Shown one piece after another: positions 1-64,000 of a stretch of DNA of 64,000 nucleotides (position 1 is its first letter; each line of letters starts with the position of its first letter). A program made the translations under genes and the position numbers. The DNA is from Thermoanaerobaculia bacterium (GTDB lineage: Bacteria > Acidobacteriota > Thermoanaerobaculia > Multivoradales > Multivoraceae): contig OY761158.1 of assembly GCA_963664405.1 (NCBI GenBank), forward strand, positions 224,001 through 288,000, written 5' to 3'. The notes under the pieces are model-generated. The model saw only the letters and a program-made list of their open reading frames with translations, made no database searches and was not told where the DNA came from.

Positions 1-1203
1 GAAGCGCCCGAGCCGGCGCCGACCGAAGAGCGCGAACCGCCGACAGCGCGACAGCTTGCGTTCGCCCGCGTCGTCGAAGCCCAGAAGGAGAAGACTCCGG
101 TCGAGGGAAAGGTCATCGGCTGGAACCGCGGCGGTTTTCATATCAGCCTCGACGGACTGGCGGCTTTCTGCCCTCGCTCGATGATGGAGATCGGCAACCC
201 GCGCAATCCCGCCGACTACCTCGACCAGACCTTCGCCTTCCGAGTCGCCGAAGTCGACACCAAAGCGCGTCGCGTCGTGGTGTCACGTCAGGAGGTCCTC
301 CAGCAGGAACGCGAGACCGAGCGCAAAGAAGTACGCGACCGCCTCCAGCTCCATGCAACGGTCGAAGGTCGTATTGATTCATTGGCAGACTTTGGCGCCT
401 TCGTCGCACTCGGTGGCGGTATCAAGGGTCTCATCCATCTGTCCGAGATCAGCCGCAAGAGGATCGATCATCCGAAAGAGGCACTCAAGGTCGGCGACGA
501 GATTCAAGCGAAAGTGATCAAGCTCGAAAAGGGCGGCGACCGCGTCTCACTGTCTCTGCGCGAGTTGGAGCCCGACCCGTGGGAAGGCCTCGACCAAAAG
601 TTCGCCCGCGCCGCAACCTTTACAGGCACCATCACACGGCACAGCGATTTTGGTCTCTTCGTAGAAGTGCTCGATGGTATCGAGGGCCTGATGCACTCCA
701 GCCAGCTAGCCATCGGCAAGTCCATGAGCGACGCCAGCCTCGCCGAAGGCGAGACAATCGAGGGCTGGGTGAGGGAGATCGAGCCCTCTCGCCACCGTCT
801 ATCCCTCACCATGCGTGAAGTACCAGAGGGCGATCCCTGGGAAGGAATTTCAAAACGCTACGAAGAAGGCAGCGCCATCGAAGGCAAAGTCGAGCAGGCC
901 GCACGTTTCGGCTTCTTCGTAGAGCTCGAGCCGGGCCTCACCGGCCTACTGCCCTTCTCCGCGGTGTCCGCACCCCAAGGCCGTCGCAAAGAACAGGCGT
1001 ATCGTGCCGGCCAGAAGATCTCGGTCCAGATCATGGAGCTCGACGCCAAGCGCAAGCGAATCTCGTTGGGGCTCGTAGGCTCAGCCGCCGAAGGCACCTC
1101 CTCCGACATTCGCAGCTATCAAAAAGACCAGCGAGGCCCGGAGTCCACCGGTATGGGAGCCCTCGCCGCAGCTTTCGAGAAGCTCAAACAGAATAGCTCT
1201 TGA
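1..1203 (+). CDS. S1 RNA-binding repeat protein (ribosomal protein S1-like), 5' end outside window
   Basis: Frame is open from base 1 (EAPEPAPTEE...VEGKVIGWNRGGFHI). Four S1 repeats are visible, including DFGAFVALGGGIKGLIHLSEIS, DFGLFVEVLDGIEGLMHSSQL and RFGFFVELEPGLTGLLPFS. Confidence 0.9.
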   Translation, partial: EAPEPAPTEEREPPTARQLAFARVVEAQKEKTPVEGKVIGWNRGGFHISLDGLAAFCPRSMMEIGNPRNPADYLDQTFAFRVAEVDTKARRVVVSRQEVLQQERETERKEVRDRLQLHATVEGRIDSLADFGAFVALGGGIKGLIHLSEISRKRIDHPKEALKVGDEIQAKVIKLEKGGDRVSLSLRELEPDPWEGLDQKFARAATFTGTITRHSDFGLFVEVLDGIEGLMHSSQLAIGKSMSDASLAEGETIEGWVREIEPSRHRLSLTMREVPEGDPWEGISKRYEEGSAIEGKVEQAARFGFFVELEPGLTGLLPFSAVSAPQGRRKEQAYRAGQKISVQIMELDAKRKRISLGLVGSAAEGTSSDIRSYQKDQRGPESTGMGALAAAFEKLKQNSS

Positions 1204-2440
1204 GGTCGAGGCACCGCTCCGGAACGAGTGCGAGCAGGCCGAACAATAGAGCTCCGAGAACGGCGACCATCGAGGTCGTCAGCCCGAGCAGGAACGGATT
1301 CTCGGCCGTCCAGCCATAACTCTCGACATAGGCGCCGAAGCCGAGACTCTGGGAGCGCGTCATCAGCGTCCCGCCCAGGACCCAGAGAGGAAGCCACCGG
1401 TAGGCCCGCCCTCGAATGAGCGCCGAACCGAGCAGCGCCAGCGCCGGGAAAGCGAACATCATCTGATAGTGGTACCAGCCAATCGGCGAGGCCAGGGGTG
1501 CCAGAGCGAGTAGAGCGAGGGCGAGGCGCAACCCTTCGATCTGACGGAAGAAGAGCAAGCCGGCTCCGAAGACGAGCACGGCGGCCGAGACCGCTACCGA
1601 GAGCAAGCGCTTCTGCGGGGCGAGCTCCAAGCTGTCGGGGTTATTGCCGGCTCGCCAGTCGAACGGCAGCTCGGCCCCGGCATCGGGCCAATCAGCGAAG
1701 CGAAGGGCTACCGAGGGCAGGGAGAAGCTGAGAGGGGCGGGCGTTCCCATCCAATAGCTCGAGGTCGTCGGTATCTTGGGCGGGCGCAAGGAGAGCGCCG
1801 GCACGACGATCAGGATCAAGGCGACCGCGACTCCGATCAGCGTCGCCCTTAGGCGGCGGGCGCGGATGTGCGGCAGCAGAAGAAGGATCGGCCACAGCTT
1901 GAGCCCGGTGGCGATGCCGATCCACAGCGCCGAACGACCAGGGTGACGATCAAGATCAACCAGGGCCCCAGCGATCAACGCAAGCATCAGCGGGTGAATC
2001 TGACCGAGCACCAAGTTCTCCTGAGTAGTCCCAGCGAAGCAAAAGACCAAGCCGGTCCCGACCAGCGCCGCGAGATCTCGACCACATAGGCGAAAGATCA
2101 GCACTGCCGCCCAGATCAGTGCCACCCAGTTGACCGCGAGCCAGAACTGACGAGCCTGAAGCATCTCGAGACCGGCGAGCGGCAATACCAGGTAGGCGAC
2201 CAGCGCCGGGTAGTCGAACTGGCCGACTACGTAGGGTGAGCCGCCCTCGGAGAGCGAGACTGCCGCACGGTGGTAGTTCGAGAAATCTCCCTCGGTCTGC
2301 GGCAAGTAGCGCAAAGGAGTGAACAGGTTGAGATACAGGAATGGCAGCAGAAAAAGAGCCGCGACAGCGGCGAGCGAGAGGCGAAGCGGCTGGTGGCTCG
2401 ACTCCCCACCCGGGGTTGGAGATTGCGGTTTTCTCGACAC
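1184..2440 (-). CDS. GT87/DUF2029-family membrane glycosyltransferase (GT-C fold); start uncertain
   Basis: DFSNYHRAA...SPY...FDYP, LGQIHPL and GLKLWP motifs in a multi-TM protein. GTG at 2440 chosen to avoid overlap with the divergent gene. Confidence 0.75.
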   Translation of the reverse strand: MSRKPQSPTPGGESSHQPLRLSLAAVAALFLLPFLYLNLFTPLRYLPQTEGDFSNYHRAAVSLSEGGSPYVVGQFDYPALVAYLVLPLAGLEMLQARQFWLAVNWVALIWAAVLIFRLCGRDLAALVGTGLVFCFAGTTQENLVLGQIHPLMLALIAGALVDLDRHPGRSALWIGIATGLKLWPILLLLPHIRARRLRATLIGVAVALILIVVPALSLRPPKIPTTSSYWMGTPAPLSFSLPSVALRFADWPDAGAELPFDWRAGNNPDSLELAPQKRLLSVAVSAAVLVFGAGLLFFRQIEGLRLALALLALAPLASPIGWYHYQMMFAFPALALLGSALIRGRAYRWLPLWVLGGTLMTRSQSLGFGAYVESYGWTAENPFLLGLTTSMVAVLGALLFGLLALVPERCLDLKSYSV

Positions 2441-2585
2441 TGGCAGTGAATCAGACTTGAGCGCGGGGCGGCGAAGAGATCTTATCTTCAGACCTGCGCC
2501 CAATCCGAACCTACACGCCACAGTACAATCGGAGCCACCCCTTGCGTACCGGGCACTGTCAGAGTCGTCTACCGATCGGCCAGCC

Positions 2586-3902
2586 ATGAGAACGAGCGTC
2601 AGCCGGTCGACCCTGCAGAATCTGAAGCGGGTCGTTCTTCTCCTCGTCACAGTCCTCTTCGTCCACCTTCTCTATCGCCACCTCGTCGAGGCGCGGATGG
2701 TGACTCTGCTCCTCATGACCGTGCCGGAGGTCCCGGGTGAGCTCGAGCCGTGGCGAGTGCAGAGCATCTTCGAGAGAGTGGCGAAGGTGTGGCATTGGCG
2801 TCTATTGCTGGTGCTCATGGTCTTCTTCTCCGGGCTTGCGCTCGTCATCCGGGTGCGGCGGCGATGGGGCGATAAACGTGCAGCTACCTGCCTCGGCGCG
2901 TTGGCGACCCTTGGCCTCTGGCTTGGCATCGAGCTGTTGGCGGCGCCCTTTCTCCTCAAACCACTCGATCTCTACAACTACTACTTCGTCTACGACGTCG
3001 ATCACTGGCCACCACCCCGCCATGCAGGCATCGACACCAACGCCGATCGAGTTCGCGGCGAGTTCGGCGGATCCCCCTTTCGCGAGGAAGACGTGAATCT
3101 TCTCTTTCTCGGCGACTCCTTCACTTTCGGCTTCGGCCTCGAGAGCGCCGATCGTGCGTTCCCTGCCCTCGTAGCCGAGGAGCTCTCGTCGAGCTCCGTA
3201 ACGATGCGAAGCGCCAACTTCGCGTGGACTTCGGCATCCCCGATATTGGCCCTGCGTCGGCTCGAAGAGATCGGTGAGCGCTACCACCCCGACCTCGTTC
3301 TCTACTGCTTCGACATGACCGACTTTCACGACGATCTGCGCTACGGAGCCCAGCTCGATAGACGCGGCATCTACTGGTTCTATGCAAAGGTGCCGATCCT
3401 CCTCTCAGCCCTCCAGAAGCACGTCCCCGCCCTCTTCGATGGTCTCTACGGAGCCCTCAACAACCTCCCTCGAGACCGCTACTTTCACAGCGCCCAGCCC
3501 CTGGAGCGATCCCGCCAGGACATGCAGACAGCGATCGACGGTGTCGACGAGATGGCCGAATGGGCCCGGGCCCGAAACCTTCCTTTCGTTCTCTTCGTCC
3601 TACCGAGGACCTATCAATACAGTGCGAGAGAGTCGCCCAAGAATCGGGAGGCTACCTTCTACCGTGTGCTCGGCCCCCACAGCCTGGAGCCCTTCCGCTT
3701 CTTCGACGAAATCGCAAAGACCCGGGAGTACCCGATGCACTCTCTGCTCGCCGCCTTTCAAGAGACGGCCGAATTCCCCACCGCCTTCGAGGACGATCCG
3801 CATTGGAACGAGGCCGGACATCGCGTCGCGGCGGAAGCGATGGTCCATGCCTTGCTGAGCGAGCCGACGATCAGGCCGCTTCTCGAGCCCGACGCTCCCT
3901 GA
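2586..3902 (+). CDS. Membrane-anchored SGNH/GDSL hydrolase-family protein
   Basis: N-terminal TM helices, block I FLGDSFTFG, C-terminal DDPHWNEAGH (DxH). Confidence 0.8.
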   Translation: MRTSVSRSTLQNLKRVVLLLVTVLFVHLLYRHLVEARMVTLLLMTVPEVPGELEPWRVQSIFERVAKVWHWRLLLVLMVFFSGLALVIRVRRRWGDKRAATCLGALATLGLWLGIELLAAPFLLKPLDLYNYYFVYDVDHWPPPRHAGIDTNADRVRGEFGGSPFREEDVNLLFLGDSFTFGFGLESADRAFPALVAEELSSSSVTMRSANFAWTSASPILALRRLEEIGERYHPDLVLYCFDMTDFHDDLRYGAQLDRRGIYWFYAKVPILLSALQKHVPALFDGLYGALNNLPRDRYFHSAQPLERSRQDMQTAIDGVDEMAEWARARNLPFVLFVLPRTYQYSARESPKNREATFYRVLGPHSLEPFRFFDEIAKTREYPMHSLLAAFQETAEFPTAFEDDPHWNEAGHRVAAEAMVHALLSEPTIRPLLEPDAP

Positions 3903-6072
3903 GACCCCGAAGCCACGCCAGAAGAATCGAGCCAGCGCCCAGCAGACTCAGTAGGCTCCCGGCAATGATCCCTGGCGGGCGATAAATGAGTGTGACTCGC
4001 TCCGTTTCTTCGCTAACCGGGATCCCGAGAAGAACACCGTCAATCGGCTCGACCTCAACACCTCGACCGTCGGCTCTCGCCTCCCAGCCTTCATCCCAGG
4101 TTTCGGCAACGATGACCCTTCCCCCACCTCGACCGCGATCGATCGACAGCTCCCAATTGCCCGGATCTCGCCGCACCACCTCGATGCCGGCGGCTCCCCC
4201 ACTCTGCCAGCGGACCAGGGGGTCCGCCCCGTGGCGCTCGAAAATGCGTGCATCGGGGCCGTCGTAGGAGACACTCCAGCCCGGCTCTGGTGCGGCGACG
4301 TCCGGCTCGGCGAGAACCCACCTGACCCCCAATCGGTCTAACCAAGCGCTCCCCCAGGAGGTTATCGGGCGAAAGAAATACGGGCTGTCCGACGCGAAAG
4401 AGCGGTAGACAGCTTCATAGCGCGATGGTTTCAAGGTGTCGTCACCCCGCACATCGTAAAGCTCGTAGACCATCGCAGCGTTGGGCCGAAGGGAGGCGCC
4501 GATGGCGGCGATGCGAGAGTTACGTCCCTCGCCCTCGAGAAAGGAGATGGCGGGGGTCCGCGGGTAGAGCGCCTCCAGATCGAGCGCTGGATTCGTCGCA
4601 TGATGAGCGATTGCAAGCTCCAAGAGCACAGCACAGAGGGATACGCGTATCACCCAGTCGCGGCCAATCCTTCGGGAGCTGAGGGCGGCTAGGACGAGTC
4701 CGGCAAGCACCGCCCATAGAGTCCACCACCCCTGACGTCGAATCAGTCCTGCGGCGTCCCAATCGGCGCTATGACGCGCCCACGCCATCCCCAACGCGAG
4801 CACCACGACCGTCCCCCCTCCCACCAGGCCTCCGCGCCGCCCCGCCGACAACGCTTCGGCGCCCGCTGCCGCAAACAGCCCTAGCCCAAGCGCAACGGCG
4901 AAGAGCAGTCTGTGGTGCAGCATCTGCTGCAGTCCCGGCAGTGCCAAGAGCAGCTCCCGAATTGGCGGCACCTGGTACGCAGCGAGAGCCGAAGCGACGA
5001 GCAGAACCAGCAGGGCACGCCATCGCCGATCTGACCACTTCTGGCGCAGTCCGACAGCGCCAAGGAGCAGAGTGACAACGCCAACAAAGGACGCCGTCGC
5101 GTTGTAGTTGAAGGGACCCCACCAAGTGCCCTGGGCTGGATTCCCGAAGAGGTCCGGGAGCACCAGACGCAGAGGAAGGTCGCTCAGGGTCGCCAGGCTC
5201 AAACGCTCACCTGGCAGCCACTCGCCCCAGCGACTCGATTCGACCACGTTGTAAGCAAGCGGCAAGAGCTGAACGGCCCCGATGAGCACTCCGCTGGCAA
5301 CGCCCCCAAGCCAGGACAGCCACTTCGACCGAGCCTCCCAGGAGGAGCGAAGACCGAGGTAGAGAGCCGTCAACAGGAGGGTATGGACCACGGTTTCCGG
5401 ATGTCCGGACAGCGCCTGCAAGCCCACGACCAAACCCAACCTGCAGATTCTCCCCCTACCTTGTGCACAGCGCTCGGTCTCGACAAAGACCCAAGGGACC
5501 AGGCACAGGGCATTGGCCATGGGAAAGAGAAGAAAGCTCGAAAGCATTCCCGAAAGTGGAAAAGAAAAGCCCGAAATGAGCGCGGCTCGAGGACCGACGC
5601 CGAGCTCACGCGCCAGCCGCCAAGCGCCATAGCCCCCGATCACGATTCGCAACCAGGGCAAGAGAATCAGGCCGAGCTGAAGCGGGAGAGCTGCGAAGAG
5701 GAGATGGAGAGGAAATAGAGGGGCGCTCTGGCCGTTTGCCCAGAAGGGTGCTCCAGAGAACTGGTAGGGATTCCAATACGGAAGACGTCCTCGACGAAGC
5801 TCGCGCCGAAGGTGAAGGAGCCACGGTTGAATCTGAGAGCTGACGTCGACCAGGGTCGGGTTTCCGGAGCGGGCGTCCAAGACCTGTTGCCAAGGCGCTA
5901 CGGCACCTAGCGAGGCGGCAGGGCTCGGCACTCCGTCGGGCTCGGCGAGGATCGGCGCCAGCAGAAGCATGCCGGCGAGGCCTATCAGGCACATCGCCAT
6001 TCCCCGCTCCCGCCCAAACGCGGCCAGGGCTCCTACCGAGAGCAGAAGAAGAACCGGTATGGCGGGGTTCAA
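3871..6072 (-). CDS. YfhO-family membrane protein (putative GT-C glycosyltransferase)
   Basis: GRLPYWNPYQFSGAPFWANGQSAPLFP, SGHPET, and C-terminal ETWDEGWEARADG...VTLIYRP, all typical of YfhO. Confidence 0.85.
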   Translation of the reverse strand: MNPAIPVLLLLSVGALAAFGRERGMAMCLIGLAGMLLLAPILAEPDGVPSPAASLGAVAPWQQVLDARSGNPTLVDVSSQIQPWLLHLRRELRRGRLPYWNPYQFSGAPFWANGQSAPLFPLHLLFAALPLQLGLILLPWLRIVIGGYGAWRLARELGVGPRAALISGFSFPLSGMLSSFLLFPMANALCLVPWVFVETERCAQGRGRICRLGLVVGLQALSGHPETVVHTLLLTALYLGLRSSWEARSKWLSWLGGVASGVLIGAVQLLPLAYNVVESSRWGEWLPGERLSLATLSDLPLRLVLPDLFGNPAQGTWWGPFNYNATASFVGVVTLLLGAVGLRQKWSDRRWRALLVLLVASALAAYQVPPIRELLLALPGLQQMLHHRLLFAVALGLGLFAAAGAEALSAGRRGGLVGGGTVVVLALGMAWARHSADWDAAGLIRRQGWWTLWAVLAGLVLAALSSRRIGRDWVIRVSLCAVLLELAIAHHATNPALDLEALYPRTPAISFLEGEGRNSRIAAIGASLRPNAAMVYELYDVRGDDTLKPSRYEAVYRSFASDSPYFFRPITSWGSAWLDRLGVRWVLAEPDVAAPEPGWSVSYDGPDARIFERHGADPLVRWQSGGAAGIEVVRRDPGNWELSIDRGRGGGRVIVAETWDEGWEARADGRGVEVEPIDGVLLGIPVSEETERVTLIYRPPGIIAGSLLSLLGAGSILLAWLRGLRERRAREAA

Positions 6073-6101
6073 GGGGTGCTACAGATCGAGAAGGGCCCTG
6101 C

Positions 6102-6130
6102 TTGACGGCGTCCGAACGCCTCCGTAGTGT
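6102..6130 (+). promoter_or_regulatory. Putative sigma70 promoter for the 6161 gene
   Basis: TTGACG, 17 nt spacer, TAGTGT, 30 nt upstream of the start codon in a divergent intergenic gap. Confidence 0.45.
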
Positions 6131-6160
6131 ATTCCAATCTCTGCCCACCTCCCCTCCTCG

Positions 6161-8011
6161 TTGACTCAGCCCTCAGCACCTCGCCGCCGCCTCGCGGCAC
6201 TGCTCGTGCTCGCTACGGCTGGCGTCCTGGCACTCTCCTACGGTCCGAGAGTGGGGACCTCGTTTAGCAGCGAAGACTTTCTCATCCTTTCTCACCTCGC
6301 CCGAACCAGCCCTCTCGACGTCTTGATCGAGGGCCTGCGCGCGCCGTGGCTCGGTCTGGACACGGTCGGTTTTTATCGGCCGTTCTCCACCTTCCTGCTC
6401 GCCCTCGAGCTCCACCTGTGGGGGTTGAGGCCGGAACTGTTCCATGCCTCGCATGTCGCGATTCACGGCCTCAACACTCTTCTCTTCGCTCTGCTGCTCT
6501 CGAGGCTCCTTCCCCGCCTTCCCGCCTGGAGCTCGGTCGTCGCCGCCTCGCTCTTCGCCATCCACCCTTTCCACCCGAGCGCGGTCCTATTCACCGGCGC
6601 GTTCGCGACCCTCTTCGGCGCAACCTTTACTCTGCTGGCTCTGCTTTTCTTTGTCGAAGGTCAAAGTGAGACCGGAGGCTTCCGACGACCGCTCTCGGTC
6701 GGACTCTTCGCCGTGGCCCTGGGCTGCTACGAAGCCGCCACTGTGCTACCGATCGTTGTCATGACGGCGGCTGCACTCCTTCCCCACCCCCCTCGCTTTC
6801 GACGCTTGGGCTGGATCGTGAGGAGCTCGTGGCCCTACGTGATCGTGCTGCTTACGTGGCTCGCCCTGAGAGCCTCGGTCCTCGGTGCCATGATCGGAGG
6901 GTACGACTCTTTCCGCCAGAGGTTTGCCGGCCCCGTCCGAGGTCTGGTATCGGATCTCAGCGCGAATGTCGTGCAGATCTTTCATCCCGCGATCGCCGCA
7001 TACAGCCCGAGCCATTACTGGGTCCGGGTGTGGCTAATCACTCTCGCCCTCGCAACCTCGGCGGCTGGCCTTTGGGCTCTTCGTCGCGGCGGGCGCAAGA
7101 GCCTGGACGTCTTCGCCTTCGGCGCCGCATGGGCAGCACTCTCGCTCTCTCCCTTCTCCTTCGTCGGCCTCGTTCCAGCCAATGGGCGCTACGCCTACTT
7201 GGCGGTTGCCGGGCTGTTGATGGCCCTCCTCGCCCTCATCGAAGCCGTCGACCATCAAGGCTCCCGAGCCGTAAGCAGACTCCTTCTCACGCTCTGGCCG
7301 TTGACTCTCGGCGCTATGTGGCTTTCCACCCTGGGTCTCCATCTCCGCGCCTACGAGGATGCGAACGATCAGATCCTTCTGGTCCGCAGCGAGCTCGCTG
7401 CCGTCGCAACGAGCTTCCCTCCAGACGCGACGGTCCTCATCAGTGGGCACCCGGACTTCGTTCATTCGCCGACCGGGGTGCCGCTGGCCAAGGTCTTCCA
7501 GTACGGGCTCGCCGAGTCTGTCTCTCCCCCTTTCGGCCAAGTCTCGGCGACCCTCATCGCTCTTCCTTCCACGGTAGAAGCCCCGACTGCGGAGCTCCTG
7601 AGCCCTCTCCCAAGCACAATGCACTTGAGCTGGGACTCGGCACAGCGGAAGTTTGTGAAGGAGAAGCCGGGTGATCGGCCGACACCGATCCTCCTCTCGC
7701 TAGCCGTTCGAGACGGCAAGATCCGTGTCGGCTGCACTGTGTGCCGAGATCTCACTCTCGTCGTGGCCACTCCGGGGCTGACGCTCATCGAGAGCATCGG
7801 CAGCTCAGGGCTCGATCGCGGCTTCATCCTGCCTTCCCCCCGGTTGCTGGAGGGCGCTTCCAACCCCGACTCGGAATGGGTCCTGTGGTGGATCGAAGAG
7901 AGAGAAGAGAGCAGGATCACCGCCATGAGTGAAGTACGAGAGCTCACTCTCGAGGCGGATCCCCTAGCCGACTTCCTCGCGAGTGCTGCTAGTATTCGCC
8001 CGGCGCAGTGA
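6161..8011 (+). CDS. Multi-TM GT-C superfamily protein (PMT/TMTC-like)
   Basis: SEDF acidic loop, FYRPF, HVAIHGLN, LFAIHPFH, YEAA and GRYAYLA motifs. Confidence 0.7.
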   Translation: MTQPSAPRRRLAALLVLATAGVLALSYGPRVGTSFSSEDFLILSHLARTSPLDVLIEGLRAPWLGLDTVGFYRPFSTFLLALELHLWGLRPELFHASHVAIHGLNTLLFALLLSRLLPRLPAWSSVVAASLFAIHPFHPSAVLFTGAFATLFGATFTLLALLFFVEGQSETGGFRRPLSVGLFAVALGCYEAATVLPIVVMTAAALLPHPPRFRRLGWIVRSSWPYVIVLLTWLALRASVLGAMIGGYDSFRQRFAGPVRGLVSDLSANVVQIFHPAIAAYSPSHYWVRVWLITLALATSAAGLWALRRGGRKSLDVFAFGAAWAALSLSPFSFVGLVPANGRYAYLAVAGLLMALLALIEAVDHQGSRAVSRLLLTLWPLTLGAMWLSTLGLHLRAYEDANDQILLVRSELAAVATSFPPDATVLISGHPDFVHSPTGVPLAKVFQYGLAESVSPPFGQVSATLIALPSTVEAPTAELLSPLPSTMHLSWDSAQRKFVKEKPGDRPTPILLSLAVRDGKIRVGCTVCRDLTLVVATPGLTLIESIGSSGLDRGFILPSPRLLEGASNPDSEWVLWWIEEREESRITAMSEVRELTLEADPLADFLASAASIRPAQ

Positions 8012-8028
8012 GGCTGACGGTCCGCACC

Positions 8029-8376
8029 ATGAGTGAAAGCACCGATCACATTTACAAAGTGGTCTTCTACGACCAGGGCAGAATCTGCGAGCTCTACGCC
8101 AAAGAAGTGCTGCAGGGCGGGCTCTACGGATTCATCGAAGTACAGGAGCTCCTCTTCGGTACCAAGACGGAGGTCGTGATCGACCCCGGCGAGGAGCGAT
8201 TGCAGCGAGAGTTCACCGGTGTCAAGCGAGTGCACATCCCGATGCACGCCGTCGTCCGTATCGACGAGGTGGAGCAGGAGGGACCGAGCCGGATGGGTGA
8301 GCAACCGGACAAGGACGGCACCGTCTCACACTTCCCGGCGCCCGTCTACGCTCCCAAAGGGAGTGACGGCGGCTAA
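8029..8376 (+). CDS. DUF1820-family protein
   Basis: IYKVVFYDQGRICELYAKEV...GFIEV...VIDPGEERLQREFTGVKRVHIPMHAVVRIDEVE. Confidence 0.8.
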   Translation: MSESTDHIYKVVFYDQGRICELYAKEVLQGGLYGFIEVQELLFGTKTEVVIDPGEERLQREFTGVKRVHIPMHAVVRIDEVEQEGPSRMGEQPDKDGTVSHFPAPVYAPKGSDGG

Positions 8377-8399
8377 GAGGTACGACCTCATCTTCCATC

Positions 8400-8882
8400 A
8401 TGTTGGACTCCAGAACGTATCGAGACATCTGGGGCGTCTTTGCGACAGGCGTGACCGTCATCACTACCGACGTCGGCGGTTGGCTGCATGGCATGACGGC
8501 GAACGGTGTCACCTCGGTCTCGGTGGACCCGATGCTGATGCTGGTATGCGTCGACAAGAACGCCCGCTGTCACCCTCAGCTGAGTGAAGCCGGAAGCTTC
8601 GGGGTCAGCTTCCTCGGCGCTGACCAAGAGGAGCTTTCGAATCTCTTTGCCGAGGGCGCCGACCCTGAGGAGGGGGAGCTGCGAGGAGCTCCCTTCCACC
8701 GTGGCGAGCACGGCACACCGATTCTCGACAACGCGATCGCCTATCTGGAATGCGAGCTCAGAGAGATCTTTGCCGGCGGCGACCACGACATCTTCGTCGG
8801 CGAGGCACTCGGCGGAGACTTCCTAGGTGAAGAGATCGAGCCCCTGCTCTTTTTTCGGGGCGGCTACCGACGCATCGGCTAA
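8400..8882 (+). CDS. Flavin reductase-like protein (HpaC/RutF family)
   Basis: FATGVTVITT, GMTANGVTSVSVDP, GGDHDIFVGE, PLLFFRGGY. Confidence 0.9.
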   Translation: MLDSRTYRDIWGVFATGVTVITTDVGGWLHGMTANGVTSVSVDPMLMLVCVDKNARCHPQLSEAGSFGVSFLGADQEELSNLFAEGADPEEGELRGAPFHRGEHGTPILDNAIAYLECELREIFAGGDHDIFVGEALGGDFLGEEIEPLLFFRGGYRRIG

Positions 8883-8949
8883 GTCGAGGCCAGCCCACCG
8901 CCTGACGTTATACTGGCCTACCATCCAGTTAGCTACAAGGAGAGCCATC

Positions 8950-9459
8950 ATGATTCGTTGCAGCGCACTCGTTTTCGCCGTCGCTATTGCGCCCTTACAA
9001 GCGCAACAGAATCTTCTCAGCTCGGAAGCGCAGCAGGCCTGGGCGCGCACCAAAGCGAAGACCGTCGCTGCAGCCGAAAAGATGCCAGAGGAGCATTACG
9101 CCTTCAAGCCTTCACCCGAGAGCCAGAGCTTCGGAGACTTGGTCGCCCACACTGCTGCCGCCGCGATGCGGACATGCGCATCCGCGACCGGCGGGAAAGG
9201 AGCAGCCCCGGTCGAGGGTAGTGCTTCGAAAGCCGTTCTAGTCGCCGCCCTGGCGAGCGCAGTTGCCGAGTGCGACAAGGCCAACGGCGCAATGACCGAC
9301 GCCAACGCTACGGACATGATCGAAGGCCGGCGGGCGGCGCGCTCGCGCCTGGGAACGCTTTACGGGAATACGGTCCACATCGAGCACGAGTACGCGCAGA
9401 TGGCTGTGCACATGCGCCTAAAGGGCCTTGTTCCGCCTTCGACTGCACGGCGCCGTTGA
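8950..9459 (+). CDS. Secreted DinB-family protein
   Basis: Signal peptide; AAEKMPEEHYAFKPSPESQSFGDLVAH and HIEHEYAQMAVHMRLKGLVPPS (DinB His motifs). Confidence 0.8.
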   Translation: MIRCSALVFAVAIAPLQAQQNLLSSEAQQAWARTKAKTVAAAEKMPEEHYAFKPSPESQSFGDLVAHTAAAAMRTCASATGGKGAAPVEGSASKAVLVAALASAVAECDKANGAMTDANATDMIEGRRAARSRLGTLYGNTVHIEHEYAQMAVHMRLKGLVPPSTARRR

Positions 9460-9495
9460 GCTGATGCAGACGGCAGCCCCGAGCGTGTCAGGCAG

Positions 9496-9531
9496 CTAGG
9501 AGCGTGTCCGAGAACTCGGACAGGCGAGTAG
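9496..9531. repeat. Short CTAG-initiated palindrome, possible collapsed MITE/IS footprint
   Basis: CTAGGAGCGTGTCCGAG-AA-CTCGGACAGGCGAGTAG. Confidence 0.45.
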
Positions 9532-9549
9532 TTCTTAGGGGGGGATGGG

Positions 9550-9580
9550 CCGGAGAACGGGCCGCAGGCCCGTTTTCCGG
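9550..9580. terminator. Hairpin between convergent genes (putative terminator)
   Basis: CCGGAGAACGGGCC-GCA-GGCCCGTTTTCCGG, a 14-bp stem with one G-U pair, 2 nt from the STAS gene stop. Confidence 0.55.
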
Positions 9581-9582
9581 GG

Positions 9583-9924
9583 CTAGGCTTCGAAGGCTTC
9601 GAGCGCTTCCTCTTCGTTGTCGTAGATATCGAAGAGCGGAAGCATCTGGCCGATTCTGAGGGTGTGCTGTACTCGGTCAGGCCCCCTCAGAATCTTGAGT
9701 TTCGCGCCAAGCTCGTTGGCGACTCGCAGGCCGGCGACGAGCTCGCCGGCGCCTGAGCTGTCGATGGACGTCAGTTGCGAGAGATCCAGAAGGATCCCCT
9801 TACGCTGGTCCGCCAGCAGGCCGTCGATGAGCTGACGTAGCTCCTCGTCCCCTACTCCGGCACCGAGCCTTCCCTTCAAGGCGGCGACTACTACTTCGCC
9901 GCGCTCACGGATGTCTATCTCCAC
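9583..9924 (-). CDS. STAS-domain anti-sigma factor antagonist
   Basis: LLDLSQLTSIDSSGAGELV (phosphorylatable DSSG), 113 aa. Confidence 0.9.
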   Translation of the reverse strand: MEIDIRERGEVVVAALKGRLGAGVGDEELRQLIDGLLADQRKGILLDLSQLTSIDSSGAGELVAGLRVANELGAKLKILRGPDRVQHTLRIGQMLPLFDIYDNEEEALEAFEA

Positions 9925-9927
9925 GAT

Positions 9928-11169
9928 TCAATCACTCCTTTTCTCGACGCCAGCCAGAATAGCTCTATGCGCTCGCAGTCGCAGGCCGTTGATACGTATG
10001 AACCCTTGGGCATCGGTCTGATCATAGCCGCCCTCTACATCCATCGACGACAGATCTCGATCGTAGAGCGAGCTTGGCGACTCGCGGCCAAGAGTCGTGA
10101 TGCCGCCCTTGTAGAGGCGCAGAAGTACCCGACCATCGACGAGCTGCTCGGCCTGGTGAAAGGCGGCGCGGATGAAATCCATCTCCGGGCTGAACCAAAA
10201 ACCGTTGTAAATGAGCTGGGTGAACTTGGGAGACAGGCTGTCCCGCATGCGCAGAACTTCTCTGTCCATGGCGATGCCTTCGAGATCGCGAAGGGCATGG
10301 AAGAGAATCGTGCCGCCAGGCGTCTCGTATACCCCACGCGACTTGATGCCGACAAAGCGATTCTCGACAATATCGATGCGGCCGATCCCGTGCATGCCAC
10401 CGAGGCGATTGAGCTCGAGGAAGAGCTCCAGCGGCTCGGTGACCGTCACCCCCTCGCCGCGTACGACCAACGAGGTCGGTCTCGCGTCCTTGAAATGCAC
10501 CTCGATGTCGATGGGCTCGTCGGGGGCATCGAGGGGAGAAGTAGTGAGATCGAACATATCGTCCGGAGGCGTGCGAAGTGGATCTTCGAGCAGCCCAGCC
10601 TCATAGCTCTTGTGCATGAGATTCTCATCCGTGCTGTAAGGCTTTTCCACACTCACGTCCATGTCGAGCCCGCGCTCCTCGGCGTAGCGAAGAAGATCGC
10701 TCCGGCCCGCGAAGCGAGCAAGAAAATCAGGATCCTTCCACGGTGCGAAGACTCCGAGCTGCGGCCCCAGTGCCGCATACGCGAGCTCGAAACGAACCTG
10801 GTCGTTGCCCTTTCCGGTGGCCCCGTGAGAGAGAACACTCGCACCTTCCGCGACCGCGATCTCGACCTGCCGCCGCGCAATCAGCGGGCGTGCCAGGGAG
10901 GTGCCGAGCAGATAACGGCTCTCGTAGATCGCATTGCCGGCAAGAGAAGGGAATACGAATTCGGTGACAAAGCTCTCGCGAAGATCCTCGACATAGACCT
11001 CCGTGGCCCCGGTGCTGCGCGCACGGCTCTCGACCAGATCGAAGTCCTCGTTCTGGCCCAGATTCGCGACATAGGCTACGACCTCGTAACCTTGCTCTTC
11101 GAGGTACTTCAGAATGCAGGAGGTATCGAGCCCTCCACTGTAGGCGAGAACCACTTTCTTGGCTGACAT
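9928..11169 (-). CDS. argG: Argininosuccinate synthase
   Basis: [44 protein letters not shown]. Confidence 0.98.
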
Positions 11170-11288
11170 GGAAATGCTTCCTCGTCTGTGACGTCGCGCG
11201 GCTCAAAGCGACGCGAAGGGGCCGAAATTTAGCACAGGAGATGACGCTTCGTCCGCTCTGGGCGGGCGCCGCCTGCCCTAGAGAGGCC

Positions 11289-12641
11289 CTACTCGCGTTC
11301 GACGCGCCGGATCTCCCCGCCGAAGCGCACTCGGATGCGAGCAAGGAAGAGGAGGGCGACGATCGCAAGGCCCAGAGTGAGCCCCCACCACAGTCCCTCC
11401 GGTCCCCAGCCGACTCGAAAGGCCAGCCAGAGTCCTGTGGGAAGGCCAATGATCCAATAGCCAACCAGCGCGATCATCGCCGGAACGCGGGTATCTGCGG
11501 TACCGCGCAGAATGCCGGCTCCGACGACCTGGGCCCCGTCAGCGAGTTGAAAGGCGGCGGCGATCGGGAGCAGGAGCGCGGCCATCCCGACCACCTCCGG
11601 ATCGGCCGTAAACAATCGACTCAGAAAGGTTGGGAATGCGGCGAAGAGCGAACCGAAGCAAGCCATGACCGCGCTACCGAGGCACAGGCCTACCACCGCG
11701 GCGCGCCCAGCTGCCGCCTGGTCCGACCGCCCGATCGCATTTCCGACCCGCGTCGACGCCGCGGCAGAGAGGCCTAGCGGGATCATGAACGACAGACCCG
11801 CCAGATTGAGAGCGATCTGATGGCCCGCCAGCTCTCGCGACCCTATCGAGCCCATCACCACCGCAACGGTCGAGAAGACCCAGCCCTCGAGAGAGATCTG
11901 CAGGCCGATGGGTACACCCAGGGCGAGAAGGCCGCGGAAGGAGCGCCACTGAAAGAGTGCCGAAACGCGGTGGAGATAGGGCCGCAGAGCGGGAAACGAA
12001 AACCCGAAAAGAGAGAGAACCATCACCCATCGGGAGAGGGAGGTGGCAATCGCAGAGCCCCCTACTTCGAGTCGAGGGAACCCAAGGTTGCCGAATATCA
12101 GTGCGTAGTTGGCAACGACATTCACGACATTGCCCAGAATGATCGCCAAGAACGCCGGCCACACGATGTGCATCGCCTGCAGGCTCTGTCGGAAAGCGAC
12201 AAAGAGAAAGAAGGCCGCATTGCCGGGAACAAGAAATCGTAGGTAAGTGGCGGCCTCAGAAAGATGAGGCTCTCTCTGGCCGAGGAGTAGCAGCACCGGA
12301 TCCGTGCGCCACATGATCAGCGAGACCGGAACGCTGGCGAGAACAGCAACCACCAGGCCACGCTGAAGATGCCCAGCGATACGGGAGTGCTCACCTGCAC
12401 CAAAGGCCTGCGACACCAGCGGCCCCAGCCCCATTAGGATCCCCATCGGGAGCATCAGAAGGCCGAAGCTCACCGAGTTCCCGAGACCACCCGCGGCAAG
12501 AGCGGTGGCGCTCACCCGGCCGAGCATCATCGTGTCGACGGTGCCCATCAGCATCATCCCGAGCTGCGCACCGACAACCGGGCCGGCGAGAGCAAGGAGT
12601 CCGCGGGCCTCCAGGCGCCACTCTTTCGTATCAAATGCCAT
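11289..12641 (-). CDS. MATE family efflux transporter (NorM-like)
   Basis: VDTMMLG, SQAFGA, LIFGNLGFPRL, STRVGNAIG, LRGTADTRVP; about 12 TM. Confidence 0.93.
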   Translation of the reverse strand: MAFDTKEWRLEARGLLALAGPVVGAQLGMMLMGTVDTMMLGRVSATALAAGGLGNSVSFGLLMLPMGILMGLGPLVSQAFGAGEHSRIAGHLQRGLVVAVLASVPVSLIMWRTDPVLLLLGQREPHLSEAATYLRFLVPGNAAFFLFVAFRQSLQAMHIVWPAFLAIILGNVVNVVANYALIFGNLGFPRLEVGGSAIATSLSRWVMVLSLFGFSFPALRPYLHRVSALFQWRSFRGLLALGVPIGLQISLEGWVFSTVAVVMGSIGSRELAGHQIALNLAGLSFMIPLGLSAAASTRVGNAIGRSDQAAAGRAAVVGLCLGSAVMACFGSLFAAFPTFLSRLFTADPEVVGMAALLLPIAAAFQLADGAQVVGAGILRGTADTRVPAMIALVGYWIIGLPTGLWLAFRVGWGPEGLWWGLTLGLAIVALLFLARIRVRFGGEIRRVERE

Positions 12642-12740
12642 CGCTGGTCGGGCTATTGTAGGCTTGCCGTCTTATGTTCGGCACCAAACCGGCTCACTGA
12701 GAGTGAGCGCGCGAAACTCGAAGAGCTCGCTCTAGGAACG

Positions 12741-13721
12741 ATGCTGGGCTACATCCTCAGGCGAGCCGGCTCCGGCGTCATCACTCTCTTCGGCATCACG
12801 GTCGTCTCCTTCGGCATAATCCAACTGGCGCCCGGCGACCCGGCTCAGCTGCAAACCTCCCAGATCGCCGACGCAGCGGTTTCGCAGCGTGTCTACGAGC
12901 AACTGCGCGAGCTCTACGGTCTCGACCGCCCCCTCTACGAGCAATACGCCAGGTGGCTGGGACGCCTGGCTCAAGGCGACCTCGGCAGCTCTTTCCACGA
13001 CGGGCGCAGAGTAAGTAGAAAGATCGGTGAAGCGCTGTGGCCGACACTCTCAGTGGCTCTCATCTCACTCTTCGGCACCCTTCTGATCGCAGTCCCTATC
13101 GGCATCTTCAGCGCGGTTAGACAGGGTGGCCCGTTCGACCGGGTCTCGAGCACCGTGCTCTACATGCTTTATTCGATCCCGAGCTACGTCATGGGAATGC
13201 TCCTGATTCTCTATTTCGGCGTCAAGCTCGATCTCTTACCCTTTCGCGGCATGCGCTCGGACGACTTCAACGAGCTCGGCGCCGTAGGCCAGTTCTGGGA
13301 CCTCGCGAAGCACTATGTGATGATCACCTTCTGCTACACCTTCGGCAATCTCGCCTATTGGTCGCGCTTCGTTCGTCAGAATCTGCTCGAGGTCATCCGC
13401 CAGGACTATGTTCGCACCGCCAGGGCCAAGGGCCTCGAGGAGCGGGTGGTGATTCTCCGCCACGCCTTCCGCAACAGCCTCATCCCGCTCATCTCGCTGA
13501 TCGGCCTGACCTTTCCTTTCGTCCTCAGCGGCAGCGTGATCCTCGAGTACATGTTCAACTGGCCCGGCCTCGGTCGCCTCTACTTCGAGTCGGTACTCGC
13601 ACGCGACTACCCCACCATCATGGCGTTGAACTTCATCACCGCGATCATGGTGCTCGCCGCTACATTTATCGCCGACATGGCCTATGGCCTCGTCGACCCC
13701 AGAGTGTCTTATGAGCGCTAA
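12741..13721 (+). CDS. Peptide/nickel ABC transporter permease (OppB/DppB-like)
   Basis: APGDP, YGLDRPLYEQY, EAA loop QDYVRTARAKGL, FNWPGLG, RDYP. Confidence 0.93.
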   Translation: MLGYILRRAGSGVITLFGITVVSFGIIQLAPGDPAQLQTSQIADAAVSQRVYEQLRELYGLDRPLYEQYARWLGRLAQGDLGSSFHDGRRVSRKIGEALWPTLSVALISLFGTLLIAVPIGIFSAVRQGGPFDRVSSTVLYMLYSIPSYVMGMLLILYFGVKLDLLPFRGMRSDDFNELGAVGQFWDLAKHYVMITFCYTFGNLAYWSRFVRQNLLEVIRQDYVRTARAKGLEERVVILRHAFRNSLIPLISLIGLTFPFVLSGSVILEYMFNWPGLGRLYFESVLARDYPTIMALNFITAIMVLAATFIADMAYGLVDPRVSYER

Positions 13722-14763
13722 GGACCCCAGCCCAGGCTATTGGCGTTCGGCGGGGCGACGCTTTCGCAAGTCGAAGCTCGGCATGGTGGGCCTGATCACC
13801 GTTCTGATCTTGATCACGGTGGCGCTGCTCGCTCCTCTCCTCGCCAATGAGCAGCCGATCATGTGCCGCTACGAGGACGAGCTTTTCTTCCCTGCCATCG
13901 TCGACGCGGTGCACAACATCCCTCTCACTCGCTTCGTGATCAGGAAAGACCGACCTTTTCGACTCGCGACCTTCGACTTCAAGGCAGAGTTCGACCCGCA
14001 GCGTGGCGACTGGGCCCTATGGACACCCATCCCCTTCGGTCCACGAGAGATCGTCTCGGAGCCCCTCGCGGGTCCGTCGTCGACGCACTGGCTGGGAACA
14101 GACCAGTCGGGGCGCGACGTGCTTTCGCGCATGATCCACGGCACCAGCGTCTCGATGCGGGTCGGATTCATCTCGATGGGGATCGCCGTTGTGATCGGCC
14201 TCGTGCTTGGCTCGATCGCCGGTTATGCCGGTCGCTGGCCCGACATGCTGATCTCTCGCTTTATCGAGGTCGTCATGTGTTTTCCCTCCTTCTTCCTCAT
14301 CCTTGCGGTGCTGGCGTGGTTCCCGCCGCGGATCGAGAACGTGATGATCGTCATCGGACTGACCCGATGGGTCGGCATCGCCCGTTTTGCCCGCGGAGAG
14401 ATCCTCCGTATCCGCGAGACCGACTACGCGGCCGCGGCCGCATCGCTGGGCTTCTCGGCTCCCCGAATCATCTTCCGTCACCTCCTTCCCAACGCCATGG
14501 CGCCGGTAATGGTCAGCGTGACGTTTGGTATAGCGGTGGCAATTCTGGTTGAAGCCGGACTCTCCTGGCTCGGCTTCGGTGTCCAGCCGCCAAACCCCTC
14601 CTGGGGCACCATCTTGCGGTCGGGATACGAGAACCTCTTTACCTCGCCGCATATGATTCCGCCGGCCTGTATTGCGATCTTCCTCGCCGTTCTCTCCTTC
14701 AACCTGGTGGGCGACGCGCTTCGCGACGTCATCGACCCACGACTGCAGCAGACTCGCGACTGA
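13711..14763 (+). CDS. Peptide/nickel ABC transporter permease (OppC/DppC-like)
   Basis: HWLGTDQSGRDVLSR, RHLLPN, EAGLSWLGFG, PSWG, GDALRDVIDPR. Confidence 0.93.
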   Translation: MSAKDPSPGYWRSAGRRFRKSKLGMVGLITVLILITVALLAPLLANEQPIMCRYEDELFFPAIVDAVHNIPLTRFVIRKDRPFRLATFDFKAEFDPQRGDWALWTPIPFGPREIVSEPLAGPSSTHWLGTDQSGRDVLSRMIHGTSVSMRVGFISMGIAVVIGLVLGSIAGYAGRWPDMLISRFIEVVMCFPSFFLILAVLAWFPPRIENVMIVIGLTRWVGIARFARGEILRIRETDYAAAAASLGFSAPRIIFRHLLPNAMAPVMVSVTFGIAVAILVEAGLSWLGFGVQPPNPSWGTILRSGYENLFTSPHMIPPACIAIFLAVLSFNLVGDALRDVIDPRLQQTRD

Positions 14764-14783
14764 AGAAGGCCCGGTGGCGCGGC

Positions 14784-15479
14784 CTAGCTCTTGGAGGGGG
14801 CTTTGGAGGGGGCTTCGGAGGCGGCCTCGAAGGCGCTGACCAGATCGGCCAGAAGCTCCTCATCCGAGTGAATCAGGGGATCCTCGAAAGCTTCGACCAT
14901 TCCCTTCATGGTGAGCACACCTAGAACGGCCATGTGCGCCAAGAACGCGAGCCGACGCATCTGCGATCGCTCCTCTTCTGTCGTCTCTCCCCCGTCGCTC
15001 TCCAACTTGCGCTGTACGCTGCCGTAAATGAGGTCGTTGATCGGTCTGACGGCTTCGAGCATCTCCGAAGTGGGATGCACCGTCTCGGGGCCGGCAACCT
15101 GTTGGTAGAGATAGGCCAGCCTGAAGGCGTCCAAGCGCCCCTGATAGTGCTCGAAGGAGGTCTCGATCAGAGTGCGAAGGGCGGCTTTCCCGCTCGCGGC
15201 CGGCTCGACGGCCTTAGCGATCCTCTCGGCCTCGCTGCGCAGCTCGCTGTGAACGGCTTCGAAGAGCAATGCATCCTTCGACGGGAAGTAGTAGTAAAGC
15301 GCTGCCTTGGTCAGCTCTAGCTCTTGTGCCACCGCGTCGAGAGTAAAGCCCGATGTGCCCTCGCGGGTCAGGATGGTCCGGGTAGCCTCGAGGATCTCGT
15401 TTCGCACCTGCGCCCGCCGACGCTCTCGCCGGGCGACCCTGAGGTCCTGCTTTCTATTTTCCTTTCCAATTTGACTCAT
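14784..15479 (-). CDS. TetR/AcrR family regulator
   Basis: HTH TLDAVAQELELTKAALYYYFPSKDALL. Confidence 0.92.
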   Translation of the reverse strand: MSQIGKENRKQDLRVARRERRRAQVRNEILEATRTILTREGTSGFTLDAVAQELELTKAALYYYFPSKDALLFEAVHSELRSEAERIAKAVEPAASGKAALRTLIETSFEHYQGRLDAFRLAYLYQQVAGPETVHPTSEMLEAVRPINDLIYGSVQRKLESDGGETTEEERSQMRRLAFLAHMAVLGVLTMKGMVEAFEDPLIHSDEELLADLVSAFEAASEAPSKAPSKS

Positions 15480-15512
15480 GATAGAGAAATTCTATCATCA
15501 GTTGAATTTTCT
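15480..15512. promoter_or_regulatory. Putative TetR operator in a divergent promoter
   Basis: AT-rich nested inverted repeats GATAGA-N5-TCTATC and AAATTC-N11-GAATTT between the divergent tetR and GST genes. Confidence 0.5.
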
Positions 15513-15550
15513 GCTATGGTTCACAAGCTGCAAACAACAAGGAGCCGGGA

Positions 15551-16303
15551 ATGACCAAGACCCAGCAGACAGATCCAATTCGGTTGTTCGTCGTCGGAGA
15601 CGGATGGGGCATACCCTTCGTGACGGCTGCCCCCTTCCCGCTCAAAGTGGCGACCTGGTTGCGGATGACAGGCCTGAAGCACGACATCGTCATCGAAAAC
15701 AACCCCGGCAAAGGACCCAAGGGCAAGACCCCCTGGATCGAAGACGGCAACGTCCGCATGGGCGACAGCGAGCTCATCATCCGCTACCTCACTCAAAAGT
15801 ATGAGGTCGACCCGGATGCCCATCTCTCCCCCGGTGAACGCGCCCTCTCCTTAGCATGGCACCGCACTTTCGAGGAGCATTACCACCAGGCCTTCGAGCA
15901 TCAGCTCTTTCTCGGTCGCGGAGGCGCCGACCGGCTACGCGAGTTCGGTTCCTCGCTGCCGCCTGTCGCACGAACGATCGTTCCGGTCTTGTTCGGCTCG
16001 CACCTGAAGAAGCAGCTCCATGCACGGGGCGTCGCCCGCCATGACGAGTCCGAGATCATCGCCATGGGCCGAGCGGACCTGGATGCCGCTTCCACGTTTC
16101 TCGGCGACCGCCCCTATTTCCTCGGCGACGCTCCTTCAGGTGTAGACGCCTGCGCCTTCGGATTCCTCGGCGTCAGTATCTATGTCGAAGGAGACAATCC
16201 TCTGTTTCGCCACGCCGCGTCGTTGAATAACCTGTCAGCGTACTGCGAGCGCATGCGGGAGCGCTACTTTCCCGAGACAACGCGTGCCGACGCGGCAGCC
16301 TAG
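15551..16303 (+). CDS. Glutathione S-transferase-like protein, metaxin/Tom37/FAX type
   Basis: PFPLKVATWLR, GPKGKTPWIED, DSELII, LGDRPYFLGDAPSGVDACAFG. Confidence 0.85.
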   Translation: MTKTQQTDPIRLFVVGDGWGIPFVTAAPFPLKVATWLRMTGLKHDIVIENNPGKGPKGKTPWIEDGNVRMGDSELIIRYLTQKYEVDPDAHLSPGERALSLAWHRTFEEHYHQAFEHQLFLGRGGADRLREFGSSLPPVARTIVPVLFGSHLKKQLHARGVARHDESEIIAMGRADLDAASTFLGDRPYFLGDAPSGVDACAFGFLGVSIYVEGDNPLFRHAASLNNLSAYCERMRERYFPETTRADAAA

Positions 16304-16319
16304 CGTCATCTCGGGCCGC

Positions 16320-16498
16320 CTGGACCAGCGTTTCCAAAGTTCGTGTTGCATAGCTCGAGGTCATTCTGTTCGCTGGCCAGGCGCGCCGACGCAGGCATAT
16401 TGGGCAATATGTCGAGGAGCGCGGGGGCGCCTAGCCAACGCCGCCAGCGGGCAGAAGGGGCCGAGATATGTGCGCGAGCTTTGGAAACGCTGGTCTAG
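16320..16498 (+). repeat. CTAG-bounded long foldback element (copy A)
   Basis: Arms CTGGACCAGCGTTTCCAAAGTTCGTG and CGCGAGCTTTGGAAACGCTGGTCTAG. Core is homologous to 40377-40542. The terminal CTAG contains the hemF stop codon. Confidence 0.85.
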
Positions 16499-17409
16499 AT
16501 CCACTCTCTTGGTTTCAAAAACTCGTCAGCGAAGCGGGCCTCGGGAGAGCCGGCCTCCGGCTCCCAGCCGTACTCCCAGCGCGCCAGCGGGGGTAGGGAC
16601 ATGAGAATCGACTCAGTGCGCCCACCGGATTGAAGCCCGAAACGGGTACCGCGGTCATGGAGGAGGTTGAACTCGACGTAACGGCCTCTCCGATAGAGCT
16701 GGAACTGACGCTCCCTTTCCCCGAAGGGCGCCTCACGGCGACGTGCAACGATCGGCAGGTAGGCAGGGCCGATGTGATCGCCAACGCTGCGATTGAAGGC
16801 GAAGCAGCGCTCGAAGCCCCACTCGTTGAGATCGTCGTAGAAGAGACCGCCAACGCCTCGGGTCTCCTCTCGATGAGGGAGATAGAAGTATTCGTCGCAC
16901 CACTTCTTGAAGCGGGCGTAGGTACCTAACGCAAAGCCCTCGCAGGCACTGCGAACAGTCCGGTGCCAATGGATCGCGTCCTCGTCGAAGCCGTAGTAGG
17001 GCGTCAGATCCATGCCACCCCCGAACCACCACACCGGCTCCTTTTCTGGAGCCTCGGCCACGAACACTCGGAGGTTGGCATGCATCGTTGGAACGAAGGG
17101 GTTCAAGGGGTGCAACACGAGGGATACTCCTGCCGCCCGAAACGATCTGCCGGCTAGCTCCGGGCGCTGAGCGCTCGCCGCGGCAGGCAGCTCATCACCG
17201 GTAATGTGCGAGAAGTTCACGCCGGCCTGTTCAAACAGCTTGCCGTCGCGTAGGACCCGTGTTCTCCCACCTCCGCCGCCGGGACGCTCCCAGAGCTCTT
17301 CCACAAAATGAGCCGAGCCATCGGCGTCCTCGAAAGCAGTGCACAACCGCTCCTGCAGGTCGCGGTAGTACTCGTCGACGACATCGATATCTACAGCCTC
17401 TACCATCAC
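16495..17409 (-). CDS. hemF: Oxygen-dependent coproporphyrinogen III oxidase
   Basis: [55 protein letters not shown]. Confidence 0.98.
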
Positions 17410-17427
17410 CCCTCCCGGCGCGGCAGT

Positions 17428-18537
17428 CTACTCGAATGTCGCTCGAGTCGCCCCACGCGAATACACCCGGCAGCCAGTCTGCTTGACCACGAAGAAAACC
17501 TCGCGCCCCACTTCGAGATCCAGCTCTTTACGGGCCTGCGGAGTCACCTCGGCGACCAGCTCCGGCCCCTCCGCTGCGACCGCCGCCAGCACCATTTCCA
17601 GCCCTTCGACCGACCGTACCGATCGAATTCGGCAGCGCAGGTAGTTCTGCGCTGATAGACCCCTGGGGCGCTCAACGGCCACCAGGATCTGCTGCGCGGG
17701 AACTCCCACCAGAACGCTCTCTCCTACTCCTTCCACAAAAGAAGGCACCTTCAACCGCACGCCGGCGCAGAGCTCAACTTCCCCCGCGCCCCCCTCGGCC
17801 GCACAGGCTGTACCTACGAGAAGATTCTCGAAACCTTCGTCGCGAACCAGAGGATGAACCCCCGGGTCGGTAAGGACATCGGCCACGGCCCCCTGCGCCA
17901 CCACCGCCCCTCGCCGCAACACCACTACCTCCTCACATAGCGCTTGAACCTCGAGTGGGTCGTGCGACACATGGAGAAAAGGAAGGTCGAGCTCGTCGCG
18001 CAGGCGGCGCAGAAAGGGCAGGATTCGCCGTCGCAGCGGAAGATCGAGAGACGCCAGGGGCTCATCGAGCACGAGCAGTCGGGGCGCGCTGCATACCGCC
18101 CTGGCAAGAGCCACCCGCTGCCGTTCACCCCCCGACAGCCCTCCGACACTGCGCTCTAGCAGACCCTCGATCTCGAGCAGCTGAGTGATCCGTCGCAGAA
18201 GATCACTGTCCGCCTCGGGGGCTCGCCCTCTCCGAGCCGAGCCGGACAACAGGTTGGCCCGCACATCGAGATGCGGGAAGAGCAATCCGTCCTGAGGCAC
18301 GTAACCCACCCGGCGCTCCTCCGGCGGCACGAAAAGCCCAGCGTCGGTGTCGAGCCAGATCTCGCCCTCGTAGACGACTCGGCCTTTCGCATCTCGGCGC
18401 AGACCGGCGATGACCTCGAGCAGACTCGTCTTCCCCGCGCCCGAGGCACCGAATATGCTGGTGAGCCGCCGATCGGCGCTAAACGAAACCTGAAGAGGAA
18501 AGGGGGCGAGCTCGAGGCGAATGTCGACCTGCAACAT
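17428..18537 (-). CDS. modC: Molybdate ABC transporter ATP-binding protein
   Basis: GASGAGKT, LSGGERQRV, LDEP, C-terminal TOBE domains; downstream of modB. Confidence 0.92.
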   Translation of the reverse strand: MLQVDIRLELAPFPLQVSFSADRRLTSIFGASGAGKTSLLEVIAGLRRDAKGRVVYEGEIWLDTDAGLFVPPEERRVGYVPQDGLLFPHLDVRANLLSGSARRGRAPEADSDLLRRITQLLEIEGLLERSVGGLSGGERQRVALARAVCSAPRLLVLDEPLASLDLPLRRRILPFLRRLRDELDLPFLHVSHDPLEVQALCEEVVVLRRGAVVAQGAVADVLTDPGVHPLVRDEGFENLLVGTACAAEGGAGEVELCAGVRLKVPSFVEGVGESVLVGVPAQQILVAVERPRGLSAQNYLRCRIRSVRSVEGLEMVLAAVAAEGPELVAEVTPQARKELDLEVGREVFFVVKQTGCRVYSRGATRATFE

Positions 18538-18546
18538 CGACCACTC

Positions 18547-19230
18547 TCAGCGCAGACCGGAGCGCCGTACGCTCGGCACGCCGGCCAGCCTCTCCGAAGC
18601 AAATATCGCAACAAAACCGACAAGCACCGCTGCGATCAGGAGCAGTGTCGCCTCCCGATCGCGGCCACCTTGCTGTGCCGAGAAGATCGCGCCGGCCAGG
18701 GTACGCGTACGCCCCTGAATATTGCCGGCAACCATCACTGTGGCCCCGAACTCCCCCACCGCCCGCGTAAAGCCGAGAATCGCCGCTGCAAGAAGCCCGC
18801 GCCGCGCCATCGGCAAGGTAAAGCGAAAAAAGGCCGATACACCGCTGTGCCCCAGAGTACGGGCCATCTGCTCGAGGCGCGGATCGATCGCCTCGAAGGT
18901 GACGCGAGCGGTGCGCACGACCAGAGGAAGAGCCATTACCGAGCTTGCGAGAACCGCCCCCTTCCAGGTCAGGAGCAACCCTAGGTCCACTCCCAGCGTC
19001 GAGCGACCGAGGGGTCCCTCGCTGCCCAGCAGCCGCAACAGCAGAAGGCCCACCGCAGTAGGGGGTAAGACCAGAGGGAGACTGGTCAGGGCCACCAGTA
19101 CCGACCTTCCGTAGAAAGACCGTCGGGCCATGGCGTACGCGAGACCCGCACCGAGCGGCAACACCAGCAGAATTGAGACCGAGGCAACGAGGAGGGTCAG
19201 ACGGAGGGCGGAAAGGGCATCCGGCACCAC
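18547..19230 (-). CDS. modB: Molybdate ABC transporter permease
   Basis: [32 protein letters not shown]. Confidence 0.93.
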
Positions 19231-19274
19231 CGCAGGATTCTGTCACGTGAGAGTCTGTCGAGACAGAGTCTTCG

Positions 19275-20117
19275 TTACAGGGGCTCGAAGCCCCAGGATC
19301 GAAAGATCTCGGTAGCCACCGGCCCGACCAGGAACGAGAGAAAGACCTCCGCGGGCCCTGAGTTGCTCTGCCCACCCTGAACCAGCGCCGCCGGATAGCG
19401 GATTGGCGCGCCACGCGAACGGGGAAACTCGAAAACCAGCCTGACCTTCGACTGCCGATGCACATCCGTCCTATAAACGATTCCGACCGCACGCGGCTCT
19501 TGCTCCACCAGGCCGAGAGCCGCGCGTACGTCGACCGCCGGGACCACAAACTCCTCGATCTTGCTCCAGAGATCCCCATCCCCGACTCGGACACTTTCCA
19601 GAACCGCCCTGGCGTAGCGCCCCACCGGTACGGCATCGGGGTCGCCCATTGAGAGATGATGAAAGTCCCCGCCTGCAAGGTCCTCGAGGCGCTCCATCGA
19701 GAATCTACTGTCGGGGTGGGCAACAACCACTAAGCGATTGCCGCATAGATCCAGTCGCGTCCCCGGCACCAGCCGGTTCTCTTCGTCGACGAAGTCCATC
19801 CAAAATTCGTCGGCCGAGATGAAGAGGTCGGCCCGGCCGCCGGCCCGGAGTTGCTGCGCGAGGGCGTTGGAGGCCGCAAAGTTGAAAGTGATCGGCAGTC
19901 CGCCCGACTCACCAAAGGCCTCGGCAACCTCCACCAGCGCCCCCTCGAGGCTCGCCGCGGCAAACACCACCAGCTCCTCTTCCTGCTCACCAGCTCCACC
20001 ACATCCGAAGGAAACCAAGAGCAGGGCTACGAGTGCCGCTCTTTCGCCACGCAGCCGCGAGCGACCGGCTGCCCGCAACCGCCTCCTTTCGCCTGGCAAG
20101 CGAAGCGGAGATGCCAT
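19275..20117 (-). CDS. modA: Molybdate ABC transporter substrate-binding lipoprotein; start approximate
   Basis: Lipobox-like SFGC, VFAAASL, FAASNALAQQ, ADLFISAD, VPVGRYA, GIVYRTD. Confidence 0.9.
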   Translation of the reverse strand: MASPLRLPGERRRLRAAGRSRLRGERAALVALLLVSFGCGGAGEQEEELVVFAAASLEGALVEVAEAFGESGGLPITFNFAASNALAQQLRAGGRADLFISADEFWMDFVDEENRLVPGTRLDLCGNRLVVVAHPDSRFSMERLEDLAGGDFHHLSMGDPDAVPVGRYARAVLESVRVGDGDLWSKIEEFVVPAVDVRAALGLVEQEPRAVGIVYRTDVHRQSKVRLVFEFPRSRGAPIRYPAALVQGGQSNSGPAEVFLSFLVGPVATEIFRSWGFEPL

Positions 20118-20233
20118 CCGGGCCGTCCGCGCCTCGCACCACATCGGCACCACTCTATCGAACGCAGCCGAGGCGAGATAACTCCGGTGCCCATCTCCTA
20201 TACTTCGATCTCGTCTCCAGATCGGACCCAGGC

Positions 20234-21007
20234 TTGGCACCAACGACAGACATCGAGAAGGGAGCCGGGAAGCTGCTGTTGCAGTTTTCCGATCGCGAGG
20301 AGATCGACGCATTCTTCCTCAAAGCCAGCGAGGACCAGGCCTTTTTTCTCGACCTCGACGAAGAACCCGACCAGTTCCAAAGCTTTCGTTGTACCGCAAT
20401 CGGGCCCGGCGGGTTCCACTTCGGCTTCGATGCCGAGGTCATCCAAATCTTTCCCAGCCCCAACGGAGCCGGGGCGACGTTCGAGCTTCGTAAATGGAGC
20501 GAAGGAAACCTCAAAGAAATCGAGCGCCGCCTGGGCACCGGCAGCGACGAGGAAGAGGAAGACAAGAGACATCCATCGGACGTCTCGCCGATTCATCGGC
20601 TGCGCAAGATGAATCCCAACCAGCGCTTCCGACTGGCGATGAAAGCTAGCCGAGTCGAGCGGGGCATCCTGGTGCGGGACACCAATCCAGAGGTGCTCGC
20701 CGGCCTTCTTTCCCACCCACGGATCGAAGAGAAGGAGATCCACGAGATCCTCACGTCACCGTACGCCTCGGGAGCTATCTTCAAACGCGTGGCAGACAAC
20801 CGTAAGTGGATGCACAACGCCGACATTCGCTTGGCGGTGGTGAAGAGCCCGAAGACTCCCATGCCGCTCGCGATCAAGCACCTGGCAACCCTACGCACCA
20901 GCGAGCTCAGGGTTCTTGCCAAGATGGGCAACGCTCGCGAGGCGTTGCGAAAAGAGGCGTTGAAGATCTATCTGAAGCGCACCGGCGGTATGGGCCGGGG
21001 CATGTGA
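20234..21007 (+). CDS. Conserved hypothetical protein with helical-repeat C-terminal domain; start uncertain
   Basis: C-terminal RFRLAMKASRVERGILVRDTNPEVLAGLLSHPRI...IRLAVVKSPKTP region recalled from Myxococcota/Acidobacteriota proteins. The N-terminus is weakly PilZ-like. Confidence 0.65.
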   Translation: MAPTTDIEKGAGKLLLQFSDREEIDAFFLKASEDQAFFLDLDEEPDQFQSFRCTAIGPGGFHFGFDAEVIQIFPSPNGAGATFELRKWSEGNLKEIERRLGTGSDEEEEDKRHPSDVSPIHRLRKMNPNQRFRLAMKASRVERGILVRDTNPEVLAGLLSHPRIEEKEIHEILTSPYASGAIFKRVADNRKWMHNADIRLAVVKSPKTPMPLAIKHLATLRTSELRVLAKMGNAREALRKEALKIYLKRTGGMGRGM

Positions 21008-21029
21008 CCTTGGCGCCTCACGAGCGAGC

Positions 21030-24000
21030 TCAGTCGCCCTTGAGAGCCGGCAGGAGAGGCGCCGCGAGCGCCTGACGGACCGCGGCGCTCGACGCCAGGA
21101 GGCCCAAGGCCACGATCACCAGCAGGGTGAGCAGAAGCGAGCCCCAAGGCACGAGCGCATTACCGGCCACAAGATGGGGAGACACGGCAAGAAGCGCCGC
21201 GAGTGAGCCAATCAACACCCCGAAGACCAGCAGCACCGCGTTCTCCGCAACAACCAGCCATGCCAAGCCGCGACGATGAAAGCCGAGGGCGCGCAAGGTA
21301 GCGAGCTCGCCACGGCGCTCGAGCACGTTTCTCAGCAGAACGGCCGCCAAGCCGACGGTGCCGAGAAGAAGTCCGAGCCCCCCCAGGGTCTGAAACGTCG
21401 CCAGATAGGTATTGAAGACGGCCTGATACCGCTGCAGCTTCTCCGCCGTCGGAGTGACATCGAAGCCGTAGGCGCTCAAGGATCCTTCGAGGAGACCGGC
21501 AAGCTCGTCCTCCCTCCCCGCAGGAGGATCCATCAAGAAATAGGAGTGCCCGGTGCGACTCGGAAAGTGTCGCTTGAAGTTCTCCTCGGAGATCAGCATC
21601 TCGCTCTGAAAAAGGCTCTTCTCGAGGAGGCCGACGAGACGGATGCGGACCGGCTCTCCCCGATCATTCTCGACGATCAACTCCTCGCCCAAGCCGAGCT
21701 TCAAGATCCAGGTCATCGACTCGAAGTCTCCGAAGGCCGGAACGACGTCGGCGCTCTCCGCTGTCAGCAGCGACCACGGATCTTCGCTTTCCTCGATCAA
21801 CTGCTGGAAACGAAACCCACCTCGGTCGATCTGCTCTTCGGGAACACCAAGGATCCGGGGACTCTCCGGCTGATAGAGGTTGAGACAACTCACATCATCG
21901 CCCGGGAGTAGACGGAAGGCCGTAACGGCGGTGCTCGCCAGAAGATCTCGGGTTGCCGCCGACAAACCGAGCTCGAAGCCGGCATCCGCAGCCATGAGAT
22001 CCTGGTGCAGCGGAATGGCCGCTTCCGCCACCAGTGTGTACCCCCCGGCAGCGGAGCTCAGCTCCCCCACCTCCTCGCCGTAGCGAAATCCGTTGGCCGC
22101 CACCGCAACGATGACAAAGGCGGCCGAGCTCACCAACGCCGCCGAGAGCAAGCTGCGCCCTGGGCTCGCGGCCGCGTTCCGTGCAGCCATCGACAGATAG
22201 GCTTGGTGATCGGGGCGCAAGGTCCGGCGAGGCCTGGCCAGCTGCAACGAGAACACCGCCAGCCCGGCGACTAGGAGGCAGCTGCCGGCGCCAAAAAAGA
22301 GCGCAGGGGACGAGCCCTCGCCGAAAGCCACGCCGGTCGCCACCAAGCCCACGCCAGCGACCGTGGCTACGACAAACACCCAGCGCGCTCTACTGCCCGA
22401 CTCTCTTACCCCGCGAGGGGCGCGCGTCACTCCTCGGAGCAGTCCGATCAGGCTGAGCTTGGCCAACCGCCGCAGCGACAACGAGATCGACAGGAGAATC
22501 ACTAGAAAAGCGATCACCCCTCCGACCATCAAGCTCAGACTCTCGACATGGAGAGACAGATAGGGAGTGCCCACCGCTGCCCGCCACAAGCTTCGCAGAG
22601 CCGCCATCATCGCGGCCCCATAGAAGACAGCACCGACACTCCCGGCCAGAACTCCCACCAATGCCAAGGTGGCACCCTCGGCGAGAAACCTTCTGCGTAC
22701 CGACTTGAGGGCAAAGCCCATTGCCAGCAGTAAACCGATCTCTTGTGCTCTTCGCTCGACACCGAGAGTAAAGAAGAGGGAGACCAAGAGCGCCGCCGAC
22801 ACGATCAGGAACATGCTGAAGCCAAGAAACAATCCGCGGAAGTCGGTCGCGCCCGAAGCGGCCGCGAGGCCCCGCTCTCTCACGCCCTCGAAACGGAGAC
22901 CCAAACGACTCGGCTCGACTCCACTTGGAAGGCCCCTGCGCACACTCTCAGCCAGGGCGGACACTCCCTCTGAGCCAAGTGCCGCCTGCTCAGAAGCGGG
23001 TGAAAGCCGAATCCCGGTGAAGCGCCCGAAACGTGTAGACCAGAGCTCCGCACCTGTCGCTTCGGCGAAAAAGACCTTCGGTGTAGCTCCGTAGAGGTCC
23101 CAATACTCCTCGTCGCGGGTGCGAATCTTTTCGAGGTCCACAGGAAAGGGCGGCGCCCAATCGGCCATATTGTCGGCGTCGTGAATCCCCGGAAAATCAG
23201 GTGTCAGGCGACGGTCCGCCCACAACCCCGCCAGTGCGACGACTCCGCGTACGCGAAAGCTCCGGCTCCGCGTAATCAGCTCTTCCTTCGCACCTACCTC
23301 GAAGTAGGTCATTGCCAATTCGTCGCCTGCGCCCGCCTGAAGATCCTCTGCCAGCCACTCGTTGATGAGTACTTCGTATGCCGCCAACGCCGGCGCCGCT
23401 CCACCGTCGATCAGGGAAAGAGGGCCAAAGGGCGCAGCGACCGCGGTGTCAAAGGCAGTGATCGCCGAGTAGGGAACCGTTGTGCCGCCGACCTGGAGCT
23501 CGTTGGCGATATAGGTGGAGATGCGAAGCGAGGGCGCTCCGATGCGAGCGGCAAACGCTATGACCTCTTCCGCGAGAGGCGGTGAGAAAATATGGTCCCG
23601 GCTCTCCAATCCGACGAAACCGGCACCTTCGCTCAGCTCGAGGCCGAGATCCTCGAGTGCGAGAACCTTCTGCAACCCTGCTTCCAGATCTACAGGGTCT
23701 GCAGGATCGCTCTGTCCACTCGACAACTGCAGAAGGAGCGCGTTCACTCGACCCGGCTGATCCAAGGCCGCCTGCAGGACCTCGAGATCGACGAATGCCA
23801 CCAGAGGGAGGCTCTGGTCGGGCTGAAGGCTGAAGCGCCCCAGCCCGGTGTCGGGCAAGACTCCTGACAAGGTCAATCGCAGCTCGCGCACGACATCGCC
23901 GGTCTCGCCCGAGCCCAGAAGTGTCTCGCGGGGGGCTTGGCCCGGGCGCGCCAGAGACAGCAAAAGCGAATCTCCGATCTCGGCACCGAGCTCACGCTGC

Positions 24001-24413
24001 AGCGCCTGATTCACAACCACTTTCGGCGCACCGGATGGGCTCGCTGCCAGATCGAGAGGCGCTCCGGGATAAAGGGCGACAAAATCGCTGTCGACGCCTT
24101 GAATACCCACGCCGGAAGCGCGTGCGCCGCTGACTGCGTGGCGAGCGCCGCCCGCAAGAATGATCGCCGCGCTCGCCCGCTCGACCGCATCGCCGAGCTC
24201 GGCCTCCAACAGTGGAGCGAGCTCGGCGCGGACGAAGATCGGGCTCTGCAAGGCGTAGTCGATGAGGCCGAGTCTCTCGACAGTGAGATCGTGCAGGCTT
24301 CCCCTCACCGAGTCGCCAACGATCAGGGCTCCGGTCAGAACCGCGGTCGCGACCGCGCAGGAAAGGATGACCGCAAGATTCTGCCGCCAGTAGTAGCTCA
24401 GGCCTCGGAGCAC
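21030..24413 (-). CDS. Large FtsX/MacB-type ABC transporter permease (duplicated)
   Basis: 1127 aa with two FtsX motifs (RRAQEIGLLLAMGF and ERRGELATLRALGF) and large periplasmic domains. Confidence 0.9.
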   Translation of the reverse strand: MLRGLSYYWRQNLAVILSCAVATAVLTGALIVGDSVRGSLHDLTVERLGLIDYALQSPIFVRAELAPLLEAELGDAVERASAAIILAGGARHAVSGARASGVGIQGVDSDFVALYPGAPLDLAASPSGAPKVVVNQALQRELGAEIGDSLLLSLARPGQAPRETLLGSGETGDVVRELRLTLSGVLPDTGLGRFSLQPDQSLPLVAFVDLEVLQAALDQPGRVNALLLQLSSGQSDPADPVDLEAGLQKVLALEDLGLELSEGAGFVGLESRDHIFSPPLAEEVIAFAARIGAPSLRISTYIANELQVGGTTVPYSAITAFDTAVAAPFGPLSLIDGGAAPALAAYEVLINEWLAEDLQAGAGDELAMTYFEVGAKEELITRSRSFRVRGVVALAGLWADRRLTPDFPGIHDADNMADWAPPFPVDLEKIRTRDEEYWDLYGATPKVFFAEATGAELWSTRFGRFTGIRLSPASEQAALGSEGVSALAESVRRGLPSGVEPSRLGLRFEGVRERGLAAASGATDFRGLFLGFSMFLIVSAALLVSLFFTLGVERRAQEIGLLLAMGFALKSVRRRFLAEGATLALVGVLAGSVGAVFYGAAMMAALRSLWRAAVGTPYLSLHVESLSLMVGGVIAFLVILLSISLSLRRLAKLSLIGLLRGVTRAPRGVRESGSRARWVFVVATVAGVGLVATGVAFGEGSSPALFFGAGSCLLVAGLAVFSLQLARPRRTLRPDHQAYLSMAARNAAASPGRSLLSAALVSSAAFVIVAVAANGFRYGEEVGELSSAAGGYTLVAEAAIPLHQDLMAADAGFELGLSAATRDLLASTAVTAFRLLPGDDVSCLNLYQPESPRILGVPEEQIDRGGFRFQQLIEESEDPWSLLTAESADVVPAFGDFESMTWILKLGLGEELIVENDRGEPVRIRLVGLLEKSLFQSEMLISEENFKRHFPSRTGHSYFLMDPPAGREDELAGLLEGSLSAYGFDVTPTAEKLQRYQAVFNTYLATFQTLGGLGLLLGTVGLAAVLLRNVLERRGELATLRALGFHRRGLAWLVVAENAVLLVFGVLIGSLAALLAVSPHLVAGNALVPWGSLLLTLLVIVALGLLASSAAVRQALAAPLLPALKGD

Positions 24414-25087
24414 AGCCCCTCCCGCAGCTCGCAGCGGCGAGGAAAGCGATCGGCAAGCTCTAGGCTGTGAGTTACGGCAATGAGAATATTTTGGAAGCGC
24501 TCATGAAGCTCGAAGAGCAGAGCGGCAACCGAGCGTGCCGTCGTCTGATCGAGATTGCCGGTCGGTTCATCGCAGAGGAGAAGGACCGGAGACAGGACCA
24601 GCGCCCGGGCGACCGCAACTCGCTGCGCCTCACCACCCGAGAGCTCTGCCGGGCGATGATCCAGCCGTCCCTCGAGTCCCACTCGTTGGAGCAGATCTCG
24701 GGCGCGGTCCTCGGCCCCAGCGCCTCCGGCGCCCGGAACCAAGGACGGTAGCAAGACATTCTCTAGCACCGTGTACTGCGGGAGAAGATGATGATCTTGA
24801 AAAATGAAGCCCACATTGCGATTGCGAAAGGCCGCCAGCTCCGGCTCGGGTAGCTCGTGAGGGCACTCCCCTCCCAGCTCGATGCGGCCCGAGGAAGGGC
24901 GATCCAAAGTCCCGATCAGATGGAGAAGCGTACTCTTCCCCGAGCCGGAAGGCCCGGTCACAGCCATCGACTCGCCCTGGCTCATCTCCAGGGAGATCCC
25001 TTTGAGCACCTCCAGGCTGTTCTTGCCCGAGTCGAAGCGCTTACGTACGTCGACGAGCGTCAGAGCTCTCGAATCGGGGGTCGCCAT
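24398..25087 (-). CDS. ABC transporter ATP-binding protein (LolD/MacB-like)
   Basis: GPSGSGKST, LSGGEAQRV, CDEPTGNLD. Confidence 0.93.
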   Translation of the reverse strand: MATPDSRALTLVDVRKRFDSGKNSLEVLKGISLEMSQGESMAVTGPSGSGKSTLLHLIGTLDRPSSGRIELGGECPHELPEPELAAFRNRNVGFIFQDHHLLPQYTVLENVLLPSLVPGAGGAGAEDRARDLLQRVGLEGRLDHRPAELSGGEAQRVAVARALVLSPVLLLCDEPTGNLDQTTARSVAALLFELHERFQNILIAVTHSLELADRFPRRCELREGLCSEA

Positions 25088-25524
25088 TTCGCTCTCTCCT
25101 CGGCCGGCGCCTCGGTGATCCGGGCGGCCAGCTGTTCGGGAATGTCGGTAGACTCGAGACTTCCATCGCTGCTCAAGATACAACAAACCGAAGAGCTCTG
25201 GCCGCGGGCCACCTGCCGGCCGCGATGCTGGAACTCGCAGCCGTAGGTCAGAGACCTTCGACCCTTGCGAAGCACCAGGAGACGGATATCGAGCTCATCC
25301 TCGAAGTGAACCGGGGCGACGAACTCACAGCCCACCGCGAGCCGTGGCCAGCCCAATCGCTGCCCATCCTCCCTTAGGGCAACACTCGACCCCCGGTCGG
25401 CGAGAAAGCGATGCTCGGCAGTCTCCATGAAGATGAAGAAGCGCGAGAAGTGGATGAGCCCTTCCATATCCGTATCGGAGAACTCGATGGCTCTGCTGGT
25501 CCGGTACTCGAAAACTGGCTTCAT
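25060..25524 (-). CDS. Acyl-CoA thioesterase (4HBT/YbgC hotdog fold)
   Basis: FSDTDMEGLIHFSRFFIFMETAEH. Confidence 0.88.
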   Translation of the reverse strand: MKPVFEYRTSRAIEFSDTDMEGLIHFSRFFIFMETAEHRFLADRGSSVALREDGQRLGWPRLAVGCEFVAPVHFEDELDIRLLVLRKGRRSLTYGCEFQHRGRQVARGQSSSVCCILSSDGSLESTDIPEQLAARITEAPAEERAKWRPPIREL

Positions 25525-26858
25525 GATGTGGAGAGGCTCGCCCCTCTCTGTCCTCCGTCGGAAAGTAGCTCTTGGTAGATCGTTTCGGTTCGCGCTGCCA
25601 GGGCGTCGGCGGTGAACTTTTCTCGAACGGTATCCTGCCCACGGCGACCCAGAACCTCGCGCCTTTCCGGGTCCAAGAGGAGAGTCTCCAGCCCGTCAGC
25701 TAGCGCCTCGTGAGAGCCAGGCTCGACCAGCAAGCCGCCTCCGAGATCTTCGATCAATTCAGGGAAGGCGCCGTGAGCCGGCAGCACCACCGGCACCGCA
25801 TTGGCGAGGGCTTCCAACACGAACAGACCCTTTGGCTCCTCGTAGACCGTGGGGACCGAGAGGACGTCGAGGCCGCCGAGAAAGGCGATCTTCTCCGAGC
25901 GGCTCACCTCCCCAAGGTACTCGAAGCGATTCTCCAGCCCCCACTCGCTGACTCGTCTCAATTGCTCCTTCAAGTACTTGCGATCCCGCCCCCCGAGATA
26001 CCCCGCAACGCGCAGCCGGAGGTCCGCCTCCGGAGCTCTCTCGCACAGAATCCGAAAGGCCGAGAGAAGGTCGTGAAGCCCCTTCTCGGGACAGATACGG
26101 GCGAGGAACCCAACCACGAGAGGAGCTCCCGATGGCCGTGGCCGAAGCGGCCGATTGTCACTGCCGTGGCCATCGAGATTGATGCCGATCCGAGCTACCG
26201 AAATCTGCTCGAGAGGAACGTCCAGATACTCGGCCATATGCCTGGCATAGTAGTCGCTCGTCGACACCAGCCGATCCACCTCGCGCGCTCGCTGCTGGAG
26301 AATTTGATGAGCCCGCTCCCTATACTCCGGTTGGAGATCTTGTAGAAAGATGTCCTCACCCTGGAGGCTGCACACCACCGGCACTCCCAAGCGGCTCTTC
26401 AAACGAGGTGCCATACCCAGCAGCATCGAGTTGGTGAGATGGACGATCTCGGGCTGAAATTCCGTCGCCAGCCAATCCTCGAGCTCCTGCAGATCACGAG
26501 CCTGGCGGCCCTCTTCGCCTTTCAGCATCGAAACGGTCAGCTCGCCGAGAGACTTGGCGTTAACGGCGCTCGAAGAGGCGGCGATACGACGAAGCAAAGA
26601 GGGACGAGCCAGCCACCCGTGGGCCGCCTGCGGCAGATAGCGAAACCAGGGGACCTTCTGCTCCAGATAGATGCTGATGGCGCCATAGAACACCTTGGTG
26701 CTTGCGACACTCTCCTCGTCGGTGCGCAGCGGGGTGTAGATCGGCATCAGCAGCGCGTCGTGCCCCCTCTTCTGCAGGGCGCCGGCCAGCGCGTTGTCCT
26801 GTATGCAGCTGCCGCAGACCATACTGCCGGCGCCGGCGGTGATATAGGCGATCTTCAC
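25521..26858 (-). CDS. Glycosyltransferase family 4 with N-terminal CxxC
   Basis: KIAYITAGAGSMVCGSC, RICPEKG, EPKGLFVLEALANAVPV (EX7E). Confidence 0.88.
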   Translation of the reverse strand: MKIAYITAGAGSMVCGSCIQDNALAGALQKRGHDALLMPIYTPLRTDEESVASTKVFYGAISIYLEQKVPWFRYLPQAAHGWLARPSLLRRIAASSSAVNAKSLGELTVSMLKGEEGRQARDLQELEDWLATEFQPEIVHLTNSMLLGMAPRLKSRLGVPVVCSLQGEDIFLQDLQPEYRERAHQILQQRAREVDRLVSTSDYYARHMAEYLDVPLEQISVARIGINLDGHGSDNRPLRPRPSGAPLVVGFLARICPEKGLHDLLSAFRILCERAPEADLRLRVAGYLGGRDRKYLKEQLRRVSEWGLENRFEYLGEVSRSEKIAFLGGLDVLSVPTVYEEPKGLFVLEALANAVPVVLPAHGAFPELIEDLGGGLLVEPGSHEALADGLETLLLDPERREVLGRRGQDTVREKFTADALAARTETIYQELLSDGGQRGASLSTS

Positions 26859-26974
26859 GGTCCGACACACTTGGGGGCTTGCACTGGGCGGCCTGCAAAA
26901 GCGGCGAAGGAGTACATCACGAGACCGAAGATACTACGCCGCCTGAAGGTTCGGCACGCGCTCCCCGTCGTCGA

Positions 26975-27376
26975 CTACCCTGGCAAGAGATCGAAGCCCT
27001 GCCGCGCGAAGTCTTCGTCCAGGGCCAGGGCCTCGCGGAGCCCATTGCGCCGCATCAGCTCGAAGCTGGTGCAGTCGACAAACGAGAGCCGGCGGCGAGC
27101 GGCTACGAAGAGAGCCGCGACGGCGGCCGAGTGCAGCTCCTCGTCGATCCAGAGGGGCGTCATCAATGGGACGAGAACATTAGCAAGACCGCGCAGAGCG
27201 TCCAGGCCGAGTCGTCGCTGCACCAGGGCGAAAGTCTCCACCAGCACGTAGTTGGAAGTGAACATCACTCTCTCCTCGGCGATCGCGAGATCCCAGGCCA
27301 TGACGACCTCGGAGTGTCTGGGTTGGTCGGCGTCGAGGAAGGCGAGCACGGCCGATGTATCGACGAAGAGGCTCAC
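26975..27376 (-). CDS. vapC: VapC-family PIN-domain toxin
   Basis: LFVDTSA, TSNYVLVET, LSFVDCTSF, LALDEDF. Confidence 0.92.
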   Translation of the reverse strand: MSLFVDTSAVLAFLDADQPRHSEVVMAWDLAIAEERVMFTSNYVLVETFALVQRRLGLDALRGLANVLVPLMTPLWIDEELHSAAVAALFVAARRRLSFVDCTSFELMRRNGLREALALDEDFARQGFDLLPG

Positions 27377-27621
27377 GAGTCGAAAGCCTGATCCAGAAAG
27401 CGATCGTGCTCTTCCGCGAGGGCGCCTTCTCCCGATCGGAAGGCACCGGCCAACTCTCGAGCTCGACGCGTCAGTTCGCCTCGATCAAAGGTTCGCTGTC
27501 GCGCCAAGTACTCGGTCACGCTCTCGCGGACCACGTCGGCCATCGAACGATCCACTTGGCGAGCATGCTCTTTGAGTGCCCGCGCCTGTTCTTCGGTCAG
27601 CTGGATCTGGGTTCGAATCAT
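27373..27621 (-). CDS. vapB: Ribbon-helix-helix (CopG-type) antitoxin
   Basis: MIRTQIQLTEEQ...SMADVVRESV...HDRFL; 4-nt overlap with vapC. Confidence 0.88.
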   Translation of the reverse strand: MIRTQIQLTEEQARALKEHARQVDRSMADVVRESVTEYLARQRTFDRGELTRRARELAGAFRSGEGALAEEHDRFLDQAFDS

Positions 27622-27632
27622 GCAGTCATGAT
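27617..27632. promoter_or_regulatory. Putative antitoxin operator overlapping the start codon
   Basis: Palindrome ATCATG-CAGT-CATGAT, with a further CATGATATCA just upstream of the gene. Confidence 0.5.
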
Positions 27633-27748
27633 AACAGTTTCAGGTGCATGATATCACTCAATTTCCGTCGAATGAGCGCGATCGGCCCGCCCGACGCCCC
27701 ACCACCACATTCGGCTGGCACCTCTACGGCTACGGCCGGCTACGGCCG

Positions 27749-27766
27749 GCCTGCCGGCCGGCAGGC
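27749..27766. repeat. REP-like 18-bp perfect palindrome
   Basis: GCCTGCCGGCCGGCAGGC, preceded by tandem CTACGGCCGG units. Confidence 0.55.
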
Positions 27767-27865
27767 GCCGGCCTTCTAATGTGTGGCACCTTCATTGGGG
27801 GCTGGCCGACAGGAAGTGAGTGGCAGTAAGATCGACATGCCTCGTATTCAGGGAGGTCTGACATC

Positions 27866-28573
27866 GTGATTACGCTTTACACCTTCGGTTCCAACTTCGG
27901 CCTGCCCGATCCCAGTCCCTTCTGCATGAAGGCGCTGGCACTCTTGAATATGTCGGGCCTCGACTACGAGACCGCACCCTGTGATCCGCGCAAGGCCCCC
28001 AAGGGGAAGGGTCCCTGGATGGACGACAATGGCACCGTCGTCCCCGACTCGACATTCATTCGCTGGCACCTCGAAGAGCATCACGGTGTCGACTTCGACG
28101 GTGCTCTGAGCGAAGAGCAGAAGAGCATGGCTTGGGCCCTCGAGAAGATGTGCGAAGACCATCTCTACTGGGCGATGGTGTATGAACGCTGGATCCTCGA
28201 CGAGAACTTCGACAAGGGGCCGCGCTCGTTCTTCGACATCGTTCCGGCACCGTTCCGCCCCTTGGTGGTGGCGAAAATCCGCCGCGACATCAGACGCGAC
28301 TTACACGGACAAGGTCTAGGGCGACATACCCACAACGAGATTCAGCGCCTCGCCATACGTGACCTCGACGTGCTCTCGAACTTCCTCGGTGACAAGCCCT
28401 ATCTGATGGGCGACTCGCCGTGCGGCGCGGATGCTGCCATCCACGGCGTCGTCAGCAGCATGCTTTGCGAGCTGTTCCAGACGCCGGTGCAGGCGGCCGC
28501 GGCGGCGCGGCCCAACCTGGTGGCGTTTCGAGATCGAGGGCTGGTCAAGTGGTTCCCGGGCTTCCCAGCCTAG
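27866..28573 (+). CDS. Glutathione S-transferase-like protein, metaxin/Tom37/FAX type
   Basis: GLPDPSPFCMK, APKGKGPWMDDNG, DSTFI, LGDKPYLMGDSPCGADA. Confidence 0.9.
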   Translation: MITLYTFGSNFGLPDPSPFCMKALALLNMSGLDYETAPCDPRKAPKGKGPWMDDNGTVVPDSTFIRWHLEEHHGVDFDGALSEEQKSMAWALEKMCEDHLYWAMVYERWILDENFDKGPRSFFDIVPAPFRPLVVAKIRRDIRRDLHGQGLGRHTHNEIQRLAIRDLDVLSNFLGDKPYLMGDSPCGADAAIHGVVSSMLCELFQTPVQAAAAARPNLVAFRDRGLVKWFPGFPA

Positions 28574-28606
28574 AGGGCTGGAGTCGCGGACTGAGCTCGC
28601 TCCGTC

Positions 28607-31600
28607 CTACCAGGGATCGATATACGGGTACTTCTTCCCGGTCCGCGGCGGTGGTGGCGGCACGCGACGTAGGCTCTGGGCGATCCAGTCGCGTGTGTCC
28701 GCGGGGTCGATCACGTCGTCGATGCCGCCGCCTACGCTGGCGTTCACCGCCTTGGCGTTCTCGTAGGCTATTGCTACTCGGCGATCGAACTCCTGCGCTC
28801 GCTCTTCGGGGTCCTCGATCGCGGCGAGCTCGTTGCGGTAGCCGAGCTTCACCGACCCCTCGAGGTTCATGCCGGCAAACTCGGCCGTCGGCCATGCCAC
28901 GGTCATGAAACCGACCAGCGCACTCGCGCCACACATTGCTTGGACCCCGAGCCCGTACGACTTGCGCACGACTACGCCAAAGAGCGGTGTCGTCATGTTC
29001 GCGCCGACGTTGAACATCCGCACGCAGTGACGCACCAGCGCGGTGCGCTCGACGTCGGGCCCCACCATCATCCCTGGGCAGTCCATCAGGCTGAGTACCG
29101 GGATGTCGAAGGCGTCGCAGAGCTGGACGAAGCGTGCGCCCTTATCGGCGCCGTCGGAGTCGATGGCGCCGGCGAGGTGATGGGGGTTGTTGGCGATCAC
29201 GCCCATTGGCTTACCCTCGACCCGGATGAAGGCTGTGATGACGCCGACACCGAACTTCTCGCGGATCTCGAGCACCGAGTCCTTATCGGCAAGGGTGTGG
29301 ACGATCTCGCGCATGTCGTAGAGACGCAGCCGATTCTCCGGCACAGTGTGTCGCAGCCGCCGCTGGTCGTGCGCCTCCCAGTTCGAGATGGGGCCCTGGA
29401 AGTAGGAGAGGTACTTTTTGGCGACTTCGACTGCCTCCTCCTCGTCCTTCACCGCGATGTCCACCACCCCGTTCGGGACCTGGAAGGACATCGGCCCGAC
29501 CTCCTCTGGCGTGTAGATGCCGAGCCCACCTCCCTCGATCATCGCCGGGCCGCCCATCGCGATGGTGGTTGCCTCGGTGGCGATGATGACGTCACAGCAG
29601 GCCACCATCGCCGTGTTGCCGGCGAAGGTGCGGCCATTGACGACAGCGATCATCGGCACCAGCCCGCTGAGCTGGGAGAGGGTAGTGAATGTATGAGTGT
29701 CGAAGGCCACTCGCGGCCCGGTGTAGTCGTCTCCGGGACGGCCGCCGCCGCCCTCACCGAAGAGGACGAGCGGGAGGCGGAAGCGCTTAGCGAGCTCGTA
29801 CATGCGGTCCTGCTTGTAGTGGTTGCGCCCGCCCTGGGTGCCGGCCAGTACCGTGTAGTCGTAGTGCACCAAGATAGCCCGTGAGCGATCGTCCTCGAAG
29901 AGGTCACCGTTGATCGAGCAGGTGCCGGCGATGAGACCGTCGGTGGGCGTGTCGCGACGGAGTGTCTCCATGTCGTGGCGTTGGTGTTGGCGGGCCACGA
30001 CCAGAGGCCAGTACTCTTTGAACGAGCCCTCGTCGACCAGCTCGGCGATGTTCTCGCGCGGCATGCGGAAGCCGCGGGCACGGCGCTTCGCGACCGCCTC
30101 GTCGCGGTTCTCGTCGTAGATGTACGCGCGGCGCTCGTTGAGCTCCTGGAGGTCGCCACGGATGTGGTCGGGGTCGACCTCCTCGGCAGCCTCGAGCTCG
30201 CCAACGTCGACCTCCGCCTCCTCGATGAACACGATCGGGTAGCCCTCGCGAACCACGTCACCCACCGCCATCGTCACCATCCGGACGATGCCGTCGCGGT
30301 CGGCGGCGATGACATGCTCCATCTTCATCGCTTCGAGAACCGCGACCTGCTGGCCCTGGCGGACCTGGTCGTCCGCGGCGACGGCGAGCGAGACCAGGGT
30401 GCCCTGAATCGGGGCCACCAGTCCGACCGAGCCCTCGGGGCCGAGTTGCAACCCATCTTCACCGCCCTCCTCGTCCTCCTCTTCCTGCCGCGATTTGACC
30501 TCGGCGTCGTGCGTGAAGAGCGCCAGCGGGTCGCGCGTGTCGACCCTGGCACCGGCGAAACCGGTTGCGCGAGCGGACCCGCTGCGGCGGGCGTCACCGT
30601 ACGCAATCGGCGCCATCTCGATGTGCCGACGCGGCCTCTCGCTCACCGCGGCGAGGCGGGCAAGGTTGTCTTCGACCCAGCGCGTGTGCACCTGGCCGGC
30701 GAGGAAGTCCTCGTGGGCGAGGATGTTGTGCAGGAAAGGGATGTTGGTCTCAACGCCTTCGAGCCGGAACTCGCTCAGAGCGCGCGAGGTGCGCGTGATC
30801 GCGCCGGCGAAGTCCGGCGAGTGCGCGATCACCTTGGCGAGGAGCGAGTCATAGGCGCCGTTGGTTCGGTAGCCGGCGTAGCCAAAGCCATCGGTGCGCA
30901 CGCCTGGACCGCTCGGCGCCTCGTAGGCGGTGATGGTGCCGCCCGACGGTCGCACTGTGCCGTCCTCGTCGATCACCTCCATGTTCACGCGTGCCTGGAT
31001 CGCGGTTCCACGCGGCTTCGCGACCCGCGGATCGTCGAGCCCGAGGACCGCGAGCGACTCACCCGCGGCGAGCCGGATCTGGGCCTGGACGAGGTCCACT
31101 CCGGTCACCTCCTCGGTCACCGTGTGCTCGACCTGGAGCCTGGCGTTGGTCTCGATGAAGACGAAGGGCTCGGCGCCCTCCCGCCCGGAGACGTCGACGA
31201 GGAACTCGAAGGTCCCCAGGTTGCGGTAGCCGGCGCTTTTCGCGAAACGCACGGCGGCCTCGATGATCTGCTCCCGGAGCTCGTTCGCAAGGCCTGGCGC
31301 GGGCGCAATCTCGACCACCTTCTGGTAGCGCCGCTGGACGCTGCATTCGCGCTCGCCGAGGTGCGCCACCCCCCCAGCGGTGTCGCCCAGGACCTGCACC
31401 TCGATATGGCGCGCCCTGGGCACGAGCTCCTCGACGTAGATCTCCTCGCGCCCGAACGCCGCCCGCGCCTCGGACTGGCAGCGCTCGTAGGCGGACTCGA
31501 TGTCGCCGGCTCGAGTGACTGCACGGGTGCCGCGCCCGCCGCCGCCGGCGACCGCCTTCAGAATCATCGCCCCGCTCGTTCCGAGCGAGGCGAAGAACTC

Positions 31601-32038
31601 CTGCGCCTCTTCGAGGGTCACGCCATGGTCGAGCCCCCGCAGCACCGCAACATCGGCCGCGACCGCCGCCCTGCGGGCCTCTGCCTTGTCACCGAAGAGT
31701 TGGAGGTTCTCTACGCTCGGGCCGACGAAAGTGATACCGGCCTCCGCACATTGGCGGGCGAAGTCGGCGCGCTCGGCGAGGAAACCGTAACCGGGGTGGA
31801 TCGCGTCGCAGCCGCTCTCCCGCGCGGCCTCGATCACGGCATCCATATCCAGGTACGCCCGCGCCCCACCGCCCGGGAGCGCGTAGACGTCGTCGGTGAC
31901 GCGGCAGTGGAGGCTCTCGGCGTCGTCCTCGGAGTGGACCGCGACCGTGCGCATCCCCAAGTCTGCGGCGCCGCGCGCAATGCGGATGGCGATCTCGCCG
32001 CGGTTGGCGACGAGCAGACTGCTGAAACTCATGTTCAC
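28607..32038 (-). CDS. Single-chain acyl-CoA carboxylase (BC-BCCP-CT fusion)
   Basis: ANRGEIA, IHPGYGFLAE, RECSVQRRYQK and NARLQVEH (BC); EAMKMEH (biotinyl Lys); YTVLAGTQ, GGGGRPGD and DCPGMMVGP (CT). Confidence 0.95.
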   Translation of the reverse strand: MNMSFSSLLVANRGEIAIRIARGAADLGMRTVAVHSEDDAESLHCRVTDDVYALPGGGARAYLDMDAVIEAARESGCDAIHPGYGFLAERADFARQCAEAGITFVGPSVENLQLFGDKAEARRAAVAADVAVLRGLDHGVTLEEAQEFFASLGTSGAMILKAVAGGGGRGTRAVTRAGDIESAYERCQSEARAAFGREEIYVEELVPRARHIEVQVLGDTAGGVAHLGERECSVQRRYQKVVEIAPAPGLANELREQIIEAAVRFAKSAGYRNLGTFEFLVDVSGREGAEPFVFIETNARLQVEHTVTEEVTGVDLVQAQIRLAAGESLAVLGLDDPRVAKPRGTAIQARVNMEVIDEDGTVRPSGGTITAYEAPSGPGVRTDGFGYAGYRTNGAYDSLLAKVIAHSPDFAGAITRTSRALSEFRLEGVETNIPFLHNILAHEDFLAGQVHTRWVEDNLARLAAVSERPRRHIEMAPIAYGDARRSGSARATGFAGARVDTRDPLALFTHDAEVKSRQEEEDEEGGEDGLQLGPEGSVGLVAPIQGTLVSLAVAADDQVRQGQQVAVLEAMKMEHVIAADRDGIVRMVTMAVGDVVREGYPIVFIEEAEVDVGELEAAEEVDPDHIRGDLQELNERRAYIYDENRDEAVAKRRARGFRMPRENIAELVDEGSFKEYWPLVVARQHQRHDMETLRRDTPTDGLIAGTCSINGDLFEDDRSRAILVHYDYTVLAGTQGGRNHYKQDRMYELAKRFRLPLVLFGEGGGGRPGDDYTGPRVAFDTHTFTTLSQLSGLVPMIAVVNGRTFAGNTAMVACCDVIIATEATTIAMGGPAMIEGGGLGIYTPEEVGPMSFQVPNGVVDIAVKDEEEAVEVAKKYLSYFQGPISNWEAHDQRRLRHTVPENRLRLYDMREIVHTLADKDSVLEIREKFGVGVITAFIRVEGKPMGVIANNPHHLAGAIDSDGADKGARFVQLCDAFDIPVLSLMDCPGMMVGPDVERTALVRHCVRMFNVGANMTTPLFGVVVRKSYGLGVQAMCGASALVGFMTVAWPTAEFAGMNLEGSVKLGYRNELAAIEDPEERAQEFDRRVAIAYENAKAVNASVGGGIDDVIDPADTRDWIAQSLRRVPPPPPRTGKKYPYIDPW

Positions 32039-32145
32039 ACCTCGTGGTCCCGAGCCCGGTCGGTCGGGTCAGGCGAGGCGATTCTAGCGATGATTCCGGC
32101 TATGTCGAGTAGATCGAGGATGCCGGAGTCGACTGAGCGCGCGGA

Positions 32146-32634
32146 CTAGTCCGCGCCGGAGCTCCCACCGCCCGCCCGCTCCTGGAGCAGCTGAGCGTCC
32201 AGTATGTCTTTGGGTCGGCCAGCCGCCAGCTTGTTTCGGACCAGCTGCGCACGCCCGAGGACGAGCAGTGAGATTCCCTCGATCTCCGTCTGGAAAGCAG
32301 ACTCTTCGGCTTCGTCGAAGTCGACTCCGCTGATCGAAGTCATAATGTCGATTCGTCTCGGCGGCAGCCCGATTTGGTAGACGGTGCCCCGCTTCTCGAA
32401 GTCTCGCTGCGAGACGCCGTGGCTCGTGAGCGGAGCGCCGAACTCCTCCAGAGCGCTTATCAGTCTACCCGCGTTCTTCTCCTCAGAAGCAACGAAGATG
32501 TCGAGGTCTCCAGTGGCTCTGGGCACGCCGTGAACGGCAAGCGCATGGGCTCCGACGACGAGGAATCGCACGTCGGCCTCCCGCAGAGCCATGAGGAGAT
32601 CCTTGAAGTCGTCGTGAAGAGCCGGTTCGCTCAA
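32146..32634 (-). CDS. Nucleotidyltransferase-fold protein (DUF6036-like)
   Basis: DFKDLL...FLVVGAHALAVHGVPRATGDLDIF...NKLAAGRPKDILD. The TTG start overlaps the upstream TGA. Confidence 0.8.
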   Translation of the reverse strand: MSEPALHDDFKDLLMALREADVRFLVVGAHALAVHGVPRATGDLDIFVASEEKNAGRLISALEEFGAPLTSHGVSQRDFEKRGTVYQIGLPPRRIDIMTSISGVDFDEAEESAFQTEIEGISLLVLGRAQLVRNKLAAGRPKDILDAQLLQERAGGGSSGAD

Positions 32635-32900
32635 TCGGAGACGCCTGAGCGAAGAAGCCTGCCCGGCATGTCTCCTCGCTTGTAGTCGGGGATGTCCCGG
32701 CCTGCCAGTCGCCAGGAGAGGAGGGTCAGCGGCCAGATCATCGCTAGGCGCTCTGCAGCTGTCGTCGTTTCGCTCAAGTCCTCCGAAGGCTCCTCCCCCA
32801 GCTTGAAGCGCCGAATCGGCCATGCCTGCCGGGCGCGCCGTCGGCGCTCTCGGCCCTCTTTTTCGACATCTGTCCGAGACTCTGTAAAAGCGGCCTTCAC
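32631..32900 (-). CDS. Small protein coupled to the nucleotidyltransferase gene (putative TA-like partner)
   Basis: 89 aa, TTAAERLAMIWPLT motif, 4-nt overlap with the downstream gene; start uncertain. Confidence 0.6.
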   Translation of the reverse strand: MKAAFTESRTDVEKEGRERRRRARQAWPIRRFKLGEEPSEDLSETTTAAERLAMIWPLTLLSWRLAGRDIPDYKRGDMPGRLLRSGVSD

Positions 32901-33172
32901 GGGCCGATTCTATCAGTGGGTCAGTGGCAGACTGAGGCCTGTTGGTTGGCGACTGTGGTACGTGTCGCTCGAGAGTTGGCGATCTCGAGCCGACTTCGTC
33001 ATGTGGAACAACCGCTGCTCGCTGCACGCCTCGGCTCAGGTTCTCTCCGACTCCTCCTTTAGGGCTACCAGCTCTGCTCCGCTCTCGAAGTCTCATTTGG
33101 GGTTCAAGACAAGATCATCGATAATGAGTCTGAAGGGTCAGCTCGGACTTCGCGAAGCAGATTCACAGATTC

Positions 33173-35596
33173 ATGCGTTCACTTCAACGAAGGGCCTCGG
33201 GGTCGCTCTGCAGTGGCGTTCTTGTTCTGAGCCTGCTCCTTGGATGCACCCCGGACGGCGAGCCTGAAGCGACCGTTGAGCCGACGCCTGAGCCGGCACC
33301 AACCTGGCAGGAGTTGGCGGGCGACCGCGCTCCCGATCGCCTGAACGTCATTCTGGTCACCATCGACACGCTGCGTAGCGATCGCCTCTCGAGCTATGGC
33401 TCGACGCAGGTGGCGACCCCTCATATCGATGGGCTCGCTCGAGAAGGGGTGCGATTCGCGAACGCCGCGACCACCGTGCCCTTCACTCTGCCGGCCCACA
33501 GCTCGATCATGACCGGCACCTACCCTCCCTACCACGGGGTGCGGGAGAACGTGGGCTACTACCTCGACGAGGAGATTCCCACCCTTGCCGAGATCCTGTC
33601 CGGGGCGGGGTGGGAGACGGCGGGCTTCGTCAGTGCCTTTGTTCTCGACTCGCGCTGGGGCATCGGCCGCGGCTTCGATCGCTACTACGACGACTTCGAG
33701 CTCGACCCCAACAAGCCGGGGGTCAATGTCGGTCAGGTGCAGCGCGATGGACGAGAGACCATCGAGCACGCCTTCGAGTGGCTCGACCAGCCGCGCGACG
33801 CGCCGTTCTTCCTGTGGATCCACCTCTTCGAGCCCCACGATCCCTACCAGCCCCCCGAGCCCTTCCTCTCCCAATATCCCGACAACCCCTACGACGGCGA
33901 GGTGGCCTATACCGACTCTCTCGTCGGCAGCTTGCGCGAAGGCCTCGAGAGTCGTGGTGTTCTGGATCAGTCCCTCTTGGTTCTCACCGGCGACCATGGC
34001 GAGGGGCTGGGTCAGCACGACGAGGGCTTCCACGGCTACTTCATCTACGACTCCACCGTCCGCGTGCCGCTGATCCTGCGCGTGCCCTTCGGGGATCTCG
34101 CCGGCCGGGTCGTCGAGGACGCGGTCAGCCATGTCGACATCGTGCCTACGGTGCTCGAGGCTGTTGGTCTGGAGGTACCGGCACAGGTCCAGGGAGCCGA
34201 CCTCCTGCCTTTGATTCTGGGCCGGGATCTTGGGTCGCAGAGGGAGGTCTATACCGAGTCGTACTACGCCCTCTACCACTACAACTGGGCGCCACTCCGC
34301 TCCATCCGCACCCAAACGGAGAAGTTCATCGATACGACCAACCCCGAGCTCTACTTCTTGGCCGAAGACGGAGGAGAGACCACCAACGTGGTGCGGCAGA
34401 ACCGAGACCTGGGGAGGAGCCTGCGCGATCGACTCATCGCCTATGCCCGCGCTCTCGAGCGCTCCGGTGCCGGCCCGAGCCGGAAGCCTGACCTCGATGC
34501 CGAGACCCTGGCGCAGCTGCGTGCCCTTGGCTATGTAGCAGGTCGCGCAAGCAACACGGTGGACACGAACGACGGCGTGGCGCGGACCGACCCGAAAGAG
34601 AGGATCGCGGTCCACCGGTCGCTGATGGAGGCTCAGAGCCACATCGGGCAGGGCAACGAGGAGAAGGCCGAGGAGCGCCTGCGCGCGGCCCTCGCCCTCG
34701 ACGACGAGATAGTCGATGCCAACCAGATGCTAGGCGGCATCATCTCGCGGCGGGGCGACCTCACCTGGGGGCGGGGCGATCGCGACTTGGCGGTAGAGCT
34801 CTACGAGCAGGCGCTCGAGCTCTACCAGCAAGCGCTCGCCCAGAGTCCGGAGCATCACTCCTCGCTTTACGGGCTGGCGAACAGCTACTGGCAGCTCGGC
34901 TTCCTCGACGAAGCTTTGGTGGGCTTCCACCGCCTGGTCGAGCTCGCTCCCCATGAGTCTGGCGCGGCCATCGCCATGAGCGACATCTACGCCAGTCTCG
35001 ACCGGCTTCCGGACGCACTTGCGGTCGTGGAGGCAGCGGCGGCGCAGGAAGTCGCCCCGGCGTGGATTCACAACCAGTACGGCGAGCTCTTGGCGCTGCT
35101 AGGTCGGGGTGACGAATCGCCGGCTCAGTTCCGCAAAGCGATCGCCAAGAACCCCGAGATCGGTCGACCCTACTTCAACCTCGCGGTGGCATCCGAGGAG
35201 GAAGGTCGCTTCGAGGAGGCGGCCGCCTCCTACCGCGACGCGATCGAGCGCTCGCCCTACGACTTTCGCGCCCAGTTCAACCTCGGCCGCCTCTACGGCA
35301 ACCTCGGCCGGGTAGAGGAGCAACGGGCGATGTGGGAAGTGGCGCTGCAATCCAACCCGCGCTTCATCATGGGCTACTACCAGCTCGCGAAGCTCGTCAT
35401 GGACCAGGGAAGTGACCTCGACCAGGCGGAGAAGTTCGCGCGCGAGGGTCTCGATCTCGACCTCGAGGGAACCGCGGGCCCGCTCGGTTACTTCGTCCTC
35501 GCCGACATCCTCAACCGCAAGGGGCGCGTGCGCGAGGCGAGGGAAGCGGTCGCCAGCGGTCGTCGCCTGCAGGCCCGGGGCGCGTCGGCCCCGTGA
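33173..35596 (+). CDS. Sulfatase-like lipoprotein with C-terminal TPR repeats
   Basis: Lipobox LLLGC; TIDTLRSD, TLPAHSSIMTG, FEPHDPY, GDHGEGLGQHDE; multiple TPRs. Confidence 0.9.
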   Translation: MRSLQRRASGSLCSGVLVLSLLLGCTPDGEPEATVEPTPEPAPTWQELAGDRAPDRLNVILVTIDTLRSDRLSSYGSTQVATPHIDGLAREGVRFANAATTVPFTLPAHSSIMTGTYPPYHGVRENVGYYLDEEIPTLAEILSGAGWETAGFVSAFVLDSRWGIGRGFDRYYDDFELDPNKPGVNVGQVQRDGRETIEHAFEWLDQPRDAPFFLWIHLFEPHDPYQPPEPFLSQYPDNPYDGEVAYTDSLVGSLREGLESRGVLDQSLLVLTGDHGEGLGQHDEGFHGYFIYDSTVRVPLILRVPFGDLAGRVVEDAVSHVDIVPTVLEAVGLEVPAQVQGADLLPLILGRDLGSQREVYTESYYALYHYNWAPLRSIRTQTEKFIDTTNPELYFLAEDGGETTNVVRQNRDLGRSLRDRLIAYARALERSGAGPSRKPDLDAETLAQLRALGYVAGRASNTVDTNDGVARTDPKERIAVHRSLMEAQSHIGQGNEEKAEERLRAALALDDEIVDANQMLGGIISRRGDLTWGRGDRDLAVELYEQALELYQQALAQSPEHHSSLYGLANSYWQLGFLDEALVGFHRLVELAPHESGAAIAMSDIYASLDRLPDALAVVEAAAAQEVAPAWIHNQYGELLALLGRGDESPAQFRKAIAKNPEIGRPYFNLAVASEEEGRFEEAAASYRDAIERSPYDFRAQFNLGRLYGNLGRVEEQRAMWEVALQSNPRFIMGYYQLAKLVMDQGSDLDQAEKFAREGLDLDLEGTAGPLGYFVLADILNRKGRVREAREAVASGRRLQARGASAP

Positions 35597-35613
35597 CCAA
35601 TCCGTAAGGGGCT

Positions 35614-35982
35614 TTAGGCCCGGTCTTCTTCGGCGTGGCAGTCGACGCAGACGCGGGTAGGTCCGGCCTCCTCCCCCGCGAGCTGCTTGTCCTCGTGGCA
35701 GCTCCGGCACAGGTGGTGGAAGTCCTCCTCGAAGAGCAGGAAGAGCTTCTGGTCGGTGACGTGGCAGTACATGCAAGGACTGCCGCCGCTGTCGTCGATG
35801 TAGTTGTGGTGACAGAGAATGCAATTCTCGGCGACGTGATCCTGGTGAGCGAACGTCATCGGCAGGACGGGATCCGGGCTCTCCCATCGATGCGCGCGTT
35901 CCGGCTTCTCCCCGGGCAGCGGCGTGCCATACAGAAGGACGAACAGCGCCGCCAGCGCCAGCAGGAGAGCGTAAGTCTTCAC
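35614..35982 (-). CDS. Small tetraheme cytochrome c (class III/c3-like)
   Basis: Signal/TM segment, FAHQDH, and four CxxCH motifs (CILCH, CMYCH, CRSCH, CVDCH). Confidence 0.85.
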   Translation of the reverse strand: MKTYALLLALAALFVLLYGTPLPGEKPERAHRWESPDPVLPMTFAHQDHVAENCILCHHNYIDDSGGSPCMYCHVTDQKLFLLFEEDFHHLCRSCHEDKQLAGEEAGPTRVCVDCHAEEDRA

Positions 35983-36110
35983 AAAGGCACGTTTCGGATT
36001 CCAACGAACGCAATCGCAGTCCGTCCGCCGAGGCCGAGATAAAGACGAGCCGTTCGTGCGGAGACGATCTCCGCGAGGTCCGCCGTATCGGCCGCCGTTC
36101 GAGCTCCGCG

Positions 36111-37871
36111 TTAGTTGCGCCCGGGCGCGTCTCGTGCGATCCCGGTGCTGTCGAAGTCCATCCAGGTCACGCGCCACTCTCCGTCGCGCTGGTCGGCGAG
36201 CATCTCGAGTCCGAAGATGATGTCCGCACTCGTGATCCATCGCACACCGGTGATGTTGGCGGTGGGGCCCTCCCACTCGAGCTTCATCGCCGTGGTGTCG
36301 ACCTGGGTGCCGGTAGTCGACCCTAGATATTGGCGGAAGATGTCCTTCGAGCCGCCGCTGTAGGATCGGAAATCCTCCGCCAGGTAGGTGAACATCCGGT
36401 CCATCTCCCCGGCCGCCATCGCCTCCAACATCTGGCGGATCATCGCGTCGACGGCCTTCGTATCCTGGCCGCCGCCGGCCCATTCGCGCCGTTGCGCCCG
36501 CTCGGCGGTGCGCGTGGCGGGGAGGTCGGTCGCTTTGGTGTAGCGCGCCGGCAACGCGAAGCCCGTCAGGTGCTCCTCGTCCTTCACGTAGAGACGCTGT
36601 CCGGCGAGCGCCAGGTGCGCCCAGGTCGCAGACGTAGCCACTTCCCAGGAGGCCAGCTCGTGGTAGCCCTCGGGGTCAGCGGCGATGACCTTGAGATCGG
36701 CCGTATCGGTGAGCGCCAGCAGACGATCGCCGACGGCGATGGTGCTGGCGTACGCCGCCCACCGCCCGGGGCTCTGCCACAGCACCTCGCCGGTCTTGGG
36801 ATCGAGACAGACGAAGGTGCCGGCCCTCTTGTTGGAGCGGAAGTAGAGATGGTCGCCCACCCGCACCGGCGAGTCCATGTAGAGCTCGGCCCGTGTCGTC
36901 TTCCACACCTCGCTCACCTTCCAAGCCCCATCGCCTCCCTTCGGCGGCTCGATCCGGAGCGCTGCCGTCCCCTCCTGGTAGCCGGAGAGAATCAGCATGC
37001 CCTCGTAGAAGATGGTGGTGGGGCTGTTCTGGTCGAAGGCGGTCTCGAACTCGGTCGACCACAGGAGCTCACCGTCGCTCGCCCGCACGGCGAAGAAGGA
37101 CTGGTCGCCCATAGTGACGATCTGGCGCACTCCTCCGATGGTGAACGCCATCGGCGACGCGTAGGCGGGCGCGATGCCGTCCGCCCGCCAGACCTCTTTT
37201 CCGCTCGCCCGGTCGTACGCCACCAGCGCTCCCTCGGTGCGGCGCTCCTCTCCCTGCGCCCGGTTGGTGTTGCCGATCGGCACGATGAGGAGGCGTCCCT
37301 CGACGAGTGGCGACGCCGCCGTTCCCCACTCCGGGTAGGGCGGGTCGTAGACGTCTTCGAAGCTCTTCTCCCAGCGCACCGCGCCGGTTTTGGCATCCAG
37401 CGCCAGCAGGCGCTCGCGTACGCCGAAGCTGTAGACCGCATCGCCTTCGGCCACCATCGTCGATTTCGGCCCCGGGCCGTACTGGATCGCCGCCTGCGCC
37501 GGCACGAAGGGGGCCGTGTACGAATGCCGCCACAGCTCTTTGCCGGTGGATGCATCCAGCGCCAGGACGACTTCCTCCTGACCTTGCCGCGCGAGGAGGA
37601 AGAGGCGCTCGCCGACGACGATCGGAGACGACTGCCCCAGGCCGACCGGGACCTTCCACAGCTGTTCGAGAGCGGCGGGGAGCACCTCCGGCAGCTCGCT
37701 ACCGGTTGCGACTCCGTTCCGGTCGGGGCCTCGCCACTGTGGCCAATCGGCCGCTCGTGCGGCAGACGCGAGGGTCAGCGCTCCGACGACGAGTAAGAGC
37801 GTGCACCTAGGAAACGTCATCCACGCTGCCGGGTTCCACTGGAGGCGTCGCGGTTGTGATGCTGGGTCCAT
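36111..37871 (-). CDS. Secreted PQQ-like beta-propeller protein with C-terminal NTF2/SnoaL-like domain (paralog 1)
   Basis: ADWPQWRGPDRNG, repeated ALDAxTGKELW; C-terminal AMAAGEMDRMFTYLAEDF. The start may be the downstream Met (MTFPR). Confidence 0.85.
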   Translation of the reverse strand: MDPASQPRRLQWNPAAWMTFPRCTLLLVVGALTLASAARAADWPQWRGPDRNGVATGSELPEVLPAALEQLWKVPVGLGQSSPIVVGERLFLLARQGQEEVVLALDASTGKELWRHSYTAPFVPAQAAIQYGPGPKSTMVAEGDAVYSFGVRERLLALDAKTGAVRWEKSFEDVYDPPYPEWGTAASPLVEGRLLIVPIGNTNRAQGEERRTEGALVAYDRASGKEVWRADGIAPAYASPMAFTIGGVRQIVTMGDQSFFAVRASDGELLWSTEFETAFDQNSPTTIFYEGMLILSGYQEGTAALRIEPPKGGDGAWKVSEVWKTTRAELYMDSPVRVGDHLYFRSNKRAGTFVCLDPKTGEVLWQSPGRWAAYASTIAVGDRLLALTDTADLKVIAADPEGYHELASWEVATSATWAHLALAGQRLYVKDEEHLTGFALPARYTKATDLPATRTAERAQRREWAGGGQDTKAVDAMIRQMLEAMAAGEMDRMFTYLAEDFRSYSGGSKDIFRQYLGSTTGTQVDTTAMKLEWEGPTANITGVRWITSADIIFGLEMLADQRDGEWRVTWMDFDSTGIARDAPGRN

Positions 37872-38219
37872 CGCCTAAGCCTCCAGTCGTAGACTCGTCA
37901 CGGCAGTACCTTAGTCGAAGAGCCGCCAGAAAGACGCCTACCGTGGCGTGCCCCCGAGCCACATCGGTCGTATCCCCACTGCTCTCTCGGGACCTCCTTA
38001 GGCATATGCTGCCGAGGTGGTAACGTACATCGACAACGTCAATCATGTCAAATGGCCGCACTGGCCAAGAGGGTAAGACATGGGTTTGACGCGTAGTCCC
38101 TCGAGGTCGCGCGTATCTCGGTGTTCCGCGATCGATTTGAGACAGCGACACGCCCCAAAACAGGCATCGAGTGCGTCGCTCCGTTTTGAAGATGATTCAG
38201 TTTTCTCCTAGGAGGATCT

Positions 38220-40187
38220 ATGTCTAGACATTGCCTCGTCGTCGTATGCGTCATGCTCATTTCGGCTGTCGATTTTCTGGCCGCGGCCCCCCAGCACCCC
38301 CTCGATCACCTGACGGCTGCGGAGCACTGGGCCGCCTACGAGATCCTGCAGAAGTCGGACCGCACCGACTCCGAGATGGTGATCGCCTATGTCGGTTTGC
38401 ACGAGCCGCCGAAAGCCGAGGTGCTCGCGTGGCGGAAAGGTGCAACGTTTCGGCGCCAAGCCCTGGTGCACCTGGTGCAGAACGAAGCAGGGTACGAGGC
38501 GGTGCTCGATCTGCAAGCGGGCACGATCCTCGATTGGCGCGACACGCCGGGTCGGAACTACATGCGACTTTCCGGCGAGGATGGAGCCATGACGGAGCTG
38601 CTCCTCGAGCACGACGACATCAAGGCGGCCTTCGAGCGCCGTGGCGTCGCGGACCTCAAACACGTCTATTGCTGGGTGATCAACGAGGGCTACTTCGACC
38701 AGCCGGAAGAGCGAGGCAACCGGGTCGCGCGGGCGGTCTGTGGCAACGGGCGCGGACGGTTCAGGGCGTTTGGCAGCCGATACGAGGGGCTGGTCGCTAT
38801 CGTTGATCTCCGTAGCAAGACGATCCTACGTGTGCTCGACTTCGATCCGATTCCTCTCGCACCGGACAACGGCGAATACGGCCCCGATGCTGTTGGCCCG
38901 GTCCGTGACATAGAGACGCCCATCGCGGTCGTGCAGCCGATGGGGCCTTCCTTCACGCTCGACGGTCAGTCCGTGAGTTGGCAAAACTGGCGGTTCCAAT
39001 TCCGCGTCGACCCGCGTCGAGGAATCGTCGTGTCTCTGGTGCGCTGGGTTAACGGCGAAAGCACACGCATGATCGCCTACCAGGCGTCGATCTCGGAGCT
39101 GTTCGTTCCCTACTCCAGCCCCGAGGAACCGTGGTTGTATCAGTCCTACTTCGATCTCGGCAGCTACGCCAACGTCTTTGGCGGGGTGGCCACCTCGCTC
39201 GAGCGCGGATCGGATTGCCCAGACCACGCGACCTTCTTCGACGCCGTCGTGAGCACCGAGTCGGGCCGGCCGACGCCGACCCCGCGGGCCGCGTGTCTCT
39301 TCGAGCGCGTCACCGGGGACCCTGCCTGGCGCCATACGGGTGATGGCGTGGTGGAGTCACGCGTCCGGCGTGACCTGGTTCTGCGGATGTTCGTTACGGC
39401 GGGCAACTACGACTATCTGTTCGATTACGTCTTCATGCAGGACGGCACGCTACGAGTGCGCGTGGGCGCGACAGGTATGGATCAAGTGCGCACCGTGAAG
39501 GCGGCCGATGCGACGGAGGCTCGGAGGATAGCGCCGGGCGAGGACCTCCACGGCCGCTTCATCGCGCCCCACCTCGTCGGCGTCAATCACAGCCATTTCT
39601 TTTCGTTCCGGCTGGATCTCGACGTCGACGGGAGCTCGAACTCGTTGGCGGTGGACCGCCTGGTGACCGAGCGCATGCCGAAAGGCGGCCCGAGAACGAG
39701 CTTGTGGAACTACCAGACGGCCATCGCCAAGAATGAGAGTGACGCCAAGCGACGGTCCACAATCGAGAGACCCGAGGTCTGGCGAATCATCAACCCCGAA
39801 AAGGCGGGACCCTACGGGGACCCGGTTGGTTATGAGATCGCCGGCGGCCATCAAGCCGTCACCTTGTTGTCCGAAGACGACTTCGTCCGTCGCCGCGCCG
39901 GCTTCACCGAGCACACGCTGTGGGTCACACCGTTCGAGTCCACCGAGTTGTTCGCGGCGGGCGATTACCCCACGGCGCATGCCCCTGGCCAGGGGTTGCC
40001 GGGATGGACCGCGGCGAACCGGGCGATCGCCGGCCAGGACATCGTGGCCTGGTACACGGTTGGCTTTCATCACATCCCGCGGCCCGAGGACTGGCCCTTG
40101 ATGCCGGTTGCGTGGCATAGCTTCGAGCTGCGACCGGTGGGATTCTTCAAACGGAATCCAGCGTTGGACATTCCGAAGGAACACTAG
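38220..40187 (+). CDS. tynA: Periplasmic copper-containing (TPQ) amine oxidase
   Basis: Signal peptide, HPLDHLT, catalytic Asp in YFDLG, GNYDY (TPQ precursor), NHSHFF and GFHHIPRPEDWP Cu ligands; RBS AGGAGG. Confidence 0.93.
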   Translation: MSRHCLVVVCVMLISAVDFLAAAPQHPLDHLTAAEHWAAYEILQKSDRTDSEMVIAYVGLHEPPKAEVLAWRKGATFRRQALVHLVQNEAGYEAVLDLQAGTILDWRDTPGRNYMRLSGEDGAMTELLLEHDDIKAAFERRGVADLKHVYCWVINEGYFDQPEERGNRVARAVCGNGRGRFRAFGSRYEGLVAIVDLRSKTILRVLDFDPIPLAPDNGEYGPDAVGPVRDIETPIAVVQPMGPSFTLDGQSVSWQNWRFQFRVDPRRGIVVSLVRWVNGESTRMIAYQASISELFVPYSSPEEPWLYQSYFDLGSYANVFGGVATSLERGSDCPDHATFFDAVVSTESGRPTPTPRAACLFERVTGDPAWRHTGDGVVESRVRRDLVLRMFVTAGNYDYLFDYVFMQDGTLRVRVGATGMDQVRTVKAADATEARRIAPGEDLHGRFIAPHLVGVNHSHFFSFRLDLDVDGSSNSLAVDRLVTERMPKGGPRTSLWNYQTAIAKNESDAKRRSTIERPEVWRIINPEKAGPYGDPVGYEIAGGHQAVTLLSEDDFVRRRAGFTEHTLWVTPFESTELFAAGDYPTAHAPGQGLPGWTAANRAIAGQDIVAWYTVGFHHIPRPEDWPLMPVAWHSFELRPVGFFKRNPALDIPKEH

Positions 40188-40319
40188 GGCCGGCCGTCCA
40201 GGGCACCCCACCTCACCGCGTGCTCGTCGCTCGGCTCCTCCGACGTACGCCAAAGTACGCCTACGTCGCCTCGCTCCTGTGCCGCGGCGATCTGGGGCAC
40301 CCTGAACGGCCGGCACGAG
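40184..40319 (-). repeat. CTAG-bounded foldback element (copy C, opposite orientation)
   Basis: Arms GCCGGCCGTCCAGGGCACCCCA and TGGGGCACCCTGAACGGCCGGC. Minus-strand apex is GGCGTAC-TTTGGC-GTACGTCGGAGGAG. Starts at the CTAG holding the tynA stop. Confidence 0.75.
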
Positions 40320-40376
40320 CTCGCTTCGAGAAAAGACTTGATTCAATACGTCACGAATGTGAACTATTGGAGATAC

Positions 40377-40542
40377 CTAGTGTTGTGTCTCCGACATGGC
40401 TTGCCAAGAGCTCGAGGTCATTTTGTTCGCTGTCAAGGAGCGACGAGGCAGGCATATTGGGAATATGTCGACGAGTCGCAACGACGGCAGCGGGCAAAAG
40501 GGGCCGAGATATTGGTAAGCCATGTCGGAGACACGGCACTAG
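40377..40542 (+). repeat. CTAG-bounded foldback element (copy A')
   Basis: Arms CTAGTGTTGTGTCTCCGACATGGCTTGCCAA and TTGGTAAGCCATGTCGGAGACACGGCACTAG. Core shared with 16320-16498. Confidence 0.88.
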
Positions 40543-40705
40543 TACATGCGGCCACAAGTACGGTTACGTTTCGAACGACGGTGCGCCTCGCCAGCAAGGC
40601 GCGCGACTGAGGCGCACCTGGGAGTACGTCGCAGGGAGCGTAACGCCGCTGGAGAGGATGCAGCGTCGTTCCAAACGTGTCCGTATTTGTGGCCGCATGT
40701 ACTAG
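40539..40705 (+). repeat. CTAG-bounded foldback element (copy B), sharing one CTAG with A'
   Basis: Arms CTAGTACATGCGGCCACAAGTACGG...GAACGACG and CGTCGTTC...CCGTATTTGTGGCCGCATGTACTAG. Confidence 0.88.
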
Positions 40706-40742
40706 CCATGGGGGCCGAGCACTTCGATGCGAATCCGAAGGG

Positions 40743-40980
40743 CTACGCCCGCAGGGACCTAATCTCGAGGAAGCCCGCAGCCGCGAAGTCGCCGTCGTAG
40801 GCGAGAGCCTCGGTGACGCGCAGACCCTCCATGAGAGCAAAGCTGGTCGCATCGACGAACTCTCCAGCGAGTCGAGGAAACCAACCGCAGAGCGATGATC
40901 CGCCTTTCTCCGTAGGTACGTCCACGTTTCACTGCGAACGTGGTTGCTGGTAATGAAAACGGAGCGCTCTCTTTGCCGGA
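40743..40980 (-). pseudogene. vapC PIN toxin pseudogene, 3' part
   Basis: RQRERSVFITSNHVRSETWTYLRRK, then frameshifted FVDATSFALM...ALAYDGDFAAAGF. Cut at 40980 by the transposon. Confidence 0.8.
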
Positions 40981-41013
40981 TGAGAGTGATCACGGTAATC
41001 GATGGCGGGCTGA

Positions 41014-41361
41014 TCACAGTAAATGATGGTCTGGGTCTTGGCTGCTGTCGCGGATGAGAGTTTCAAGGTACCGGAGGTAGCCGTTATCGAGGGGTCTATC
41101 GCGAATCTCTCGGATGACGGGGAGGAAGTAGTGGAGACTCTGGATGGGGGTTGTGGTGTGTGCCTCGTTGCATCTCCTGGCGGCGACGAGTAGTAAGGCC
41201 GCATTGATGGTGTTGACGGTAACGCCGTTTCGATAGAGGTCTGCGGCGAGGCGGCGATCGGCGTTTCTGACTCGTCCGGTGGTTTGGGGATGTCGTCGAT
41301 AGAGCTCGAGGACGCTCTGGAGGTGCCGTCGTTGTTGCTGGGCGGATGGGGAGTCAGGCAC
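41014..41361 (-). CDS. Transposon accessory protein of unknown function
   Basis: 115 aa, overlaps the ATPase stop, ends inside the terminal repeat region. Confidence 0.7.
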   Translation of the reverse strand: MPDSPSAQQQRRHLQSVLELYRRHPQTTGRVRNADRRLAADLYRNGVTVNTINAALLLVAARRCNEAHTTTPIQSLHYFLPVIREIRDRPLDNGYLRYLETLIRDSSQDPDHHLL

Positions 41362-42196
41362 GGGCTTTCCTGGGAGAGCGCTGGGAGGTAGGTGGCGAGA
41401 AGACCTCGAGGTAGAGCTTCTGATCGATGTTGGGTAGCTCTTCTTTGGCGGCCATGGCGAGGAGCTCGTTGGCCATGTGTGCGAGTACTCTGAGGTTTCC
41501 GGCGGCGTGCTCGGCGAGAGTGGTGATGACCTCGTGGTCGAGGAGACTGGGGTTTCCGGCTTGTGTCAGGGAGTGCTGGAGCCATTCGGCCAACGTCTCT
41601 GGGGGCAGGTAGTCGAGGAGGAGGCGTACGCGGATGCGGCTGGCGACGGGTAGGAAATCGTCTCGTCGGAAGAGCTGTGTGAGTCGGGAGTCGCCGCACA
41701 GGACGACGGTGAGGATGGAGCGTGAGTCGAAGTCCGCAGAGGCGAGGATGCGCAGTTCGGCCAGCACGTTGGCGGCGAGCTCCTGGGCTTCGTCGATCAA
41801 GAGTACGGGTCTTTGATGGGTGGCATCGACATGGGAGAGCCAGGTCTGTCGGAGGGCTTTGAATCCGGCCCATCGGTTGTGTGGATTGAGCGGGACCCCG
41901 AAGAGCTGTCCGAGCTCACGGTAAAAGTCGGCGAGACTGCTCTGTGGCCGCGTGAGGACTCCGGTGCGCACGTCGGGCAGGTGTTGAAGGTGGTGAGCGA
42001 GGGTGCGTAGAGCGACCGACTTGCCGGTGCCGGGATCACCGGAGATCAATGCGAAGCCACCGTCGTGGACGAGGGTCTCCAGGCGCCAGCAGAAGTGGTC
42101 GAGATGCGGGTGTCGCCACAGCGCTTCGACGGGGATGTTGGGGGTAAAGGGGTTCCACTTAAGTCCGAAGAGTGCCAGTAGTTTCTGGTTGTTCAC
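41354..42196 (-). CDS. ExeA/TniB/IstB-like AAA ATPase
   Basis: FGLKWNPF, Walker A GDPGTGKS, Walker B LLIDEAQ; GTGA overlap with the transposase stop. Confidence 0.9.
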   Translation of the reverse strand: MNNQKLLALFGLKWNPFTPNIPVEALWRHPHLDHFCWRLETLVHDGGFALISGDPGTGKSVALRTLAHHLQHLPDVRTGVLTRPQSSLADFYRELGQLFGVPLNPHNRWAGFKALRQTWLSHVDATHQRPVLLIDEAQELAANVLAELRILASADFDSRSILTVVLCGDSRLTQLFRRDDFLPVASRIRVRLLLDYLPPETLAEWLQHSLTQAGNPSLLDHEVITTLAEHAAGNLRVLAHMANELLAMAAKEELPNIDQKLYLEVFSPPTSQRSPRKARA

Positions 42197-43617
42197 GGTG
42201 TCTCCTTTTTGAGGTAGGCGGGCGGGAGCCCGGTGGCGGCGTACTCCGCCATGTGTTTGCGGAGTAGGGGTGCGATGCCAGGCTCCGGGCCTGTCGGCTC
42301 GTCGGTGCTCTGGGGTTGGATCGGGCGGCGGATGCCGGAAGCGTTTCTTGCCTTGTCGAGGGGATAGAGGCGCTCGAGTGGGACGTCGGAGCTTTCGTCG
42401 ACCATGAAGACGGAGCTTTTCTCCCAGCTCTGGTATCGCACCGAGATCCGGTTGAGATGATGGAAACGAGAGGGGATCTCGAAACGGGTGCCGTCGAGGC
42501 TGATGGTGCCGTCGCTTTGGCGCTGGGTGCGCTTTCGAGCGGCGGTGAAGGCGAAGCGCAGCTCGTCCAGGCTGGGGCAGATCCGAGAGACGGAGGGACC
42601 CTCGAGAAAGCGGTCGAGCGGCGTCTGGCCGGTCTCGGAATGGACGCTGCGGTGATACTCCATCTCCACCCAAGCCAGCGTCGCCTCATTGAGCAATGCC
42701 AGATTGAGATCCGCGTGTCCTTCGAGCATGGCGAGGAGGCGGGATTCGACTTGAGAAAAGAAGTTTTCTTGTTTCCCGTTTTGATAGGGGCTCCGGGGCA
42801 ATGTGGTGCGATGGACGACGGAGAGGCGTAGGAGCCCCTCGGTGGTCTCGTCGGCGATCATGGCGCTGCCGTTATCGGTGAGCAGTGAGCGGCACAGTCC
42901 GCGTTTGATGAAGGCTTGGATCAGAGCGTGGATCAGACACTCGGCGGTCTCGTGCAGATACCACTGCAGATGGCAGGTGAGCCGGGAGTGATCGTCGAGA
43001 ATCGCCAGCAGCATCGGTACTTCCCAGGTCCCTGCGGAGCTCGGGATCTTGCGCGAGCCGTGGTGGAAGTCGAGGTGCCAGAGCCCGTTGACGTACTCGG
43101 CTTCGTAGCTGCGCTTCTCGCGCGCAGGGGCACCGGAGGCAGTGCTGCGATCCTTTCCCTTCGTGCGTCGTTGTTTGGGCCAACCGTGCGCGATCATGAA
43201 GCGGCGCAGGGTGGAGTAGGAAGGCACCTTCCCTGGCTCCGGTCGCTCTTTTAGCACCACGTCCAGATTGTCCCAATGGAGCTGATAGCTCCACGTCGGG
43301 TGGGCCTTGTACTGCGTGTGGATCAGCTCGGCGATCCGGGTTGGGATGGCGCGCGCTTGGCCGCTGTCGCTTCTCGATCGGCGTTGTAGCGCCCCGATCG
43401 GATCGCGACCGGCCAGGGCCGTGTAGTACCAACGCTCAATCGTCGAGCGGGCAAAGTACACCGCCTTCTCCGTGATCGGATGGCGCCAGGCCTTCTGGGA
43501 GAGTCGAGACAATTCCACCTGCAGATGTCCCGGTGCGGGAGGCGCAGCCAACAGCTCACCCACCACACTGAAGCGAAACTGCGCCCAGCGTTGTTGCGTC
43601 GAGGCTCGATGGCTCAT
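42193..43617 (-). CDS. DDE integrase/transposase with Mu-like C-terminal domain
   Basis: N-terminal HTH; WHLDFHH, LTDNGSA and NGKQENFF (D-D-E); DGTISLDGTRFEIP. Confidence 0.93.
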   Translation of the reverse strand: MSHRASTQQRWAQFRFSVVGELLAAPPAPGHLQVELSRLSQKAWRHPITEKAVYFARSTIERWYYTALAGRDPIGALQRRSRSDSGQARAIPTRIAELIHTQYKAHPTWSYQLHWDNLDVVLKERPEPGKVPSYSTLRRFMIAHGWPKQRRTKGKDRSTASGAPAREKRSYEAEYVNGLWHLDFHHGSRKIPSSAGTWEVPMLLAILDDHSRLTCHLQWYLHETAECLIHALIQAFIKRGLCRSLLTDNGSAMIADETTEGLLRLSVVHRTTLPRSPYQNGKQENFFSQVESRLLAMLEGHADLNLALLNEATLAWVEMEYHRSVHSETGQTPLDRFLEGPSVSRICPSLDELRFAFTAARKRTQRQSDGTISLDGTRFEIPSRFHHLNRISVRYQSWEKSSVFMVDESSDVPLERLYPLDKARNASGIRRPIQPQSTDEPTGPEPGIAPLLRKHMAEYAATGLPPAYLKKETP

Positions 43618-43723
43618 CTCCCTCTCCTGGGCGCCGATTCCTTCAATCGGCGGCGAGAACAGAGACCTTAAGGCCCGCTTCTCGGCGAGTCGAGACGCAT
43701 CTTCTGCGGGTTTCCGGCGACCC

Positions 43724-44290
43724 TCACACAGCTAGCACAGAGGGCCCGACCAATAGGGCGCGAATCACCGCCAGCACCCTCTCGCCTGCCGGCGACAATT
43801 GACGAAAGACTAGGAGCAGAGAGCCCGGCAAGTCTTGCCGCTGGATCGGCTCGGCATGAAAGCCTTGAAAGCGAGTCATGACCGGGCTGAGACCGAAGTC
43901 CTCTCGCCACCATCTCTGCCATCGGCGCACCGTACGTGCGCTCACCTGAAACAATTCCTGTAGACGATGCAGCCGCTCTCCCTTGGCCCCTTCCCGCAGC
44001 ACTGGGACCAGAAGTACCAACACGCTGAAGTACACCTTCCGGCCCAGAAAACGAAAGGACGCAGGCGTCTGACGACGACGGCACCCCTCCACCGAGCAGC
44101 AATAGCTCAGCCGCAACGAGGTCCTTCTGCGCAGCTCCTCGGGCCCTCCGCGAGGCTTACGTGGATAGTGAGCCTGGTGCAAACGCCCACCGCATTCGCA
44201 GCCTAGGGCGCGAGTCTTCTCCGCTAGATCCTCGTCGAGTCGCAGCAGTAGATCGTAGAAACTGGCATCCTGAAGCAGGGTCTGGTACAA
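43724..44290 (-). CDS. Transposon-associated Cys-rich/HTH protein (DUF6431-like)
   Basis: TTG start with AAAGGAG RBS; CECGG...YPRKPRG...CCSVEGCRRR; VSARTVRRW HTH. Confidence 0.75.
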   Translation of the reverse strand: MYQTLLQDASFYDLLLRLDEDLAEKTRALGCECGGRLHQAHYPRKPRGGPEELRRRTSLRLSYCCSVEGCRRRQTPASFRFLGRKVYFSVLVLLVPVLREGAKGERLHRLQELFQVSARTVRRWQRWWREDFGLSPVMTRFQGFHAEPIQRQDLPGSLLLVFRQLSPAGERVLAVIRALLVGPSVLAV

Positions 44291-44535
44291 GAGGGCTGTC
44301 TCCTTTCGGCCTTTCGTTTTTAAATTCAACGAAAGAAGACACGCCCTCCGAGGGGACGTCAACCCCCGGAGGGCACCTCACTCCCCCCCCACAACAACGG
44401 CGCGCCCGGTGGCCGCGGATGATGCCGGCTCTTTTGCCCGCTTTGATCACGCTATCCGAGGGACCAGTACGCTCTTCCCTCGACTACCGTGACTAGAACA
44501 GAGGCGAATCCCATCAACTACCCTGATCACTCTCA

Positions 44536-44590
44536 CCGGAGCAGCGCAGCAGCATCTTGATGATGCCGGTCCCTCCTCCCAGAATGAACT
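44536..44590 (-). pseudogene. vapC pseudogene, 5' part
   Basis: RRDRHHQDAAALLR joins in frame to QRERSVFITSNH once the element and one CCGGA are removed. Upstream SFW is out of frame. Confidence 0.7.
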
Positions 44591-44662
44591 TGGCGACGGG
44601 GCGCGCCGCATGAAAGAGTGGCTACCGGAGGGCTTCGAGGAGTCCGAATGAGTTAGCGGACC

Positions 44663-45151
44663 ATGTCGAAAGCCGGCGACTACACACGATTGAGCGAGGG
44701 CCACTCCGTGACGGTGTCGGTTCGACGAGCGACCCCGGCGGACGAGGGGGCAGCACTCGAGCTGATGGCCCAGCTTCAGCGCTTCGCCGATAACGGACAG
44801 GATTCAGGGCAAGAGGCGACGTGGCGCGCGGGCTTTCGCCAGGTTCTCGGACAGCGCGAGCGAGCCACCGCGCTCGTGGCCACCGACGACTCGAGGCTCC
44901 TCGGTCTCATCACGATCTCCTTCAACCTCGCGATGCGCTACGGGGGCCTCTACGCTCAGATCGAGGAGCTGATCGTGCACGAGCGTGTCCGCGGCCAGCA
45001 CCTTGGAAGCCTTCTGGTGAACGCGGGGATCGAGGCCAGCCGCGAGATCGGCTGCCGCGAGATCGGTCTCTACGCCCTGGAGCGCAACCGCCCCTTCTAC
45101 GAGAAGCTCGGCTTCGAGTACGCCGGGCCGGAGCTGCGCCAGGCGCTCTAG
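44663..45151 (+). CDS. GNAT family N-acetyltransferase; start may be GTG 44708
   Basis: VRRATPAD, IEELIVHERVRGQHLGSLL, FYEKLGF. Confidence 0.88.
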   Translation: MSKAGDYTRLSEGHSVTVSVRRATPADEGAALELMAQLQRFADNGQDSGQEATWRAGFRQVLGQRERATALVATDDSRLLGLITISFNLAMRYGGLYAQIEELIVHERVRGQHLGSLLVNAGIEASREIGCREIGLYALERNRPFYEKLGFEYAGPELRQAL

Positions 45152-45327
45152 ACGCTAGCGGGCCGACGCAGCGGGGCATGGAGCCCCCCGCAGCAGCCTT
45201 CGGCTGCGTCTCCATGAGCCTCATTAGTGGATACCGCTAAGCGGCAAACCTCAAGGCATCTGTGACCTGCCAAGCGAGGACTTTGAAATATTCTGGTGGT
45301 ACTTATGGCACCCGAAGCTGCTGTAGC

Positions 45328-45373
45328 GATATCGTTTTCCGATATTGAAGATGCTATGACATTCCGATATCAT
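45328..45373. promoter_or_regulatory. Putative hicAB operator region
   Basis: TTCCGATAT repeated at 45337 and 45362 with GATATC half-sites, just upstream of the AAGGAG RBS. Confidence 0.45.
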
Positions 45374-45383
45374 CATCAAGGAG

Positions 45384-45638
45384 ATGACGGGCCGCCACCA
45401 ACGAACGGTCGAGGCCATCTTCGCGACACCCACGCGGGGCAATATCGCGTGGAAGGATTGCGAAGCGTTGCTCCGGGCCTTGGGCGGAAACGTGCGGGAG
45501 GGTTCCGGGTCTCGGGTGCGCGTAACCCTTTCGGGCGTGCGCGCCACCTTCCATAGACCGCACCCCCAGAAAGAAGCGCGGAAGGCGCAGGTGCGGTCGC
45601 TTCGTGACTTTCTGAGAGAGGCGGGAATCGAGCCATGA
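45384..45638 (+). CDS. hicA: HicA-family toxin
   Basis: IAWKDCEALLRALG...EGSGSRVR...FHRPHPQKE. Confidence 0.9.
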   Translation: MTGRHQRTVEAIFATPTRGNIAWKDCEALLRALGGNVREGSGSRVRVTLSGVRATFHRPHPQKEARKAQVRSLRDFLREAGIEP

Positions 45639-45967
45639 TGCGACACAAGGGATATGTGGGAAAGGTGACCGACTTCGACGACGGCTTCTTTCACGGCCGG
45701 ATCGTCAACATTCGCGACGTCGTAACCTTCGAAGGCACGACGGCCGCGGAAGTCGAGACGTCGTTTCGGGATTCGGTCGAGGATTATCTCGCCATGTGCG
45801 AGGAGGAAGGCGCCGAGCCGCTTCGGCCGTTCTCGGGGAAGTATCTCCTTCGCCTCGATCCCGATCTACATCGCCGACTGCATTTGGCCGCGCAACTGAA
45901 AGAGAAGAGCATCAACGCCCTTGTCGTCGAAGCGATCGAGTCGGAGCTCGAAAGGAGCGAGCTCTAA
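45635..45967 (+). CDS. hicB: HicB-family antitoxin
   Basis: HKGYVGKV...FHGRIVNIRDVVTFEG...FSGKYLLRLDPDLHRRL; ATGA overlap with hicA. Confidence 0.92.
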   Translation: MMRHKGYVGKVTDFDDGFFHGRIVNIRDVVTFEGTTAAEVETSFRDSVEDYLAMCEEEGAEPLRPFSGKYLLRLDPDLHRRLHLAAQLKEKSINALVVEAIESELERSEL

Positions 45968-46051
45968 TAGCCGCCATCGGAGCCTACCGATTGCCGGAAC
46001 CTTTCGGGCTCGGCGCTGATGATCGGCGGCCGTGTCTACATGGTGGGCGAT

Positions 46052-46681
46052 TCAGCTGGAGCCCGAGAAGCGCCTGACGCAGCAGCCCACTTCCGAGGCA
46101 TCCTGAGGGCTCGCTCCCTCTTCGACCAATCCCCGCTCGGACACCATGTCTCTCACCTGCCTATCGATCCAGCTCGACGTCACCTCGAAGCCCCGATCGC
46201 GATATGCGGAGACCGGGAGTCCGCCCATGAAGGTCATCACCGATCGCGCTGCCGGTGTCGCCTTGGCGACGACGGCGTCGTATCCCTGTTGCTCCGCCCA
46301 TTCCAGGAAGTAGTCGAGCAGCCCGAAGCCGATGCCGCGACCGAAGTAGCTCGCGTCGCGCTCGGCGGAATCGTCGGTCTGTCCGACGTGGTAGCAGAAG
46401 ATGGCGAGCGCGTTGCGGCCCAGATCCGGCGCGCGCACGCCGAAGTCGCCCCAATAGGCGGGCTCTGCCGCTCCGGTGGGCGAGCGCAGCTCGCGGTCGT
46501 AACGACGGAACTGCAACTGCCCGACGTGCTGCGTGCCGTTGAAGGCGAGGATTGCGCTCGCGCCGAGGTCCTCGATGCGCGCGGCAACCTCGCTCGCCTC
46601 TCCTTGGCAGCCGATGGGGTAGCGACCGACGTCGCCGCCGACCATGGGCCTGAACTCGATGGTGTCGCTCGAAGTACTCAT
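46052..46681 (-). CDS. GNAT-fold protein
   Basis: IFCYHV...YFGRGIGFGLLDYFLEWAEQQGY, YRDRGF. Confidence 0.7.
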   Translation of the reverse strand: MSTSSDTIEFRPMVGGDVGRYPIGCQGEASEVAARIEDLGASAILAFNGTQHVGQLQFRRYDRELRSPTGAAEPAYWGDFGVRAPDLGRNALAIFCYHVGQTDDSAERDASYFGRGIGFGLLDYFLEWAEQQGYDAVVAKATPAARSVMTFMGGLPVSAYRDRGFEVTSSWIDRQVRDMVSERGLVEEGASPQDASEVGCCVRRFSGSS

Positions 46682-46820
46682 GCGAAGCCCTCCCGTCGCT
46701 GGTTGCCGAAAAGTGTCTCACCCAGAATCCTCCACTGCAAGCGTCTTGGGCCTTGCTTCCTATACGCTTCGGGGAACGGCGCAGGCCGATTCTGCAACCA
46801 TCAGAAGGAGATTCGTACCC

Positions 46821-47639
46821 ATGGACCTTCAGAAACTCTTTGATGTCCACGACAAGGTCGTGTGTGTGACCGGTGGGGGAAGCGGCATCGGGCGGATGAT
46901 CGCGGGTGGGTTCGTCGCCGGCGGCGCACAGGTAACCATCGCGTCGCGCAGGGATCTCTCGGGTGTGGCAGAGGAGCTGAATGAGGAGGGGCCTGGCCGC
47001 TGCACCGGTCTGAGGGCCGATCTGTCGCAGGATGAGGACATCGCGGCGCTGGCGCAGACGCTCCAGGAGCGGGAGGGCAAGCTCGATGTGCTGGTCAACA
47101 ACGCCGGACTCACCGCCATGCACGAGTTCGAAGAGTTCCCGATGGACGTCTGGCAGGACGTCCTCGCGGTGAACTTGAGAGCCCCATTCGCGCTCACCAG
47201 GGCGTGTCTGCCGCTGCTGACCGCCGCGGGCAGTGCCCGCTCACACGCGTCGGTCATCAACATCACCTCCATCGATGGGATCCGCATACCCCAGGACGAC
47301 GACTGGGCGTACGGCCTGGGCAAGGCGGCGCTGAATCACTTGACGAAGAAGATGGCCTCAGTCCTCGGAAACAGAGGCGGTCGGGAGGGGGGCCGGAACA
47401 TCACTTTCAATGCCATTGCACCGGGTCCGTTCCCCGGCATGCTCGACCAATACGGATGGCTCGCGGACGAACAGATCAGAGCATCCATCGTTGGTTATAC
47501 CGTGGTGGGTCGCATCGGGGAGCCCGAGGACATGGCGGCTGCCTGCATCTATCTGGCGAGTCGCGCGGGCGCCTTCATCACCGGTGCCGTGATCCCCGTC
47601 GACGGTGGCTTTCTCGTCGGACCGGACGCCAACGTCTGA
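46821..47639 (+). CDS. Short-chain dehydrogenase/reductase (RhlG-like)
   Basis: TGGGSGIG, LVNNAG, YGLGK (YxxxK), ITGAVIPVDGG; RBS AAGGAG. Confidence 0.92.
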   Translation: MDLQKLFDVHDKVVCVTGGGSGIGRMIAGGFVAGGAQVTIASRRDLSGVAEELNEEGPGRCTGLRADLSQDEDIAALAQTLQEREGKLDVLVNNAGLTAMHEFEEFPMDVWQDVLAVNLRAPFALTRACLPLLTAAGSARSHASVINITSIDGIRIPQDDDWAYGLGKAALNHLTKKMASVLGNRGGREGGRNITFNAIAPGPFPGMLDQYGWLADEQIRASIVGYTVVGRIGEPEDMAAACIYLASRAGAFITGAVIPVDGGFLVGPDANV

Positions 47640-48350
47640 TCAAGAAGCTCTCTCCTCGAGGAAGTTCAGAATCCAACTCGACACCAGGCGCTCATCGGTC
47701 TCTTTGGCAAGCGAGGCGATGGCTCGCTCGAAGGTCTGGTCATCAAACACTTCCCTACGAAGGTGTATTAACGCCTCGGCATAGGGCCTGGTGAATTCGG
47801 GGTGGCATTGAAAGGTGAGCACTTGCTCGCCCACCACAAAGCCCGCGTTTGGGCAGAGCTTGCTACCTAGAAACAAACGAGCGTTATCGGGAAGTTCCGC
47901 AACCTGGTCCTGGTGAACCGCAACCAGATCAAGGTGGGACGCATTGGGTTGCATCCACCCCTCTCGGCTGAGAATTTGCGCGCCATGCACGCCTACTCCC
48001 CAACCGGTTCCGGCAGCCGCAACGCGTCCCCCGAAATAGTGAGCCATGAGTTGATGACCGAAACAGATGCCAACGATCTTACGTTTCGCGGCGAGCGCAG
48101 CATCGACGAATTCGACCAGCGGCTCGATCCACGGTTGGTCCTCGTACACGCTGTTTCGACTGCCGGTGATGATATAGGCATCGCAGGCCTCCGGTTCCGG
48201 ATAGATCATGAGCTGCGCATCGTAGGCACACATTTTCGGACCGGGATCTCCGCCCCTTGCCAACAGGTCGGCAAACATTTCCGGGTAGTCACCCCATTTC
48301 GGGCGTAGCTCGCCTCGTACTGAATCTGTGCACAAAACGCCTACATGCAT
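47640..48350 (-). CDS. Class I glutamine amidotransferase-like (gamma-glutamyl hydrolase-type)
   Basis: ITGS, GICFGHQ, HQDQV, FQCHPEF (Cys-His-Glu triad). Confidence 0.9.
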   Translation of the reverse strand: MHVGVLCTDSVRGELRPKWGDYPEMFADLLARGGDPGPKMCAYDAQLMIYPEPEACDAYIITGSRNSVYEDQPWIEPLVEFVDAALAAKRKIVGICFGHQLMAHYFGGRVAAAGTGWGVGVHGAQILSREGWMQPNASHLDLVAVHQDQVAELPDNARLFLGSKLCPNAGFVVGEQVLTFQCHPEFTRPYAEALIHLRREVFDDQTFERAIASLAKETDERLVSSWILNFLEERAS

Positions 48351-48555
48351 CCTTCGACCCCATTCGAGGCACGATCGCTAGCGGGCTCGTGGTAGTCACC
48401 ACTCCCCATCGAGCTCGTCTCTCTTGCGCGGTCATACCACGACCCCGCTAGCTGATGTTTCCCGCCAAGCGCGCTTCGCGCGCGGCTCAGAGCGACTAGC
48501 GCCGCAAGCAAACTTGACCGAATTGTCAACTTCTCTGGCCCTAGTCGCTCTGCCT

Positions 48556-49947
48556 TCATGCCAGCTCGAGGAATCGCTCCAGGTCTCTGTTTGTCACCAT
48601 CTTTGCGAAGTGCTCCGACTGCGCGCGCCGCGTGCCCGCGTAGATCTCGACAAAGTCGTCGCCGAATAATCGTCGTGCGTCGGCCGAGGCGTGAAATCTC
48701 TCTATAGCCGCTTCGAAAGTGGCCGGAAAACGCAATGCATCCGGCACGCTCTCATTCAAATGACTGGCACGCTCGACAGGCTGGCTAGGTTCCAACTTCT
48801 GCTCGACGCCTTCGAGGCCCGCCGCAAGCAAACACGCAGCAACCAGATACGGATTAGAGTCAGACCCGGGCGCACGCAATTCAATACGCTGCGACACCTC
48901 GGAGCCTTCGATGATACGCATCCCGGTGGTGCGATTCTCGAACCCCCAGTCCGCAACCGTTGGAGCGTGTCTGCCGGGTACGAAGCGCTTAAAGGAGTTG
49001 ATATTGGGTGCCATCATGAGCAGCAGGTCGGGCAACAGGTTCTGCACGCCGCCGATAAAGAACCGCTGCAAGTCACTCATCGAGTGTTCTGTGTCGCGAT
49101 CAAAGAACACGTTTTTCCTATCTTCATCGAGCAAAGAGAAATGAACGTGCCCACTCTGACCTTCACCGTCTTCAAAGGGCTTGGCCATAAACGTCAGCGT
49201 TAAATCGTGACGTCTGGCCAATACCTTTGCATAGGTCTTGAAAAGTACCGCGTCATCCAGCGCTGTAATGCCGGTCTGATGGAGCAGAGCGATCTCGCCC
49301 AGGCCGGTCGAAAACTCCCAGTGCATGCCGGAGACACCAATGTCCAATCGCTCGCACACACTACGCATTTCCGCGAAAAACTCCGACCACACGCTTTGAT
49401 GCATGATGCCCAAGGTCGAACTAGCATCGTCGACGAGGGTCAGGTCGGTGAAATGTTTTTTCCGCAAGGAGTCCGGCGATTCGCGCAAGAGACGGTACTC
49501 ATACTCGAGGCCGTACACGGGCGTAAGACCGAGAGACCTGGCCCGATCTTCTACCACGCCATACAGTCGGCGAGGGTCCCAGCCACTCCCTTGAGTACCC
49601 TCGGCAAACTGATTGAAGAAGAACAGACTGGAATCAGCATCTTCGAACGGCAGCGTGCGGGGCCGCTCCCAGTCGATGTCACCCGCGTTATCGCCCAACC
49701 CGCCGCCGGGCTTCAGATACCCGCTGGGGAACAGGACGTCGTCGCCCAAATCGAGCGCCAACATGAAAGGTACGAAGGGCAGCCCGCTTGGATATCCAGA
49801 CAGCAGCCTCTCAGCGCTGACGGTTTTGCCGCGAAGTTGACCCTGCAAATCGACAAGCGCGACGGTTGCGTACTTCGCGCCACATTCCTCGAAACGGGCC
49901 TTGATCAGTTCGAACGCGTCAGACACTCGAATTGTCTCCCTTGTCAC
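48556..49947 (-). CDS. Glutamine synthetase-like gamma-glutamyl ligase (PuuA-like)
   Basis: DLQGQLRGK, GLEYEY, TFMAKP, SGHVHFSL, NSFKRFVPG, WGFENRT, ELRAPGSDSNPYL. Confidence 0.88.
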   Translation of the reverse strand: MTRETIRVSDAFELIKARFEECGAKYATVALVDLQGQLRGKTVSAERLLSGYPSGLPFVPFMLALDLGDDVLFPSGYLKPGGGLGDNAGDIDWERPRTLPFEDADSSLFFFNQFAEGTQGSGWDPRRLYGVVEDRARSLGLTPVYGLEYEYRLLRESPDSLRKKHFTDLTLVDDASSTLGIMHQSVWSEFFAEMRSVCERLDIGVSGMHWEFSTGLGEIALLHQTGITALDDAVLFKTYAKVLARRHDLTLTFMAKPFEDGEGQSGHVHFSLLDEDRKNVFFDRDTEHSMSDLQRFFIGGVQNLLPDLLLMMAPNINSFKRFVPGRHAPTVADWGFENRTTGMRIIEGSEVSQRIELRAPGSDSNPYLVAACLLAAGLEGVEQKLEPSQPVERASHLNESVPDALRFPATFEAAIERFHASADARRLFGDDFVEIYAGTRRAQSEHFAKMVTNRDLERFLELA

Positions 49948-49998
49948 GACTCTGAGGAGTGGTTCGTCGTGAGTCAGTCTTTCGTCGGCGTGGTCTCG

Positions 49999-51114
49999 TC
50001 AGCTGCCGCCGTTCTTCTTCGTCTCCAGCGCTTCCTTCTCGAGCAGCCGGGCCCCACGCATGATGTTGCCGAGGGCGTAGTTGCCTTCGTGACAGGCGTA
50101 CTCGTAGACCCTCTCGTCGCTGGCGCGCCAGACATACTCGCCGGTCCACGGAGCCTGCCAGAGGGTGTCGTCCTCGACTGTGAAGTTGTACAGAAGGTCG
50201 CCGTTGTCGAGTCGGCTGAAGCGCTCCACCAGGTGGGTGTTGGCGCCAACGATGTTTCCGATCAGCCCCCCGCTCGGCGCGCGGAGCTCCGTGCCCTTCG
50301 GGTTGTAGTTGGTGGTGTCGACGACTAACGTGTCACCCTCCCACCAGCCGACCGAGTCACCCAACCAGTGCTGGATTTGGGGACCGAGATGCTCACTGTT
50401 CATCCGGACGATGCGGGCGTCGTGGACCATCTCGATCACGATCATCACATAGTCGTCGGTCTGCACGATCCGCTTGAAGCTGTTGTACATACCGGGAATG
50501 GGCGGTGCCGCCCCGCTGAAGCCGAGGAGGCAACGCTCGCTGATATGAAGCTGCTCCATGTTGTCGTACGGGCCGGGTCCCTCCTCGTCGATCCACCACG
50601 CGGTGCCGTCGTTGCCGTGGGCAATGATCGGATGCCGGCCGAGCAACGCCGCCAGCGCCTTGCGCCCCTCCGGCGTCATCGGTGGGAACTGACCGTTGTT
50701 CGGATCGATGATGATCGAGGTCGGGAACTTGGCGTCGACGCTGAAGGCGTCGGTGCCGGGATCGATCCAGAAGTGGTTGTAGCCGCCGACGTTGCCCCCC
50801 GCGCCGGGAGAGCCGTCTCCGCCCTCGGGCGGTGCCAGCCGATTGGGGTCGCTCGACTGTGAGCTCTTCTCGACGTTGCGCCGCTCCTCCTCGGCCAGCT
50901 TGTCGGCCTCCTCTCTGGTGAGATACAGAGTGTCGCCGAATTGGTCCGGCCTCACGAGGGGCGTGAGCGTCGCGCCGTCGTAGGTGCCGGAGAGGTCCGG
51001 TCGGCCCGACGCGGTCCGACGGAGTCCTTCCTCAGCCGCCACCGCCGCGGTGCACACCAGCGCCAGGCCGGTTGTGAGAATGGCCGTGATCGGAACCCGG
51101 TGAAACTGTTGCAT
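49999..51114 (-). CDS. Conserved secreted protein of unknown function
   Basis: Signal peptide; RTASGRPDLSG, GGYNHFW, ERCL, GDSVGWWEGDTLVVDTTN, EYACHEGNY. Confidence 0.8.
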   Translation of the reverse strand: MQQFHRVPITAILTTGLALVCTAAVAAEEGLRRTASGRPDLSGTYDGATLTPLVRPDQFGDTLYLTREEADKLAEEERRNVEKSSQSSDPNRLAPPEGGDGSPGAGGNVGGYNHFWIDPGTDAFSVDAKFPTSIIIDPNNGQFPPMTPEGRKALAALLGRHPIIAHGNDGTAWWIDEEGPGPYDNMEQLHISERCLLGFSGAAPPIPGMYNSFKRIVQTDDYVMIVIEMVHDARIVRMNSEHLGPQIQHWLGDSVGWWEGDTLVVDTTNYNPKGTELRAPSGGLIGNIVGANTHLVERFSRLDNGDLLYNFTVEDDTLWQAPWTGEYVWRASDERVYEYACHEGNYALGNIMRGARLLEKEALETKKNGGS

Positions 51115-51195
51115 GACGATCCTCTCTCGCCGAAGGAGTGGCCGCGGTCCGCCGCGTAGGGCTCGACGATGTCGTGGGTGAGGAGGAATGATAGC

Positions 51196-51372
51196 AGCGG
51201 GTACGAGGCTGTCGTGTTGATAGAGTCAGTAAAGATCCTCGAAGCCTACCTGACGCGCCGCGCCGAATCGCTGGTTCTATCGCGAGCAAGGCAGCATCAG
51301 CGACGGCTGCTGGAGAATTGGACCCTGGCCAGACAGCACGAGCCTCTCATTCTGATCGAGCCTCTGGATTGA
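51196..51372 (+). pseudogene. DUF4160-family remnant (C-terminal part)
   Basis: YEAVVLIESVKILEAYLTRRAESLV...HQRRLLENW...[10 protein letters not shown]; the N-terminal HxPPHFH motif is missing. Confidence 0.6.
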
Positions 51373-51721
51373 ATTCGTAATGAGCCGAGCTAGACGCGTC
51401 CAACGCCAGCGCGATGAGAAGAGTGCGATCGAGCAGCTGTATCTTTGCTGTGGTCAGGCTGCCGACGAAGTCGGAGAGGGCGGACTTGTGAAGGCTGACT
51501 AGGGCATCACAGTGGATGCAGGAGTCATGGCGAAGCCCCTCCGCGGTACCAACGTCAACCTGGGTCGAAAGCCCGTCACGCCGAGTGTAGACCGGAGCGC
51601 AGACCACAGTGGAGAACCGGGACTCGATCAGGGTCTGGCGGCTGACCACCACAAAGACGCGGCTTCGTCTGGGGTCACTTCCGCCTGGCTTCTTCAGACG
51701 GTAGAGATCGCCTCGCCTCAC
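51347..51721 (-). CDS. mazF: MazF/PemK-family toxin
   Basis: [37 protein letters not shown]. Confidence 0.88.
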
Positions 51722-51948
51722 ACCTCGACCTGGTAAGACAGCACGTCTTCCATCTCTCGTTCGAGCTCCTGTTCGGCGGCGGCATAGATCTCGAGATCCT
51801 TCTGGTCCCTGTCTTCACGCTCGAGCCGACGAAGGAAGTCGTCGATCGCACTCTCGATCGCCTTAGACCTGTTTCCCTGCGGACCGATGAGCCGATCGAG
51901 GGCTCGAATCTTCTCCTCCGGAATCGAGATCGATGTCTTGATTCTCAT
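51718..51948 (-). CDS. RHH antitoxin paired with MazF
   Basis: [11 protein letters not shown]...[10 protein letters not shown]; GTGA overlap with the toxin. TACTACGA direct repeats at 51960 and 51971 upstream. Confidence 0.82.
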
Positions 51949-52005
51949 ACCGAAGATCTTACTACGAATGTACTACGAGTAGAGTACGCAGGCTTGGCCC
52001 CGCCC

Positions 52006-52122
52006 TCACCCGCTCCGTCGATTGCCCGAGGCTCCTCGGCGCTCGTCGATCAGTTGGCTCAGGGCCGCGTTCTCCGGCAGCACGAGCCCACCGTCCACCA
52101 CGATCGTCTGGCCGGTGAGTAT
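52006..52122 (-). pseudogene. 3' remnant of an SDR gene
   Basis: ILTGQTIVVDGGLVLPE...stop, the canonical SDR C-terminus, with no upstream body. Confidence 0.6.
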
Positions 52123-52180
52123 GACTTCGAAAGGAGCGTTTGGTATACTTATTCTACAAAGCCGACAATGGAGGTGGAGA

Positions 52181-55003
52181 ATGCTCTTCTCTCACAATCG
52201 CAGAGTCACTGGTCTCGTCATTTTGGCGCTTGTGGCGGCAACGCCTATCTGCGCCCAAAACGTTGGAACGATACGCGGCACGGTCACCTCACCGGATGGC
52301 GAACCGCTTCCGGGAGTGCTGGTGCAGGTCACGGGAGACATCGTCCGTGGCGAGCGCACCTCGATCACCGGGGCCACTGGGGAGTACTTGGTCGCGGGGC
52401 TGCCGCCGGGGATGGTGGCGGTGACCGGGACACTCGAAGGGCTCGAGCCCAGCACGGTCGAAGGGGTCCGAGTCTCCATCTCCGGCGTCGCCACCGTCAA
52501 CCTCAGGATGCGTCCCGCGGACGTGGTCGAGGAGATCACGGTGACCTCGGAGGCAGCCCTCATCGATGTGACGAGCTCTTCCGTCAGCATGGACTTCCAG
52601 GCAGAGCTCATCGACGCTCTGCCGACGACGACGCGCAACTACCAGGAGTTCGCCCTGCTGGCCCCTGGCGTCAACTCGCAAGGTCGCGTCGGGGGCGTCG
52701 GAGAGTATCAGGGGTTCATCACGGCGTACGGTCGCGACTTCGGGTCGCACGGGTGGAACGTCGACGGACTCGCCGTCGCCATTCCAGATGACGGCGCTCC
52801 CTTTGGTGGGTCTATCGACCCCGACACCATCGCCGAGTATCAGGTGCTCGGCGCCGGCGCCCCGGCAGAGTACGGAAACATGACCGGAGTCGCCATCAAC
52901 GTTGTCACCAAGTCCGGGACTAACACCCACCATGGGCGTCTGGCCTCTAGTGGTGAGTGGGACGACACCACCGCCACCGGGCCCAAGGTCGCGGACGCGT
53001 TCGGGGTGGAGCGAGGCTTCGAGAGAGTCACCTACGAGAGTTACTCCCTGTGGTCGGGCGGGCCGATCAAGGAGGACAAGCTGTTCTATTTCCTCTCGAT
53101 CGGGTTGAGGGAGGAGCTCATGAACAATCCAGGCGCCACTCGTAGCATCACCATCCCCGTCGGTCAGGCAGACCACTACAACCTCAAGCTCGATTGGTCG
53201 ATGCACCCGTCGCATACGCTGACGGGCGGGTACCAGTGGGAAGACGTCAATAGACCGAGCTTCTCAACGACAGGGGGTCGCGTACTCGCCAACCCGAATT
53301 CCGTCGGCATCCAGCAGGCAAGCGGCCAGCCGTACACTCGGCTCGGCTACCAGGGGGTTCTGGGTTCCAACACCCTCGTCGAGGGCAACTGGTCGAACAT
53401 CTACACCTTGACCCATCATACCGCGGCGACCGGCAGTTTTGAGTCGCCATTCATCGACTTCAACACGTCTCCCGCCACCTCCCTGGGCGGATTGATTTAT
53501 CCTTATCTCTACCCCGTCTGGTAGTCTCGCGGCCACGCCAAGGTGACGCACTTCGCCGACGATCTCGCCGGCAGCCACGAGTTCAAGTTCGGTATCCAGT
53601 ACAACAACAGCAGTCAGCAGGCAGGGGCCGTCTTTCCCGGTTTCGGCGGCAAGTACTACTACAAGTTCGGGGCCACCTACTACGTCTACGCCCGCGCAGT
53701 TCACTACTACGGCGCCAAAGTAGAGGCTGTCGGGCTCTACGTCGACGACTCGTGGCGTATCACCGACAGGCTGACCCTGAACGTCGGAGTGCGCGCCGAC
53801 CAGGACGGGGCTGATCTGCCCCCCTTTCCGGTACTCGAGGAATACCTGTGTAACGACATCGGCTGCGGCGTTGTCGTTCCCGGAGAGTTCACGCCCAACT
53901 ACCCCGACGTCGTCGACTATGACAGCGTCGACCCGCGCATCGGAATCGCCTACCAGGTCGGTGAGGGACGCAGGCAAGGGGTCCTGCGGGCGTCCGCCGG
54001 CAGGTACCACGAGTTCAACATCACTTCCATGTGGCAACAACCGCACCCCGACCGGCCGCAGGCGCGCTTCGGCTACAGCCCCAACCGGTACGGCCCGTTT
54101 AGCTACTTCTTCGAGACCTCGGAGGACACCTTCGGGCTACCGCGCGAGGGCATGGAGCGACCCCAGACGGACCAGTTCGCCGTCGGCTACGACCAGCAGC
54201 TCGGGAACTACGTCGTCGGCCTTCAGCTCGTCAAACATGACACGACGGATATGATTGGCTGGTCGCTCGACGATGGCGGCGTCTACGAGGACTTTCCCTA
54301 CGTCAACCCCTTGACCGGCGAGACGATCATCCTCAAGAACATCATCGTGGAGGCCACCGCTCGAAAAGGCAACGCGCCCGGTGCGGACGCCAACGTCCCA
54401 CCAGGCTCGAAGTACGAGCAGGAGTACCAGGCCGTTTTCCTCACCTTCGCGAAGCGCCACACCGGCCGCTGGTCGCTGAGCTCGTCCCTCGCCTGGTCGG
54501 AGACGAAGGGATTCCAGGCTCAGTCAGCCAGCCAGAACCAGGGGGGCACTTTCTTCGTCGGTCTAAATGGCAGAGATCCGAACAACCATCTCTACAATGG
54601 AGGCCTCGGACAGTCCGACCGGCCGTGGGTGTTTCGGACCCAGGCACAGGTCGACCTGCCCTGGCAGCTCAAGGCGGTAGGCAGCTTCAACTATCAGGAC
54701 GGCAGACCGTACCGATTTCTGGCGCGCGTGACCGGAATGAACCAGGGGAATGTCACGATTCCACTCGAGCCGATGACCGGCGACCGCCGGTATCCAACCA
54801 ACACCAACCTCGACCTCGGTCTCTCGCGTCGCTTCCTCCTCGGCGATCGGCTCGGGTTGGCCGTCGACCTCCAGCTGTTGAACGTCTTCGACGACGACAC
54901 CTTCCATTACTGGGGTGGCTACGGCCTCTACCCCGCTCCGCTCACTCCCTCGCAGTACACCTTTCCGCGGCGGCTGGCGGTGCGGGTGGGTGTGGACTGG
55001 TAG
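52181..55003 (+). pseudogene. TonB-dependent receptor (CarboxypepD_reg-type), copy 1, with in-frame TAG at 53522-53524
   Basis: Signal peptide, GTIRGTVT, EEITVT, LAPGV, INVVTKSGTN, C-terminal VRVGVDW. Both halves are in the same frame. The paralog has TTT at this codon. Confidence 0.85.
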
Positions 55004-55005
55004 AG

Positions 55006-55548
55006 ATGAGAGCGACACCCGAGGCACCACGCCTCGTCCGCGAGGCGCGACGTCTCGTCGATCGCCGTCGTCTGCTGGCATCGACGTCGTTGGGAGTCGT
55101 TGCGGCGGCCTTCGTCCCGCGGTCGGCGCGCGCCGCCCTGACGGCGCCGGAGCCGGGGGCCGCCTTGACGGCGGACGAGAAGGCGAATCGACAGACGACG
55201 CGCGACTTCATCAAGGCGCTCGAGACCATGGACTGGGATCGGTTCTCGAGCCTCCTCGCCGAGGATGCCCGGTTCTGGACTCATGCGGCGAGCGGGGAGT
55301 GGGCCCGCTCGGAGATGAAGGGCCGAGCGACGATCCTGGACGCGATGAAGAGGGTCATGCCTCCACTGAAGGATCCGAAGTTCACGATCACGCGTGAAGA
55401 AGCGCTGGGACACGTGGTCATTCACGTGCGTCGAGAGAACTTCACCACCACCGATGGCCCTCAAACGGTGACCAATACATGTATGTTCCTCGTCGACCAG
55501 GGCAAGGTACAGGTTTGGTTCGAGCAGGTCGGGCCGCTGCCCGCGTAG
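55006..55548 (+). CDS. Tat-exported NTF2/SnoaL (limonene epoxide hydrolase-like) protein, paralog A
   Basis: DRRRLL twin-arginine signal ending ARA; DWDRFSSLLAEDA, KGRATI, VIHVRRE, GKVQVWFE. Confidence 0.78.
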   Translation: MRATPEAPRLVREARRLVDRRRLLASTSLGVVAAAFVPRSARAALTAPEPGAALTADEKANRQTTRDFIKALETMDWDRFSSLLAEDARFWTHAASGEWARSEMKGRATILDAMKRVMPPLKDPKFTITREEALGHVVIHVRRENFTTTDGPQTVTNTCMFLVDQGKVQVWFEQVGPLPA

Positions 55549-55590
55549 CGAATCGACTGCGAATCGGCGCATCTCCAGAAGGAGGACGAC

Positions 55591-56148
55591 ATGGGTTTGA
55601 CACGAGATCTCGGCCGCGCATCGGTGGCAGCCACCCTCTTCTGTGCGTCGATCGCAACTGCACAATCTTCCGCGCTGGCGGACCCCGAATGCGCCGACGC
55701 GCACTTTCTGGTCGGGGAATGGGAGGTCAACCAAGGCGACGGCACGCTTCTTTCCGAAGTCCTCTGGGAGCTAGGTCCCGAGGGCTGTTACCTGGTGGAG
55801 ACGTGGAAGGGTATCGCCGAGGGCAATGTAGATGTCTTGGCCATCATGGCCTACCGCCGCGAACAAAAGGACTGGAGGTATTTCGCGGCGTCGACGAGGC
55901 CAGGCCCGGAGACTTGGTGGGCTGAGAATCCCCCGTGGCGGACACAGCGCGCGCTCTTCGACGACGGAAAGATGGTTGGCAACGAATTACGCTTCGTCAC
56001 CAAGGAGCCGCTAGCGAAGGGGACGACGGCCCGCTTCAGTTACTTCAACCTGCCCGACGGTCGGATCCGCGAGCTATCGCTGCTTTCGTCCGACGGGGGC
56101 AAGACCTGGGAGACCGAGTACGATCTGTTCTGGCAGCGAAAGAAGTGA
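55591..56148 (+). CDS. Secreted beta-barrel-like hypothetical protein (DUF1579-like)
   Basis: Signal peptide; HFLVGEWEV, GCYLVETW, SSDGGKTWETEYD; RBS AGGAGG. Confidence 0.7.
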   Translation: MGLTRDLGRASVAATLFCASIATAQSSALADPECADAHFLVGEWEVNQGDGTLLSEVLWELGPEGCYLVETWKGIAEGNVDVLAIMAYRREQKDWRYFAASTRPGPETWWAENPPWRTQRALFDDGKMVGNELRFVTKEPLAKGTTARFSYFNLPDGRIRELSLLSSDGGKTWETEYDLFWQRKK

Positions 56149-56187
56149 GTGCAGGCGTCAAGGATGTGAGTTCGGATAAATCTAGAC

Positions 56188-56760
56188 ATGAGGGAGACAC
56201 TGGACATGAGAGAGACACCCGAGGCACCACGCCTCGTCCGCGAGTCGCGACAACTCGTCGATCGCCGTCGTCTGCTGGCATCGACCTCCTTGGGAATCGC
56301 TGCGGCGGCTTTCCTGCCGCGGTCGGCGCGCGCCGCCCTGACGGCGCCGGAACCCGGCGCCACCTCGACGGCGGACGAGAAGGCGCATATACAGACCACG
56401 CGCGACTTCACCAAGGCGATGGAGGCGGGCGACTGGGATCGGGTCTCCAGCCTCCTCGCCGAGGACGCCCGATTCTGGACCCACGGGGACGCGGCCACCA
56501 GCGGGGAGTGGGCCCGAAAAGAGGTGAAGGGCCGGACGGCGATCATGGAGACGCTGGAGTCGTGCTGCTTTGACAACACGGATCAGAAGCTGATGATCAC
56601 GCGCGAAGAGGCGCTCGGACACGTGGTCATCCACCAGCGTCGAGATAACTGGACCAACGCCCAGGGCCCTCAGGTCGATGTGCCAAACACCAGTATGTTC
56701 CTCGTCCACCAGGGCAAGATCCAGGTTTGGTTCGAGCTTATCGGGGAGCTCCCCGCCTAG
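56188..56760 (+). CDS. Tat-exported NTF2/SnoaL (limonene epoxide hydrolase-like) protein, paralog B
   Basis: Near-duplicate of 55006-55548; VIHQRRDNW keeps the LEH-like RxD. Alternative start at 56206. Confidence 0.78.
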   Translation: MRETLDMRETPEAPRLVRESRQLVDRRRLLASTSLGIAAAAFLPRSARAALTAPEPGATSTADEKAHIQTTRDFTKAMEAGDWDRVSSLLAEDARFWTHGDAATSGEWARKEVKGRTAIMETLESCCFDNTDQKLMITREEALGHVVIHQRRDNWTNAQGPQVDVPNTSMFLVHQGKIQVWFELIGELPA

Positions 56761-56924
56761 CGAATCGGCGAGCCGGACTAGCCGAGGAAAATGATGAGTA
56801 TCATTTCCCTCTGCTAGTTATCCTTTGGCGCCGAGGACGGCGCACTTTGAGCTTGCTTCTTATACGCTTCGGACAGCGCCGTTTCGTTTTCTGCCGCGGC
56901 AGACTCCTGGATTATTCATGAAGC

Positions 56925-58217
56925 CTACTGCGGTGCCGCTGCCGACGGTGGAGTGGGGCGGCGGCAGAGGAAGGCCGACGTAGCTCCCAGCAGCGCTATG
57001 GCGACACATGCCCAGAACACGAGGACGTACGACCCGGTGGTATCTGCGACCTTGCCGGCGAGGCGCGGGGCCAGGTAGCCGAAGACTCCGGCGATCATGA
57101 TGCGTATCCCGCCGGTGAGAGCGAACGCCTTCATTCCGAAGAAGTCCCCGAACACGACGGGCAGGGAGATGTAGGCGGCGCCGAAGCCGAGGCCAAGGAG
57201 GACGACGCCGACGTAGAGCAGACCCTCTGAGTTGGCAAGCGCGAGACAGGCTACTCCGGCAGCTTCGACCACGTGGGCCAGCGCCAGTACCTTCGACGGC
57301 GCGAGGAAGTCTCCCGCGCTGGCGCTCAGCCGCCCGACGGCGCTGGCGCCGACGCGAAGTGTCCCGAGAATGAGCGCTGCGACGCCCACCGAGATCCCCA
57401 TCTCCTCGCGCACGTAGAGCCCACCGTGAGCGCTGACGATCCCCCACGGCACTCCAAGGGTGATGCTACAGATCGTGACAAGCACGAACTGCGGCGTCCG
57501 CAGCGCCTCCCGCGCGCTCCACGAGTAGCGAGCCTGGTCCTGCGCCACCGCGACCCGCGCGTCGATCGTCGCCGCAGCTCCGTCAGGCCGGAGACCCATC
57601 GACGCTGGCGTGTCACGAACGAAGATCAGAGCGAGGATCGCGACCCCGACCGAGACCCCGGCGATGATCACCCACGCGTCGCGCCAGCTGCCGCCCTCGA
57701 GGATCGCTGCGTTGAAGGGATTCACCGCCATACCCACCAGCGCTCCGCCGGTGAAGATGAAAGCCATCGCTCGGGCTCTGTACTTCTCGAACCAGAAGGT
57801 GGCCAAGGATTGATTCGGAAGGATGCAGGAGAAGCCGATTCCGATGCCGCCGATCAAGGCGTAGGCGACGTAGCAATCCGCGGCCGACTGGGCCTGGCTG
57901 AGGAGGTAGAACCCCAGTGCCGCCACCAGTGAGCCGGCCGTGATCATGGCCCGGATGCCGAAGCGGGCTATGCCCAGGCCAACCAGCGGCCCGACGGCGC
58001 CGAAGGTGAACACGAACACTCCGAAGATGCTCCCGGTCTGCTCGCGGGTGAGCCCGAGATCCTGGCGCAGCTCGGGACCGAAGAATCCCCAGCTGTAGTA
58101 GGCGGGCGAGATCCCGAAGCCGTAACAGAGAACGCCTATCCCGACCAGAATCCAGCCGTAGTAGATCCGCCGCCCACCGGGGCTAAACAAGGCCCGCCGA
58201 CGGCCTGGGGAACTCAC
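56925..58217 (-). CDS. MFS transporter (OFA/MCT-like)
   Basis: IYYGW, ARFGIR, WFEKYRARAM, EALRTPQF, DTTGSY; GTGA overlap with the upstream gene. Confidence 0.9.
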   Translation of the reverse strand: MSSPGRRRALFSPGGRRIYYGWILVGIGVLCYGFGISPAYYSWGFFGPELRQDLGLTREQTGSIFGVFVFTFGAVGPLVGLGIARFGIRAMITAGSLVAALGFYLLSQAQSAADCYVAYALIGGIGIGFSCILPNQSLATFWFEKYRARAMAFIFTGGALVGMAVNPFNAAILEGGSWRDAWVIIAGVSVGVAILALIFVRDTPASMGLRPDGAAATIDARVAVAQDQARYSWSAREALRTPQFVLVTICSITLGVPWGIVSAHGGLYVREEMGISVGVAALILGTLRVGASAVGRLSASAGDFLAPSKVLALAHVVEAAGVACLALANSEGLLYVGVVLLGLGFGAAYISLPVVFGDFFGMKAFALTGGIRIMIAGVFGYLAPRLAGKVADTTGSYVLVFWACVAIALLGATSAFLCRRPTPPSAAAPQ

Positions 58218-58642
58218 CCGCGGGGCAGCGGACGGAGGGGGAAAAACTTCCCGGTGGTTCGCGCAATCAGCGTCTCGCCGTTGCACAGGCTCGCCTCCAC
58301 GACGAAATACTTTTCCCGCTCCTCCACGATCGAGGCCCTGGCCTCCACCGTGATCTCGAGCGGGCAGGGTCGTTCGAAGCGAATCGAAAGCTCCCCGGTC
58401 ATAACCTCCTGGTCGCGCAGGAAGTTCGGCGCGGCACAGCTGACCTCGTCCATGAGCGCGGCCACGATGCCCCCGTGGGCGGTTCCCGGCGGGCCCTGGA
58501 AGCGCGGGGGCACCGTGTACCGAGTGAACACCTCGTCGCCATCGCGGCCAAAGCGCAGCTGCAGCCCGCCCTCGAGGCTCCCGGAGCAACCGAAACAACC
58601 CATATCAGGGGTGGTGGCGAGATCGAGCTCTGGATCTGTCAC
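58214..58642 (-). CDS. PaaI-family thioesterase
   Basis: CFGC, FQGPPGTAHGGIVAALMDE, TGELSIRF. Confidence 0.9.
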   Translation of the reverse strand: MTDPELDLATTPDMGCFGCSGSLEGGLQLRFGRDGDEVFTRYTVPPRFQGPPGTAHGGIVAALMDEVSCAAPNFLRDQEVMTGELSIRFERPCPLEITVEARASIVEEREKYFVVEASLCNGETLIARTTGKFFPLRPLPRG

Positions 58643-58711
58643 AGCAGCAGGGTATCAGCCTGCAGGCACCCGGCGGCGATGCGTAGCGAATCGATCGACG
58701 AAGGCGGCATG

Positions 58712-60406
58712 TCAGTTCCGTCCCGGGGTGCCCCTCGGGATACCGGTACTGTCGAAGACGATATAGGTGACGCGCCACTCTTCGTCGCGCGGGTCGACGA
58801 GAAACTCGAGTTTGTAATTCATGCCCGGGCCGGCATTCCAGGCAACACCGGTGACGCTGGCGGTCGCGCCGTCCCACTCGATCTTCATCGCCTCGGTGTC
58901 GTAGCTGGTACCGGCGCCTGCAAAGAGGGTCTTTCTGAACATCTCCTTCGACCCACCGCTGGAGTTTGTGAAATCGTCGGCGAGGTAAGTGAGCATCCGA
59001 TCCACGTCCCCGGCCACCCACGCCTCCATCATTTGGCGGATCGTGGTCTCTACAGCCCCGGTATCTTGCGAGCCGCGCGCCCCTCCAAGCCGCTGCGCCT
59101 GAGCGGCGGTGCGCATAGCGGAGCTGCCCGTCGCTTTCGTGGTCCGCGTCGCGAGGTCGAAGCTCGCCAGGTGCTCCTCGTCCTTCACATATACCCGTGA
59201 TCCGGCGAGCGCCAGGTGCGACCAAGTCGGGGAAGTCGCCACTTCCCATGAGGCAAGCTCTCGGTAGGCGTCGGGGTCGGTGGCGATCACTTTGAGCTCG
59301 GCGCCATCGGTGAGTGCGAGCAGGCGATCCCCGACGACAATCACCGACGAGTAGGCCGCCCACCGCCCGGGGCTCTGCCAGACAAGTTTCCCGGTTGCGG
59401 CATCGAAACTGACGAAGGTGCCGGCCTTCTTGTTCGAGCGGAAATACAGGCGGTCGCCGACCCGCACCGGGGAGTCCATGTAGAGGTCCGCCTGGTTCGT
59501 CTTCCACACTTCGGTCACTTTCCAAGCTCCATCTCGTTGCGGTGGCTCGACCCTGAGCCCGGCGGTCCCCAACTGGTAGCCCGAGAGGATGAGCAGGTCC
59601 TTGTAGCGGACGGTGGTGACGGAATTCTGGTCGAAGGCGGTCTCGAACGCGGTCGACCACAAGAGCTCGCCGTCACTCGCTCGCACCCCGAAGAAGGCCT
59701 CATCGCCCAAGGTGACGATCTGGCGCACCCCTCCGATCGTGAACGCCATCGGCGAGGCGTAGGCGGGCGGTCCGTCTGCCCGCCAGACCTCTTTTCCGGT
59801 CGCCTTGTCGTAGGCAACCAGAGCTCCGTGGTCGTCCTCCTGCTCTAAGCCGGTGTTGCCGACGGGGACGATGATCAGATTTCCTTCGACCAGAGGCGAC
59901 GCCGCCGTTCCCCATATCGGGTACGGCGGGTCGTAGATGTCCTCGAAGCTCTTCTCCCACTGCACCGCGCCGGACTTGGCATCCAGTGCGAGGAGCCGCG
60001 ATCGGATGCCGAAGCTGTAGACCGAATCGCCATCGGCCAGCATCGTCGACTTGGGGCCCGGGCCATACTGGAGGGCCGCGGTCGCCGGCACGTACGGAAC
60101 CACGTACGCATGCCGCCACAGCTCCTTGCCGGTGGACGCCTCGAGCGCGAGCACGACTTCTTCCTCGCCCTGTCGCGCGAGGATGAAGACGCGGTCTCCA
60201 ACCACGATCGGAGAGGATTGCCCAACGCCAACGTGCACCTTCCACCGCCGCTCGAGAGCCGCGGGAAGCACCTCCGGCAACTCGCTTCCGGCAGCGACTC
60301 CGTTCCGTTCGGGGCCTCGCCACTGCGGCCAATCGGCTGCTTGTACAGAGAAGGCGAGACACAGCACTAGGAAGGGCGCCCACCTTCGAATCAGCCTACC
60401 GTTCAT
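58712..60406 (-). CDS. Secreted PQQ-like beta-propeller protein with C-terminal NTF2/SnoaL-like domain (paralog 2)
   Basis: Collinear close paralog of 36111-37871. Confidence 0.87.
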   Translation of the reverse strand: MNGRLIRRWAPFLVLCLAFSVQAADWPQWRGPERNGVAAGSELPEVLPAALERRWKVHVGVGQSSPIVVGDRVFILARQGEEEVVLALEASTGKELWRHAYVVPYVPATAALQYGPGPKSTMLADGDSVYSFGIRSRLLALDAKSGAVQWEKSFEDIYDPPYPIWGTAASPLVEGNLIIVPVGNTGLEQEDDHGALVAYDKATGKEVWRADGPPAYASPMAFTIGGVRQIVTLGDEAFFGVRASDGELLWSTAFETAFDQNSVTTVRYKDLLILSGYQLGTAGLRVEPPQRDGAWKVTEVWKTNQADLYMDSPVRVGDRLYFRSNKKAGTFVSFDAATGKLVWQSPGRWAAYSSVIVVGDRLLALTDGAELKVIATDPDAYRELASWEVATSPTWSHLALAGSRVYVKDEEHLASFDLATRTTKATGSSAMRTAAQAQRLGGARGSQDTGAVETTIRQMMEAWVAGDVDRMLTYLADDFTNSSGGSKEMFRKTLFAGAGTSYDTEAMKIEWDGATASVTGVAWNAGPGMNYKLEFLVDPRDEEWRVTYIVFDSTGIPRGTPGRN

Positions 60407-60689
60407 CTTCGCTTCCGATAGCTGTTCGATGGCCTAGACACCTGAGGAGCAACGGTCGTCACCGCGGGGTCAAAACGACTTCCAGTGCTGGTCAGCAGGG
60501 TCACCTTACATCCCCGAGCTTCAATGGGTCAACGGCGAGACGTGCCCACTTCCTCACTTCACCGGGTCTCGTCCGCATCGCACCTTCTTCGAGTCGCGGG
60601 GGCGAGGCAGAGTATCGATCGCTTGGACGGCGGGCATGGGTACGGCCCCAACCTGCGCGGCGTGCTTGGGCGCCGTGCGTGGAAGACGC

Positions 60690-60810
60690 GCAGAATCTCG
60701 ATCGCGAGTCGCAACCGGTACAGAACCAGACCTCACCCCCAGGCTCATAGCCGTACCAGACCGGGGCGGAGAGAGGACCGCGCCCCTCGGCAGGGAGGCT
60801 AAGCTGGAGA
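60690..60810 (-). pseudogene. Remnant of a pyridoxamine 5'-phosphate oxidase (PPOX)-like gene
   Basis: LSLPAEGRGPLSAPVWYGYEPGGEVWFCTGCDSR resembles the PPOX-family N-terminus; similarity is lost on both sides. Confidence 0.5.
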
Positions 60811-60891
60811 ACGTTCTGAGGACGCGCGGTCGTTAGGCTGGGACCGTCGACGTCTTCGCCAAGGGCCCGGCGTGCTACGGTCGGGCCGCTC

Positions 60892-61575
60892 ATGCCAAGG
60901 TCTGCCGAAGCCTCACATGCCGAAGAGAAGAGGTCTGGAGAGCAGAGTCCAAGGGCTGAGAAGGGACGGAATCGCCACGGGGCGAAGGGCCTTCGTCGAC
61001 GTGAGGAGATCCTCGACGCGGCCCGCGCTCAACTGGGCGACTCCGAAAACGGCTCCGGTCTCTTGCGCAGTGTGGCGAAAGACCTCGAGATCTCGTTAGG
61101 GAACCTCCAATACTACTTCCCGACCCGAGAAGATCTGCTCGCGGCGCTGTTTCGTGCCGAGTCCGATTCCGACTGCGAGCTGATCGATTTGCTCAGCGCG
61201 CGCGACGAGACGCCCAGAGACCGGTTGGCTGCCATCACCCGCGCCTTCATCGCACGGTGGGAGGATGGCCCCGCTGGGACGACCCACGTCCCGATCTGGA
61301 GGGCTCTCGCCGACTCTGCGCAGCAGAGTCCACGGTTCCGGGCTCTCCGGCACGAGCTCTGGGAGCGCAACTACGAGCTGTTGACTCCGATTCTGAGAGA
61401 GCTCGAGCCGGGAGCGACCGCGAGCCAACTGCGGCTCAAGGCCGTCCTCGTCGCGGCGATGATCGACGGTACTACGATGATGCCACCCGAGACTCTCGAG
61501 AGCATACGCGGGCTGAGACACCCGTCCTATGAGAACGAAGTCGTAGCCGCCGTCTTGTGGATCGCAGAGCGCTGA
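60892..61575 (+). CDS. TetR/AcrR family regulator
   Basis: RREEILDAA...LRSVAKDLEISLGNLQYYFPTREDLL. Confidence 0.88.
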   Translation: MPRSAEASHAEEKRSGEQSPRAEKGRNRHGAKGLRRREEILDAARAQLGDSENGSGLLRSVAKDLEISLGNLQYYFPTREDLLAALFRAESDSDCELIDLLSARDETPRDRLAAITRAFIARWEDGPAGTTHVPIWRALADSAQQSPRFRALRHELWERNYELLTPILRELEPGATASQLRLKAVLVAAMIDGTTMMPPETLESIRGLRHPSYENEVVAAVLWIAER

Positions 61576-61773
61576 GTCTGTTGGTTCCGGAGTGACGCTT
61601 GTCGCGTCTCGGCCGGGACGCTTCCACTGCGAAGCTCTGCTCGGCGATGTAGACCCACTTCATGGCGTCGCGGAACAGAGTCGCATTTGGGGGCTTGACA
61701 TGGTCTTCGTCCGTGTTCCACAATCGGTCATTGACCTAAAACAGCAATGGCGGCTTCTCCGGAGGATTGGCTG

Positions 61774-64000
61774 ATGCGGCTACGTCCCATTACCTCGGCG
61801 ATGCCTTTCGTTCTTCTCGCAACGGCGCTGCTACCTGCAGCAACCGTCTACGCACAAAACGTCGGCACCGTACGTGGGACGGTCAGCTCGCCGGATGGCG
61901 ATCCTCTCCCCGGGGTGCTGGTGCAGGTGACGGGCGACATCGTACGTGGTGAGCGCACCTCGACGACCGGAGCCACTGGCGAGTGGTTGATCCCCGGGCT
62001 GCCGCCGGGGATCGTGACGGTGACCGGAACGCTCGAGGGCCTCGACAACGCCGAGGTCCAAGGTGTGCGTGTCTCCATCTCCGGCGCCGCCACCGTGAAC
62101 CTCACCATGCGTGTCGCCGGGGTCGAAGAGCAGATCACGGTGAGCGGGGAGGCACCCATCATCGATGTGACGAGCTCTTCCTTCGCCAACGACTACCAGG
62201 CAGAGCTCATCGACGCTCTGCCGACGAAGGGGCGCAACTACCAGGAGTTCGCCCTGCTGGCCCCTGGCGTCAACGCGATAGGTCGCGTCGGGAGCGTCGG
62301 AGAGTATGAGGGGTTCATCGGGGCGTACGGCCGCGATTTTGGGTCGCTGGGGTGGAACGTCGACGGACTCGGCGTTGCCCTTCCAGATGACGGCGCTCCA
62401 TTTGGTGGGTCTATCGACCCCGACACCATCGCCGAAATTCAGGTGCTCGGCGCCGGCGCCCCGGCGGAGTACGGAAACACGACCTCAGTGGCCATCAACG
62501 TGGTCACCAAGTCGGGGACCAACACCCACCATGGGCGTCTGGCCTATAACGGTGAGTACGACGACACCACCGCCACCGGGCCCACGCTCCCGGACGGGTT
62601 CGGGGTGGAGCAAGGTTTCGAGAGAGTCACCCAAGAGGGTTACTCCCTGTGGTCGGGCGGGCCCATCAAGAAGGACAAGCTGTTCTATTTCCTGTCGGTC
62701 CAAAACAGGGAGGAGCTCATGCGCAATCCCGGCTACACTGCCAGCATAGACATCCCCGCCGGTCAGGCAGACCACTACAACCTCAAGGTCGATTGGTCGA
62801 TCAACCCGTCGCATACGCTGGTGGGGGCGTACCAGTGGGAAGAGGTTGCCAGACCGAGCTTCTCAACGACGGGGGGTTACATACTCACCAACCCGAATTC
62901 CGTCGGCATTCAGAACACAAGCGGCCAGCCGTACTGGCGCGCCGGCTACCAGGGGATTCTGGGTTCCAACACCATCCTCGAGGCCAACTGGTCGAACATC
63001 TACTCCATCCTCGATCATGTCTCGGCGACCGGCAGTTTTGAGTCGCCATTGATCGACTTCAACACCTCTCCCGCCACGTCCCTGGGCGGATTGATTTATC
63101 CTTATCTCTACCCCGTCTGGTTTTCTCGCGGCCACGCCAAGGTGACGCACTTCGCCGACGATCTCGCCGGCAGCCACGAGTTCAAGTTCGGTGTCCAGTA
63201 CAGCAACAACGGTCAGAAGGCAGGGGGCGTCTTTCCCGGTTTCGGCGGCACGTACTACTACATATACGGGGCCAACTACTACGTCTACGCCCGCGATCCT
63301 CACTACTACGGCGTCAAAGGAGAGGATATCGGGATCTACGTCGACGACTCGTGGCGTATCAACGAAAGGCTGACCGTGAACATCGGGGTGCGCGCCGACC
63401 AGGCCTATTCTGATCTGCCTTCCTTTCCGATAATCGACGAATACAAATGTAACGAGATCGGCTGCGGCGTCGTCGTTCCCGGAGAGTTCTCGAACCACTA
63501 CTCCGACGTCGTCGACTATGACAGCGTCGACCCGCGCCTCGGAATCGCCTACCAGGTCGGTGAGGGACGCAGGCAAGGGGTGCTGCGGGCGTCGGCCGGC
63601 AGGTACCACGAGTTCAACGTCGTCTCCATGTGGCAGATGCCGCACCCCGATCGGCCCCAGGCGCGCTTCGGCTACAGCCCCAACCGGTACGGCCCGTTCT
63701 ATTACTTCTTCGAGAGCTCGGAGACCATTCTTCGAGAGCTCGGAGACCAGCTTCGGGCTACCGGCCCAAGGCATGGGGCGACCCGAGAGCGACCAGTTCT
63801 CGGTCGGCTACGAGCAGCAGCTCGGGAACTACAAAGTCGGCCTTCAGATCATCACAAGTGAAACGACGGATCTGATTGGCTGGCAGCTCGACGAGGGCGG
63901 CGTCTACGAGGACTTTCCCTACGTCAACCCCTTGACCGGCGAGACGATGATCCTCCAGAACCAGATCGTGGAGCCCACCGCTCGAAAAGGCAACGCGCCC
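61774..64000 (+). pseudogene. TonB-dependent receptor, copy 2, frameshifted by a 22-bp tandem duplication; runs off the window end
   Basis: Collinear with copy 1. Removing one 22-bp unit restores FFESSETSFGLPAQGMGRPESDQFSVGY..., matching copy 1. Confidence 0.85.
63706..63749 (+). repeat. 22-bp perfect tandem duplication
   Basis: TTCTTCGAGAGCTCGGAGACCA x2. Confidence 0.95.

Follow-up and report, generated by a model that had tools for sequence, protein, structure and literature searches.

Four long hairpins in a Thermoanaerobaculia genome are members of a MITE-like superfamily of CTAG-bounded foldback elements

Related elements

MITEs derived from IS630/Tc1-mariner transposons include RUP in Streptococcus pneumoniae, Nezha in cyanobacteria and Stowaway in plants. 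The foldback family described here shares with them a small size, a lack of coding sequence, many copies, inverted ends and a target within CTAG that is centred on TA. It differs in being a single hairpin from end to end, conserved most strongly at the centre, with arms that covary and wobble pairs on one strand. Moreover, the family spans phyla, and for most of its arm families the same genome has no transposase ends that match.

REPINs, as described by Bertels and Rainey (2011, PMC3116915), combine conserved REP ends with a variable spacer, and a single RAYT gene lies beside the REPs. Several features are common to both families: both have long hairpins, of about 100 bases or more, with compensatory changes; both are limited in length and persist over long times, and a single-stranded form is proposed for each. 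The foldback elements, unlike REPINs, have a conserved centre, variable arms and CTAG twice, with no adjoining Y1 gene and no GTAG/CGTC tag. The palindromes derived from IS200/IS605 are subterminal hairpins, separate at each end, whereas a foldback element is one full-length hairpin. Their insertion 3' of a tetra- or pentanucleotide leaves no duplication, and TnpA is nearby; the foldback elements have the same tetranucleotide on both sides and no Y1 gene nearby. The family thus falls outside IS200/IS605, even if an absence of duplication is formally possible for it.

Three further repeats are comparable. MITEPsy1 of Pseudomonas syringae, an IS5-related element (PMC3189936), also enters CTAG (or YTAA) and carries the tetranucleotide on both sides. 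However, it measures 100 bases, its 18-base terminal repeats are like those of its parent ISPsy2, and as described there it is not a full-length hairpin and has no conserved centre common to families. The bcr1 repeat of the Bacillus cereus group (PMC3184786) is likewise transposon-like and about 155 bases in length. It has direct repeats, and compensatory changes maintain its fold; it differs, as described there, by direct repeats of 5 bases, by reported transcription, by its phylum and by having no sequence in common with the family. Chunjie, a MITE from Geobacter uraniireducens (PMC3184786), has a very stable predicted fold and comes from the order of some of the assemblies that carry foldback elements. 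It is described as A+T-rich, with a length of 178-235 bases, terminal repeats of 21 bases and direct repeats of 9 bases, and by this description it is separate from the foldback family. A literature search found no prior description of the family in the texts covered; the supplements of the Geobacter bemidjiensis and Geobacter metallireducens genome papers, with their lists of unnamed multicopy sequences, may contain members.

The four hairpins of the window

The window, a stretch of 64,000 nucleotides of contig OY761158.1, contains four hairpins (Table 1). They are members of a MITE-like superfamily of transposable elements that are non-coding, fold back on themselves and measure about 166 bases. 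An earlier note, made from the sequence alone, had placed long hairpins at these four positions, bounded by CTAG or a one-base variant, with A' and B abutting on a single CTAG, and all of this was borne out. Folded as RNA, A reaches -113.4 kcal/mol (z -10.3), A' -107.4 kcal/mol (z -13.8), B -114.3 kcal/mol (z -13.7) and C -71.3 kcal/mol (z -4.5). The one-base variants are the left end of A, CTGG, and the right end of C, CGAG; A also has a 13-base insertion 3' of its apex. A single CTAG between A' and B is expected if one element entered the duplicated target of the other. The apex common to the hairpins and the CAAGG...AACG frame, both named in the note, are visible in alignments.

Table 1. 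Positions of the foldback elements and associated features in the window.
Feature	Position	Strand	Remarks
Element A hairpin	16320..16498	+	179-base variant of F00, the largest arm family
Element C hairpin	40184..40319	-	Divergent relative with shorter arms; apex and wobble pairs on the minus strand
C-repeat tail (57 bases) and next CTAG	40320..40380	-	Unit 40184-40380 found again elsewhere in the genome
Element A'	40377..40542	+	Arm family F04; 166 bases; CTAG at left and right end
Element B	40539..40705	+	167 bases; CTAG at left and right end; arms like IS630-type ends
CTAG common to A' and B	40539..40542	.	Read in the sequence

A covariance model, R1, was built; it matches all four copies of the window. 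The scores depend on the strand: 132.6 bits on the plus strand against 38.3 on the minus strand for A, 116.5 against 46.5 for B, and 161.6 bits on the plus strand for A'. For C, the apex of which had been described as inverted, the better match is indeed on the minus strand (43.2 vs. 11 bits), and the minus-strand fold is better by 23.9 kcal/mol. Element A has more than 130 relatives within the genome, A' has 16 close and 11 more distant copies, and B has about 15. No match to A' was found in plasmid and phage collections.

Element C begins at the end of a copper amine oxidase gene (38220-40187), the stop codon of which, TAG at 40185-40187, lies within the start of the element. The full C repeat is 197 bases long, as it comprises the hairpin and the tail up to the next CTAG. 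A BLAST search of the genome with 40150-40400 gave five matches, spanning query positions 34/35 to 231-251.

The family in the genome and its relatives

The genome (6.78 Mb, Acidobacteriota) contains 252 copies of the central module. Element ends were set by a CTAG-pair rule, and 184 of these copies have CTAG on either side, 20-base paired ends and unrelated flanks; most are 165-168 bases long. The features of a MITE are thus present: the elements are small, non-coding and dispersed, their ends pair over at least 20 bases in the 184 defined copies, and in fact the whole arms pair. The multi-copy mobile family proposed in the note is supported.

At least 10 arm families were distinguished, with arms of about 58 bases around a central module of about 50 bases. 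What is kept across families is the TA-centred terminal tetranucleotide, a few arm positions, the full-length pairing and the central module. Arms mostly start with CTAGTG or CTAGTA, positions 11-12 are GT in most, and RAAGTTC occupies positions 17-23 in several. The arms had been called unrelated: they do vary between families, but these common positions make the claim an overstatement. Ends and target match the products of TA-targeting DDE transposases. The contrast drawn with a classical MITE and its conserved terminal repeats holds: with its centre conserved and its arms variable, the family shows the opposite pattern to a classical MITE or a REPIN.

Every copy is an insertion into a CTAG site, leaving CTAG on left and right. 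Paralogous empty sites, which the note had proposed to look for, were found at three insertion loci, with a single CTAG or CTAA, and further abutting pairs with one common CTAG exist in the genome. Together, the empty sites and the CTAG-sharing neighbours display a target-site duplication and identify the elements as non-autonomous transposons. The length of the duplication, 2 or 4 bases, is indistinguishable because the CTAG target is palindromic. One lineage, in genome G176, has the ends TTAA...TTAA, which makes TA the constant centre of the target. Metagenome contigs from four DNA runs, covering 36000-45000, break at the repeats and provided no usable empty-site allele; the short sides of their joints (20-36 bases) are compatible with other copies.

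The distribution is wide. With R1, the family was detected in 64 of the 121 genomes scanned from the order and in 37 of the 150 from the phylum; the model also matches assemblies labelled Gemmatimonadota and Desulfuromonadales.

Covariation and folding of one strand

The structure is kept while the arms change. In an alignment of the family (A1), 41 of 55 arm pairs have changed on both sides, and 95.1% of the cells are paired, against 70.0% in shuffles. Mismatches on the strand of the central module are nearly all of one kind (66 G-U vs. 3 A-C cells), and in the family consensuses wobbles number 41 on the plus strand and 7 on the minus strand. The module strand folds better in all 184 genomic copies, by 23.8 kcal/mol on average, and in all nine intact copies from relatives. 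The strand-specific wobbles noticed in the window are thus a property of the whole family.

Low-frequency variants show a weak wobble bias (87 vs. 58), which points to selection at the time of spread and not to mutation in place. Folding of one strand hints that the elements spread through a single-stranded form.

Mobilisation of the elements

The best explanation, to which we give somewhat less than an even chance, is a MITE-like superfamily mobilised in trans by a TA-targeting DDE transposase of the IS630 type, with single-strand folding required. Insertion at CTAG, the arm families and the wobbles are observed; from them we infer that such a transposase, most likely of the IS630/Tc1-mariner type, would move copies in trans and duplicate the TA within CTAG. 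Spreading copies would need one specific strand that, once single-stranded (at a replication fork, for example), can fold back on itself, and the conserved central module would be a cis-acting site in this folding step.

An IS630-type transposase is probably the mover. An element of this type is present elsewhere in the genome: it is 1245 bases long, with HTH and DDE_3 frames and CTAG at each end, and the IS630-type elements of the genomes G028 and G176 are CTAG-bounded too. IS630 is on record, through a title cited in PMC2170065, as preferring the TA of 5'-CTAG-3'. Over 32 positions, the arms of element B agree with the IS630-type end at 19, where the null has a mean of 7.8 and a 99.9th percentile of 17. 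The arms of families F08, F06 and F00 resemble IS630-type ends weakly, the remaining families are at background, and the MITE arms of G028 and G176 gave no match to the IS630-type ends of their own genomes. A kinship of the central module with the interior of the IS630-type element was rejected: only exact matches of 11 and 9 bases were found, in the wrong order, and they were treated as chance.

Co-occurrence is equivocal. In the phylum sample, DDE_3 is present in 23 of 36 element-bearing genomes and in 30 of 113 without elements, and the control family DDE_Tnp_1 occurs in 23 of 36 and 55 of 113, respectively. Kinship, genome size and assembly quality all confound the phylum-level association. 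In a set of 30 close relatives, carriers of the element have DDE_3 no more often (3 of 10) than non-carriers (7 of 20), and no DDE_3 was found in the element-rich relative G004. Four further points count against this explanation. A transposase that reads terminal repeats predicts the opposite of what is seen, as here most of the arm sequence is free and the centre is fixed. Nor does DDE cut-and-paste transposition of a DNA duplex account for a fold specific to one strand. A 4-base duplication of CTAG by an IS5-type enzyme, as in MITEPsy1 (PMC3189936), fits the ends equally well. Finally, the 252 module copies are biased in orientation with respect to replication (150 vs. 102 by local GC skew; 152 vs. 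100 by replichore, p 0.001), and this bias was not reproduced in the subset of 184 copies or by family, with no switch at the GC-skew extremes.

The elements could instead represent a new class of structure-dependent mobile DNA, in which one conserved factor, encoded by the host or by an element, reads the 50-base module on one folded strand. This is rather unlikely. Such a factor would move or copy the whole hairpin between CTAG sites and would explain how centre, length and pairing last across at least three phyla despite the turnover of the arms; the likeness to IS630 ends would then be secondary. A similarly unlikely alternative is movement as single-stranded DNA by way of a structure-specific enzyme whose gene lies elsewhere in the genome, either HUH (Y1/RAYT-like) or another nuclease. 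It would read the module on the folded strand and cut at the paired CTAGs that form the foot of the stem. All arm families would be served by this one enzyme, so that arms could drift freely as long as pairing is kept. This fits the constancy of centre, ends, length and pairing in the order, in the phylum and in assemblies labelled as two other phyla, the strong one-strand bias of the wobbles and the fact that the mobile unit is exactly the hairpin. With the left CTAG as target and the right CTAG as element end, the empty sites would be identical. On the other hand, a stem of 80 base pairs separates the apex widely from the cut sites, the kept arm positions (CTAGTG, GT at 11-12) resemble terminal repeats read by a protein, and a copy with 2.5 kb of apical cargo occurs at two loci. 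Moreover, the lagging-strand template carries the foldable strand, if anything, less often: in the positive-skew region it does so in 55 of 132 copies.

As for the enzymes themselves, 13 Y1_Tnp-like frames are present in the genome, but the nearest lies 772 bases from an element and the others at 2-40 kb, while random points have a median distance of 9.9 kb. Linkage to Y1/RAYT was rejected on these distances. Y1_Tnp is also nearly ubiquitous (26 of 30 relatives), yet it is lacking in G004, and the proposal that the hairpins are REP/REPIN or IS200/IS605-type substrates found no support in these observations. An IS91-type (HUH Y2) element sits exactly within the apical loop at two loci, which would suit a single-stranded mechanism. 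However, element halves beside a Y2 transposase are confined to two loci of the present genome: four IS91-type loci in G028, G007 and G002 have neither element halves nor a match to R1, and the IS91-type element with its integrase cargo was rejected as the autonomous parent.

An IS5/IS1182-type DDE transposase that duplicates the whole CTAG (YTAR) would move the same non-autonomous element, and this is a good deal less likely than either of the above. An intact element of this type (1562 bases, DUF772 and DDE_Tnp_1, CTAG-bounded) exists in 8 copies and has CTAG junctions in common with the foldback elements. The TTAA ends in G176 are compatible with YTAR, and an IS5-related MITE that duplicates CTAG or YTAA has been published (PMC3189936). 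However, the arms agree with the IS5/IS1182-type ends at 15 of 32 positions at most, no better than background, the co-occurrence with DDE_Tnp_1 given above is weak, and the strand bias is left unexplained, as it is by the IS630 reading.

Least probable of all, and in our view very doubtful, is the reading of the hairpin as a structured RNA. It would act as a small RNA or as a cis-acting element of transcripts, with selection on the RNA behind the G-U pairs and the conserved apex. These pairs and the compensatory changes are a classical signature of RNA structure. Of the 184 copies, 72 lie directly at a TAG stop codon and thus in 3' untranslated regions, and bcr1 is a precedent for a transposon-like repeat with RNA-level compensatory changes (PMC3184786). 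Orientation, however, is random between co-directional genes (56 vs. 54), at stop codons (34 vs. 44) and within 60 bases downstream of a gene (64 vs. 68), which argues against a role in host transcripts. As the first base of the mobile unit is also that of the hairpin, a full-length RNA would need a start outside the unit, and neither a sigma-70-like promoter nor an intrinsic terminator was found within the elements. The comparison with Rfam gave no family at gathering thresholds in the window; at a permissive threshold, the best hit in 40100-40800 has an E value of 2.2 and 17.1 bits, against a threshold of 61.

Significance

We know of no settled account of the way in which cut-and-paste enzymes bring MITEs to high copy numbers. 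A single-stranded fold-back intermediate was reportedly proposed in earlier studies of fish MITEs, with little sequence evidence. Even with a DDE transposase as the mover, the present data would, if the reading is true, be the first sequence-level evidence of strand-specific single-stranded fold-back in MITE amplification. Many arm families around one centre, with wobbles on the same strand, form a natural experiment in which the requirement for a single strand is directly testable.

The elements also matter for the annotation of soil and sediment genomes, which can hold hundreds of copies and the metagenome assemblies of which are broken at them. R1 could flag this Rfam-absent family in assemblies of Acidobacteriota, Gemmatimonadota and Desulfuromonadales. 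Gene ends are affected as well, as about four in ten of the defined copies occupy a TAG stop codon.

Long Hairpins Bounded by CTAG

The source genome of the window (G000, a Thermoanaerobaculia bacterium) consists of 6.78 Mb on a single contig, with a G+C content of 62.6%. Four stretches of the window had been described as long hairpins, and all four fold as such, with minimum free energies (MFE) far under those of shuffled controls (table). CTAG or a one-base variant had been proposed as their ends: A' and B carry CTAG at both ends, CTGG opens A, and CGAG closes C. The abutting A' and B do share one CTAG, at 40539-40542. The TAG stop codon of the copper amine oxidase gene lies within the CTAG at 40184, and C is part of a 197-base unit (40184-40380), made of the hairpin and a 57-base tail ending at the next CTAG. 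Comparison of the hairpins with Rfam, suggested in the earlier note, gave no match at gathering thresholds and one insignificant match (E 2.2) at a permissive threshold.

Location of the hairpins, related elements and neighbouring features (strand of hairpins: that of the conserved central module; z-scores against shuffled controls)
Feature	Location	Strand	Remarks
Hairpin A	window 16320-16498	plus	MFE as RNA -113.4 kcal/mol; z-score -10.3
Hairpin C	window 40184-40319	minus	MFE as RNA -71.3 kcal/mol; z-score -4.5
Hairpin A'	window 40377-40542	plus	MFE as RNA -107.4 kcal/mol; z-score -13.8
Hairpin B	window 40539-40705	plus	MFE as RNA -114.3 kcal/mol; z-score -13.7
AAA_22 ATPase frame	window 41354-42673	minus	adjoins hairpins
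rve integrase frame with HTH	window 42193-43617	minus	adjoins hairpins
HTH protein frame	window 43724-44362	minus	adjoins hairpins
F01/F00 hybrid element	G000:C1:3644743-3644874
AT-rich/G+C-rich hairpin repeat, arrays	G000:C1:5821394-5822189, 4271418-4271981, 1965000-1965440		examples
IS5/IS1182-type element	G000:C1:378432-379993 and seven other loci (L007)		439-residue frame, DUF772 and DDE_Tnp_1
IS91-type cargo in foldback element	G000:C1:6272417-6275122 and 6758844-6761549 (L005, L006)		AAT on both cargo sides
Foldback variant with TTAA ends	G176:C1:4365755-4365920 (L077)
Foldback copies in another class	G192:C5:1392352-1560498		five copies
IS91-type tandem arrays	G028:C5:1643529-1651032, G028:C2:1032779-1040211

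By genome BLAST in G000, full-length relatives of A number more than 130; A' has 16 close copies and 11 more distant ones, B about 15 and C about 19. Copies of A, A' and B are bracketed by CTAG, and the sequences beyond it are unrelated. A profile search with the common centre, the central module, retrieved 252 copies (128 on one strand, 124 on the other), 184 of which are of the form CTAG...CTAG with paired 20-base ends; 143 of these are 165-168 bases long. Among the remaining 68 are one-base CTAG variants (e.g., A of the window) as well as copies that are truncated or carry insertions. Clustering of the 184 copies resulted in ten groups (106, 19, 14, 10, 10, 9, 7, 7, 1 and 1), on top of which comes the family of B, whose centre is too diverged for the profile. 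The similar apex and differing outer arms claimed for the four hairpins recur at this scale: the groups have different arms of ~58 bases and a common centre of ~50 bases. One hybrid element combines a left half of arm family F01 with a right half of F00, the family of which A is a variant, the junction being at the conserved centre, which points to inter-family recombination at the common central module.

Covariation and Strand Bias

The centre, ends, length and pairing of the elements are conserved, and the wobble pairs lie on one strand. In an alignment of 13 representative copies spanning the arm families, pairing is kept through two-sided changes in 41 of 55 predicted pairs, the covariation extending from the element ends up to the apical stem. 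Paired cells amount to 95.1%, versus 70.0% in column shuffles, and to 32-42% once partners are slid by 1-3 columns.

Strand-specific wobble pairing, inverted in C, had also been claimed, and the full set agrees: the central-module strand folds better in 184/184 copies, by 23.8 kcal/mol on average, and C is the mirror case. With DNA parameters, A' yields -57.3 for the plus strand versus -42.2 for the minus strand. The alignment contains 66 G-U versus 3 A-C cells. In the family consensuses, arm transition mismatches are wobbles 41 times on the central-module strand versus 7 times on the other, part of the 41 reflecting common descent among families whose inner arms are the same; counted on the family-specific outer arms only, as read from printed alignments, the figures are ~28 versus 7. 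The other arm mismatches comprise 37 transversions and 22 gap positions. In two other genomes (G028 and G004), nine of 20 fetched loci have intact CTAG pairs, and all nine exhibit the same asymmetry. Among low-frequency variants within families the wobble excess is weak (87 vs. 58, p 0.02); hence, the strand bias is mainly a property of family-founding copies.

Insertion at CTAG and Genomic Location

The elements insert at CTAG, which is afterwards present on both sides. When, for every one of the 184 copies, the two flanks were joined via one CTAG and searched against G000, the empty-site check proposed earlier, three insertion sites with uninterrupted paralogous sequences were recovered. A single CTAG is present in the paralogues of two, both within another abundant repeat; the paralogue of the third has CTAA, the closest being 92% identical. 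Abutting elements have one CTAG in common, including at junctions between a foldback element and a full insertion sequence. CTAG is depleted in G000 (7,502 sites vs. ~23,200 expected from base composition), and 3,452 of these sites fall outside rough gene calls, though just 16.6% of the genome is uncovered by calls. For 72 of the 184 elements, a rough-called gene takes its TAG stop from an end CTAG of the element. Intergenic copies are enriched between convergent genes (77/221 vs. 20% of all intergenic spaces).

A further short repeat of G000, also very abundant (>100 matches), is built from CTAG sites and two hairpins, one small and AT-rich, the other G+C-rich. It often forms tandem arrays, and two foldback elements lie inserted within its copies.

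Distribution beyond the Source Genome

A covariance model built from the alignment and scanned in relatives, as the earlier note had advised, finds full-length matches of ~166 bases in the order and the phylum: in 64 of 121 genomes and 43 of 58 genera of the order (G000 counted), and in 37 of 150 genomes of a phylum sample (35/148 minus G000 and G078). Distant matches align with the same centre and CTAGTG-type ends. A genome of another class (G192) carries a copy of A' 98% identical to that of the window, and its five copies are all confined to 170 kb of a single 1.6-Mb contig, which points either to a horizontally transferred region or to chimerism of the assembly.

A motif scan with one genome per species found at least 90 loci, against an estimated hundred or so chance matches to the 17 specified bases; among the 80 listed, 73 have a match to the model. 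Labels among these 73 include Thermoanaerobaculia and other Acidobacteriota; six assemblies are labelled Gemmatimonadota or Longimicrobiales, another six Desulfuromonadales, Geobacteraceae, Desulfuromonas or Oryzomonas, and one Myxococcota. The seven loci lacking a match are labelled Steroidobacteraceae, delta proteobacterium, Alphaproteobacteria, Brucella tritici, Rubellimicrobium, Chromatiaceae and one Acidobacteriota. Aligned across labels, the elements have the same centre, ends and length, with two-sided changes in 39/55 pairs and ~62 G-U versus ~13 A-C cells. The labels are the depositors' own and single assemblies may be mis-binned; with six assemblies per group, mis-binning is unlikely to explain them all.

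No description of the family was found in the literature covered. Supplements to Geobacter genome papers list unnamed multicopy palindromic sequences, and members may be among them. Among published kinds, IS630- and IS5-related MITEs, REPINs (as presented in PMC3116915), and bcr1 and Chunjie (as presented in PMC3184786) come closest, and each of them differs in defining features.

Candidate Transposases

The foldback elements would be mobilised in trans by a TA-targeting DDE transposase, and one strand would have to be able to fold back on itself, a requirement acting as copies spread. An IS630-type enzyme is the favoured candidate, on three grounds: the CTAG boundaries, the arms of B and co-occurrence at the level of the phylum. 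G000 has a CTAG-bounded IS630-type element of 1,245 bases with HTH and DDE_3 frames; a second copy has just 1,036 bases in common with it. Over the 32 positions after CTAG, arms match its ends at 19 (B), up to 18 (F08), up to 16 (F00) and 15 (F06) positions, the other families being at background (random post-CTAG sites: mean 7.8, 99.9th percentile 17). G028 and G176 likewise have IS630-type elements with CTAG boundaries, but the ends of these are unlike the foldback arms of the respective genomes. A foldback variant with the same centre has TTAA at both ends in G176, so the invariant core of the target is TA. According to a title in the reference list of PMC2170065, IS630 prefers TA in 5'-CTAG-3'.

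Across 149 other genomes of the phylum, DDE_3 occurs in 23/36 with the element and 30/113 without (chi-square, 1 df, calculated by hand, ~16.6), and the control DDE_Tnp_1 in 23/36 and 55/113 (~2.5), counts in which kin are non-independent and genome size and assembly quality confound. Leaving out G078 gives 22/35 with the element for both (~15 and ~2). Among 30 close relatives, classified by BLAST, DDE_3 exhibits no association (3/10 with the element vs. 7/20 without).

Other elements of G000 are also bounded by CTAG: two IS1380-like elements and an intact IS5/IS1182-type element in eight copies (seven of 1,562 bases, one of 1,565). An IS5-related MITE is described as duplicating CTAG or YTAA (PMC3189936). 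The 78-base insert defining foldback group F03 begins, by eye, with an end very like the IS5/IS1182-type terminal repeat.

An enzyme reading the centre and the structure, rather than terminal repeats, is kept as a rival on account of the conservation pattern, which it fits better than a terminal-repeat reader; it is a serious but less probable explanation than the IS630 type. A role of the hairpin as RNA in host transcripts is unlikely, since orientation relative to neighbouring genes is random: 56 same versus 54 opposite between co-directional rough-called genes, 34 versus 44 at stop codons, and 64 versus 68 up to 60 bases downstream of a gene. Neither a sigma-70-like promoter nor an intrinsic terminator was found in the elements.

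No link was found to the Y1/RAYT genes of REP/REPIN or IS200/IS605 systems, which the earlier note had offered for comparison: the 13 Y1_Tnp-like frames of G000 lie at distances from the nearest element that match random points, and Y1_Tnp, present in 26/30 relatives, is yet absent from the element-rich G004. An IS91-type parent is rejected as well, with no element halves at four IS91-type loci of G028, G007 and G002. In G000, two unrelated loci each hold an element of one arm subfamily with a 2,536-base cargo (IS91-type Y2 transposase and tyrosine recombinase) placed precisely in its apical loop; between the loci, the element parts are identical (170/170) and the cargo matches at 2,465/2,536 positions (97.2%). 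This cargo is read as an insertion into the foldback element, not its parent. Y2_Tnp likewise exhibits no association among the 30 close relatives (5/10 with the element vs. 7/20 without). In the related genome G028, IS91-type Y2 transposase genes form tandem arrays with a spacing of ~1.7 to 4.1 kb.

Neighbouring Module and Genome Organization

The minus-strand frames adjoining the hairpins (40929-44362) resemble a transposition module of TniA/TniB or Mu-like type. In four metagenome runs, contigs covering 40981-44535 reach ~3x the left-flank depth and have variants of their own; hence, the module would appear to be a mobile element that is multi-copy or shared between strains.

The cumulative GC skew of G000 is lowest at 2.74 Mb and peaks at 6.76 Mb, giving unequal replichores of ~4.0 and 2.8 Mb. 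Relative to this skew, the rough-called genes have almost zero strand bias.
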